DNA from: Macrostomum lignano
Taxonomy: Eukaryota
Length of the DNA stretch: 61,633 nt
Direction: 5' to 3'
NCBI GenBank assembly: GCA_002269645.1
Contig: NIVC01003183.1
Coordinates: 1 to 61,633, forward strand
A program made the position numbers and the translations under genes. Of the stretch, positions 1-61,633 are shown piece by piece (the first letter of the stretch is position 1; every line of letters begins with the position of its first letter). The notes under the pieces were generated by a model. It saw only the letters and a list, made by a program, of their open reading frames with translations. It had not been told where the DNA came from and did not search any database.

Positions 1-99
1 GTGACTTCGGTAAGGCTGCCACATCTCAGATTCCATCTGCTTGATTCCAATGTCACACTCTTAAGCATTTCTACGAGTGTTTGATTCCAATGTCTCTGC

Positions 100-262
100 A
101 GTCCTGAGTCGATCTGTTCGATACAATGTCCAATGTCCCGATGTCCGATGCCTCAACGTTCAAATGTCCAATATCCCCAAAGTCGTATGTCCCAACGTCC
201 AATATCCAAATATCCCAATGTTCAATGTCCCTAGGTCCCAATTTCCAATATTCCAATGTCCA
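100..262. repeat. Degenerate short tandem repeat, CAATGTC(C)-like 7-8 bp units
   Basis: Recurrent caatgtc/ccaatatc/ccaacgtc units; explains spurious ORFs 71..256 and 77..292. Confidence 0.7.
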
Positions 263-1408
263 ATAACCAGTGGGTTGACTGACGGCTGTTAATTCTCAGA
301 TTGCAGTAGTTTTTGTGCAGCAGATGTTTCCCAGAATCACCTCGGTGGGTGAAAATTGGTTCAGTATAAAAACCGTCTTCAGCATTGTAAATGATAAGAG
401 CTCGCATTGAGCTCTAGATCGGTTACATTTGCCGGCACTGTAATGCGACAGAGGCAACTAGGCGGATTAATGCAGCTACTATCGAAGTGAGGCAGAACTG
501 TCCCAATATGATGATTAAATTACAAGCTGTTTCAGAACGGCTATGATACAAATCTAATTGAATTGTTAATATTGTTTTATAAATTACACTAATCGCTTTA
601 ATTAATAGACAGGAACGCAACAGACTAAACTCTTATAGGGTACGAATCTGTAAATGCATGCTTCTATCCACAATTATCAGTTCGGAATACTAGTATGCCT
701 AATATTAACTGTATCAAATTTCAACCAGCTTGAAAAGATAAAGTTGCTTGTAAAACAATTCTGCCGCAAATTCTCTTTGATGTCTGGATGATAAAAATGC
801 AAGAATCCAAGTTATCTAACGTTTAGCTGCGGCGGCATAGCAGCCAGATGCCCAGACGTAGTGCTCCACCAAGGCGCTGACTCCTGATATTGATTCCAGC
901 AGTTGCTCCCCTCAATGTACATTTACCCCAATGTACAACTTTGATCAGTGACTTATTTTCCTACCCTTATTATCGATCTAGCTTTCCTTTTCTTTGCATT
1001 AGCGGGAATTAAGTGTGAATTAATGACATCCGTGCTGGACAAAACAATACATGTACATAAATGATTATCCGGTGTACAATAATGCACTTGCTTAGTATGC
1101 ACTATATGTACATGTATCCTATAGTTTGTAGAATGTATGTTTAAAGACAGTTGAATAATGCAAAAAGCTACCGTTGCCGGTATGTCTGGGCAAAAATTAT
1201 AATGCAATGCCTTCGGCGACATCTTGACCCACAACACAACAGTGCAGAAGCAATTCCACTCATTCCACTGACTTCTGAGCACACCCACCACACGTTCTCA
1301 TAGTCAGGCATGTACACTCTCTGCGCCTTGGGGGGTTGGCCCTCATGAGTGCGAATCGCTCGACAACCCCTGTTCAAATCTTTGTGCACAAGCCCGGTTG
1401 AAATGAAT

Positions 1409-1480
1409 GCGGCCGCGCTCGGAATCGAACGTATGGCTAAGAGTCAGACGTGTTTACAACTGAGCTGCTATGCCCCCCGC
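1409..1480 (-). mobile_element. tRNA-derived (Lys-CTT-like) SINE head or tRNA pseudogene
   Basis: Minus strand reads GCATAGCAGCTCAGTTGTAAACACGTCTGACTCTTAGCCATACGTTCGATTCC: A-box-like AGCTCAGTTG, anticodon-loop-like GACTCTTAG, B-box GTTCGATTCC; variable arm shortened, no clean cloverleaf. Confidence 0.5.
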
Positions 1481-4400
1481 ATATACGGATTGGCAAATGC
1501 AAATTAGACTGGCACAAATGGAACGACAGACCTTTAAATATACGAGTAGGAAGTAGTGAGTACAGCTGAGCACTGATAGAAACAGAGATTGCTAATTCGA
1601 GCTGGCTGGTAGAAATGCGAGTAAAAAATGGCCTTTCTAAAAGGGGTCAAGACTCCGCACCACATCCGCGCCGTCTGAAGCCTTCCCCCCGGGGCTGCGA
1701 ATTTATTGATACAAGGCGACTCGAGCATATGAGGGGACCGCCTGTCAGTCTGTTTCTCTCCCGCGGCCAAAAACCGAAACCCCACTTCGGCATATAGCTC
1801 GTATAGCTTATATTCGCGCGATTGGTTGCCAGGCCTGTCCTGGAAATGCGATACATGTTTATGAGACTAGAATTGTGTTATACGACTCAATTTCCGTTTG
1901 GTAGTGCAACGATTGTTTTTTCGGCGACGACCATTTTGACAGCTCAGTAGATGCGGATATTAACACACTTAAGTGTCTATTGAGCAATGAGCGGTTTTAT
2001 TCTCTAGCTCACTGGCACAAGCGCGCAGGCTCTGGACTGGCAAAAAGGTAAACCTTGGCATAAACGCCGCACCGGCGCTGTCAATCTTTGGCACAAGCGC
2101 GCAGGCAAATGACGGCAGCCAGAGTCAGCAGTGCTCATTATCGCAACACATTTATTTGCTCAATTCCCCGAAGCGCTTCACACCGCTCACTCAGCAGGAG
2201 TCTTCTCTGGCAATACCGCTGACGTTTCTGTTTGTTTGTGCCAGGACTGGTGCTCATGAGGCTTTAGAACAATTGAAGATACAATTTAACAAGTGATCAA
2301 CTGCATTACGCACTACGTGGCTTCGTACATGTATTAATTAAAGTTGGCAAGCATTTTTGGACACATCGAGAGGAACAGGTAGACCGGGTCACCTCGGTTT
2401 GAACGAGATGTTTTCGCCAGTTCCACATTTGCTAAGCACTGCAGCGGACAAATGCGAAGAAAGCCATGCAAAGCCTATAACTAGGTTTGTTGCTGCTCAG
2501 TAATGCAGCAACGAATTTTTTAAGTTATTAGTTAAGTTAATAATTTTTTAACTTGTGCAGGGCTGCGCAAATAAACTCGTTTTAAGGTTTCCATCAAATT
2601 CAAACTTCCAACCGCTTCGTCCCCCCTCCCCCTTCCATTCTACTCTTGCAAAGAAGAGTAGAAGACTGACAGAAGGCTTCTTGTGCTCCAGGAGTGTATA
2701 GCTCATGCATGCGCAAGTTTTTTGCACACTGAGCCCAGAGCATTGCCTAACTGTCCCGCACAACCGGTTCAGCAAGCACACTGCTTACTCCGCAAGGCCT
2801 TTGTTCATTATTGCCTGAACAGTGCTCTAACAGGTGAATATCAAAATTTCAGGCCAGGCCACACGGCAAGGCCTGCTGCTGATGCTGTCTGGTGGGCACA
2901 AACAGAAGAAAATAGAACAGAAGAAGATAAGTCAATAATAGATCCCAGCATGGCTGCATCAATGTTTGCCAACACTTCTGTAGAGGCCTTCGCATTGCAG
3001 AGCTTAATATACAAGATAATTGCTTTCAGAATTTTCAAGGTATTGTACTGGTATGGGAGCACTCGAAGGACCTCACAATGAGCCAGCTGTCAACTGGAAG
3101 AGCAGCAAAGCTGTATGGCCAAGTCAATATACTCTCATTTTTCTCATTCTACTCGGTGTTGACTGTACAAGCTCGCGGCCACTTGCAGAGCGGTCCGATT
3201 CAATTGACTTCGATTTTCTCCTCAGATGCGCGACAGCCTCGCCATCAATCCGCGAGCAGCCAAACTTTTGCTCTGTGGCGGCCTCATTTCTCCCCATCAC
3301 TCTTCCACTATGCTTGCCTGTCACTTCATCATGACGACTTAGCGGGTCAACTCCATTTTTCCACTTTCATATTGCGGCCTGTTTTCTCTACCGATTCAGC
3401 CAAATTTAATCACTACACTCGGTGCTATAGCGAGCCCTCTTCACCAGCCATCATCAACGACTTGCATATGGCCAATCGATGCTTGAGAATTGACAGACAG
3501 GTCCACCACGGCTACCATGCCGTCAATTGCCGTCACATACACACACGGATAGGAGGAATTGAGTGCCAGGTAAACTACGAGTATGAACGCGAATTTTAGA
3601 TTAAAATTTGTAGCTACTAAATAATTAATTTATTGCAGCAGAATCGATAATCGTGCCCAGTAAAGTTTGACCTTACGAGGAATAGCGCGACAAAATTCAG
3701 TCAATAATCTTCCCCTAGCATTTAGAAGAAAGGCATATAAAGTGATGTCCGCTTAAATAAGCTTAATTGGCGATCTAGCGCTACATAATCAGGCAATTTC
3801 TCCTTATCCCAAAGGAATAATGCAAAAATGCACAATGCGCAGGACACCAATGCCTAACAAGCAGAATAGAAAGCCAACTAATTGACTTTTCGTGTGCAGC
3901 CGCGGTGGGTCGAGCAGGAAGAGGAAGAATGAAACCTGGAGCTGGGATATCACTGACACTTGATCTTCAGGGCATCCATGCTGACCGCCATTCAAAGTTA
4001 ACGAAGCACGTGACTGATAGTACAATGATAGGAAATTCGTAAACAATCTGAATGAGGCCAGCGGTGTGCTTTGGTGTGCGACAATAAAGCTGGCTTATTT
4101 CTGTTACACTACGACATTTGTTCAGCACATTAAGCTGTAAAGCACTTAACAGCAGAGAGGTGTTTGCGGTAATTCAAGTCTGGGGAGGCGATAAATCGGA
4201 TCCAGACTCCTCGTTTGTGGATGATATATTGACGAGTTAAGCCTGGGATCAAAGCAGTGCGCACTCACAGTTAACAGGAACCTCTAATCCGCAAGGGCGG
4301 GCATAAATTGTAGCAATTATTCAGTGCTGACTTGAATCTGCATGAATTCACGAACCTCTCTCGCAACAGAGACTAACAGCTACTCGACCTGTAGGCACAT

Positions 4401-5677
4401 TATAGAGCGTATGACAAAACTAATGAGCAAGATCGACTGATGATCCTACCTGGCTCACGTATCGAAAAAAGCTTACTGTTAATTCTTAAATTCTTAGTTA
4501 AGTACTTGAAAAGTTTGTACTAGCAGTGCTGGCAATACTTATTGTAAGCCGCTAAGCCACTGCATCCGTGACGCATAGCCTTCACTCAGACAATCATCAA
4601 ATTTAATATTTCGTGAAGCTTTGATTTGTCAACTTGAAAAAGTACTTTGCATCTGTTTTCTACCGTTATAGTTTCTTCGAATATACGAACTCATCAGAAT
4701 ATATGGCTTGGCAGGATTCAGTAACGATCAATTAGACGATCGAAGGAACAAGAAATGATAGGTTGTCAGCTCTCTTTTTCTGCTTTATTCTTTTTCGAGA
4801 AAGAAAGATAAGCCGATGAGATGGAGGAGGCGAACTTATTTAGCTTTAGGCCACTCGGCAAGGCCGGGAGCCGAGCTGCAGCAGCTGATTACTGCAATGC
4901 TAATACTTCGGTGCAGTTGCATTAATTAATTTATGGTGCAGGGCGCCAAGATTTTTTAACGGGGAAAGTTTTTTGTCTCATCAGCATTGAAAGTTGGTTA
5001 AGCTGCTTATGACTAAAAATAACCAGGCTTGACGACGAACAAACGATTTCAAGAACGAACTAGAGCCGGTGGGGCTGCCAGGAAACTGCAAGCCTACACA
5101 ATCTTTCATTTTCTCTCTTGCTTGAAGGCTTTAGTCATTCACAGTTGCAAGGGATTTAGTTCCATTACCCACTGACAGCGTGCATTGGTTAGGATATAAT
5201 GCATCGAACAGTCTTGAAAGGCACACGAATTGACTGAATCGTGTGCCTCACATTGCAGCCAAATGTGAGGGTGCACGAGTCGTATTTTTCGCTTATCTGT
5301 GCGAATGCCGCCGCGGTGCAGTTATTCAGATGGATTGAGGATTTCGAGCGAGGGGACATGTCTTGCGAGGCTGCAGACGCAGCCGGCTGATACATTCAGC
5401 TGTGTGGCGGCATCGCACGCCCTCAGCACATGGCGGCCATGAGGAGAAGCCTTCCCATAGTCGTGTTTACGCGGTGTTTACGCTGCCTAAACCTCTCCCT
5501 ATCCTGCTGCCATGCGTAGCGCAAGTCACTACTATCTGGCGATCCAGCGCAGCGTTCCATACGGCTGGTGCTGTAGCTCTAGCATCTGCATTACGAACGT
5601 ACACTTAATGCAACTCCAGTTGTGCCAGAAGTCTGGCCAATAAAAAAACTATTCCAAACGAAGTATCTAATTCACAG

Positions 5678-6130
5678 AACCGCACGGATTCACATCGATG
5701 CCACTAGAAACAGAAACCAACCGAGAAGAGTCCTTCAGAAACAGGCATTCGGCATTGAGAGTTGAAACTCATGTGCAGCGGAGATCGCCAAAGACCACAA
5801 AAAGCCGGGTCAATAAGAATGACAAGCTCCAATTGACCCGACCGGCAGGCAGACACGACTATCCAAGCGGAGCAGGCGAAGGCAGAGAGAGGCCCGTCTG
5901 CTTTAACCAGCCCTGCGGGCGATTCTCGGCGGATCAGCTCTGTGAAAGATTGAATTATCTGACAGACACCACAGGCCGTGAGTAGCTATAATATAAGTTC
6001 TGTTTCGCTTTAATGCACTTCAGCAGCAGCATCTTTGTGCACACGCGAGCAGCTGCCAATGCACTTTTTAGCTCCGTTGCTTGCTTGCGCCTGCACAAAA
6101 ATCATATCCATTCTCGAGTCGCTAGTCTGA
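5678..6130 (+). CDS. Candidate last two exons of an unrecognised gene (5678-5977, 6024-6130)
   Basis: ttcacag| acceptor, 300-nt open phase1-phase1 exon, GTGAGT donor, 46-nt intron ending cttcag|, in-frame exon ending in hydrophobic tail HFLAPLLACACTKIISILESLV*; no homology recognised. Confidence 0.35.
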
Positions 6131-7479
6131 TTGAATCTATGAACTTCTATGAGTGGTAGAATTACAGGTGTTGATAGAACAGGATAAAAGGCTTGATGGT
6201 GTGTCGATGCTTTTCCTAATATTTTTATTTGAATAAATTATCAAAGCAACGTGATTTTACACAACCGTATAATTATTATTAAGATAAATAACCCAAGCTA
6301 ATTAGCAATTCCTAACTGAGCCCACAGATACTAGAATAATAAGGCAACACAGACTGAGCCTTAAACAAAAGCGTCTGTTACCTGGGCTATAATTCAATCC
6401 AACACAGATAGATAGATAGATAGATAGGTTCATTGATTGATTGATATGTAGATAGTTTATCTGTCTTCTATCTATCTATTTATCTACATATCTATCCCCG
6501 AACGTAGCTCCCAACGCTTTACTCTCTAATTACTAAATCTAAAATGCAAAGATAATGAGCAAGATAAAACATCACAGTACATGTGCCACTTGGTGAGTCA
6601 AATTGTTGTGAAGTGTCCGATTGCAATAGTTAATAGTAGTGGGAAATTTTGTCCAGATCAAAATGCAACAACCTGTTTATTGTAGCTTGATGCTTGCTGA
6701 CTTAAATTATGCATTTTTATGCCCTCGCCTTGCTTTAATAATGGTAATAAAATAGAGATTTTGCATGGCATGACGGTTAATAAATTTTTGAGCTTGCACT
6801 ATAGCCAGAACAAAAAAATATTTAGACGCACAGTCTGCCTACTTTAGCAAATAAACCTGAAGTAGTCAGATAAGAAAATGCGGGAGCTAAATAGGCTGTG
6901 TGTTGCAAAATAAAATATAATTAAAAGTATAAACAATAGACGCAGACAGAAACTAGGTACGAAAAAGTTCAGCGAAAGATTCACCCAAATAGCACCAACT
7001 AAAATACAGCCGAAAATGCACAGAAGAAAACAATATAGAGAATAGTTGGAGCACATCGGTATTAGAACAGGATTGAAGTTGTTTTCTTTTATTAATTTTG
7101 GTTCGAGTATAATGTATATATACATGTATATGTGAGATATGTGAGTCATAAATAGGCCAAGTTTAGATGACAGTATGAAGGACAATAAATACATTGAACT
7201 GCAAGCTCGCAGTAAGCGGTTTCACAAGCTAAACAGACTGTGTATGAAAAATGCAACCCAAATGAACGGAAATGTTCAGCCAAATAAGATTTGAGCCTAA
7301 CCCGCTTGGACAGACTGGGAAGATAAAAAATTGGAATATTTACTAAGATAAAGTGAACAAAAGTATTAATAATTTTATAACTAATAATGCACACAAGATT
7401 GGCAGGTATATAGTAGTAGAATAGAGTAAAATATATTGCAAGCCCAACACAAAGCACCTACTACTTTAAGTAGCTTATA

Positions 7480-10322
7480 TCAATGCTTCTGACTGTTAAC
7501 AATCTTGCGCAGATTTGCGCCAGGCGGAGTGTTCCACACGGCGCTGCTGCTCCTTGGCGCCTTCTCAGCGGCCGCTGGGAACACCAGCTTCATTGTGGCT
7601 GCCAGGTCCAAGGTCTCAACTGGTTTGAACACCGACCACCAATGCGGACCGCGGAGGGTCTGCTTAGCGAAGAAGCGGTGCTTATGGTTGCCCTGCACCC
7701 AGCGAGGCAGCGCGTGCCGCGGCGCGTCCTCGTTATCGGTCTCGGCGTCCGAGTTCAGATCGTCAAGCGGATAGGTCTGCGGCGACGAGCGCGGCGGCGG
7801 GATCAGCTTCTTCTCGTAGGCGGTGGTTGGCACAAACGGCTGCGACACTTTCAGCGCCTCCGACTGCTTCTTCCAGGCTAGCTGGGACTCGCGCTCCTCA
7901 GCTTGCACTGCCGCTACCGCTTCCTCCGCCGCTTTGCGTCTGCGCTCGGCCTCCTCGGCCGCCGCCTTACGCTGCCGTTCCGCTTCCTCCTCTTTCGCTT
8001 TCCGATTTCGTTCAGCTTCTTCAGCTGCTTTTTTCTTTGCCTCTTCAGCAGCAGCCAACCGCTTCCGCTCTGCTTCTTCAGCCGCTCTTTTTCGTTCCGC
8101 TTCTTCCTCTGCCAATTTTCGTGCCGCCGATTGCTTGCGATCCGCCTCCTGCTTTTCGGCCAACTTTCTGCGCTCCTCCTCTTCAGCCGCTTTCCTTTCG
8201 CGCTCCGCCTCCTCATTTTTGCGCCGCTGTTCCTCCTGCTTTTTCTGCACTTCCTCGGCTTTGCGCTTCTCCTCGGCCTTGCGGTGCTCCTCCTCAGCTC
8301 GGCGCTTGCGCTCCGTCTCTTCGCGTCGTTTGGCCTCGGCCTGCAGAGTCTGCGCCACCCGGCCAGTCAGTTCAGTCTGCGCCAACTTCTGCGCAGACCT
8401 AGCCTGAACCTCCTGCTGACGCTTCTGCGCATTCTCCAGAACGCGTTTGCGCTTCTCCTCCTTGTCGCGAGCCTTCTGCGCGCGCAGCTCTTCGGCTTTC
8501 TCGCGGCGCTTGCGCAGGCGCTCCTCTTCGGCGCGCTCCTTCTCTTCTAGGAGGCGCCGGCGCTGTCGCTCCTCTGCGGCATCGTCAGAGGCGCGCGATA
8601 CGGCCGCTCCGCCGCCAGCATCGTGCGGCACCCGAGAGCGCGTCTTGCTACCCTGCGCCTTGCTGGTGGAGGCGGTGCCATACCGACCAGACGATTGCGG
8701 AGCCCCGGCGCCTCCGCTACACTGACCGGCGACCGGGGTGCGGCCAACAGCGGCGGCAGCGCAGCCATCGTCAACAGACATTAGAGAGACATTGGGGTCC
8801 ACTAGCTGGCAGCTGACATCCTCTGTCATGTACGACGAGCCGGCTGCTGCCTCCCTATTGACTGCCGGAGTTGAAATCGACGCCTTCTTGGCGCCTTTTG
8901 GCGACGAGGCGGCTGCAGCGGCGGCGCCGACAAAATGCGGAGCGACCAGTGGCGCGTGAAACTGACGTGATACGGCCGTGGCAGCCGGGGTCATGCAGGC
9001 CGGGGCCCGGTAAGGAGCTGCGCCGGCGGTGCGCTGCTTCTTTTTTTCAGCCTCGGCTGTGCCAACGATGCCGCGGGTGAACGGCGAGGCGGCCACGGGA
9101 GAGCGAAGCCGCTTTTTGGACGACTCGGCAACTGGAAGGGGGAGAGGAGATGTGGAATGAAAGAAAGATGGCTACTCACCCACTCTACCACTACCACAGC
9201 AGTCAGCACTGAAGCTACTCACCCACTCTACAACAGCAGCCAGTCAGCACTAAAGCTACTCACCCACTCTACAACAGCAGCCAGTCAGCACTAAAGCTAC
9301 TCACCCACTCTACAACAGCAGCCAGTCAGCACTAAAGCTACTCACCCACTCTACAACAGCAGCCAGTCAGCACTGAAGCTACTCACCCACTGAACCCCAG
9401 CAGGCAGTCAGCACTGAAGCTACTCACCCACTCTACAACAGCAGCCAGTCAGCACTGAAGCTACTCACCCACTCTACAACAGCAGCCAGTCAGCACTGAA
9501 GCTACTCACCCACTGAACCCCAGCAGGCAGTCAGCACTGAAGCTACTCACCCACTCTACAACAGCAGCCAGTCAGCACTGAAGCTACTCACCCACTGAAC
9601 CCCAGCAGGCAGTCAGCACTAAAGCTACTCACCCACTCTACAACAGCAGCCAGTCAGCACTGAAGCTACTCACCCACTCTACAACAGCAGCCAGTCAGCA
9701 CTAAAGCTACTCACCCACTCTACAACAGCAGCCAGTCAGCACTGAAGCTACTCACCCACTCTACAACAGCAGCCAGTCAGCACTGAAGCTACTCACCCAC
9801 TCTGCCAGCGGCGGCCGGCCGTCCCCTAGCAGACGTGCTATTAGTAGAAATAGCAGCTGACGCAGCCGCGGCCGCCGCTCGCCCGGTGCGGGTGCTGCGA
9901 GCCGGAGCAGCGGAGGCGGCCGCGACAGCCCGAGTACGCGTGGTCCTGGCGCCAGCGCCAGTAGTGTTAGACGCCGCATTGGCGCCATTAATAGGACTAC
10001 GCGAGCGCCGTTTTGAACTGGCCTGAACGCCGAGCATTTCAACGCTAAGCGGGCCATAAATATCGTCAGCCCCAATAGTAGCCGTGGTCGCTGTTGACAA
10101 GTTCGAAGCGGCAGTGGCGCCGATTCGCTTAGCTTTTTTCTTGGGCTTCGGAGTCTTAGTGGGCAGGGGATTCAAGTTGCGACCCTCAACGAGGCCGGGC
10201 ATCCGTTCAAATGCCTGCTCCAGGAAGGCCAACTGCTCGCTATAGAGCTTCTCCGTGGCCTCCTCGGCCTTCAGACGCCAGCGGAGAAGTCCCAGACCGG
10301 GAAATGTAGGGCAGTTGGCCAT
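7480..10322 (-). CDS. INCENP: Inner centromere protein (chromosomal passenger complex); exons 10322-9797 and 9131-7480, ~725 aa
   Basis: C-terminal IN-box (ETDNED..LPRW...LDL...RSSSAVWNTPP), long E/R/K single-alpha-helix region, helical N-terminus; phase-1 intron GTGAGT...cttccag joins frames. Confidence 0.93.
9165..9802. repeat. 41-bp minisatellite (~16 units, two variants) filling INCENP intron 1
   Basis: Unit CAGCACTGAAGCTACTCACCCACTCTACAACAGCAGCCAGT; variant ...CCCACTGAACCCCAGCAGGCAGT. Confidence 0.95.
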
Positions 10323-11057
10323 GGCTTTGCTTTGGAGCAGCAATGTGTTAAAATTATCTATGCTAGACTGTCGATGTTCACTTAGTTAGATGGTCAGATT
10401 TTTGAAATTTTAGTCTGAACTTTAAGACGTGAAAGTAGAATTTGATGGGCTGTAGGCTATATTAGAACTTGGTGGCAACCTATAGTCCTGAGCTGCAGTC
10501 TATATTACTCGTAGAACTTGGTTGCAACCTATAGTCCTGAGCTGCAGTCTATAAGTACCAAATAAATGCATCCTAGAAAAAGCTGGCTTTCTTTCTTTGC
10601 CATAGATGCTTGAAGCTTTATGCATCAATGTATCAAGCAATTTAAAAAATTACTATTTGCAAAACTAAGCCTTGACCACAAAGCATATTTTAGGTATTTT
10701 AGATATTTTAGGTACCTAACCATGCATATATAACTGCTAGCCAACCTGGCAAATCCAGCATTGTAAATAAAAGCTGACAGAGAAAAAAATGCAAAATTGA
10801 TGAATTTTTAGTCCCTATTGGAATAAATATTGAAAATCTATAGACACATTTTAGAATCATATATAAGTGATTTTTTTTTCACTTTAGCATTGTATGAAAA
10901 AAATTCCCATAGAACTATACCTGTTCTACCTGCAATTAAAAGCTATCAATCAATATAAATATATACTACCAGCATATCAATGAAGCAACATTGCATTTGT
11001 ACAAAATCAAGGCCTATAGATAAGTAAAAGTAGAAATCTAAATTTATTATAACCACT

Positions 11058-11645
11058 TTCAATCCCTATTGGAATAAATGTTGAAAACCCGCGGACGCGC
11101 GCTTTAGAATAGAGTCAAATTATTTTCCCATGCTTTAGGATTATTAGAGATGTCCCGAAAGAGCAGTTTCCTCGAAATCAAAATTCGTTAACTTTCCAAA
11201 CTCAAAATTGAAATTTTCCGAAATCAAAATGCAGAAAAACAAAGTTTAGTATGACCAATACTCACTTTTTACATTCGATTTACTGCTTATGCAAAATGAA
11301 ATACACGTATATGTAGCAGAAATTACTGCTTCTTTAGCGATTTTTTTAGCGATATATTTAGCGATTTTTTAGACGCTTCCAAATTTTGACTTCTAATTTT
11401 ATTCGAAATTGAAATTTGCTCCTAATAAAAATTCTAATTTTGGAAAATTCAAATTGAAATTTCGGAACATCTCTAAGCTTTATAAATAATAAGTGTATAG
11501 GCCCCTTCCACAGAGGTATTAGATGACCCCTTTCCATGCATATGTATTTGCTAGAGCAGCAGCCAGCAAGAAAAGGCAGCGAAAAAAATTTCAAAAGTGC
11601 GCCGGATGCCGTCCGCGGATTTACAACTTTTTCCTATAGGACTTT
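11058..11645. mobile_element. Degenerate outer MITE with imperfect inverted ends
   Basis: aatccctattggaataaatgttgaaaacccgcggacg (~11060) vs reverse complement of cgtccgcggatttacaactttttcctataggact (~11610-11643); older related copy near 10810. Confidence 0.45.
11145..11475. mobile_element. hAT-type MITE nested in the outer element
   Basis: TIRs TAGAGATGTCCCGAAA / TTTCGGAACATCTCTA; 8-bp flanks aggattat vs agctttat (6/8 match, degenerate TSD). Confidence 0.65.
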
Positions 11646-11903
11646 CAATCAAAAAAGTTGATAAAATTATCTTTTCACTTTTTAGGCAATAACAAAAAGC
11701 ATGGAAATCTAGTTATCAGGCAAAGATCTAGAAAACTTTTGAGGGGTGGGGGCAAGCTATACTAGGCACTACAACCCAATATTAGAAAATAGACCTAGCA
11801 TAGTTGCAGGGAAAAAAGTATGCCCAACATTTTCTTGGCTGCAGCTAAAGGGACAGTAATATCAATAATATGATATTCTACTGGTGATAGCATAGTATAT
11901 AAC

Positions 11904-12165
11904 ATACATGCGCAACCTCCAAAATTCAATCAGCCGTGCGACTTAGTTTTAACAAAACTGCGACGTAGTTTTTGGCCAGAAATGAGACTTGCATGTAAAA
12001 AAACCGTAAAGCAAAATTAACGCAACTTTGGGTAAACGGCAGGAGTAACTATAACTGTCTTATTAAGCCAAAATGCCTCGTCAGCTACTTAGTACTACTA
12101 CTTTGGTGTTTATTGGGTGGGTATTTTTGCAACTTCCTTGGTTGGCCGCCAAATCGGTCAGCCGG
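11904..12165 (+). repeat. ~260-bp dispersed repeat, copy 1, containing a 28S rRNA-like segment at 12030-12093
   Basis: GGGTAAACGGCAGGAGTAACTATAACTGTCTTATTAAGCCAAAATGCCTCGTCAGCTACTTAGT resembles LSU GGGTAAACGGCGGGAGTAACTATGACTCTCTTAAGGTAGCCAAATGCCTCGTCATCTAATTAGT; flanks are non-rRNA. Confidence 0.8.
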
Positions 12166-12866
12166 ATCGGCTGACTCGGCGGACTGTTGCGCATGTATGG
12201 TATATAATATCAAGAATTAGACATTCCTTTGTTTTTTGATATTTGAAATGTTTCATAAAAGTTAGACAAAATTAATTTCTAGAAATCAAAGAGTACTACT
12301 TTTATTTGAGTTTAATAAATAGATTCTAAAAAAATGTATTAAATTCTTAGAAATAGTATATAATAACTTCTGTAATATAATACCCTAGGCTAGGCCCTCC
12401 TAACAAAGTTTTGTCACAATGAGTATTGCAATAAGGCCTATAACTATAATAGCAATATTAGAATAATAATATTTATAATATTTAAGTATTATTCCAATCA
12501 TTATGAAAATGTTAACCAATAGAACTAATTTATAGACATTAATACTAGACTGAACTTTGCAAATGCAGTTTTAAAAGAAAATCAATGTTGGCCTTAGATA
12601 TCTATTCAAGTTTGGTATCCCCAGTTATGCACCATTTGCATTGAATTAGATAAAGGTAAATATTATTTTTATGTTCATATCATTTGTCTTTTTATACATA
12701 TACATATAATGTATATCTAAATATACTAAATATATACTATAAATTTTAAAATTGTAGCCTTACAGTAAATTAAGTCATGTCTATTACTCTTTTAGGCCTA
12801 CAATAACTTGTAAACTTAAAGTTCTGGTACCTAAACTAAAAAATAGCATTATCATGTTTAACTATT

Positions 12867-13120
12867 ATACATGTGCAACCTCCAAAATTCAGTCAACCAT
12901 GCAACTTAGTTTTAACAAAAATGCAACATAGTTTTTGGCCAAAAATGCAACTTACATGCAAAAAAAACCCTATAAAGCAAAATTAATGCAACTTTGGGTA
13001 AACGGCAGGAGTAACTATGACTGTCTTATTAAGGCAAAACGCCTCATCAGCTACTTAGTACTACTTGGGTATTTATTTGGGTGGGCATTTTTACAACTTA
13101 CATTGGTTGGCTGCCAAATC
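12867..13120 (+). repeat. ~260-bp dispersed repeat, copy 2 (CpG-decayed), 28S-like segment at 12996-13059
   Basis: Collinear with 11904-12165 across both flanks and the 28S-like core. Confidence 0.8.
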
Positions 13121-13954
13121 ATATGTTAGCTATTATTTTTTTGTTTGCACTCTTGTTACTTCTTAATTTATCTTTTTCTTTGAAATGTTCTACCTTTTGT
13201 TATAAAAATTAGAAGATACTTGTACAACTTGCTTTTTGTAACCCTATTAGAATAAATAGAAAAAGATATCTGATAGTCTGTTGCAATTTTGGCAAGTGAT
13301 GTTGTGGTACAGTGCAGCCACAGTAAATTTTGGATTTACTTAGTTATACTTGCCAGAGACTGCGGAGACAGATTGACAACTATCACTTATTTGCAGAAAT
13401 GAAAGGAGGGTAGTCACTTGAGAGTTTACAATTCTTTTGCCTGGCTTAATAGCTTTGGCTTTAGAATGTTCAATTATGATTGGCACTGAAAGACCTTTTG
13501 GGGTTAATGCAAAAGTAAACATGTTTTGTGTTGCATTGCATTCTTGAACTACAATTTTAGGCCCCATGTTTGCATGTCTGCAGGTTTTCTACATGTATTC
13601 CAAAAGGGTTTTATGTCACTTTTGTATGCCAAATATAACTTAAGATTCAAGCATGCCAAATATGTATACCATACCAATGAACACTACATAATAAATACTA
13701 GCATCAATAGTTAGGAGTTTAAAAGAAAGACAGAGCCAAAAGGCCTATAACAGCTGGTGGCATTTAGCGGGATTAAAATTGGTAAAGTAGGAGGTAAAAC
13801 ACTTGTCACAGCTTGGTACCAGCAGTGGGATTGTTCATAAAGACAGAGGAATAACACCTGTCACAATAATATAATAATATACATGTGTATTCATATATTA
13901 AATTTGTTATTTTAACAAAATCTCTATTTTATAATTATGGGTTATAATAATTTC

Positions 13955-15320
13955 AGCAAAAAGTCATTTCAGCAAAAGTCATTTTGGCAAAAGTCATTTT
14001 GGCAAAAGTCATTTTGCCAAAATTTATTTTGGTGAAAAGTTTTCACCATGTTTAGAAGGCGCTATATAATTATAGTGTATTACCTCTTTGTTTATCAGTT
14101 GTTTGTTGTATGCAAAAAGAATATGCCTGCATCTGGGTTCCTGTGTAAGTAGTAAGTGAATAAATGTACTATATGCCTTGTTGTTGTAATGTCTGGACTT
14201 CACAAAGGTGAACTTACTGTCAACAACCAAGGTGGCCTTCTTCCTTGTCAATGACTCCTCTAGCACCTCGAATCCTGGCTTCTCTACAGCAACCTTGATA
14301 GGCTGTGGGTGGCCAACATCAACAGCTGCTACTAGAAATGGCAGCTGGATGTATTCTTCCAAATTGAAGCCATCCTCTTCTGTGATAGAGATGTACTATT
14401 TCTATGAAGACATGGCTGCTGCCTTGCCATGGAACAACTCTCACTATTGCAGGTTTGGTGACTGCTTGATGGCGACCTCAGCTGCTGCTAATGCTGCTGC
14501 TTTGGCAACCTCCTACTCGATGATGACCTCAGCTGCTGGTAATGCTGCTACTTTGGCAATCTCCTGATTGACAACAACCTCCTTGACTACTCCTGATGCG
14601 ATGCAGCTATAGCACTTCCATTCAGAGTCTTCACTTGATGTCATAAGATTGCGATACCTTTTTCCAGACATGCCTATGTTATAGTTTAGGTGATACCATT
14701 ACTGGCATTTATCACATTGAAGTGCAAACTGATTTGCAGTTACTTTACATGAGCAGATTGGGCAATGTGACTCGATTGATTAATAGTTGGGCAGTAGTGA
14801 GATAGCAATAGTGATAGCATTTTAAGCATTTTGTTGGTACATTATGTGTGCTATATAGTGTATGTTACAAATGTGTATATGTGTATGTTATAATTACAAA
14901 TTCCTACAGTGAATTTTTGGCTATATATAAACAACTGCTTTGTTTTGGCTCTTTAGAATTCTCAAGCAAATTGTATATGTGTACACTAAATGATGTCTAT
15001 TTTTATGAACACTTTCAAGGTCAGCCATTAGCCACACACTGAGTAGTAGGTGAAATTGGCACTGAATTATACTAGTTGATTGAATGATTCAGCAAGTTTT
15101 AAGAGTGCAGTTGCATACATACCAACCAATTGTCACTCATGTTGCTTTAAAGTTTGCGCACTTGTTGCGCACACTTGTATACAATATTATTAAAAAATTT
15201 CCCAAATTAACAACATTTAAATTTTATTTATCACTGGGAAAATGTTTGTTTCATAACAAACTTAACTTGCACCATTTTACACATATTAGTAAGCTTTTTG
15301 CCAAAATGGCATTTTTAAAT
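13955..15320 (-). mobile_element. Decayed MULE/Phantom-like DNA transposon relic encoding a PHD finger and a FLYWCH-like domain
   Basis: 14764-14603 translates CPICSCKVTANQFALQCDKCQ*WYHLNYNIGMSGKRYRNLMTSSEDSEWKCYSC (PHD with a stop); ~14248-14100 TRKKATLVVDSKFTFVKSRHYNNKAY..RC (FLYWCH-like); 15-bp subterminal repeats gcaaaagtcatttt(g/c) at 13958-14020 with an inverted counterpart at ~15295-15316. Confidence 0.6.
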
Positions 15321-18300
15321 GTTTTGTAATGAAGGTTGATGCAGATAAAGAGCAAAGGCGGTGGCTCTGTGTTTGCTATATGAACAGAATCACTTAAAGA
15401 GTTGAAGTACTTAGGTTACGTTTATTTATAGTACTGAACTGAGTATAACCGGAAATTTCTAGAAGTTTTGTTAGTTACAACAAAATTAAATATTTTAAAT
15501 GCTATTACGCAACACTACCGTACAAATGCATTTGTAAATATGACAACAATAAATTTTATACTTAATATTAAGCAGTAAAACTAACATTTAATTAAACTAA
15601 AGGAAATTTCTGGAACAAACTTTAACTTTGCACTAAAAAAGTAATTTCTTGAAAATTCTAATTCTAAAAATAAATCTAGCGTACATGTACTTTCTAAGAT
15701 TGATACTTTACGCTACAGTTTCAAAGAAAGGCCTTTTACTAAAATGACTAGTATATATAATTATAGATATTAATTGATAGGCTAGGCCTACATGTATATT
15801 GCTTGCATAGCATACAATACATAATATTTTCTATTTATTTAAGCAATATACAACTAAGATAGCCACATACCAAGATGGCCATAACATTAAATATCTATTA
15901 TATCTATTCTTTTTTATTTTTAATTAGCAATTTAATAGTTATTGGCATATTATTCTATTTAGGCCCTAATCAATTATATTTATAAATATTAATACAATAA
16001 TAGATTTAAACTTAATTATTTATAATATAAAACCTTTAATCTTGTTTAGTCTTTGTGCCAATTTATTTCCTATCATTATATTTACTACTAGGCCTATCAG
16101 TAGCAGAAATACTATATAACAAAATAGGATAAATATACAAAGTGCTAGGCTAGTTGCTTTATTTATTAGATAAATATCTATAGGTCAGGCTACAATAAAA
16201 GCTAAAGCCAAAGCCAAAGGGAATGATTATAATTAATATAATTCTATTATGGGCCTAGCATTTATACTTAATACAAATGACTACCAAAAAAAATGAGTGG
16301 AATATATACCTAGGCTATATCAAGACATTTAGAGCTGCTGCCATCTTGGTATGTGGCTATCTTGGTTATGCACCATTTGATGGATTTTGAGCATGCAATA
16401 GGCTTAAAACAAGAATTTAAAATAATTTACTAAGAATATTAAATATAAAAACTTGATTAGATTAAAAAGACAAAGCCCAAAAATTGATATAAAATTAAAT
16501 AAGTTTTTTCTAATAAAGATTGAATAATAAGACAAATAAACAAAGACTCAGCCTATTTAGTTATAGTATTTGGATTAAAAAGACAAACTTGGTAAGACAA
16601 GGTAGACAAAGCCAATTGGTTGCAGGTATCATAAGAATACTTTGAATTGAAAGTAATATTTAAAATCTTCTATAAAGCCTAGGCCTAAAATAAGTTTCTT
16701 TTATAGCATAACTTAACATAACACAGCTCAACACAACAGACCAACAAGCTGAAGTTGTTAATTGCATTAATGATATCAATACTCGATAGGCCTTACTTGC
16801 CTAAGTATAATAAATCTTGCGAAAGTAACAATCGCCGAAATCTTTCAAGGGTTTCACGTGTATGAGAACACGAACAAACACACACTGCTCCCATGAGGGG
16901 GGTATTATGGGGGCACATTTTTAGTAAATTTTACTTCTCGAAAATGTATATAATCTAAGACTTAAAAATACTCATTTTCTATGTTTATCTTTAAAAATAC
17001 TCGCTTTTTAAAACTTGATATTCTTTTTAAAGATTTTTTTAACAAAAATTAAATTTTTAGATTGCTTAACTGTGACTGAAAGTGTCTTTACTTTTTAATT
17101 TGGTATACCAATACAGAAATAAAAACACCGGTATATATTTACCTTGACACCAACTACTCAAACTTTTGTCTTCGGTTGGTGGTTATTTTTGATCGTAGCG
17201 TATACCAAACAATTACTCTGGTAAAGCACCACTTTTTTGTTCCTAGAACTAGATGACCTGGTCACAATAAATGAGTCAAGGGCACTCAGTTTTTCTATAG
17301 TTTTGCGAACTTATGTTTGCAATTCAGTTGGACTTAGTGAAATTATTATGTATTTTATATATATAGGTGTCAGGTGAATCTTTTGCCACGGCCCACTTTA
17401 TAATAACTTTTGTGCTATGGGTTATGGGTAGGCCTAATGAAAAAAATGTTTTTATCTAAATTTTGTGGAACATAGTAGGACGACTGCAACTTTCAAAGAA
17501 CTCTAAGTCGTTTAGCATAGGGCCTACACCGCCTAGGTAGGCCTATTGTAAATATAAATATTAAGGATGTTGTTATTTAGACTTTTCACAAAGATTGGTT
17601 CCAGAACCAGAATAATTCCGATTCCAGAGCCAGAATTGGTAGGAAAATGTAAAGCTTCAAACCTTTTTATGTTCGTCAGTCTTTATAATTTAATTTTGTC
17701 TTTCCTTGATTTTGCTTCATCTTGGATATGATTCAATGAAAATAACAGAGTAGGCCTAGGCCTAAGGCCTACTCTATGCCAGTCGCCAGAGTAGGCCTAC
17801 CTCAATAATGAAAAATTGATGATTTCAAATATATTTTACTGTTAAAAGTTTAAACATGACAATGGATCGAGAAAATTTCTTGAACCAAATTCCAAAATTG
17901 GATCACAGTTCTGGAACTAGAAGCAATTCTGAAAATAGAATAGACAATAGGCCTATAAATTGCTTTGAACTGATTCTGATTCTGGAATTGGTAGGCCTAA
18001 TATAAAAAAGCCTAGGCCTAATTGAATATTATTATGGTCAGGTTAGCATATAAAAAATAGCAAAACTGGTTAGGCCTAGGCCCCTATTTTTATGGTCAAC
18101 ATAAAAAAATACTAGGAGCCTGTCTATTCTAAATTAAGTTAGGCCTAGGAACTTGTATTGCAAATATTAAGAGTCTATTAAAATTTAAAGAAAACAATTT
18201 AATATGTAGATATAATCTATTGTAGTTATTTTTAGTTCTAGTACTTCTTGTTATGTCACCAACTTTAGCTAGGCCTAGCTTTCTTAATATAAATATAAAT

Positions 18301-18685
18301 TATTAATGTTAATAAAATTTCTTCCCCATCTATCTTGAAAAGTAACCATTGCTTTTTATTATTGCCTATTATTATTTTTTGGGCTTTGAGTAGGCCTATA
18401 AATATACCTAATAGAAAAAGGAAAGCATAGTAGGCCTTGTCAAAGTCTTTTATAAACATTTTTTTATTTACTTTGTTCTTAGTTCAGTTTAGGTTAATTT
18501 GATATCAAAATTTATATTATAAAAGTCTCTATTTATTTTGGCTATTATTAGTAATGGTAGGCCCTATACACTATAGCAGACATATTAATCTGGCAAAATA
18601 TTTTATAGAGGCCTATGCTTATATCGGGTAGGGTTGCTCGTTTAACAATAATTAAGTAGAGAAAACTCTAAATCAATATTTTAGT

Positions 18686-18736
18686 TTTGCCAATGCATTT
18701 TGATTTTCAACCACAATTAGTCATCTTCAGGGCAAA
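18686..18736 (-). ncRNA. Degenerate minimal hammerhead ribozyme associated with the Penelope element
   Basis: TTTGCC-CTGAAGA-T-GACT aattgt GGTT-GAAA-atcaaaatgcatt-GGCAAA: stem I perfect over 6 bp, CUGANGA and GAAA cores present, stem II restored by T->C reversion. Confidence 0.45.
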
Positions 18737-18919
18737 CACGTCAATTAATCACACAGAACCAAGCTATATATTTTATTTAGGAAATGAAGATTTTACAATG
18801 CCATGTGCAAATCAATTTTAGTCCAGTCCGGTTAACAAGAGAAAGAAAAACTATATAAAGTTCAACAAGACTGCCAACGTAGCTAAAACACATTGAGTTG
18901 GCAGCTTGCACCCCCTATG

Positions 18920-19460
18920 GCTAACTGGCTATTCAAATTTGGTTTCTGAGCCTTGATGTACATTGCCTCAAGAATGTTCAATTTGTTTTCTTTGCTATAG
19001 GAATCAAGAACTTTAAACATATCATAACAGTTCATATTGCAGCAGGAGTTGCACGTAAGAAGGTGCTCATTGATGGCAAAATTTCTAATCCAATGCTCCT
19101 TAAACCTTGTGTCAAGTGTTGCTTAGTTTTACCAATGTAGGTGATATTCTGATCTACAGAACAATGAAATTTATAGATGACACCTGCAACAAGTGGTCTA
19201 GGAACATGGGACTTCAACCTGCAGACAAACTGAGCAATCTTTTCTGTACAAAACAAAACCTGGAGCTGGGAATCAATGTGACTTCTAAATAATTTTTCCA
19301 CTTTTTCCCAAACTCCATGGAGCAAAGGCCTAAATAAGGATACCACAATGACGAGACTATAATCATCATTGAGATCTTTCTTCTGAGTATGATTTTGACC
19401 AGAAAACTTCTTGCAGAGAAACCTATTAATGATGTTGGAAATATGGTCATGAGGCTATCC
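18920..19460 (-). mobile_element. Penelope-like retroelement fragment, GIY-YIG endonuclease, frameshifted
   Basis: GVIYKFHCSVDQNITYIGKTKQHL, then in a shifted frame FAINEHLLTCNSC...FKVLD...LNILEAMYIKAQKPNLNSQ; upstream YPYLGLCS..GKK linker. Confidence 0.85.
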
Positions 19461-21430
19461 ATTCACATGATTACATGAACAGCTGAGGAAGCTGTTCCAG
19501 CTCCTCATGAAAAAGCTTCTAGGAACTACAAATCAAAAAAGCTCTTTGGAGAAAACACCACACCAAACCGTCTTTCCATTGTTTAGGGCAGAGGGCACCG
19601 AACCTAAACATGAGACCAGTGAAGGTTTGATTCAAACTAGCATGTTTAGAAAAGCTAGCTTATATATATATATAGCTAGCTTATTCATTAATGGACTGCC
19701 ATTAAGATTTTTTGAACTAACAGATTAACAAATTTGCTAGGCTAGGCTATGTGACAAAAAGCTCTCTAGATATAAATATATTGCATTTTCATGGAAAACA
19801 TCATATTATTTAGATAAAATTTAGGTTATGCATATATAAATATATCAAGAGTTAAAGTTGTTGATTATATAATATAATGAGGTCTCAGTTCCTTAGAACT
19901 ATGGCTAATATAGGGGTAATTAGCTATTGTAGTCTATATTGAAATTTGTTTAATATAATATTAATTTAATGTTTTATAATTCTAGGATTATTAAGCAATC
20001 ATGATAGCTAACATTCTTATTAATATATGATTTTAATATATGTTTTATAGTTTAGACATTTTTATGAACAATACTATATCTTTGCAATAAAGGAAGTTTT
20101 CATGAGCAATAAAATAACTGTTAGTATTAATAAACTTAAATTATTTCTGATACCTTATAGGCCATTCATTAAGTTTGCTTTTAGTGATAGTAGATATACC
20201 TCATTTCTTATATCTGAACTATAATTGGATAACTTTAAATGGAAACCTAGAGATAAGCACCTTATATTTGAATCTAGATTTATACAAAAATATTACCTTA
20301 AGGTTATTGATAATTATTGACAAGCCTAGAGAGACACTCCTAATTTTAATTCGAATACTAAAATGTTGTCTATATCCCTAATCTCACAGCTAGGGATATG
20401 GTAGGTATGTATATAACATATTCCCCATCCCAGCTATAGATTATATGTAGTTATTCAAAGTAATAGCTTGCTGGCCTAGTAGACAATGGCTTATACTTCT
20501 AACTTTTAAAAGTTGTTCCAACTTAGTACTAATTTCTGCTTAGCTATTGTCGTCATGCTACTGATAATCAGTAGTATGGCATTAATATACACTAAGAACA
20601 TTCTATATATTTAATCCAACATTAGCTCAGCTAGATGAGCTGGGATTGGTTGATTCGTTTGTCTATTTTAGTGTATATGTCTATAACAAGCGATCGTTGG
20701 TGTTATATATTATTACAATTTTGCTATGTACTCGTATATTCTCACCATTGTTCAATAAAAAGCAAGGCAATAGAATAAAGCGTAGGGAGTTGCTGCATGC
20801 TCGGCACTGCAGCATATATATCCTATATACTAAAAATGGTCTGTCTGTGTCTATGTGATCGATTAGAGAAAAAATGGCTGGACCGATTTTGTTCGAACTT
20901 GCACTGTTCGATCAGAAATTTTCCCGTGACTGTACATGCATCGTGGCTAAGAAATTGTTCGATGCTAAAGGCATTAAATATTCGAAAAACATGCTTTTTT
21001 GCAAAGGTCAAGCAAACTTTTCGACTTGAAATGTATTGTAAGAATGCTAGACAAAAAACTGACTGGTTGAATTCTGATTCTGAAATAGATTGCATCATAA
21101 CTGAATTGTAACTCCGACTTGAATTGAAAATGCAGTGTGGAAGCGTAGCACCAGACTTGATTTAAATTGCGTAACCATATTGTTAACTGATACTGACTGA
21201 CTGAGAAACTGATTATGTCATAACTGCTTCGTGTGATTTACTCTATGCTTGGATTTTAAAGTGTTGAATTATATAAGTGCAAAATTTGATGTTATCAAAA
21301 CGATGAGAGCTAGCCTAGAGGTGAACAAACTGAACTGTTAAATGCAGCGACGATGGTTCGAATTTTCATAGAGTATAATTTTTTTAATTAAAGCTTTTCA
21401 TCGTCAGGAAAACTAAAAGACTTTTTAAAA

Positions 21431-23125
21431 AGAAGCGTCATGTAATGAATCATAGAAGCGTCATGTAAACAATCATAGAAGCGTCATGTAAACAATCATA
21501 AAAGCGTCATTTAAAAAATCATAGAAGCGTCATGTAAAAAATCATAGAAGCGTCATGTAAAAAATCATAGAAGCGTCATGTAAAAAATCATAGAAGCGTC
21601 ATGTAAAAAATCATAGAAGCGTCATGTAAAAAATCATAAAAGCGTCATGTAAACAATCATGGAAGCGTCATTTAAAAAATCATAAAAGCGTCATTTAAAA
21701 AATCATAGAAGCGTCATGTAATGAATCATAGAAGCGTCATATAAACAATCATAGAAGCGTCATATTAAAATCATAGAAGCGTCATATAAACAATCATAGA
21801 AGCGTCATGTAAACAATCATGGAAGCGTCATATAAACAATCATAGAAGCGTCATGTAAACAATCATAGAAGCGTCATGTAAACAATCATAGAAGCGTCAT
21901 GTAAACAATCATAGAAGCGTCATGTATACAATCATAGAAGCGCCATGTAAAAAATCATAGAAGCGTCATGTAAACAATCATAGAAGCGTCATATAAACAA
22001 TCATAGAAGCGTCATGTAAACAATCATAGAAGCGTCATGTAAACAATCATAGAAGCGTCATGTAAACAATCATAGAAGCGTCATGTAAACAATCATAGAA
22101 GCGTCATGTAAACAATCATAGAAGCGTCATGTATACAATCATAGAAGCGCCATGTAAAAAATCATAGAAGCGTCATGTAAACAATCATAGAAGCGTCATG
22201 AAAACAATCATAGAAGCGCCATGTAAAAAATCGTAGAAGCGTCATATAAAAATCATAGAAGCGTCATGTAAACAATCATAGAAGCGTCATGAAAACAATC
22301 ATAGAAGCGCCATGTAAAAAATCGTAGAAGCGTTATATAAAAATCATAAAAGCGTCATTTTTGAAAAATCGTAGAAGCGTCATGTAAAAAATCATAGAAG
22401 CGTCATGTAAAAAAATCGTAGCAGCGTCATGTAAAAAATCATAGAAGCGTCATGTAAACAATCATAGAAGCGTCATGTAAGAAATCATAGAAGCGTCATG
22501 TATACAATCATAGAAGCGTCATGTAAAAAATCATAGAAGCGTCATGTAAACAATCATAGAAGCGTCATGTAAACAATCATAGAAGCGTCATGTAAACAAT
22601 CATAGAAGCGTCATGTAAAAAATCATAGAAGCGTCATGTAAACAATCATAGAAGCGTCATGTAAACAATCATAGAAGCGTCATGAAAACAATCATAGAAG
22701 CGCCATGTAAAAAATCGTTGAAGCGTTATATAAAAATCATAAAAGCGTCATTTTTGAAAAATCATAGAAGCGTCATGTAAAAAATCGTAGCAGCGTCATG
22801 TAAAAAATCATAGAAGCGTCATGTAAACAATTATAGAAGCGTCATGTAAAAAATCATAGAAGCGTCATGTAAAAAGTCATAGAAGCGTCATTTAAAAATC
22901 ATAGAAGCGTCATGTAAACAATCATAGAAGCGTCATGTAAAAATCGTAGAAGCGTCATTTAAAAATCATAGAAGCGTCATGTAAACAATCATAGAAGCGT
23001 CATGTAAACAATCATAGAAGCGCCATGTAAACAATCATAGAAGCGTCATGTAAACAATCATAGAAGCGTCATGTAAAAAATCATAGAAGCGTCATTTAAA
23101 AATCATAGAAGCGTCATGTAAAAAA
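21431..23125. repeat. 23-bp satellite, roughly 70-75 units
   Basis: Unit AATCATAGAAGCGTCATGTAAAC with variants. Confidence 0.97.
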
Positions 23126-23239
23126 CTAATGAAAGTGTCTTTTAAAAAATTAAGAAGCATCATGGTAGAATAAAAGAAGCGTCATGTCAGACATGAAGGG
23201 TGTCATGTAAAAATTAAATGCAGCTATAATGCTGTGCTG

Positions 23240-24310
23240 GGGAGAAAAAACTGAGACATAAAGGCTCTCAGAAAATAACTGAGATTACGGGAGGGGGGGT
23301 TTCTGAGATGTCAAAGCAAAAGTCAGAAGCTACTTCAAAGTTCATGTACTTTACTCATTTTTTATTGCATTCTTTGTTGGCTCGCCACGGGGGGGGCGCT
23401 GATAGAAGAAGAGTCATGTAAAAAATAAAAGTAGCACTACAAGCGTATGTATACATAAAAGAAAAGTCATGTTCAAGTTAAAAGATTCATTTGGGAATTG
23501 CTACGATGTCAAAGCTTGGTGGAAATCGTTATAGTGCTTGATTCTTAAAGAAGGAATCACTAAAATGTCAAGGCTTAGGGGAGAAGAATTGCTGAGATTT
23601 CAAGGCTTTAGGTTGGGTTAAAGTTAGGTTTAGGTCAGGTGTGGGTTGAGGGTTAGATTTTATCGGGTTTCAAGGTTAACAGAATAACAGGGGATTTTTT
23701 AGATTTCAAGGTTTATGGGGGCCATCGCTGACATGTTAAGGCTTACGGGGGGAATAGCTGAGATGTCGAGGCTCACGGGGGTATAAATGAGATTTCAAGG
23801 CTAAAGTCAGAAGCTACATGTAGTTTATTGAAAACTTTTTATTACATTATTTGATGCCTTTTTAGGGGAGGGATCGCTGATAAAAAAAGTGTAATGTAAA
23901 AAATAAAAGAAGCTTCATGTCGAAGTTAAGATATTCATTTGGGAATCCCTACAATGTCGAGGCTTGCAGGGAATCGCTATAATGCTGTAGTAGTGCTATT
24001 ATGACTCTTAGAGAGAATTACTGAAATTTCAATGCTTTAGGGTTAGGTTAAGGTTAGGGTTAGGGTTAGGGTTAGGGTTAGGCTAGGGTTAGGGTTAGAA
24101 GTTGACAGATATTTTTAGATTTCCAAGGCTTATTGGGGGCATTGCTGAGATGTCAAGGGGGGAAGTTGATATGTTAAAGCTTGTGGGGGGATTATTGACA
24201 TGTCAAGGCTTACAAGGTTTGACAGGAGATTTTTTAAGATTTCAAGGATATATATGTAGCTTATTAAAAAAACGTGTATTGCATTTCTTTGGCTCCCCAA
24301 CGGGGGGCGT
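23240..24310. repeat. Tandemly duplicated ~500-bp unit with gctgagatgtcaaggc sub-repeats and telomere-like tracts
   Basis: aaagtcagaagctac and gattcatttgggaat blocks recur about 480 bp apart; degenerate GGTTAG tract ~23606-23656 and a cleaner tract at 24037-24098. Confidence 0.7.
24037..24098 (+). repeat. Interstitial telomeric (TTAGGG)n tract, ~10 units with variants
   Basis: ttagggttaggttaaggttagggttagggttagggttagggttaggctagggttagggttag. Confidence 0.9.
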
Positions 24311-24374
24311 AGATTGCTAGTAGTACACTAAAAGTGTTGTGTAGTGAGCAGGCGAATTACTGCCAGGCAACCAA

Positions 24375-25742
24375 ATGTACTTCGTTCGCGCTTACGATCA
24401 CGAGGATCATCGGTATCGAACTGACTATCGCGGTCAAACGGTGGTTCCAAGTTTCACTCTTGAATGTCAGGAAGATCACAGCTGTTACTTGGAAGGCTGT
24501 CAAAGAGTTGTAATCAACGTGTCAGGTGAAGTATTTGAGACGCAGTTAAAAACGCTCAATCGTTATCCGAACACTCTGCTTGGCAATGAGGCGAAACGCC
24601 TGGCCTATTGGGATCGCGCTCGATGTCATTTCTTTTTCGACCGTCATCGACTCTCGTTTCCCGCCATATTGAACTTCTACCAGACTGGCGGAAAGCTGCG
24701 CAAGCCGCACGAAGTGCCAGAGGAAATCTTCTACGATGAATTGAAATTCTTTGAAATTGACGAAAGCGTCATCCGCGACTTTTTGCTAACAGAAGGCTAC
24801 ACAATGCAAACTGTGCGCACAGTTGCGCAACCGAATTGGCGCACTCGGCTTTACTCAGCGTTTGAATATCCAGATTCTTCGTTACTTGCTAGAACGGTAG
24901 CAATGTTTAATGTGGCTGTTATTGCTCTAAGCATAGCGCTATTCTGCTTAGAAACTCTGCCAGCTAAATCTTCTCAAAGGTGTCCAACCCTCGTATCTGC
25001 CAAGCAACAGGGCCAATATCAGACTTTGGTTGCACCAGTGCCAACAACTACCCCAATTCAGAGTTCGCAGCCGTCGAAAACCTATGGATTTAATTGGTTC
25101 TTCATCTTAGAGATGCTCTGCGTACTGTGGTTCAGTTTTGAGTTCGCCATGCGACTATTAACATATCCTTTTCCTCGAAAAGCGTTTATGCTTTCCTTAG
25201 CGAATTGGCTCGATTTGGCCAGTATATTGCCGTTTATAGGATCCACAATAATCCTGAACTTCACTGTGGACTGCTATGACCAGTGCCAGAAGGGCTCCAT
25301 ATTTCTCAATCTGCTTCGCTTTCTAAGAGTGTTTCGGATATTCAAGTTTTATAAATACGTCACTGGAATGCAAATTCTTGCTCGCACTCTTCGCATGAGT
25401 TTTCGCGAGATGACAATGTTTATATTATTTTTAACCATATGCATAGTACTATTCGCCACGGCAATTTACTTTGCTGAAACTGGTAACGACCGTCTGCAGT
25501 TCAACAGCATACCTGACTCATTCTGGTGGGCCATCATCAGCATGTGTACAGTCGGCTATGGCGACTATGTTCCGCGTAGTCTACCAGGAAAGCTTGTTGG
25601 CAGCATCTGTGTAGTGGCTGGCGTGATGACTATTGCCCTGCCAGTGCCGGTTATTGTCACAAACTTTAACATAGTGTATCGTCAAACACTACAGAAGCGA
25701 TTTCGGCCAGAGCTGACTAGGGAGAAGCAGATACCGGTGTAG
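24375..25742 (+). CDS. Intronless voltage-gated K+ channel, Shaker/Kv1-like, 455 aa
   Basis: T1 domain (RVVINVSG..FETQLKTL..YP.TLLG...FFDRHR..F.AIL.FYQTGG.L), S1-S6, S4 LRFLRVFRIFK, filter TVGYGD, S6 PVP. Confidence 0.96.
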   Translation: MYFVRAYDHEDHRYRTDYRGQTVVPSFTLECQEDHSCYLEGCQRVVINVSGEVFETQLKTLNRYPNTLLGNEAKRLAYWDRARCHFFFDRHRLSFPAILNFYQTGGKLRKPHEVPEEIFYDELKFFEIDESVIRDFLLTEGYTMQTVRTVAQPNWRTRLYSAFEYPDSSLLARTVAMFNVAVIALSIALFCLETLPAKSSQRCPTLVSAKQQGQYQTLVAPVPTTTPIQSSQPSKTYGFNWFFILEMLCVLWFSFEFAMRLLTYPFPRKAFMLSLANWLDLASILPFIGSTIILNFTVDCYDQCQKGSIFLNLLRFLRVFRIFKFYKYVTGMQILARTLRMSFREMTMFILFLTICIVLFATAIYFAETGNDRLQFNSIPDSFWWAIISMCTVGYGDYVPRSLPGKLVGSICVVAGVMTIALPVPVIVTNFNIVYRQTLQKRFRPELTREKQIPV

Positions 25743-25946
25743 TCCAGCTAGGAACCCTTGACAGTGAAAAATTTTATTTAGTTAAATATTTGACGGCTAT
25801 GTTAATTCTTCATAGTAAATTATGCCACAGCCTGTTTATTACCAGGTGCAGTTTTATTGAACCCCGTGTACTTTGTTTCAGCAATCCTGAGCAAGCTTTA
25901 GCAGCCATAGAAATTTCATAAATAGCCAAATCAATCTATTGTCATC

Positions 25947-28900
25947 ATGTCGCAAGAGAATGCCCCGATAAAGATTGACAAGTGGGACGGCAATGCGTTG
26001 AAAAATGCGTTGGATGACGCTGCTAAAAAGGTACGAATATACACGCGCATTTTGTCACACTTCTACTTCCTAGTTTATACTCGTATAATAAAAATACGTG
26101 CATATACCCAGTATCCACTTGCAATGTATTCAACTGAGTCCTGCAAATGCCATAGCGGATATGTTTGAGCAGTCACTCTTGATCACCGCGTGTACGAGTA
26201 TATTATAAATGCACCATTTATAAGATTGATAAGGCTCCTGAGTTGGTCCTTTCCTGGCTCTGCCTTTCTCGGTTAAGTTTATCTATCTGGAATTGCTAAC
26301 TGTAGTTTTTGCACCACAATTAGCATAATAAATAAATATAGAATGCAATGGGCTACGCAGCCACGCTGGGACCTCCGCCCACTTTCTAAGACTTGCTTTA
26401 TCTTTATCATAATTGTTCTGCGTCATCGCGTCTTGTTCCAATGTCTGGTTCTGTTCTTGGATTGCCAGCCAACTGTGAAATTAGCAATCGTTGCATATGC
26501 AGATAGCTTTTTGTTCCGCTTCTTTCTTTGGGTTGGCTTCCTTTCTCCGCTTATATTTCATGATATTTATGAGCTCTGTGTGTGACAATACTTTAATTGC
26601 TGCGTATCGTTATTACTATTAAAGCTGCTGGTGTATTTTAGTTCATTATGCTGATGCTGTGGTTAAATAGCACATTTTATTCTCCACTAGGTGTCACTAC
26701 CTCACTGGAGAATGAAGGGGGTTGTAACATCACTGGAGAATGAAGGTGGTAGTGACACCACTGGATAATGAAGGTGGTAGTGACACCACTGGAGAATGAA
26801 GGTGGTAGTGACACCACTGGAGAATGAAGGTGGTAGTGACACCACTGGATAATGAAGGGGGTAGTGACACCACTGGAGAATGAAGGTGGTAGTGACACCA
26901 CTGGAGAATGAAGGTGGTAGTGACACCACTGGAGAATGAAGGTGGTAGTGACACCACTGGAGAATGAAGGTGGTAGTGACACCACTGGAGAATGAAGGTG
27001 GTAGTGACACCACTGGAGAATGAAGGTGGTAGTGACACCACTGGAGAATGAAGGTGGTAGTGACACCACTGGAGAATGAAGGTGGTAGTGACACCACTGG
27101 AGAATGAAGGTGGTAGTGACACCACTGGAGAATGAAGGTGGTAGTGACACCACTGGAGAATGAAGGTGGTAGTGACACCACTGGAGAATGAAGGTGGTAG
27201 TGACACCACTGGAGAATGAAGGTGGTAGTGACACCACTGGAGAATGAAGGTGGTAGTGACACCACTGGAGAATGAAGGTGGTAGTGACACCACTGGAGAA
27301 TGAAGGTGGTAGTGACACCACTGGAGAATGAAGGTGGTAGTGACACCACTGGAGAATGAAGAGATAGTGACACCTGGAGAATGAAGAGGTATCACTATCT
27401 CCTATGTTCTCCAGTGGGTGCCACTACCCTCCATTGAGAGCTGGTGCACAATGTCTTGTACACAATAATCTAATTATAAACTTTAGCTCATAACAGAATT
27501 AACTCATAATTTCGTCTCGCAGATCATGAATGAAAGCTACGGTCTGGTGGAAAGCTTCAAGCTCATCGATGGCCGCCTAGCCCTGTGCTCCATTGCCGTC
27601 AGCTGCTCGCTGTTTGCGCTGCTCTGGGACTTTCTGTACCCTTTCCCAGCATCCAAGACTGTCCTCATCATCTGCGTGGCCTGTTACTTTATTCTAACCG
27701 GCGTGATTTCCGTTTACCTGCTCTACTTCGAGGGCGGCGTGTTTTACGTTGGCCTGGAAAAGGACAAAACCGGTATCGACCCAGATGACAAGTGGACTCT
27801 CCAGTCGTCGCTGAAGAAGTGAGTTTTCTTTACATTAACTACGTTCTTAAGGAGTTAGGAGTGAAAGTTACTTTTAAGAATCATTCTAAGGCCTAAAATC
27901 ATTGTTAATTAATTAATCTGTGAGAATCGCCCCTAATTAACCTGTGACAATTGCCCCTTATTAATCGGTGAGAATCGCCCCTAATAAATACTTAAGAATC
28001 GCCCCTAATTACCCTGTGAGAATCGCCCCTAATTAACCTGTGACAATTGCCCCTTATTAATCGGTGAGAATCGCCCCTAATTAACCTGTGAGAATCGCCC
28101 CTAATTAACCTGTGAGAATCGCCCCTAATTAACCTGTGAGAATCGCCCCTAATTAACCTGTGAGAATCGCCCCTAATTAACCTGTGAGAATCGCTTCTAA
28201 TAAATACTTAAGAATCGCCCCTAATTGACCTGTGAGAATCGCCCCTAATTAACCTGTGAGAATCGCCCCTAATTAACCTGTGAGAATCGCCCCTAATTAA
28301 CCTGTGAGAATCGCCCCTAATTAACCTGTGAGAATCGCTTCTAATAAATACTTAAGAATCGCCCCTAATTGACCTGTGAGAATCGCCCCTAATTAACCTG
28401 TGAGAATCGCCCCTAATTAACCTGTGAGAATCGCCCCTAATTAACCTGTGAGAATCGCCCCTAATTAACCTGTGAGAATCGCTTCTAATAAATACTTAAG
28501 AATCGCCCCTAATTAACCTGTGAGAATCGCTTCTAATAAATACTTAAGAATCGCCCCTAATTAACCTGTGAGAATCGCTTCTAATAAATACTTAAGAATC
28601 GCCCCTAATTAACCTGTGAGAATCGCCCCTAATTAACCTGTGAGAATCGCCCCTAATTAACCTGTGAGAATCGCCCCTAATTAACCTGTGAGAATCGCCC
28701 CTAATCCATCTGCAAAAATCGCCCCTAATAAGTATTTGAGAATCGCCCCTAATTGATCTCTGAGAATCGCCCTAATCAACCTGTGAGAATCTGCAAAATC
28801 AATCAGATCAGCCAATCCTTGCCCAGGTACGATGACCAGTACTGCCTGAAGATCACTTACACAGGCGGCGTGTCCAAGCAGACTCGCAGCGTTGAAAGAG

Positions 28901-29013
28901 TGTGCTCAGTAACTGAGTTCTTCGACGAGGAAGGCACCCTCTGCTACGACCTGTACGAGGCCACTGTCAAGGGTCTCAAGGACAGTCTGAGCGCTGACAA
29001 GAAGGCAAAGTGA
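25947..29013 (+). CDS. SPCS2: Signal peptidase complex subunit 2; exons 25947-26030, 27523-27818, 28827-29013
   Basis: KIDKWDGNALKNALDDAAKK, LIDGRL.LC...C..A..ALLWD...PFP.SK, KYDD.Y.L, FFDE.G motifs; GT-AG introns with consistent phases 0 and 2. Confidence 0.95.
26703..27390. repeat. 28-bp minisatellite in SPCS2 intron 1 (~24 units)
   Basis: Unit GGAGAATGAAGGTGGTAGTGACACCACT; source of three spurious repetitive minus-strand ORFs. Confidence 0.97.
27915..28790. repeat. 24/26-bp minisatellite in SPCS2 intron 2
   Basis: GAGAATCGCCCCTAATTAACCTGT with variant GAATCGCTTCTAATAAATACTTAA. Confidence 0.95.
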
Positions 29014-30619
29014 TTTGTGTATCAACGATTCCGATTGTTTTGCTGTTTAGTTTCTCTGATCGCAAATTTCAATAACTCTGTAATTTCTTCTGGTCCTGCT
29101 AAATATTATTGAACTATTTGTGTACCCTGGTGGCCCTTAGCTCTTGCATCACATTGTGCTGGCTTTTCATGCAGTTTATTTACAATTTAATTGTGTAGCT
29201 TAAAAATCGAGACTGTGTCAATGTTCAGCTTCAGTGATTTTAGTATTCAGAATGTATTCTGTCGTACACTAAATATAAAGGTAGTTATGGGACTCTGTGT
29301 GCATTCGAGCATTGTTAAATTTGCGTTTTCATTTTTAAATGTCGTTGATAAATTCTAATCTCTTTGTAGCAGTCCTTAATTGTAACCGTTTGTTCTTGCT
29401 GTGGGTTTCGGGTTATCCATCATTTGTTCGCTTTTGCTCTGTTTCATCTAGAATATTTAAACTGCAGGTGTTTTATCCTGCTTCTGCTTCAGTTTTTGCT
29501 TCTGCTTAATAAGAAAGCATATTGAATGCGTTTTGCTGCCTGGTACTCAGAAAAATTACATTTTTATTTGTTCCCGTTATCGTTTGGTATGTAATAAAAG
29601 AATCGGCCTTTTTTTATTGCTTTGTCAATTAAATTAATTAGTCTTTGCTAAGGCCCCCCCACCTCAGTTAGCTGGTAGCTGTTGATTTCTGCTAGATAGA
29701 TCATTTTAATTATATTAATTAAGCTCTAATTGGTTGAGCAGTACGGCATGCGATTGAGCCTTACACGAGCTGTAGCTTAAACTCCCCTGTTCAACAGCCA
29801 TTTGAGCTGCCCAGCTCACCAGTCCGTGTGTGTGCGTGTGTGTATTCTGTAATTATCATTTTTCTAGCAGTAAATTAATTGCATTATCGGTGCGCGCTGC
29901 GCCCTAATGACTCCCGTATCCCCAACCCCTTGAGTACTTGCTGAGCTGGCCTACCATCGGGCTTTTTGTCGGATAGGACAGGGCGGACTGCTTTAGAGAG
30001 GGGAGATGTGGTTAGGCCAACAAGATTACTGCACATGGGTGGGTTGGGGGATGTTTAATTCTATTTGTCCGCTTCCCATATGCACTGCCGGTCAGAAACC
30101 CGTTGCATGTCATATTGTAGCTCTCATCACGCCTTCCTCCGCCATCTTAGTGCAGTTTTTGCCCCTTGGATTTCTGCATAGGTAAAAGCGACATTTTTTA
30201 CCTGCCCATTCTTACCTCTTCACACCCCCCTTCTCTGCCTGACACTGTCATCTGTGCCAACCACCGCAATGCTCACTGATACTCACTGGCCTGGTTGTGT
30301 GCGAATTTTATGCAGGATTTTATGTGCTAGTCATGATGCATCACGTGACTGCCTCCGGCGTCTCTCTCCAATCTGGTGGGGAGTCGATCATAGAGCCCCC
30401 ATGGCTTCTCTCTCCCGCATTGTTTATCCGTATTCCGCTCTCCCAAGCAATGTTGGTCTGTCCCAGCGAAATTGCTTTTAGCATGCCAGCAACCCAATAA
30501 ATGCACTCTATCTACATGGATGCCAAACTGTTCCCATTGACCACTGAGACTTTATTCTAACCCACTACAGAATTGCCCTAAAATACTTTACAATCACTAT
30601 AAACCACCTTAGCAGGCGT

Positions 30620-30965
30620 AGAGAATCATACTAAACCCTTTGAGTCGCTTTAAACTCTCTAGAATCCACCCTGAACCACTTTGAGAATAACCCTAAACCC
30701 CTTGAGAATCACCCTAAACCCCTTGAGAATCATTCTAAACCCCTTGAGAATCACCATAAATTCTTTGAGAATCATCCTAAACGCCTTTGGTAATCCCCTA
30801 AACCCCTCGAGAATCGCCCTAAATCTCTTGAGATTACCCTTTGAGAATCGCCCTAAACCCCTTGAGATTACCCTTTGAGAATCATTCTAAACCCCTTGAG
30901 AATCACCCTAAACCCCTCGAGAATCTCCATAAACACTTTGAGAATCACCCTAAACCATTTGAGGA
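30620..30965. repeat. 21-bp minisatellite with CCCTAA core
   Basis: GAGAATCACCCTAAACCCCTT units; shares GAGAATCRCCC..TAA with the SPCS2 intron 2 array. Confidence 0.9.
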
Positions 30966-31736
30966 TCACCCTATTGTTGAAAAATTTTGGTTTGGTTTTG
31001 AACAATGCAAAATTATGTCTCTTATTCACAGCTAGCAAGATTAAGATTATAATTACGAATGCAGCTGTGAAATGCGCATATATAGCTAAACTATCAATAT
31101 AAGGCAGCCTGCATTTCCGTCGTCTTCATTTTTTTAGCCTGCCCATAGTTTTTAATTATTCAAATAGCGGCTAGATTACAGCCAGCATCATTGCCTTGCC
31201 GCATTATTGCCGATTTACTACCTTCATATGAAAGCAGATGGGACTAGATTGCTTGGAGACTAGGGTAACAAATTTTACAGTAAGATAAGCTATCATATAA
31301 TTTTTGTCCGAGTTCCTGCTGGTTTTTCATCTGGGCGACTCAATCTGTTATTAACTTCCATTTGAAGTTTTTACATTGTTAAAAGGAGCTGAGAGTATCG
31401 AATGCATGTGTTTTTCAATATCGGAGAGTTTTATCGAATACTGTGAACTGGTTAACCTCTGACTGGAAAATCTGTGAAAACTCAGAGTTGCTATGTGAGG
31501 ACATGGGGCAAGTATAAGAGTTTCGAGAGTCCATGATTGCAATGCAGCAGTCAGTAGTCAGACACTGGAGCTTCCAGTCCAGATAGTTTAGGAGTCCTTG
31601 ATTGAAATTCAGCAGCCAGTAGCCAGACACTGGAGCTTCCAGTCCAGATAGTTCAGGGGTCCATGATTGCAATGCAGCAACGATTAGTCAGGCGCAAAGC
31701 ACACAATCGCACAAATTCACTTCAGCGTGACCAGTA

Positions 31737-32579
31737 ATGACGCGGCACTCCCGCAACAACACATCGCACAGTGTGTACACTTACCACGAGAAGCGTCGCG
31801 ACGCCCAGGCCTCAGAGTACGGCACTAAGGAGGTCCGAGTCGGTCGGGACAGCGTCAAAAAATTCGACTGCTGCTGCCTGACTAATCAGCCGTGCAAAGA
31901 TCCGGTGGTGACGCCCCAGGGCTACCTGTACGACCGCGAGGCCATCCTGCAGTACATGCTGCAGCAGAGGCAGGAGCTGGTTAAGCAGGCCAAAGCGCGC
32001 GAACGCCAGCTGGCGGCCGAGGCGGCGCGCCAGGCGCAGGAACAGAGCAAGCAAGAGCACGAGACTGAGGTTAGCAAATACCTGAGCGCTAATACCGTGG
32101 CCAGCAGTCCGGATAAGAAGAAATCCGGCAGCGCCGAGCAGCCGGTCACGGCCTCCAACTTTTGGATACCCTCGGCCACGCCGTCCTCTTCTTCGGCGTC
32201 GTCCTCATCGACGGCGGCAAAGCCGGCACCGGCCCGACCGGACGACAAGGTCCGCTGTCCGATGTCTAAGAAGCCCCTGAGGCTGAAGGATCTGATTTCC
32301 ATTCAATTTAAGCCCGCGCCCGGCGGCGGCTACCTGTGCGCCCTGACTGGCGATGTGTTGAACGATTCCACTCCGTTGTGCGTCATCCGGCCGTCCGGCT
32401 GCGTGGTCACCAAGGAGGCCGTCGACAAGCTGGTGCGGCCCGAGATGCGCGATCCGATCAGCGGGCGCGAGCTGACCCAGGCTGACATTGTGCAGCTGCA
32501 GAGGGGCGCTAGCGGCTTCGCTGGCAGCGGGCACAACCTGCTGTCTAAGCACACTGGCGTGGTTATGCATGTTGCTTGA
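31737..32579 (+). CDS. NOSIP: Nitric oxide synthase-interacting protein (U-box/RING-like), intronless, 280 aa
   Basis: MTRHSRNNT...VYTYHEK...YGT...R.G.DSVK.FDCCCL...PC..PVVTP.GYLYDREAIL.Y; C-terminal CPMS.KPLRLKDL, LQRGASGFA. Confidence 0.97.
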   Translation: MTRHSRNNTSHSVYTYHEKRRDAQASEYGTKEVRVGRDSVKKFDCCCLTNQPCKDPVVTPQGYLYDREAILQYMLQQRQELVKQAKARERQLAAEAARQAQEQSKQEHETEVSKYLSANTVASSPDKKKSGSAEQPVTASNFWIPSATPSSSSASSSSTAAKPAPARPDDKVRCPMSKKPLRLKDLISIQFKPAPGGGYLCALTGDVLNDSTPLCVIRPSGCVVTKEAVDKLVRPEMRDPISGRELTQADIVQLQRGASGFAGSGHNLLSKHTGVVMHVA

Positions 32580-32694
32580 CTAATACTCTGCTGCGCTTAA
32601 CTGGCTTGCATTGTGGATTCCGGCTCCTCTCATCCTTAATCTGGGACTTTGTGTTGTTTAATGTAATGCTAATCTAAGCCGGACTCTGAGAATG

Positions 32695-32835
32695 ATCCTA
32701 AGACCGACTCTAAGGCTGACCTATAGACTGACTATAAGACTGACTTCAAGGCTGACCTATAGACTGACTATAAGACTGACTTCAAGGCTGACCTTTAGAC
32801 CGACTCTATGACTGACTCTAAGGCAGACCCTAAGG
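32695..32835. repeat. 12-bp-based tandem repeat downstream of NOSIP
   Basis: AAGGCTGACCTA/TAGACTGACTAT/AAGACTGACTTC units. Confidence 0.8.
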
Positions 32836-33118
32836 CTGGGTTACGAGTACTATCAGGATGGGTGTTGTTAAGGCAACCCAGAATTTCAATTAACTTGCGA
32901 TTGTCAACAGTTTGTATATGAATGGTATTATAATCTCTGTACAATTAAATTTTAAATACACTTGCAATTGACGGCAAATCCCATTTACTAAACATTTTAC
33001 TACGCAGTAAAATAAAAAAATTATTTATTTTGGCATTGTGGCCACATTTGACTGCCTAGTATCTGTAATTGCACACCTGTGCCAACCATTGTCAGTAAAA
33101 CTGCCAACCAAACCGCAG

Positions 33119-34444
33119 GCGCTAACGGTATTCGGTCTGACTGCTCTGGAGTTGGCGCTGTGCTTAGCCGGCTGCCTCTGTCGGCTGGCTCTGCGCGCCT
33201 GGCTAACGCCGCAGTCCGTGCGCGCCTGGTCAAGCTCACCTGTGGAGTCCTGGACAGCCGTGCGCGAGTACCTGGCCCTCCGTCGGGCCGGCGTCGATCC
33301 GTACGACGGCAGCGCGTTGCACTTGCCGCCGCTGTCGCTCCGGCTGATGCTGGCCGCCGACAGTCTGCTTGGCGGCGGCGACGGCGACCGAGCCTGGCTG
33401 GTGCTGCTCGCCCTGGAGCTAGCCGGCTGTCTAGCGCTCAAACGGTTGCTGCGCGAATTCGGCGCTTACACCCTGCGCCGACAGGCGGCCAACGTTGCCA
33501 GCTATTGCTCCGCCAGCGTCCCCATGCTGCTGTCCGGGGACAGCCTGCGCCGACTGCGGCTTCCCGTCATTGCCGCCTACTGGTTCAATCCCTACAGTCT
33601 GGTGGCCTCAGTTGCCGAGGCAACCACGCCGCTTAGTAACCTGGTTGTCCTGCTCTGCCTAGCCGAGCTGTGCCGCGGTCGGGTCGGCTTCGCCGCCGCC
33701 TTGTGCGCGGCCGCCGCCTATCACGGCCTGTACCCGCTGTGCCTGATTGTGCCCATCTGCCTGGCCGGCCCGGCCCGGCCCGCCCTGCTGGCCTTTGCTG
33801 GCACGCTGGCCTGCCTGCTGGCAGCTTCCTACATGCTGACTGGCGGCAGCTGGGCCTACCTGCAGTCTGTGTACGCCTTTCACGCTCTGGCGCCGGATCA
33901 CACGCCCGGCTTCAGCCTGTCCTGGTACCTATTCTGCGAGGCGTTCGATCATTTTCGCAGCCTATTCCAGGCTGTGTTCCAGGCCAATCTGGTGTGCGTA
34001 CTGGCCCCGCTGGCTATCAGATTCCGCTCCGATCCCTGCTTCCTAGCCGTGATCTGCTGGGCCTACACGGCTATATTCAAGCCCTACTGCTGCGTGTCTG
34101 AGCAGGCCCTGATAGCCTGTGTGTTCATCATGCACGCTCAGCTGCATGCTCACATGCGCCGAGCTCTGCTAGCTATCATACTACTAATAGTAGCATTTGT
34201 ACTGGCGCCAATCATGCACCATCTGTGGCTGTATCCGGGCAGTGCAAATTCCAATTTCTACTTTGCCATCTCGCTGTTGCACTGCACAGCTATGGCCCTG
34301 CTGCTGTATCTATTCTGCATTGCCTATTTGAAACGGGAATTCCTACTGCATCACGGGCCCCAGCCGTTGAAGTTTAGCGACGGCACCGAGGCTAAAATTG
34401 TGCTGCAGGCGCCAACAGTAAAACTGCTGTTTGTCAACAATTGA
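33119..34444 (+). CDS. PIGU: GPI transamidase subunit PIG-U; single exon, no genomic ATG ahead of the conserved N-terminal motifs
   Basis: SSPVESW..VRE...GVDPYDG..H.PPL, WFNPY, P..SLSWYLF.E.FDHF..LF, IFKPY, HLWLYPGSANSNFYFAI; multi-TM; start placed at acceptor ccgcag|GCG. Confidence 0.93.
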   Translation, partial: ALTVFGLTALELALCLAGCLCRLALRAWLTPQSVRAWSSSPVESWTAVREYLALRRAGVDPYDGSALHLPPLSLRLMLAADSLLGGGDGDRAWLVLLALELAGCLALKRLLREFGAYTLRRQAANVASYCSASVPMLLSGDSLRRLRLPVIAAYWFNPYSLVASVAEATTPLSNLVVLLCLAELCRGRVGFAAALCAAAAYHGLYPLCLIVPICLAGPARPALLAFAGTLACLLAASYMLTGGSWAYLQSVYAFHALAPDHTPGFSLSWYLFCEAFDHFRSLFQAVFQANLVCVLAPLAIRFRSDPCFLAVICWAYTAIFKPYCCVSEQALIACVFIMHAQLHAHMRRALLAIILLIVAFVLAPIMHHLWLYPGSANSNFYFAISLLHCTAMALLLYLFCIAYLKREFLLHHGPQPLKFSDGTEAKIVLQAPTVKLLFVNN

Positions 34445-34817
34445 ATTCATTTTTCAGTCAAGTCTGCACTGTTAGCTACTGTATCCAATTTGTAGCCAAA
34501 TTCTTAGTTTCGCTGGAATGTCTGTTTCTCATGCTCTGTTACAACGCTAATTTCGTTTCTTGTTTAGTAATTTTCTCTCTACTGCTTATCCTGTGCATTC
34601 TTTTGTAGTGTCGCTTGAAAGCTGTCTGTCTGTCTGTCTTTATTTGTTATCTTTGCATTATTCTCTGTTTTATATTAGCTGCCATATTCACTGTTCCATA
34701 ATTGTTCCTCTTGGAAATGCATTGTTACACTATTCAAATAAATATACAGCAACTAGTACAAGTTCATGCCTTTCTTGTCTCTTTGTGTTGCTCTTTTCTT
34801 TACTGAAAAGGTTTCGC

Positions 34818-36607
34818 ATCTAACCTTCCAGTCTCTCAGTTCTACATGCATCTAACCCTCCAGTCTCTCAGTTCGACATGCATCTAACCTACCAGTCTCT
34901 CAGTTGTACATGCATCTAACCTTCCAGTCTCTCAGTTCTACATGCACCTAACCTTCCAGTCTCTCAGTTGTACATGCATCTAACCTTCCAGTCTCTCAGT
35001 TGTACATGCACCTAACCTTCCAGTCTCTCAGTTGTACATGCACCTAACCTTCCAGTCTCTCAGTTGTACATGCATCTAACCTTCCAGTCTCTCAGTTGTA
35101 CATGCATCTAACCTTCCAGTCTCTCAGTTGTACATGCATCTAACCTACCAGTCTCTCAGTTGTACATGCATCTAACCTACCAGTCTCTCAGTTGTACATG
35201 CATCTAACCCTCCAGTCTCTCAGTTGTACATGCATCTAACCTACCAGTCTCTCAGTTCTACATGCATCTAACCTACCAGTCTCTCAGTTGTACATGCATC
35301 TAACCTTCCAGTCTCTCAGTTGTACATGCATCTAACCCTCCAGTCTCTCAGTTCGACATGCATCTAACCCTCCAGTCTCTCAGTTCTACATGCATCTAAC
35401 CTACCAGTCTCTCAGTTGTACATGCATCTAACCCTCCAGTCTCTCAGTTCTACATGCATTTAGCCTTCCACTCTCTCAGTTGTACAGTCATCTAACCTAA
35501 CCCTCCAGTCTCTCAGTTCTACATGCATCTAACCTTCCAGTCTCTCAGTTCTACATGCATCTAACCTTCCAGTCTCTCAGTTGTACAGTCATCTAACCTA
35601 CCAGTCTCTCAGTTCTACATGCATCAAACCTACCAGTCTCTCAGTTGTACATGCATCTAACCTACCAGTCTCTCAGTTCTACATGCATCTAACCTTCCAG
35701 TCTCTCAGTTCTACATGCATCTAACCTTCCAGTCTCTCAGTTGTACATGCACCTAACCTTCCAGTCTCTCAGTTGTACATGCATCTAACCTACCAGTCTC
35801 TCAGTTGTACATGCATCTAACCTACCAGTCTCTCAGTTGTACATGCATCTAACCCTCCAGTCTCTCAGTTGTACATGCATCTAACCTACCAGTCTCTCAG
35901 TTCTACATGCATCTAACCTACCAGTCTCTCAGTTGTACATGCATCTAACCTTCCAGTCTCTCAGTTGTACATGCATCTAACCCTCCAGTCTCTCAGTTCG
36001 ACATGCATCTAACCCTCCAGTCTCTCAGTTCTACATGCATCTAACCTACCAGTCTCTCAGTTGTACATGCATCTAACCTACCAGTCTCTCAGTTCTACAT
36101 GCATCTAACCTACCAGTCTCTCAGTTCTACATGCATCTAACCTACCAGTCTCTCAGTTGTACATGCATCTAACCCTCCAGTCTCTCAGTTCTACATGCAT
36201 TTAGCCTTCCACTCTCTCAGTTGTACAGTCATCTAACCTAACCCTCCAGTCTCTCAGTTCTACATGCATCTAACCTTCCAGTCTCTCAGTTCTACATGCA
36301 TCTAACCTTCCAGTCTCTCAGTTGTACAGTCATCTAACCTACCAGTCTCTCAGTTCTACATGCATCAAACCTACCAGTCTCTCAGTTGTACATGCATCTA
36401 ACCTACCAGTCTCTCAGTTCTACATGCATCTAACCTTCCAGTCTCTCAGTTCTACATGCATTTAACCTTCCAGTCTCTCAGTTGTACAGTCATCTAACCT
36501 ACCAGTCTCTCAGTTCTACATGCATCTAACCTACCAGTCTCTCAGTTCTACATGCATCTAACCCTCCAGTCTCTCAGTTCTAAATGCATCTAACCCTCCA
36601 GTCTCTC
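34818..36607. repeat. 32-bp minisatellite between PIGU and FAAH2 (~55 units)
   Basis: Unit CATCTAACCTTCCAGTCTCTCAGTTGTACATG. Confidence 0.97.
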
Positions 36608-36683
36608 TATATTGCAATGCTATTAAAAGAAATCGCATGAAACTGTTTGCCAGTAGGTTAATCCGCTAATCCCCGCTGGTTGC

Positions 36684-39168
36684 ATGGCCAACCCATCTGC
36701 AGCCAGCCGCGACAGTCGCGTCGGTCTCAGCGACCGCCTGATTAGCATGGTGATGCGCGTTCTGCTTGGCACCATCCGCCCCCTGACCGGTATCTGCTTT
36801 GAAATTGTTTACCGACTGTTTGTGAAGCGTCGCCGAGTGCCGCCGCTGGAGAGCCCCCTGCTGGGCATGTCGGCCGTGGCCCTGGCTGACGCCATCAGGC
36901 GCCGCGAGGTCACCAGCGAGGCCGTGGTGCGCGCCTCCATTGACCGAATGCGTCTGGTCCATCCGATTATCAACGCCGTGGTGTGGGAGAGGTTAGCAAT
37001 ATCATATGCAATCTGATCTGTTATGAGCAGCTGGGCCAGGGCAGAAGTCTAAAGACGAAAAAAATAGGAAGGGATCATCTGGGTCAAATAAAGAAATGTC
37101 TGCTGGACACTGTTCAGGCAACTTTTAGCATTGGATGCTAAGTTAAATATCAGTCGACTGCCTAAAAGTCACTTTATCGGCAGTCTGTCTGTCTGCAGTC
37201 AGTATCGGCAGTCTGTTTGTCTGCAGTCAGTCTATCGGCAGTCTGTTTGTCTGCAGTCAGTCTATCGGCAGTCTGTTTGTCTGCAGTCAGTCTATCGGCA
37301 GTCTGGCTGTCTGCAGTCAGTCTATCGGCAGTCTGGCTATTGGCAGTCAGTCTATCGGCAGTCTGGCTGTCTGCAGTCAGTCTATCGGCAGTCTGGCTGT
37401 CTGCAGTCAGTCTGTCTGCAGTCTGTTTGTCTGCAGTCAGTCTATCGGCAGTCTGTTGGTCTGCAGTCAGTCTATCGGCAGTCTGTTTGTCTGCAGTCAG
37501 TCTATCGGCAGTCTGGCTATTGGCAGTCAGTCTATCGGCAGTCTGTTTGTCTGCAGTCAGTCTATCGGCAGTCTGGCTATTGGCAGTCAGTCTATCGGCA
37601 GTCTGACTATCTGCAGTCAGTCTGTCTGCAGTCTGTTTGTCTGCAGTCAGTCTATCTGCAGTCTGTCTGTCTGCAGTCAGTCTATCGGCAGTCTGTTTGT
37701 CTGCAGTCAGTCTATCTGCAGTCTGTCTGTCTGCAGTCAGTCTATCGGCAGTCTGTTTGTCTGCAGTCAGTCTATCGGCAGTCTGTCTGTCTGCAGTCAG
37801 TCTATCGGCAGTCTGTTTGTCTGCAGTCAGTCTATCGGCAGTCTGTCTGTCTGCAGTCAGTCTATCTGCAGTCTGTCTGTCTGCAGTCAGTCTATCGGCA
37901 GTCTGTTTGTCTGCAGTCAGTCTATCGGCAGTCTGTCTGTCTGCAGTCAGTCTATCGGCAGTCTGTTTGTCTGCAGTCAGTCTATCGGCAGTCTGTCTGT
38001 CTGCAGTCAGTCTATCGGCAGTCTGGCTATTGGCAGTCAGTCTATCGGCAGTCTGACTATCTGCAGTCAGTCTGTCTGCAGTCTGTTTGTCTGCAGTCAG
38101 TCTATCGGCAGTCTGTCTGTCTGCAGTCAGTCTATCGGCAGTCTGACTATCTGCAGTCAGTCTATCGGCAGTCTGTCTGTCTGCAGTCAGTCTATCGGCA
38201 GTCTGTTTGTCTGCAGTCAGTCTATCTGCAGTCAGTCTATCGGCAGTCTGGTAATTGCAGTCAGTCTGTCTGCAATCGGTCTATCGGCAGTCTGTCTGCC
38301 TGCAGTCAGTCCCAACACTGGCGGCCAGGCCAGGCCCAAAACGGCAACTATGTCCCCTTTCTCCCAGAAAGTAGTTTAACAATTATTACGTCATCATTTG
38401 TAAGGGCCGAATAGAACATGTATTCACGTATTTATTTCTGCAGGTACGAAGCGGCCCTGCAGGACGCCAGGCGAGTTGACGCTATGCTGGACTCCGACCC
38501 GGACAATCCCGAATGGAGCCGCGAGGCCAAGCCATTCCTGGGAGTGCCGGCCACCGTGAAGGAGGCCTTCGGCTTGGTTGGTGGCACCCAGTCTGTTGGC
38601 CTGTGGCTGCGCACCAGCATTCGCTCAGAGCGGGACGCCGTCTGCGTTGAACGAATGAAATCGGCCGGCTGCATCCCGCTGTGCCTCACCAACGTCAGCG
38701 AGCTGTGCATGTGGTGGGAGTCGCACAATCGGGTCAACGGCATCACTGGGAATCCCTACGATAGTAGGCGAATCGCCGGCGGCAGCAGCGGCGGCGAGGG
38801 CGCCAATGTGGGCGCCGGCTGCGCCCCGGTCGGCCTCGGCTCCGACATCGGCGGCAGCATCCGCATGCCGGCCTTCTTTAACGGCGTATTCGGCCACAAG
38901 GCCACCGCCTACATGATCCCCAACGCGGGCCAGTACCCCGATGCCATAGCCGAGGGCCGCTACTTCATGCTTAGCGGCCCAATTGTAAGCCACGCCGAGG
39001 ACCTGCTGCCCATGGTGCGCCTCATGGCCGGGCCCGAGAACTCCGCCCGGCTGCTCATCCGGCCGTCCGATCCCAGGCCGGACGTGAAACGGCTCAAGAT
39101 CTACTATATGGAAGGTGAGCAGGTGGCATCTGTGTCTGTCTGTCTGTTTGTCTGTCTGTCTCTGTTTT

Positions 39169-39235
<67 letters not shown>

Positions 39236-39242
39236 CTGTTTT

Positions 39243-39277
<35 letters not shown>

Positions 39278-39524
39278 TAGTGTCTCAGTGTCTGTCTGTC
39301 TGTCTGTCTGTTTGCCTATCTCTCTGTGTGTCTTCTGCCTGTCTGTCTGTCTGTTTTTGTCTGTCTCTGTCTCTTTGTCTGTTTCTGTCTCTGTCTCTTT
39401 GTCTGTCTGTCTGTCCCTTTCTCTTTGTTTCTGTCTGTCTGTCTCTGTCTCTTTGTTTCTGTCTCTTTGTTTCTGTCTGTCTGTCTGTCAACTGTTTGTC
39501 TTTGTTTTGTTTATCGATTAGTTC

Positions 39525-39564
<40 letters not shown>

Positions 39565-40234
39565 AAGCATTTTGCCCGTTTTTTGCTCTGTAACTCAACT
39601 GTATTGCACAAACTGGCATTCCAGTGATTCCAGTTGGATTCCAGTGTAGCAGGGCAAATTTCCCAGTGCATGACTGACAATCTCTGGATAGTGAATTAAG
39701 TCGCGTTCTTAAACATATCCCAATCCCTTTGCTGACTCGGTAGGGTAAATTTAAGAAAACTTAAGTGCGTTTTAACGCAGAATTTACACGTTTGCCGGAA
39801 CAGACATACTTGAACAGCATTTTGACCTTCTATTCTTCCTTGTTGGAGATCTGACGCTTTTTGCTACCAGATTTTCCAGTTTGTCAGCCCTGCGTGTACG
39901 AGGAGATTTTAGTTTTAAATAATATTGAGATATGAATGATTCAAGTTTTATGTGCCTGCGGCTTTCCATTCCGGCTCTGTTAGTTCATTAGTTCGTTAGT
40001 TTTAGTTAGTTAGCTAGTTAGCTAGTTAGTTAGCTATTTAGTTAGTTAGTTTCTTAGCGAGTTAGTTAGCTAGTTATTTAGTTAGCTAGTTAGTTAGTTA
40101 GTTAGTTAGCTATTTAGTTAGTTAGCTAGTTAGCTAGTTAGTTAGCTATTTAGTTAGTTAGTCAGTTAGTTTCTTAGCTAGTTAGTTAGTTAGTTAGTTA
40201 GCTATTTAGTTAGTTAGTCAGTTAGTTTCTTAGC

Positions 40235-40273
<39 letters not shown>

Positions 40274-41657
40274 CTTGTTAGTTTGTTTGTTTGTTTCTTA
40301 GCCATTTAGTTAGTTATTTAGTTAGTTAGCTAGTTAGTTAGCTTGTTAGTTAGTTAGTTAGTTAGCTAGTTAGTTATTTTCTTAGCTAGTTAGTTAGATA
40401 TTTAGTTAATTAGTTAGCTAGTTAGTTAGTTTCTTAGTTAGTTAGTTAGATAGTTAGTTAGTCACTTAGTTAGCTAGTTAGTTAGTTAGCTAGTTAGTTA
40501 GTTTCTTAGTTAGTTAGTTTCTTAGCTAGTTAGTTAGCTATTTAGTTAGTTAGTTAGCTAGTTAGTTAGCTTGTTAGTTAGTTAGTTAGTTAGTTAGTCA
40601 GTTAGTTTCTTAGCTAGTTAGTTAGATATTTAGTTAGTCAGTTAGTTAGCTAGTTAGTTAGTTTCTTAGTTAGTTAGTTTCGTAGCTAGTTAGTTAGATA
40701 GTTAGTTAGTTAGTTAGTTAGTTTCTTTGTTTGTTAGTTTCTTAGCTAGTTAGTTAGCTAGTTAGTTACGTCAGCTTCAGACACTGCCGCGCGTTTAGGC
40801 GACAAGCGACCCGCAAACAGTGGGGAGACAAGCAGTTATGCCCAATTTCCTGAACCCTAAGCACTCACCCGATCACGTATGCCAGGCAGTAACCTCCCAG
40901 ATTCAGACAGTACTTATACAGTGTATCAGAGTTGGTCTGTATAGGCGTTGATTGAGCTCAAAATTTACAGTCAAGGCAGGCCCTGTTGCCTCTCACAAAA
41001 CAATATAGTTGCATTGAATTTGCAGACAGCGGCGACTCAATCTGGTGCTCTCCAGTTGAGCCTCGCATTCGCGAATGCATCCGCCAGGCGGCCGAGCACC
41101 TCAGAGCTGACCTCGGCCTGCCTGTACAGAAAGTGCAGCTGCGCAAACTGCGCCTATCGCCTCATCTGTGGTCAAGTAAAATGAAACTATCTGGCGAAGA
41201 GAGATTCGCTGTTCAAATGGGCGGCGGAGTCAAGCTGAACTGTTACCTGGAGCTGATCAAGTGGTGCCTATTGCGCTCGCATCACACCTTGCCAGCTATT
41301 GGGCTTGGCCTGTTCGAGCAGTTTGGCTCCGAGAATCTTGATAGGCGTCTGGCGGCCATCTGCGACCAGTTGAAGGCCGAGATGGAGGAGCTGCTGGGCG
41401 ACGACGGCGTGCTCCTGTACCCGGCTCACCCCACCTCGGCTCCCTACCATCACCAGCCGCTGACTCTGCTGTTTAACTTTGCCTACACTGGCATCTTCAA
41501 TGTGCTGGGCCTGCCAGCTACTAGCATCCCGATGGGCCTGGATCACAAAGGCATGCCAATTGGCCTGCAGGCTGTGGCCAATATGCACAATGATCGGTAC
41601 ACTCTGCTGCTGGCCGAACTGCTTGAGAACAAGTTCGGCGGCTGGGTTCGACCGTGA
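36684..41657 (+). CDS. FAAH2: Fatty-acid amide hydrolase 2 (amidase signature family); exons 36684-36991, 38444-39114, 41026-41657
   Basis: Catalytic [35 protein letters not shown]; [19 protein letters not shown]...ND; intron phases 2 and 1 consistent. Confidence 0.95.
37180..38310. repeat. 30-bp minisatellite (10-bp sub-periodicity) in FAAH2 intron 1
   Basis: GTCTGTTTGTCTGCAGTCAGTCTATCGGCA units. Confidence 0.97.
39130..39562. repeat. (TCTG)n-rich microsatellite followed by (AAT)n, FAAH2 intron 2
   Basis: Direct inspection. Confidence 0.95.
39980..40768. repeat. (TAGT)n-rich microsatellite, FAAH2 intron 2
   Basis: ttagttagctagttag runs. Confidence 0.95.
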
Positions 41658-41928
41658 TGATTTGTGGCGCTGGGGCTTTAACTTTTTTTATTTTAATATT
41701 GCGTGTTTCCCAGCCTAGAAGCTGGCAATTTAGAGAATGGTGATAGAGTCAAGCATTGAACGCTAAAAGCGTGCTTAAATGGCTCGTGATCGCTTATTGG
41801 CTGGAGTCATTTAATGCACGAGAAATATATCGTGTTACAATACTACTCAATACTTGGTTTTGAGTGCTTAAATGGCTAGGTCACGAGTGCGCGAAGCACA
41901 ATCCTATATTGAAGACTTGCTTTTCATA

Positions 41929-42719
41929 GTCTATGGCCCAAAACGGGGGTCTGTGGAGCAACCAATTTGAGAGTTTTGGCGCTCAATTACTCCTAATCCT
42001 TTCCAAAGTATTAATCGATAGAAATCCTGGGTGTCTCAAAGCAGAGCTGGAGCTTTGTCTAATCGACTCTGTGATTGTCTATGGTCCAAGGCTGGCACAA
42101 CTGTGGGGAAAAAGATTTTCAAATTGAACTCAAAGTCTAAAACTGGTTGCTCCATTTGTATCCACCTTTTGGATCATAGACAATGAAAAGCAGGTCTTCG
42201 AATAGATTGATTCTCCCAGTGAGGCCCAGTGACTGTCTATGGCCAAAAGGCTATTGATTTAAAAGGGACTGTCTATGGCCAAAAGGCGATTGATTTAAAA
42301 GGGACTGTCTATGGCCAAAAGGCTATTGATTTAAAAGGGACTGTCTATGACCAAAAGGCTATTGATTTAAAAGGGACTGTCTGTGGCCAAAAGGCTATTC
42401 ATTTAAAAGGGACTGTCTATGGCCAAAAGGCTATTGATTTAAAAGGGACTGTCTATGGCCAAAAGGCTATTGATTTAAAAGGGACTGTCTGTGGCCAAAA
42501 GGCTATTCATTTAAAAGGGACTGTCTATGGCCAAAAGGCTATTGATTTAAAAGGGACTGTCTATGGCCAAAAGGCTATTGATTTAAAAGGGACTGTCTAT
42601 GGCCAAAAGGCTATTGATTCGAAAGGGAAAGCCATCAGGCACTGAGACCTGTCTGTGGTAAATACTCGCCAGTTTACTAATGCTAACTATATAGAACGAA
42701 GGCAGGTTGGGCCATAGAC
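41929..42719. mobile_element. MITE-like element with 13-bp inverted ends and an internal 36-bp array (42229-42620)
   Basis: GTCTATGGCCCAA ... TTGGGCCATAGAC; array unit GACTGTCTATGGCCAAAAGGCTATTGATTTAAAAGG contains the terminal motif. Confidence 0.55.
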
Positions 42720-43129
42720 AACACAAAAATTCCTTACAAGCCGAGAGTCGGACATCCAAATTTGCAACTTACGGCCGCAGGGTTTTGTCAGAGACTGAAA
42801 GTCTGTATCATTCCAAGAAAGCGACTTTGTATAATATAGCAAGCTTGGATGTCCAGCTCTGTGCTTGCATATTACATGTAGCTACCTGCTGGTGGACTCT
42901 TAACACATTCTGTTACTTCTGCTATTTTCAAAGCTAACAATAAGTGCTGATTCAAGTCTCGATTTTATAATAATTAGCTATCCAGTTTGGTTTCTATTCT
43001 TCTATACTATTTGCAAGATTTTCGCAGAAAGACACAATTATATATAGACAGAATTTTTTCTCTTTGCTTGAACTGATTTTTACTGCTTTCCTCCCTCCCT
43101 GCAAACCTGCGGACCATAATTGTTGTTGT

Positions 43130-43160
<31 letters not shown>

Positions 43161-43659
43161 TGTTAGTCTGTTTTATCCGCTTCGTTTTGCTCTCTTCGTC
43201 TTAGAATTTCACTCTGGAAAGCTCCTGTCTTTTTTATTCTAATTTTGTGTGTTTCTTCAAACTCAAATCTTAAGCTTTTTCAAATATTTATAATTCAGCA
43301 CACACACACACAGTTTTGTTTTTCAACACAATATGTTGTGCCATGCTTTGTTTTCTTAATAAGGTTTTAGTTGCTTTACTCGTATAGTTAGTACTCTTAC
43401 TTGCTATTTGCTTATTGCAATTAGCGCCTTGTCGCTTTGAGTCTGCTAATTTTTTCTAAATCCCACTTCGCTTTAACTGCCTATCAAGTAATAATTACGA
43501 GTTAATAAATCTCTTTTCTGAAAAAGGCCTAATTGAGCCTAATTAAACGAACATGGCATCGGTACAATTCTCTGTTTTAATTAAACATCAAGCGGGTCAA
43601 ATGCGAACTGTTGGTTGCCTTTCATGTTGATTACAGTTTTTTTGCACAGAAAAATTCAT

Positions 43660-43900
43660 TTTCTCCCAGATCCTCAGTTGCTGGGCCAGACTCCCAGATC
43701 CTCAGTTGCTGGGCCAGCCTCCCAGATCCTCAGTTACTGGACCAGACTCCCAGATCCTCAGCTCCTGGGCCAGACTCCCAGATTCTCAGTTGCTGGGACA
43801 GACTCCCAGATTCTCAGTTGCTGGGCCAGCCTCTTGGATTCTCAGTTGCTGGGTCATCCTCCCAGATCCTCAGGCATTGCCGCCACCCTTCCAGACCCTC
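43660..43900. repeat. 28-bp minisatellite, followed by (CT)n at ~43914-43945
   Basis: CTCCCAGATCCTCAGTTGCTGGGCCAG(A/C) units. Confidence 0.9.
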
Positions 43901-43913
43901 AGAGTGGGCCATT

Positions 43914-43949
<36 letters not shown>

Positions 43950-44131
43950 CTATTCAATACAATGCATTAATTTCAGGCAGTCATATATAAATACAGACAA
44001 CAATAGAAAATGATTCAAATTTCACATGAGGAGGCGCAATCCGGCTCTGTAGAGGCTATTACTAATCTTGCTAATTATAAACTGTCATTGGTACGCTTTT
44101 GTAGTGTTAAATTACTTTTTCAGTAGATTAA

Positions 44132-46012
<1,881 letters not shown>

Positions 46013-46239
46013 CCGTTTTCACCTTTTTATACTTAATATTTCAATAAAGTCGGTTGTAAAATGAGTGCATTTTTAACTAAGCTTAATTTAAGATTCTGTT
46101 TATAATCCTGGTTATCTCCTGATTGCAATCGTCTTTTATTTGATAATCAATAATAATAATGTTTGAATACGCCTGTCCTAATGGCCAGATGTGCAACCGA
46201 CAGCTCAGCCGCAGCTATTGCGCGGCGCATCTGAAGGTT

Positions 46240-46420
46240 GCGTACGGCTGTTCAGTCCACGAACTGGGGGGTCGCCACACACCCTCAATTACCCCAGCTA
46301 ATGCTGGCACCCATTTTACAGCTGGGTGAACTGAAGCAATGCAGAGTTCAGTGTCTTGCTCATAGACACAAATTGTTCCGAGTGGGTCACGATCGAGAAT
46401 CTAGCCAAAGGCTACAACCC
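46240..46420 (-). mobile_element. CORE-SINE (MIR-like) fragment
   Basis: cccattttacagctgggtgaactgaagcaatgcagagttcagtgtcttgctc matches the reverse-strand CORE consensus cccattttacagatgaggaaactgaggc..agagaggttaagt.acttgccc. Confidence 0.6.
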
Positions 46421-46575
46421 CCTTTACAGTGTTATATAAAATACGATTGCTTATTTAATCGTTAAAAAATTGTACTATTCTGAGCCGGGAAGTGTTGTCT
46501 GTGGTAATTTTTAACAAAAACTAGGATATTATATCATATAATCTCCTCGAAATCAGGAGCAATCGAATTTAATAT

Positions 46576-46726
46576 ATGATAAACGCCGTTTAATTCATCA
46601 TAGTCTATGGTTAGAATATCCTCGGCTACAATCAATGGTCCTCGGCTCGCTACGCTCGCCTCGAGACCATTAAACGCAGCCTCGGACATTCTAACCACAG
46701 AATGTGAATTAAACGGCGTTTATTAT
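46576..46726. mobile_element. ~150-bp palindromic (foldback) MITE
   Basis: ATAAACGCCGTTTAATTCA / TGAATTAAACGGCGTTTAT plus inner arms tggttagaatatcc / ggacattctaacca. Confidence 0.8.
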
Positions 46727-47360
46727 TTACTTAAAATATTATTTTCATTGGCTTTTAATGAGCATCAGCAAACTAGAAAAAAATAATATAATATTCAGAA
46801 AGTATGGGCACCTCAGCACATCATTTTCATTCACACTAATTATTATTTAACAGTAGTCACATGAGCAAGTGTAATTTAAATATTTATTTTATACGACAGT
46901 ACTATCACGGCATTGCGAAATCGAATATCACAGGCTACACGCGCTATTATTCAGCAGTATTGTATGTCGGATACTTATAAAAGTTACTGACAAGAATTAA
47001 AAAGTGCAAATTGTACTTGTGTAAGAGTGCAACCAGCCTAGAAAATTTTAGGTTCAAGTACCAACTCCAGTAGAAGGATTGAGCTTGATTTCTTAGACTT
47101 TTTAAAGGTTCGAACATAATTTATTTGGATACTTGTTTTGTAAAACCGGCCCTCAATTCTTTTCTAAGAAACTAATAGACCCGTCCTTCCACTTAAGTCG
47201 TGCTTGGAGAAAAAGCTGTCCAAAGGCTTGTAATGAAGTTTTGGTCTGGCTGTTGGATTTGACACTAGCTCGGTACAGGCTTGAATGGCACAATAAATCA
47301 GTATCACATTAATCGCATTAAACCATGCGGCCATCACAAATGTACAGTAGACATAGTGCA

Positions 47361-50300
47361 TCACCGATAGCCATGGTAGTCGAGGTAACGGTAGGAGTCG
47401 GCCGCCATCAGCGCATTTGCCAACGCCTGCGATTTGCGCGAGCGCCTCAACGCCAGCCGGGTGATCCGGGCCCGCTGGCGCTCCAGCTTCTCCTCCTGAC
47501 GGCGCTGCTCCTCCTTCCTGCGGAGCCATCTGGAATGGGGAGGGGAGGTGCAAGGACCACTGCGTCATCTGCTTCAATTCCAGTCCAAGTGTTGTCCAAG
47601 GACCACTAGTGCGCAACTATGTTAATCAGAGTTTAAAAACCTGGGTTTTTTAAGCGTCACAATTACGGTGTCGTTAATTAAAAAAGTTTTGATACTTCAA
47701 ATAATTATGCATTCTAGTTAAAATGCGGAGCTTGTATTAAATGGCTTGGAAACAACTAGGTGCCAATTTCAAATTCAGGATGCATATGTACGAAAGTAGG
47801 ACCAGCTCTGCACTGCATTAGGAATGCACGATGGCAGTTGTGACCCTGCGGTCTCAGCCCCCACCGTAGCCGCACCGTTTCCATGTGCGTGTTTGCATGT
47901 AACCATGCGTGTGTTTGCATGTAACCATGTGCGTGTTTGCATGTAACCATGCGCGTGTTTCCATGTAACCATGTGTGTTTGTTTCCATGTGACCATGTGT
48001 GTTTGTTTCCATGTGAACATGTGTGTTTGTTTCCATGTAACTATGCGCGTGTTTCCATGTAACCATGCGTGTTTTGTTTCCATGTAACCATGCCCGTGTT
48101 TCCATGTAACCATGCGTGTTTTTCCATGTAACCACGAATACTCGGCCCTGCTCACTGCTTGAACGCCCGCCTGCAGTCCTCCTGCGAGTGCTGATCCGAG
48201 CCGCCTCTGCTGCCGGCCTCCTCTGCCTCCGGATCTTCGCCCCGTCGCCGATGCTCCCGCTTGGCTGCCAGCCACTGCTCAAAGCTTATCCGGTCTTTCT
48301 CGCCGTCCCGTTGGCGTCGTCGTTCCTCCTCGTCGCGCTCCGCCTGCTCCCGTTGGCGCCGCTCGTCCTCAGCTTTCTGACGCTTCCGAGCCAGCCAGGA
48401 CTGATAGGCGGCCTCGTTGTCCTCCGGTGACTTGTCGTCGGCAGACTTGGCGGAGGCCTGCCGCTGCCGCTGCCGCTGCTCGGCTTCGGTTCTCTGCTGC
48501 TCCCGCTTCCGTCGCAGCCAGGCGTCGAAAGCGGCCGAGTTCTCGCGCCGCCGCTCCTCGTCCTGTTCGTCTCGACGTCTCTGCTCCTCCGGACGGGCGG
48601 CCTTGGCGCTGCCGGCCCGATTGTTCTGCTGACGGTCCCCGCCGCCGCCGCCTCTTTGCCGATTCGCGGTTGACGAAGCCTTTGGTTGAGATTGAGTTTG
48701 GTTGCTCAGTTTGTTGAAACTTATGCGGTTGCTATGCGGATGGGACATACCAAGGACTCCTCAAGTAGAAGGATGGGAACTACGTTTCTTGGAAAATGTT
48801 ATTAGGCAGGTTTACCGAAAAATACATTAGGGATATAGGAGGTTTTCATTTGTTCAGCATAAAGTTTGTTTTTGCTTTTGATAGGAGGCAGACCCAGTAT
48901 TCATCTTTTAATATGACTTGCCTGTCTCAAGGTTCTACTGATATTTACAAAGTTTTTCGTTTAGAAAATTAGAATTCTATGTAAATTTTATATCCTACGT
49001 ACACGTCGTATACCTTAAAATTATAAAAATGGCACATCTCGACTCGTTGGTTCTATGAATCTACTTTATCATTACGAGCTATGTAGAACATTTTGTTACT
49101 ACGATTACAAGTAGAATATAAAACTAACATGAAAAATAAAAACCCCCTTTCTCCGTAATGTATTGTTTTCGGTAAAACCTGCCTCCTAAAATTTCCCAAG
49201 AAACGTAGTTTTCCGTCCTTCTATTTGAGTGGATGGATTTGGAGGGGAGTTGGATGGTGGGATTGGGGTCATGGAATTCAGCTGATGTATTTCAGGGAAT
49301 GGAATTCCGGTGATGGGAGTTCTTCCCCTTTCTCCTCCAAAGGAGGAGTTCTACTCGTACTACTATAGTACTTCTTACTAAACGACGGCCTCCGCATGGG
49401 TTCGGCAATGCTATTGGTGCAGTGTTGAATCACTCAGCGACTTACCGACTTCGCCCGGGAATTCCTGCCGGGCTTGGCGCCCTCGCCGGACTCTTCATCG
49501 TCGCTGATGTCGAACGCTTCGTCAGCCTCCACGTCGCTCTTGTTGACGTAGCGAATTTTTCCGTCGTTAACCACCACGACCTTCTTGGAGCGGGGCGAAG
49601 AGTCCTGATCGCCCCCTGACGTAGAAGAATTCCTCGCCTCTTCCGGGTCCGCGCCTTCGGAGTCCGTGCCGCGTTCGGGAGGTGGCGCCGACTCGTTTTC
49701 CGGAGTGGTTGGCGCCACCTGCGGTTGCAGCAGCGTGGTGCTTAATGGTATTTTGGTATGATCTCTGGGGTGAAGAATTAAAGTAAAGATGATGCACAAC
49801 AACAAGTTTATCAAGCCATTTTTTCCAAAATGCTACCGGAGACCGGCAAGCAAGCGAAGCTCCGACGAAATTTCAATCTATCTCTTTAGTGTATTTTTTC
49901 GAACGAAATCGTCTATGGCAGAAGCTCTGCGCGTCAACGGTCAAACAAATTGAATGGCCTTACCTGTACGAGATTCTCGCTGAACCGGATGCGCGGCTTC
50001 CGGCCGCCAGCCTGGCCGTCGTCTTCTTGCGGCGCCGGCTCGTTTTCCAGACGGGCGTTCAGCTGTCCGAGGCGGGCCCGCGTCTCCTCGTAGTCCGGCG
50101 CCGGGTCTGCAGTGGATAGTTCCGGATTTTTCCGGATTTATTTTTCTAATCAGCAGTTCAATAAAAAAATCTGAATGTCTTAATTCACTCAAGTTAGGTT
50201 TCAATTACTTTTTATTCATTGTAATGATATAGGCGATAATTTCAAATCTAACATGCAATAGAACATGTGGCCCTAAAATGGCCTAAATTGTTCTTTTTGT

Positions 50301-50799
50301 TATTATCTTCAGATGCACAACATCGAAGGGTATGCGCAGAATGATAGCCAACAAAGATCTATAAAGAGATTTTCTAATTAATTAATAAAGAATCGATAAT
50401 ATGTGCATATATACACCGTATGCAGAGCACAGAATAAAACAAACATTTTATCAAGTTAATTAACAGTCAGTACTCATACAATAAATCAATAATTAACCAT
50501 TTAATGTGTTAAGATATAAAAGAAGGATTGGCATGTTTTGTGCTTGTCGATCATTAAATACTTACCCATTAAGAGCTGATAAAATTCTGCATCTTTTTCT
50601 TCTGCAATAAAAAAGCATTCATTTTGGTCTTTGATCCAGAATGCATCTGTGAGTTAGTAAGCCATATTGAAATAGCCAGCTTAAACTCACCATTCCAGTC
50701 TTCAGGCTCTGTTTGCTGAAGGCGTTCTATTTCAGCTGTTGTTGACTTTGGGTACCCTTTGCTATATTGATCTGTTTGATGATCCTCTGAGTCTGACAT
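47361..50799 (-). CDS. CCDC181: Coiled-coil domain-containing protein 181-like (ciliary/sperm microtubule-associated); exons 50799-50691, 50106-49964, 49718-49446, 48679-48156, 47529-47361
   Basis: RIRFSENLV, KVVVVNDGKIRYVN, RENSAAFDAWLRRKREQ, AYQSWLARK, RRAFKQ|WLRRK and C-terminal YRYLDYH parallel CCDC181 motifs recalled from the human protein; all introns GT-AG with consistent phases; exon 4 acceptor is the least certain. Confidence 0.82.
47880..48132. repeat. 22-bp minisatellite in the last CCDC181 intron
   Basis: CCATGTGCGTGTTTGCATGTAA-like units. Confidence 0.9.
48760..49229. mobile_element. MITE with long (~70 bp) TIRs inside CCDC181 intron 3
   Basis: CTCAAGTAGAAGGATGGGAACTACGTTTCTTGG.. 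vs reverse complement of ..CCCAAGAAACGTAGTTTTCCGTCCTTCTATTTGAG. Confidence 0.85.
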
Positions 50800-51749
50800 T
50801 TGTAATTTTGCAGTAATATAAAATTACTTTAAAATTGGCAAGCCTTCAAGTCAAATTTTAATAATCATTTGAGAAAGTGGTGATGGATACAAAAGGACAA
50901 ATTTAAAGCAATGCTATGGTTTGACAGATATCAAAATACTCAGTAGCCCTTTCAACCTGACATCTCACATGCACATTGTAGTTTCTATAGTACTGTCTAA
51001 TTCATGTATGAAAATAAATTCATATTAAGATTTATACTATACATAGTATTTAAATAATGTTACTACTTTTAGACAGATTGGATAAGAAAGGCATTCAATA
51101 TTAGCCAGCACCCTTTTTTGTAGACTCTAGAACATATGTTTTAAATGTATCATTTATATAGATTGTCAGTTACTAGCTTTAATAAAGTATATCACAAGTT
51201 TAACTTAAAAAAAAATGCACATGAACAACTTCAAGGAAAAAATCACTAATTTATAACTTTGAACAAGTAATTTTGAAGCTAGATAGGCCTATGGCTATGT
51301 TTAGCATCTTTTCATTTTTTGTCATTGCATTTTCAATTCAGTAGAAATTTTTTCTATGGATCATACTTGATAATCAAGATAAATAAATGCTAAAAATATA
51401 CCTGTACGCCTAGGCTTATTGATAAGCATATCCAACTATTAAGCCTTTAAAACGATTAGCAGTTACTGTTTTTTTACCCAGCTGCTGCAATAAAGGTATT
51501 TGATCAAAAGCTTTTGTATTTTTAATTCGGTGGCGTTTCAGAAACTAAACTCTTCATAATTATTTTCTAAAGCAATTGATATCAACAGAAATATTGTAAA
51601 AAAAGCAATATATACAATACATACACATTATACATATACAAATATCGTTATGTATCACATGAAGAAATTATTTATAAACATTATACGATTAAGACCATTT
51701 ATTTCACTTAAAGTCAGTATTTGAAATTATTCCAGTGTCACGTCGAACG

Positions 51750-52791
51750 CGTTGCTATGGTTTTCTCATGAAGTCGCATTTAACGAGTTTTGAAAAAACG
51801 CAACGTGTATCTACATCGAAGAAGTAAATGAATTTAAATACCTGGGAATTATTTTTGAACCAAAAAACAGCTTTAAAAATGTATTGAACACCAAACTAAG
51901 CAGGGATATACAGCCATGTTTTCCCTACTCCATAGGGTAAAGAATACGTCCCTAGACATCACACTCATTCGCAGACTATTTGACGCGCTTGTTACCCCCG
52001 TTATCACTTACGGTTGTGAGCTCTGGGGCCCTCTGGCTACCATGTCTGATACAAAAGCTATTGATAATATTCAGCTGAAATTCTACAAATATCTCCTCAA
52101 TCTACCAAAATTTGCTAGCAACAGTGTGATATCATCAGAACTTGAGCTTACTCCAATCTCTCAACGAATCGCTAAAACCTACCTCATCTACTGGCTGAAG
52201 ATTAGACACAAAAAACTCTGCCAAACGACTCTAGAAATTTTCTACTCAAGCACCGGCCAAAAAAATCCATGGAAAATGAATGTACTAAAGAAACTAGAAA
52301 GTATAGACCTAAAAGCACTAACTGAAGATAAACTTTCCCAAAGCTTTAATAGCGAGAAATACCTAGTGAAAAAGCACCTCAAGATACACAGAGAAAGAGA
52401 ACTTAGCCAAAAGCTAGAGAATCAGCAACATATTAAACTCTACAAAAACGCCTATCTCTACAAAAAAATCTGCAGGCCCGACCTTTCAGATTACTTCCCA
52501 TGTACATTTAGAAACAAAAAATTCTTAACAACCCTCCTAAAACTGAAATGCGAGATTACACCCAACTTTTTTTCTCAAGAACCATGTAAATTGTGTGGAG
52601 CGCGAAATGGTTCTGAAATTCTACACTACTTGACCGAATGTCCACAAACTGAAGAGATCAGGAAAAAATACTTCTGTCAATACCTCTTAAATAGCAATCA
52701 AATACACAAGATAGGATATGCTACAAATGAAAAAAGAGTCAGAAAAGAACTCACTGGTGTAGCTAAAATATATGAAGTCATGAATAGCTAA
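51750..52791 (+). mobile_element. 5'-truncated non-LTR retrotransposon (end of RT, thumb and CCHC knuckle), frameshifted
   Basis: EEVNEFKYLGI (RT domain 7) at ~51818 in a different frame from ORF 51916..52791, which has YGCELWG and CKLCGARNGSEILHYLTECP. Confidence 0.85.
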
Positions 52792-53477
52792 AACAGTTAA
52801 ACAAACTGAATCAGATACATTAGCAGTGTAACAAATCCGCTTTTCAGTTGTTTATTCATTTACTGTCTTTTTTAATTCCCTATTTAAATCGTCGTTATTC
52901 GTTAAACGTAAAGTTCTTCCGAAGTATTGTTTATGTTCGTTTTTTCACGCTTTGAAATATCACGCGCTTTCAAAAATACTACATCTTTTTTTACAAACTC
53001 GCTTACCAAAGTAATCTCGCAATTAAAGCTATACCTCGTAATTTGTACTCATTTTTGTATTAATATTTATACTCGTTGTTAGTTGTTAGTCGTCACTTTT
53101 CGTCCAAAAATACCGTAAAAATTCTGGCGCGCTTTCAAATATTTTATCTTTTACAATAACTCTAACTCTTACTACTACTAACTCGCGGCAAATCGTCTTT
53201 ATAAACTTCTATTTCGAAAACTTTTCCAAATACATAGCTCTATAATATATTGGCCAAACAGGCTAATTGCCTGAGCCAAATTCTCTTACTACTACTACTA
53301 CATCATAGTAGAATATAATATTTTGTGTGAATTTTTCTTACTTTCTGTATCGTGCATTTTTATTTTACACAGGTATTGCGGTTATTTTTGTTTCCTACTT
53401 AATTAGTTAAGATGGTTCTTACCCTCTAATAATTCTAATAGTGCTACATACGTTTACAAGAAATACTATTCTGTAAA

Positions 53478-53877
53478 GGGGCGTCGCTACCGGGGGGGGG
53501 GGACAGGGGCAGGGGGGCATGAAAAATGCTTTGCCCAACCTTGTAACCTGTTATGGAAATCAATATTTTTGCTTCAGGGCGACAAAACATAGTGGCCGCG
53601 AAATAAGTGCCTGTGGCGCTAAAAATGAGTTCCCGCAGTGCGAAAAAGTGCCCAAAATGAGTGGCTGCGGCGCTAAAATTAGTGTCTATGGAGCCAAAAT
53701 GATTGTGCCTGCGGCGCCAAAATGAGAGTGCTTGCGGTGCCAAAATGAGCGCTGACAACACTGATTCAGAAAATACGCTCGTATAATTAATGTAACATGT
53801 AGGAATTTATTAGTCATGTACATGTAGAATTCCTGGCTTTTCCCCGCCCACCATAAAATCCATGGTCAACGCGCCTT
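53478..53877. mobile_element. Possible hAT-like MITE with internal gcgccaaaatgag sub-repeats
   Basis: Ends AGGGGCGTCG / CAACGCGCCT (8/10 inverted match), poly-G tract; no clear TSD. Confidence 0.35.
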
Positions 53878-54539
53878 ATTATTTAATGTTCAAACATGGT
53901 GATTTTTTCAATGATAACATAAAATCTGAAAAGATAACCAATTTTTTATGGTTGGTGTCGTACCGACTCTTGGTACTCTTACTATGGGTGTCCGGGTGTG
54001 AAGAGGTTTTTTTTTTAAATAAACGTTAAACCCGGCCGGTCGATCGATCCACTCAGCTTTATATTAATTATATATAATTAGAGATGCTATTGGGCGAACC
54101 GCAGCGACGTGTAACATGTACAATCGTATATGCATGGACAAGGAACTGCATACAGCTCATTCTAAGATCAAGGAAGAAACCCTAAAGAATGCTGCCGGTA
54201 TTTAGAGACCCAAGCTGCATGGTTACCCTTATTGAGAAAAGGTGCCATCTAAAAATCCAAAATGATTTAGTAGAGTGAATTGTGTCATGCATCGTTGTGT
54301 ATATTAATCAATAGCAATTACGCTGGACCTTTTGAAGCCTTTATATTCACAATAACAGCATGCACTGCACACTTAAGTTAAGTGAGCAGCAGTTTTACAG
54401 TTTTAATTCAACATGTTCACTGGTTTACTTTTCTTTTGTTTTATTGACTCATTGACATTAGTAAATATATTCTTAATCAGTATAGTCTGAATAAATTGTA
54501 ACAAACTGGGCTGGTCTCTAGAGTCAACGTAGTCTTTCC

Positions 54540-55025
54540 TTAATTTATGATGCTGAGACACGAACTATCACTTCTTTCGCTTTCTTTAACAAAGCCTTTT
54601 CCAAAAATCAGCCAGTTCTTCACGTCCATCTTGCTGAGGTCCATCGGCTTCATTTCGGGATCCTTCATGTTGCTAGCCAATGCCGTTAGATTGAATCCTT
54701 TCGGCTTGCTCTGGCCGGTCTGTTGCAGCAACATCAGCCTCTCCTGGTACAGGATGATCTCACGCAGCATCTGGCTGATGTTGGGGTAGCCGTGACTCTC
54801 CTTGCGCTTAAATATGCACTCTTTATTCACGTAGACGTCAAACGTGCCAAAGTCGTCAGTCTCGTAGCCGTCAATGTTGACATCCCAGAAGTGCTTCATC
54901 ACGGCGCTCCTAATTGCGTAGAATGCCACTACATTTGGCTGAATTCCACAGAATCGAATCTCGATTCGCAGTGGTTCCTTCTTCTGCGGGCCCTTTGGGG
55001 CGTCGCTTTGTCTCGTGGTGGACAT
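54540..55025 (-). CDS. Rdx-family (SelW/MIEN1-like) thioredoxin-fold protein, single-Cys motif, 161 aa, intronless
   Basis: IEIRFC...AV..HF..V.I....GTFDVYVN...IF.RK...GYP matches the Rdx beta-C-alpha-beta-GxFEV-beta-FP pattern. Confidence 0.7.
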   Translation of the reverse strand: MSTTRQSDAPKGPQKKEPLRIEIRFCGIQPNVVAFYAIRSAVMKHFWDVNIDGYETDDFGTFDVYVNKECIFKRKESHGYPNISQMLREIILYQERLMLLQQTGQSKPKGFNLTALASNMKDPEMKPMDLSKMDVKNWLIFGKGFVKESERSDSSCLSIIN

Positions 55026-56562
55026 CGAATTTCGTTTTTGCGAAGTCGAATAGTCGGTTTTTACAATTAATTAATTGCTGCATGCAGCTACGTGTGAGTT
55101 TGCAGGCATCTCTCGTGTTCCCAGAGACTGAAATTATTACTAAAAGTGCATAATTTGGGTACATTCAAAACCAAAGACAAAAAATGCTAAATAAGTCATA
55201 ACAATCGGTTAATGTATAGAATATGTGGTAAAAGCAATTTTTTAACTCCCTGGCATGTTTGGGGTTGAATTTTACGAAGCACGTCTGATAACGGGATAAA
55301 AACAAGCTAGCAAACCAGTGGTTTTGCCAATAGTGATTTTATACGAAGCGACGTGGTTAAGTTAACTAGCAATCCAGATTAAACCGTGAGTTACATGTTG
55401 GCATATTGTATGATGGTATATGCTCTATGCTTCTAATGATGCTATATGTTCATGTTTGCATGGCTATTGATAAATGCTAAAGAATTTGAAATATGAATGA
55501 CACTAATGTTGGGTAAAGTCAATATTTATAACGCTCGTATTTAACTAGTTTACATATAAATAGAACGAAACAGTAGCAGAACAGACTTGAACAGAAACAG
55601 CAGACGTACTTGCGTACAGCAGGTAGTTTCATAGTTTATTCCATTTAGTTAATTCAGTTACACTGAACCTGTCAGTCTCTGTTGATTTCCATCCTGACCA
55701 CCAGACATCTCGGTACAAATTAAGCTGAAGCATGCACTTGTTCTGCTCCCGTTCACTGTCATATCAGCAAAGTGCCAGTAGTTCGTCTCGGCGATAACTC
55801 GTATATGACATATACTCAGCAACATCGAAAAGTCGCCATCACAAAAGATTCCGTCTGTGGTCGCCACTTTTGAGAGTGCAGGTAAAGTCTCTCAATCTTT
55901 GCGAGTGACGCAACTCAGCTACGCCGCGGCAGACTTGGATTGAGGAATGAAGTGGGGAGAGCGGTGTGCGAGGGTTGGACGGATTAAAGCTACTCCTCAG
56001 TTTTCTCACATTTTTTATTTTAGAATAGTCCAAGAGAAATTTCTCTTGGAGTATGCTACTGCCCTGGCTTAACTGTTTATTCCTGCATGTACTCAGTTTT
56101 TTGTTTAATAAACATGTTGTTTATGGCCTTTGCCTAGTTTTACCGATAACTAAGCTGATATACTGGCTAATTTAGCTTGCCGTTGCATGGCAGGCATGCC
56201 TTAGTTAATGTACATGTATTAATGCTTTAATATCACGAGTTATACCATTTATAGAGCACACTTAAGAAGCAATGAAATATCTTTATATTTGTAATCATAG
56301 ATACGATATACATTAGCATGTAAAAAGCAAGTCCTGGATCGCGATCATCACGGGTTCCGGTGTCCCGTTCGCAAGCATTTGGATCGCATTCTTGATATTC
56401 AGAATGAGGTCTGAAGAATTAGACTAAGACAACTGTCGTACACTCGGCCTATCCAAATTTCGCTTCCAAATTCAACACCGCTTTAGATTTGTTGTCAAAT
56501 TCCTAACAGTCTCATATTTGTTTGTTTGTTTATTAATACTAATTGGAAGTATTGCAATACTA

Positions 56563-56800
56563 CTCAAGTAGAATTTTCTTGGAAAATTTTAGGAGGCAGA
56601 TTCTACCGAAAATATTGAGATAGGAGGTTTTTATTTTGCAGCACAAAAATTGTTTTTGCTTTTGATAGGAGGCAGACCTAATGTTTATCTTTTGATATGT
56701 TGTGCCTTTCTTATAGCTCTATAGATATTCATAAAATTAAGTTTTTCGTTTCGAAAATTAGAAATATATGTTAATTTTATATCCTACGTCCAAGTACCTG
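56563..56800. mobile_element. Partial copy of the 48760-49229 MITE family
   Basis: ctcaagtag..ttcttggaaaat..aggcag..ttgcttttgataggaggcagacc..gaaaattag..atatcctacgt shared. Confidence 0.75.
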
Positions 56801-57010
56801 TCCTATACAAGATAAAGAAATTTAGCCCTATAAACACCAATCTCATTATAAGTGCATTTTAAAGTGAAATGGGACCTACCAAGGTGTTTTTTATATGATT
56901 TTCAATTGTTGTGTCCTCTTGATACCTTTTGGTGGTCCTTGGAAGCCGGACCTGGATGACGGTCCGAGCCAAGGACCAGTCAACCCCCCCCCCTGTCTCC
57001 GCTTCAAGGT

Positions 57011-57577
57011 TCACATGATGAAGCAGCGCCAGCCGCTCCTTCCCAGCTCCTTCTTGCCGGGCGGTCCGCGGCCCAGCCTGGCCGCCTCCTCGAACACGGC
57101 GCAGACTCCGTCCTGAGTCAGGGCGGAGCACTCCAGGTAGCGCACCGCTCCGATGTCCTTGGCCATCGCCATTCCCTGCAGCCGGCTGATGCACCGGCCA
57201 GGCGGGCTGTCCTGCCGCCGGAGGTCCAGCTTGGTGCCAACCAGCAGCAGGGGGGCCAGCGGGCAGAAGTGGCGAACTTCTTTCACCCATCGGTTGCGCG
57301 CGTTCTCGTAGCTGGCCGGCTCAACCAGCGAGAAGCAGATGATGATGACGTCAGTCATGGGGTAGACCACGGGCCGCAGGCGGTCGTATTCGCTCTGGCC
57401 GGCCGTGTCCCACAGGCTGAGAGCGCAGACAGCCCCGTCGAGGTTGATGATGGTGGAATAGTTGTCAAACACTGTGGGGATGTGGTCGGCTGGGAAAGCA
57501 TTGCTGACGTAGCAGATCATCAGGCTGGTCTTGCCGACCTCGCCGTCGCCAACGACTACCGCCTTGATGGTGTCCAT
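57011..57577 (-). CDS. Rac-like Rho-family small GTPase, intronless, 188 aa
   Basis: [38 protein letters not shown], CaaX CFIM. Confidence 0.95.
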
Positions 57578-58733
57578 TTGGCTAGCGGCTGCTGCTGGTT
57601 CTGCTGCAGCAATTGAATAATTGGCTTTCAGCGCCGTTTTTCCGTTGTTTTCAGTTTTGTTTTACTTCGAGAGAGGATTTCTGTGCAGTAAGCTTTGTGG
57701 CTTATTAGAGTGAAAATGAACTTATTTAGCAGGCAGACTGCAGGCTAAGGATGCCACTGCGATCAGATATTTAAACTCTATCTTTGGTCAGTGGCGGTTA
57801 GCTGAGTTATTAAAACTGCAGCTTACAAGTGGGTGGCTGTGGGTGCTGCACGATCCGCCTCAGGCTGTGTTCTAGTCGCCCCCCTCCCAAGAGGCAAATC
57901 AAAAATGCGATTTATTTTCACTGTCTTCCCTCGCGACCACCCGCCACCCAATCCAGCCAAACAGAGCTGTGGCGCATTGCCAGTGTGCATGGTGACAGCC
58001 ATAATTCGCTTGGGGCATCGCATATGCACAGCTGCACCGCTTTTTGCTTGACGATGTTTATCGCCAGATACACGTAATACCAGCCTGTGCCTGTGTCTGC
58101 ACCATGTAATATTGAGAAATTAAAGGACAAATTGCTTTTCTATAAAATGAAAAATCAATGGATTATATAAGTTAGAAATGTTTATTTTAATATAGTTAAT
58201 ATTTCGATGATTATTCAAGAAAAAATTAGAATATAATTATAATAATTGAATGGGCAACTCAGTACATTTGCGTGTAAGCTACTTTCAGTTCAGTAGCGAG
58301 TTTAAATAGAAGCATTTTAACGTATTTTAAGACAAGGCCCTCGGACCCCAGCGGAACCCCAGCTGTGTGGAAGGACCCCCAGCGAATCTTTCCACACAAA
58401 ATCCTCGGTGTTGCAGCCTAAAGCTGGCATGTACATTCTCAGTGGCTCTGTCTGGCTAATGTACATTACGGCTGCACCAATAGCCAGTTGTTTGCGTCTG
58501 CGAGTAACTCCAACTGCTTGTCTTCATAAAATAGCTTGCGCATTCTTCCTTACTACTGAGCTGAAAGTAGAGAAACTGCTGTATGCCTAGGCAATACATG
58601 TATAAGCATTAACATCAGCAACAATGCATTACAACGTGTGCTTCAAACTACGAGCGTAATAAATACTTTAACCACCACGATTTCAAGCATTACAGGTAAA
58701 CCTAGTACACCTCCGTAACTTTGTACATGGTCC

Positions 58734-59449
58734 TCAATGGCAGCCCTCAATGTGCATCTGCATGTGCTTCAGGTAGACTCTGGGAACGAAGCCGGGCTCG
58801 CCCAGTCTGTGCAGCTGATTCACCAAGCACTTGCCGCAGTAGGGGCTCACTGGCGGCCGCTCTCGGGGACAGTCGTTGCTGTCGCACACGTGCCGGTGCA
58901 GCTGCTGCTCCCGCATCGCCTGGCTGGTCTGGCGCTTCCACTTTGTCCTGCAAGCGGAATCAATTAAAACGACTTGGTTTCAATGGTGGCCCAAAAGAGA
59001 GAAGCCTCAATGATCTGCTGTGACTCTCATCGGCATTCTCACCTGCGGTTCTGATACCAAGTCTTCACCTGAGTCTCAGTCAGCTCCAGCTGCTCTGCAA
59101 TGTCAGCCCTGTCAGCCACGCTCAGGTACTTCTGACAGTGGAACCGGCGCTCCAGAAACTGCAGCTGCGAGTGCGTGAAGGCCGTCCGCCGGCGGCGTTT
59201 GCCCGCACCGCCGCCACCGTCGGCAACTCCGTCGACATCCGCGTCGTCTTCTGCCTCCGCATCGGCTGCATCGGCATCGTCCGCGGTGTCAGCCGGGCCG
59301 GGGACGTCGCTATGATGGTTGGAGTCCTCCTCGGACTTAAGAATATTTCGCATTAGGAAAGACTGTCCACCGCAGACGCTGGTAGTTGACTTCTGCGGCT
59401 TCCCGACGTCTCTGCCGACTTCCTCTGCTGGCGTCGCCTTGTCCGCCAT
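58734..59449 (-). CDS. ANTP/NKL homeobox protein, Bari/BarH-like; exons 59449-59043 and 58947-58734, 206 aa
   Basis: Homeodomain [53 protein letters not shown]|TKWKRQ across a 95-nt GTGAG..cag intron; eh1-like FLMRNIL. Confidence 0.93.
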
Positions 59450-59488
59450 TTTCTTTGAGGCGAAGCGAGGCGTGCGACGAGGCGAGCC

Positions 59489-59494
59489 TTTATA
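59489..59494 (-). promoter_or_regulatory. TATA box upstream of the homeobox gene
   Basis: TATAAA on the minus strand ~40 nt upstream of the ATG in GC-rich context. Confidence 0.55.
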
Positions 59495-60143
59495 TCAGCG
59501 AGCCGCCTTGTGGCTCATTATCGCGTCATTTCTCCCGGCGCAAATATTCGTGTTTTCCCTTCCGCCAAAGCATTTTACCGCCATTCATGCGACCGGGGCC
59601 TGCTAAGTAACAAGATCACACGGCCTGGCAGCGCTGAAGAATGGCTGAGCAGCCCTCCAGGCGCCTTTAACGCCTGCTGAAAGGGAAATTATTAAGGCAG
59701 CGAAAGCGGCCTGGCTAGCAAATTGTGCCAGTTCCAACGGGCCCTCGCCATTGGCCCGCCTGGCAGTCAATTTTCTCGGTGGCACAATGCCTGCAGGGTA
59801 CAAGCCCCAGTTCCCGTGCGAGCCTCAATTTCCCCTATTTGGTGTCGAGTTATGGAAGTGAGCGGCTTTCAAATTGGCCGCCGAGTGTTAAATAAATGCC
59901 CACTTGAGCGGAAGCTGCTTGCTTCGCTTGGCGAGGATCGGTTGCGCTGGACAATGAAATCTGCGGTTATTGGCGAGCACAGAGGAGTATAGCGAGTGGC
60001 TTAGGGCCGCCAAAGTGGATGGCAAAGTTGATTTTTGTTCAAAAGCGAAGTCCGGATTCCTCGCTAGACAGCTTATCCTTAATCTGAGGCGTTGAATATA
60101 GCTTGAAATTGCAAGCACTTTGGCTACAGAACTGTATGGCATA

Positions 60144-60640
60144 ACAGGCTATGACTGTAGCAGCGTAGGTTATGACTGCTGCAGAGTAGGTTATGACTGT
60201 AGCAGAGTAGGTTATGACTGTAGCAGAGTAGGTTATGACTGCTGCAGAGTAGGTTATGACTGCTGCAGAGTAGGTTATGACTGTAGCAGAGTAGGTTATG
60301 ACTGCTGCAGAGTAGGTTATGACTGCTGCAGAGTAGGTTATGACTGTAGCAAAGTAGGTTATGACTGTAGCAGAGTAGGTTATGACTGTAGCAGAGTAGG
60401 TTATGACTGTAGCAGAGTAGGTTATGACTGCTGCAGAGTAGGTTATGACTGTAGCAGAGTAGGTTATGATTTCTGAAGAGTAGATTATGATTTCTGAAGA
60501 GTAGGTTATGATTTCTGAAGAGTAGGTTATGACTGTAGCAGAGTAGGTTATGATTGCTGAAGAGTAGGTTATGATTTCTGAAGAGTAGGTTATGACTGTA
60601 GCAGAGTAGGTTATGATTGCTGAAGAGTAGTAGGTTATGT
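60144..60640. repeat. 21-bp minisatellite (~23 units); short dispersed copy at ~61296-61350
   Basis: AGAGTAGGTTATGACTGTAGC / ..GACTGCTGC / ..GATTTCTGA variants. Confidence 0.96.
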
Positions 60641-61189
60641 TGTGCCCGGGTGCTTTTGCACCGATGAGCAATCTCTGGCTCCCGGTCAAGTGTGCCCAGC
60701 ACTCCCGGCCGCGTGCCTGCGCCAACCCCCCATTCTGTTTGCGTCAACCCCCCACCCATTCTGTCTGCGTCAACCCCCCTCCAGTTGCACCCACCCACTG
60801 TCTGTTAGGTCAGCCGGTTTTGGCTGGCTGCGGCTCCAGTGCGCCCCTCGCTCGCCCTGCGATTGGCTGGTGGTAGTGATACCCCAGGGCTTAACCAGCT
60901 AGCGTAAATATAAATATGTGCAGGATAGAATATGTGCAGGTAGGGGAGGCATCTTTTTGGTTGAATTGTGCAAGACACAGCCATAACGAGCTATTGCAAT
61001 CAGATCCGAAGTTATACTCGGTTACTCAGAAGTTACCCAGCCAGAACTGAAGAGCGAAGTTGAGAGAAGCCTCTCCTACTGCCGTCGCCGCTGCTTCGGG
61101 AAGATAAAAGAGTGAGTCGCGCTTTTTCTCATTTGAGGGACTGGCGGGGATTAATTCGTGCAATAGGGACGGGCTGATCAAGTCTCTTG

Positions 61190-61633
61190 ATCCCTCGATC
61201 CCTCACTCAGAGTCCGAAGTCAGTCCGGCCAGTTGACTGACGCCATCTTCGGCTCGTTCACTGAGATAATCAGAGTCGCGATCCGGCCTGTAGCACAACA
61301 GTTATGACTGCTGCACAGTAGGTTATGATTGTAGCAAGGTAGGTTATAACTTGGCTATGAATTTGTCACTCGGCAGGGTGTCTGAAATGAGATTTCCCTT
61401 GCATAACTTAGAAGATTTCTGTCTACTGAAGTGCAGCTGTTTATTAGCAAAGCCAATAATTTCGTGTATTTGTTTTCACAAAAATACTTAATAAAAACAT
61501 TCGATTGTAAAGCAATAAAGATTTGTTCGGACGCCAACTCAACAGGGATTTACAACTCCGCACTGTGCCTCTGCGGCCTCCACCGCTGCTGCTGCTGCTG
61601 CTGGCACAGCTGCCGCCGCCGGCGTCTCCGTTG
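61190..61633 (-). CDS. Possible 3' exons of a gene entering from beyond the window end
   Basis: GC-rich (GCA)n coding-like sequence at 61560-61633 and tgctacag|GCCGGATCGC.. open frame PDRDSDYLSERAEDGVSQLAGLTSDSE; no homology recognised. Confidence 0.25.

What the first reader, a model, noticed from the sequence alone, without database searches (positions are those of the whole stretch)
33008..33349. PIGU has no genomic start codon; an in-frame acceptor would take the AUG of a spliced leader
Seen: an in-frame stop at 33008-33010 and no ATG in any frame from 33119 until 33347. That ATG lies downstream of conserved PIG-U N-terminal motifs (SSPVESW, GVDPYDG). The track's 'M' at 33038 is GTG. The acceptor aaaccgcag| (33118) sits exactly on a codon boundary. 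Established: flatworm spliced leaders end in AUG, which can initiate translation. Inference: SL-AUG plus GCG CTA ACG gives MALTVFGLTALELALCL.., a normal PIG-U hydrophobic N-terminus, so expression of this GPI-pathway gene would depend on trans-splicing.
Basis: partly seen in the sequence, partly recalled or inferred. Interest (0 to 1): 0.82.

Follow-up and report, generated by a model that had tools for sequence, protein, structure and literature searches.

The report
Flatworm PIGU borrows spliced-leader start codon
In the flatworm Macrostomum lignano the GPI-transamidase gene PIGU has no start codon of its own and almost certainly takes its AUG from the trans-spliced leader, a mechanism already established in flatworms, so this is a correct but ordinary finding.

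Summary
The window is the whole M. lignano contig NIVC01003183.1. It holds a single-exon PIG-U ORF (33119-34444, Pfam 8e-77). That ORF is closed upstream by TAA 33008, and its first ATG is at 33347, downstream of conserved N-terminal motifs. A CAG| acceptor ends at 33118, on a codon boundary.

- The published 35-nt M. lignano SL ends in ATG.
- All three near-identical genomic copies keep the acceptor and lack an ATG.
- GenBank calls all three CDSs without an initial Met. One of them (PAA76974.1, named 'partial') starts exactly at the acceptor.
- In that copy NOSIP and PIGU are genes g3 and g4 of one RNA-seq-assembled transcriptional unit. [quoted passage not shown]
- AATAAA lies about 100 nt upstream of the acceptor, which is typical operon spacing.
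- With the SL Met, the N-terminus has the usual PIG-U length.

I saw no read-level proof. An alternative in-frame acceptor (33152) and an ATG|GT micro-exon (32922) are not excluded.

SL-AUG initiation has been established in flatworms since 2006 and has been noted for Macrostomum. This is a new member of a known kind, of low interest.

Side finding: SL-tail sequences sit at neighbouring gene junctions. They are probably artefacts of polishing the assembly with RNA-seq.

The parts
31720..32579 (+). Upstream cistron NOSIP (zf-NOSIP/U-box protein). Includes acceptor cttcag| at 31720-31725, ATG at 31737 and stop at 32577-32579.
   Evidence: ORF and Pfam zf-NOSIP 1.2e-33. The orthologous copy PAA76973.1 is Mlig016610g3, the same transcriptional-unit prefix as PIGU g4. 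The annotated 5' end lies 5 nt after the acceptor.
32673..32838 (.). 12/36-nt tandem repeat in the NOSIP 3' region / NOSIP-PIGU spacer. Copy number varies among the three genomic copies.
   Evidence: TRF; 36-nt unit indels in the alignment.
32922..32930 (+). ATG|GTATTA, the only candidate cis micro-exon donor that would give the same protein (rival).
   Evidence: Conserved in all three copies. It departs from the published donor motif GT[G/A]AG and lies upstream of both poly(A)-like signals of NOSIP.
33008..33010 (+). In-frame TAA that closes the PIGU frame upstream.
33011..33016 (+). AATAAA, the likely poly(A) signal of NOSIP, 102 nt before the PIGU acceptor.
   Evidence: Besides ATTAAA at 32944, it is the only canonical signal between the NOSIP stop and PIGU. 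The spacing fits the ~100-bp mode of M. lignano operons (PMC8629364). The poly(A) role is inferred.
33038..33040 (+). In-frame GTG (the bacterial-code 'M' of the ORF track), not a plausible eukaryotic start.
   Evidence: The region 33038-33118 has GC3 of 0.44 against 0.75 in the CDS.
33107..33118 (+). Proposed SL trans-splice acceptor accaaaccgCAG|, with the AG at 33117-33118 ending on a codon boundary.
   Evidence: Identical in all three copies. The annotated CDS of PAA76974.1 begins at the next base.
33119..34444 (+). PIGU single coding exon: 441 genomic codons plus TGA. With the SL AUG it encodes a 442-aa protein, MALTVFGLTALELALCLAG...
   Evidence: Pfam PIG-U 8.4e-77. Human PIGU structures 8imx/7wld match at 1e-51. 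7 of 8 differences between copies are synonymous.
33146..33151 (+). Alternative in-frame acceptor ctggAG| (exon would start at 33152, giving MLALCLAG..., 431 aa).
   Evidence: The annotated CDS of the third copy (P0007, 429 aa) begins 3 nt after the equivalent site.
33347..33349 (+). First genomic in-frame ATG. It lies 76 codons into the ORF, downstream of TM1 and the conserved SSPVESW / GVDPYDG motifs.

Best explanation
PIGU is a downstream cistron of a same-strand gene cluster (SPC25 - NOSIP - PIGU - amidase) in Macrostomum lignano.

Proposed mechanism:
1. NOSIP and PIGU are transcribed together.
2. The NOSIP mRNA is cleaved and polyadenylated shortly after AATAAA 33011.
3. The PIGU mRNA is made by trans-splicing the 35-nt spliced leader onto the CAG| acceptor at 33118/33119.
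4. The leader ends in AUG and the acceptor sits on a codon boundary. The leader therefore supplies both the cap and the initiator codon, and translation gives MALTVFGL... (442 aa), a full-length PIG-U with a normal hydrophobic first helix.
5. The genome itself encodes no usable start codon in any of the three homeologous copies.

Shown here: the sequence anatomy, conservation in three copies, the status of the annotation, and membership of the same transcriptional unit.

Inferred: the exact junction, the poly(A) site, and ribosomal use of the SL AUG.
For: 1. The frame is closed at 33008 and has no ATG until 33347. PIG-U homology and three synonymous-only differences between copies lie upstream of that ATG.
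2. GC rises from 0.39-0.48 to 0.68, and GC3 from 0.36-0.44 to 0.75, at 33119.
3. Among the AG sites between 33008 and 33150, only 33119 gives a long ORF when ATG is placed in front of it. The others give 1-3 codons.
4. The acceptor and the lack of an ATG are identical in three genomic copies.
5. All three annotated CDSs lack an initial Met. PAA76974.1, named 'partial' by GenBank, starts exactly at the acceptor, and the window copy starts 3 nt later. The annotation pipeline cut RNA-seq transcriptional units using SL-read peaks and poly(A) signals (PMC5730564).
6. NOSIP is Mlig016610g3 and PIGU is Mlig016610g4, i.e. one transcriptional unit.
7. The SL ends in ATG. The flatworm SL AUG is an established initiator (Cheng et al. 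2006, cited) and is noted as a 'translation start codon' for Macrostomum (PMC10468722).
8. With the SL Met there are 40 residues before the SPxxSW motif. Four other PIG-U proteins have 26-41. The alignment to the human PIGU PDB chain starts at query residue 11 against chain residue 12.
9. No other PIGU paralogue with its own ATG turned up for this species.
Against: - I could not inspect any SL-containing read or transcript. The support from the annotation is second-hand.
- The annotated 5' ends differ among the copies (33119, 33122 and 33155 equivalents), so the junction is not pinned to the nucleotide.
- The acceptor has no pyrimidine tract and matches the published [T/C]TNCAG motif only partly (CCGCAG).
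- ATG|GTATTA at 32922 is conserved and would give the identical protein by cis-splicing.
- The neighbouring amidase model also begins at a site that is not an AG acceptor. Model 5' ends are therefore not always true junctions.
- Initiation at the SL AUG has been shown in Schistosoma, not in M. lignano.
Confidence: 0.78

Rival explanations
1. The SL is trans-spliced mainly or additionally at the next in-frame acceptor ctggAG| (exon from 33152). This would give MLALCLAGCLCRLALRAW..., 431 aa, still using the SL AUG.
For: The site is in frame. The annotated CDS of the third copy (429 aa, ALCLAG...) starts 3 nt after this site, just as the window copy's CDS starts 3 nt after the 33119 site. It would leave 29 residues before SPxxSW, still within the 26-41 range of other PIG-U proteins.
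Against: GAG is a weaker acceptor than CAG. The GC/GC3 jump is at 33119, not 33152. Two of three models start at or next to 33119. The first helix would lose 11 hydrophobic residues.
Confidence: 0.08
2. A conventional capped mRNA starts in the NOSIP-PIGU spacer. A micro-exon ending ...ATG|GTATTA (32922-32924) is cis-spliced to 33119 and supplies a genomic start codon.
For: ATG followed by GT at 32922-32926 is present in all three copies and is in phase 0 with the acceptor. The 194-nt would-be intron contains no ATG.
Against: The donor GTATTA lacks the AG of the published GT[G/A]AG motif. The site lies upstream of both poly(A)-like signals of NOSIP, i.e. probably inside the NOSIP 3' UTR. None of the three RNA-seq-based gene models contains such an exon, and all three CDSs lack an initial Met. 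PIGU shares a transcriptional unit with NOSIP.
Confidence: 0.06
3. Translation starts on genomic sequence without splicing. It starts either at the near-cognate GTG 33038 (A at -3, G at +4), giving a 27-aa extension, or at ATG 33347, giving a protein truncated by 76 residues.
For: The frame is open from 33011. The GTG has a good Kozak-like context. ATG 33347 is the first genomic ATG.
Against: 33038-33118 is compositionally non-coding (GC3 0.44 against 0.75). The single difference between copies in that stretch would be non-synonymous. A GTG start would put 67 residues before SPxxSW, outside the 26-41 range. Starting at 33347 removes TM1 and the most conserved luminal motifs, which show only synonymous change.
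Confidence: 0.04
4. The locus is a decaying or unexpressed copy that has lost its start codon.
For: There is no genomic ATG, and the annotated CDSs lack an initial Met.
Against: The 441-codon frame is intact in three copies, with 7 synonymous differences against 1 non-synonymous. Transcript-based gene models exist for all three. No other PIGU was found in the species.
Confidence: 0.02

Closest known systems
Schistosoma mansoni mRNAs that require the SL 3'-terminal AUG as initiator methionine (Cheng, Cohen, Ndegwa & Davis, J Biol Chem 2006;281:733, as cited in PMC9851317, PMC12582326 and PMC7653826)
   Same: The flatworm SL ends in AUG. The acceptor is in frame with the ORF. There is no genomic start codon upstream of conserved coding sequence.
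   Different: Different species (a free-living macrostomid) and a different gene (PIGU). Here the use of the SL AUG is inferred, not demonstrated by translation assays.
M. lignano SL trans-splicing and operons (Wudarski et al. 2017, PMC5730564; Ustyantsev & Berezikov 2021, PMC8629364)
   Same: The same single 35-nt SL. Genes are cut out of polycistronic transcriptional units. Intercistronic spacing is about 100 bp after repeats are subtracted. Conserved housekeeping genes are enriched among trans-spliced genes.
   Different: In the passages I searched, those papers describe prevalence, motifs and operons. I found no mention of genes that depend on the SL AUG, nor of PIGU in particular.
Macrostomum cliftonense / M. 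hystrix annotation (Wiberg et al. 2023, PMC10468722)
   Same: States explicitly that the Macrostomum SL probably contains the final ATG as a translation start codon, and treats this as an annotation issue.
   Different: The statement is general; no gene-level case is described in the text found.
slORFs: ORFs created by start codons in spliced leaders (slORFfinder, PMC9851317)
   Same: The concept that the SL supplies the start codon of an ORF absent from genome annotation.
   Different: That study covers nematodes, Oikopleura and trypanosomes, mostly with non-AUG NUG codons. Here a canonical AUG starts the main conserved ORF.
PIG-U / Gab1 subunit of GPI transamidase (Pfam PF06728; human structures 7wld, 8imx, 7w72; yeast 9ub7)
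   Same: Full-length match and collinear N-terminus. The conserved SPxxSW and G(V/I)xPYxG motifs are present.
   Different: The orthologues compared here begin with a methionine, whereas the M. lignano gene encodes none.

Membership tests
SL-AUG-initiated trans-spliced mRNA (Cheng et al. 2006 class) | The organism's spliced leader ends in AUG. | tested here: met
   Organism identified as M. lignano. The published SL is CGGTCTCTTACTGCGAAGACTCAATTTATTGCATG (PMC8629364).
SL-AUG-initiated trans-spliced mRNA (Cheng et al. 2006 class) | An AG acceptor sits on a codon boundary, so the SL AUG is in frame with the main ORF and no stop intervenes. | tested here: met
   CAG| ends at 33118. ATG placed before 33119 gives a 442-aa ORF.
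SL-AUG-initiated trans-spliced mRNA (Cheng et al. 2006 class) | No genomic in-frame AUG is available upstream of conserved coding sequence. | tested here: met
   TAA at 33008, first ATG at 33347. Conserved motifs and synonymous-only change lie upstream of it. The same holds in three copies.
SL-AUG-initiated trans-spliced mRNA (Cheng et al. 2006 class) | The mature mRNA actually carries the SL at that junction. | tested here: inconclusive
   Only indirect evidence. The CDS models lack an initial Met and start 0-3 nt from an AG acceptor, and the transcriptional unit is shared with NOSIP. The pipeline is described. No reads or transcripts were accessible, and no transcript-derived protein is in the collection.
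SL-AUG-initiated trans-spliced mRNA (Cheng et al. 2006 class) | Ribosomes initiate at the SL AUG. | not testable with these tools
   Needs ribosome profiling, N-terminal proteomics or a reporter assay.
PIG-U (PF06728), GPI transamidase subunit | Full-length match to the family profile above the curated threshold. | tested here: met
   259 bits against a cut-off of 24.5, profile positions 6-377 of 378. Human PIGU chains match at 1e-51.
Downstream gene of a flatworm operon | Same strand as the upstream gene, short intercistronic distance, downstream gene trans-spliced. | tested here: met
   The NOSIP stop at 32579 is 539 nt from the acceptor at 33118, below the 1-kb criterion. The spacer includes a 166-nt tandem repeat. 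AATAAA lies 102 nt before the acceptor. The trans-splicing part is indirect, as above.
Downstream gene of a flatworm operon | Both genes lie on one precursor transcript. | tested here: met
   PAA76973.1 is Mlig016610g3 (NOSIP) and PAA76974.1 is Mlig016610g4 (PIGU), adjacent on one contig. Naming convention: genes gN belong to one RNA-seq-assembled transcriptional unit. This is second-hand evidence from the annotation.

The most novel reading that the evidence does not exclude
The loss of the start codon is fixed in all three homeologous PIGU copies, and there is no back-up gene. GPI-anchor attachment in this animal would then depend on trans-splicing.

The CAG acceptor occupies the slot where Met1 is expected. 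This fits a simple evolutionary route: ATG -> AAG/CAG destroys the start codon and creates an in-phase acceptor in one step.

The SL tails found at the 5' junctions of NOSIP (one copy) and the amidase would then be real RNA-templated conversions rather than polishing artefacts. Such conversions could write a start codon back into the genome, so that start codons cycle between SL-donated and genome-encoded states.
Probability: 0.1. Interest if true: 0.6.

Novelty: new member of a known kind. Interest (0 to 1): 0.25.

Why it matters
- **Annotation.** The CDS that GenBank labels 'partial' is probably a complete protein once the SL Met is added. The same is likely true of many of the roughly 30-39% of M. 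lignano genes that are trans-spliced.
- **Experiments.** PIGU transgenes, rescue constructs or heterologous expression need an added ATG. Promoter-reporter designs must take into account that PIGU has no promoter of its own and is driven from upstream of NOSIP.
- **Biology.** This is one more essential housekeeping pathway (GPI anchoring) whose expression depends on trans-splicing. That was already expected from work on Schistosoma.
- **Assembly quality.** The side observation is a practical warning. The assembly was polished with RNA-seq, so SL tails, including false genomic ATGs, can be written in front of trans-splice sites.

Tried and rejected
- **SL RNA gene or full SL copy in the window.** None found with up to 3 mismatches. 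A gapped local-alignment scan of the SL against the window and the loci gave nothing above shuffled controls. I therefore do not count the SL-like stretch I thought I saw before the SPC25 ATG.
- **Direct transcript evidence.** The protein collection holds only the three genome-derived PIGU proteins for this species and no transcript-derived fragments. Supplementary tables of the two M. lignano papers hold nothing on Mlig016610 or PIGU.
- **Transcriptional-unit name of the amidase.** The homology search returned only an older UniProt entry, not a name. That entry did show that an independent model also starts at ANPSAAS without M.
- **Splice-site matrix from the window's own introns.** Only two or three introns could be placed, so I used the published motifs instead.
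- **Scans of metagenome, bacterial-genome and viral collections for the SL-PIGU junction.** Not run, because those collections cannot contain flatworm transcripts.
- **Structure prediction.** Not run, because family membership is already unambiguous.
- **Assembly error as the cause of the missing ATG.** Rejected. Three contigs agree, and the documented polishing bias would add ATGs at such junctions rather than remove them.

Full report
**Identity of the window.** The PIGU protein called on this contig is found only in the Macrostomum lignano assembly GCA_002269645.1. The window is the complete contig NIVC01003183.1, 61,633 bp. Two further contigs carry copies that are near-identical over the stretches compared: NIVC01000774.1 (locus L001) and NIVC01001558.1 (L002). 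They show the same gene order, NOSIP - PIGU - amidase; SPC25 lies upstream in the window and L002. This fits the known hidden polyploidy of the species (PMC10468722).

**The observation.**
- TAA 33008-33010 is in frame, and GTG is at 33038.
- 'aaaccgcag' ends at 33118, on a codon boundary.
- A single open frame runs from 33119 to TGA 34442-34444 (441 codons).
- The first in-frame ATG is at 33347. No ATG occurs in any frame from 32925 to 33346.
- ATG|GTATTA is at 32922.

The translation is an unambiguous PIG-U. The Pfam PF06728 match is 8.4e-77 and covers profile positions 6-377 of 378. Human PIGU cryo-EM chains match at about 1e-51.

**Why the start must come from elsewhere.** The stretch 33119-33346 is coding:
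- It aligns to the first helix and to the conserved SPxxSW / GVxPYxG loop of human PIGU.
- GC jumps from 0.39-0.48 to 0.68, and GC3 from 0.36-0.44 to 0.75, at 33119.
- The three substitutions that distinguish the genomic copies in this stretch are all synonymous. Over the whole CDS the count is 7 synonymous to 1 non-synonymous.

The frame is closed at 33008 and holds no ATG before 33347. The initiator must therefore come from a spliced-on sequence or from a non-AUG codon. Among the AG dinucleotides between 33008 and 33150, only the one ending at 33118 yields a long ORF when ATG is placed in front of it. The others give 1-3 codons. A second in-frame AG, with the exon starting at 33152, lies 33 nt further in.

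**Evidence that the SL supplies the start.**
- M. lignano has a single 35-nt spliced leader, CGGTCTCTTACTGCGAAGACTCAATTTATTGCATG, found on 30-39% of its genes (PMC8629364; PMC5730564).
- The GenBank gene models come from RNA-seq transcriptional units. The TBONE pipeline 'cut' these into genes using peaks of SL-trimmed reads and poly(A) signals, and ORFs were then called with TransDecoder.
- In that annotation all three PIGU CDSs lack an initial Met, and GenBank names PAA76974.1 (Mlig016610g4) 'partial'. PAA76974.1 begins ALTVFG..., exactly at the acceptor. The window copy begins one codon later (LTVFG...). The third copy begins at ALCLAG..., one codon after the alternative acceptor.
- No model has an upstream exon.
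- The adjacent NOSIP gene on the same contig is PAA76973.1, Mlig016610g3. By the authors' naming convention, genes gN belong to one assembled transcriptional unit. NOSIP and PIGU were therefore seen on one precursor RNA.
- AATAAA at 33011 is 102 nt upstream of the acceptor. This matches the ~100-bp mode of intercistronic distance in M. lignano operons.
- With the SL Met, the protein has 40 residues before SPxxSW, against 26-41 in four other PIG-U proteins. Its first 19-25 residues form a strongly hydrophobic helix.
- The alignment to the human PDB chain begins at query residue 11 against chain residue 12. I could not verify whether that construct carries extra N-terminal residues, so I claim collinearity only to within a few residues.

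**What is known.** Flatworm SLs end in AUG. Cheng et al. (J Biol Chem 2006) showed that this AUG serves as initiator methionine and that more than 40 S. mansoni cDNAs require it (as summarised in PMC9851317). [quoted passage not shown] The mechanism is therefore established. This is one more gene that uses it, in a species where I found no gene-level case described.

**Rivals.**
- *SL addition at 33152.* This would still use the SL AUG and cannot be excluded. It may coexist with the main junction.
- *Cis micro-exon ATG|GTATTA at 32922.* It is conserved in all copies and would give the same protein. However, the donor is poor relative to GT[G/A]AG, it lies upstream of both candidate NOSIP poly(A) signals, and it is absent from all three RNA-seq-based models.
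- *GTG 33038 or ATG 33347 as start.* Composition, N-terminal length and conservation all contradict these.
- *Pseudogene.* Contradicted by the intact frame under purifying selection in three copies and by the absence of any other PIGU.

**Limits.** I saw no reads. The annotated 5' ends scatter by a few nucleotides. In the neighbouring amidase the model starts at a site that is not an AG acceptor. Model ends are good evidence but not infallible.

**Side finding.** The bases immediately upstream of two neighbouring genes' annotated 5' junctions equal the 3' tail of the SL.
- *Amidase.* In the window it is preceded by ggTTGCATG|GCCAAC (36680-36686). The other two copies have ggTCTCATG|. The 535-aa models at all three loci begin at GCC, directly after that ATG, and an older independent UniProt entry also begins ANPSAAS... 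without M.
- *NOSIP.* The window and L002 have ttcaCTTCAG|CGTGACC. L001 has ttcaTGCATG|CGTGACC, which is five adjacent substitutions in an otherwise identical 160 nt.
- *Likely cause.* The assembly was polished with Pilon using RNA-seq as well as genomic reads (PMC5730564 Methods). The simplest explanation is that SL-bearing reads overwrote the acceptor with the SL tail.
- *Consequences if so.* The 'genomic' ATG of the amidase would be spurious, and that gene would be a second SL-AUG-dependent cistron in this cluster. It also means the missing ATG of PIGU cannot be a polishing error, because the bias runs the other way. A real RNA-templated conversion is the less likely alternative.

**Verdict.** It is a new member of a known kind, of low interest to specialists. 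It is useful mainly for annotation and construct design.

Noticed in passing
window 36680-36689 (and L001 8618-8629, L002 8711-8722): The amidase (FAAH2-like) CDS is annotated as starting at GCC 36687, directly after a genomic ATG. An older UniProt model also starts ANPSAAS without M. The 7 nt before it in the window (TTGCATG) equal the SL 3' tail, while the other two copies have TCTCATG. There is no AG acceptor. The assembly was Pilon-polished with RNA-seq, so the ATG may be an SL-read artefact and the amidase a second SL-AUG-dependent gene.
   Followed up: partly
L001 4640-4656 versus window 31714-31730 and L002: At the NOSIP 5' junction one genomic copy has TGCATG (the SL tail) exactly where the other two have the acceptor CTTCAG. 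That is five adjacent substitutions in an otherwise identical 160 nt. It is either an RNA-seq polishing artefact or an RNA-templated conversion that removes the acceptor.
   Followed up: partly
window 31726-31739: If the SL is added at cttcag|CGTGACCAGTAATG, its AUG opens a 4-codon uORF (AUG CGU GAC CAG UAA). The uORF's stop overlaps the NOSIP start codon (UAAUG), which is a termination-reinitiation arrangement. The NOSIP models in the window and L002 start 5 nt after this acceptor.
   Followed up: no
window 32925-33118: The AT-rich spacer upstream of the PIGU acceptor has no ATG in any frame. Shuffles give a mean of 4.4, and only 0.2% of dinucleotide shuffles have none. I have no functional reason for this if the region is discarded as outron/3' UTR. 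The interval was chosen after the fact.
   Followed up: partly
window 34816-36607, 37167-38311, 32673-32838, 30621-30973: Large tandem arrays lie between and inside the genes. A 32-nt unit repeated 56 times fills most of the PIGU-amidase spacer. A 30-nt unit repeated 38 times lies in amidase intron 1. A 12/36-nt array in the NOSIP-PIGU spacer differs in copy number among the three genomic copies. This fits the published remark that repeats inflate operon spacers.
   Followed up: partly
window 24375-25742 (+): An intronless ORF encodes a voltage-gated K+ channel (BTB_2/T1 plus Ion_trans domains). It has its own ATG and lies about 200 nt upstream of SPC25 on the same strand.
   Followed up: partly
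window 7480-9096 (-) and 51916-52791 (+): A GC-rich 538-codon ORF has a weak INCENP ARK-binding match. A 291-aa ORF has no Pfam hit, and its sequence looks to me like the C-terminal part of a retroelement reverse transcriptase (from memory, not tested).
   Followed up: no
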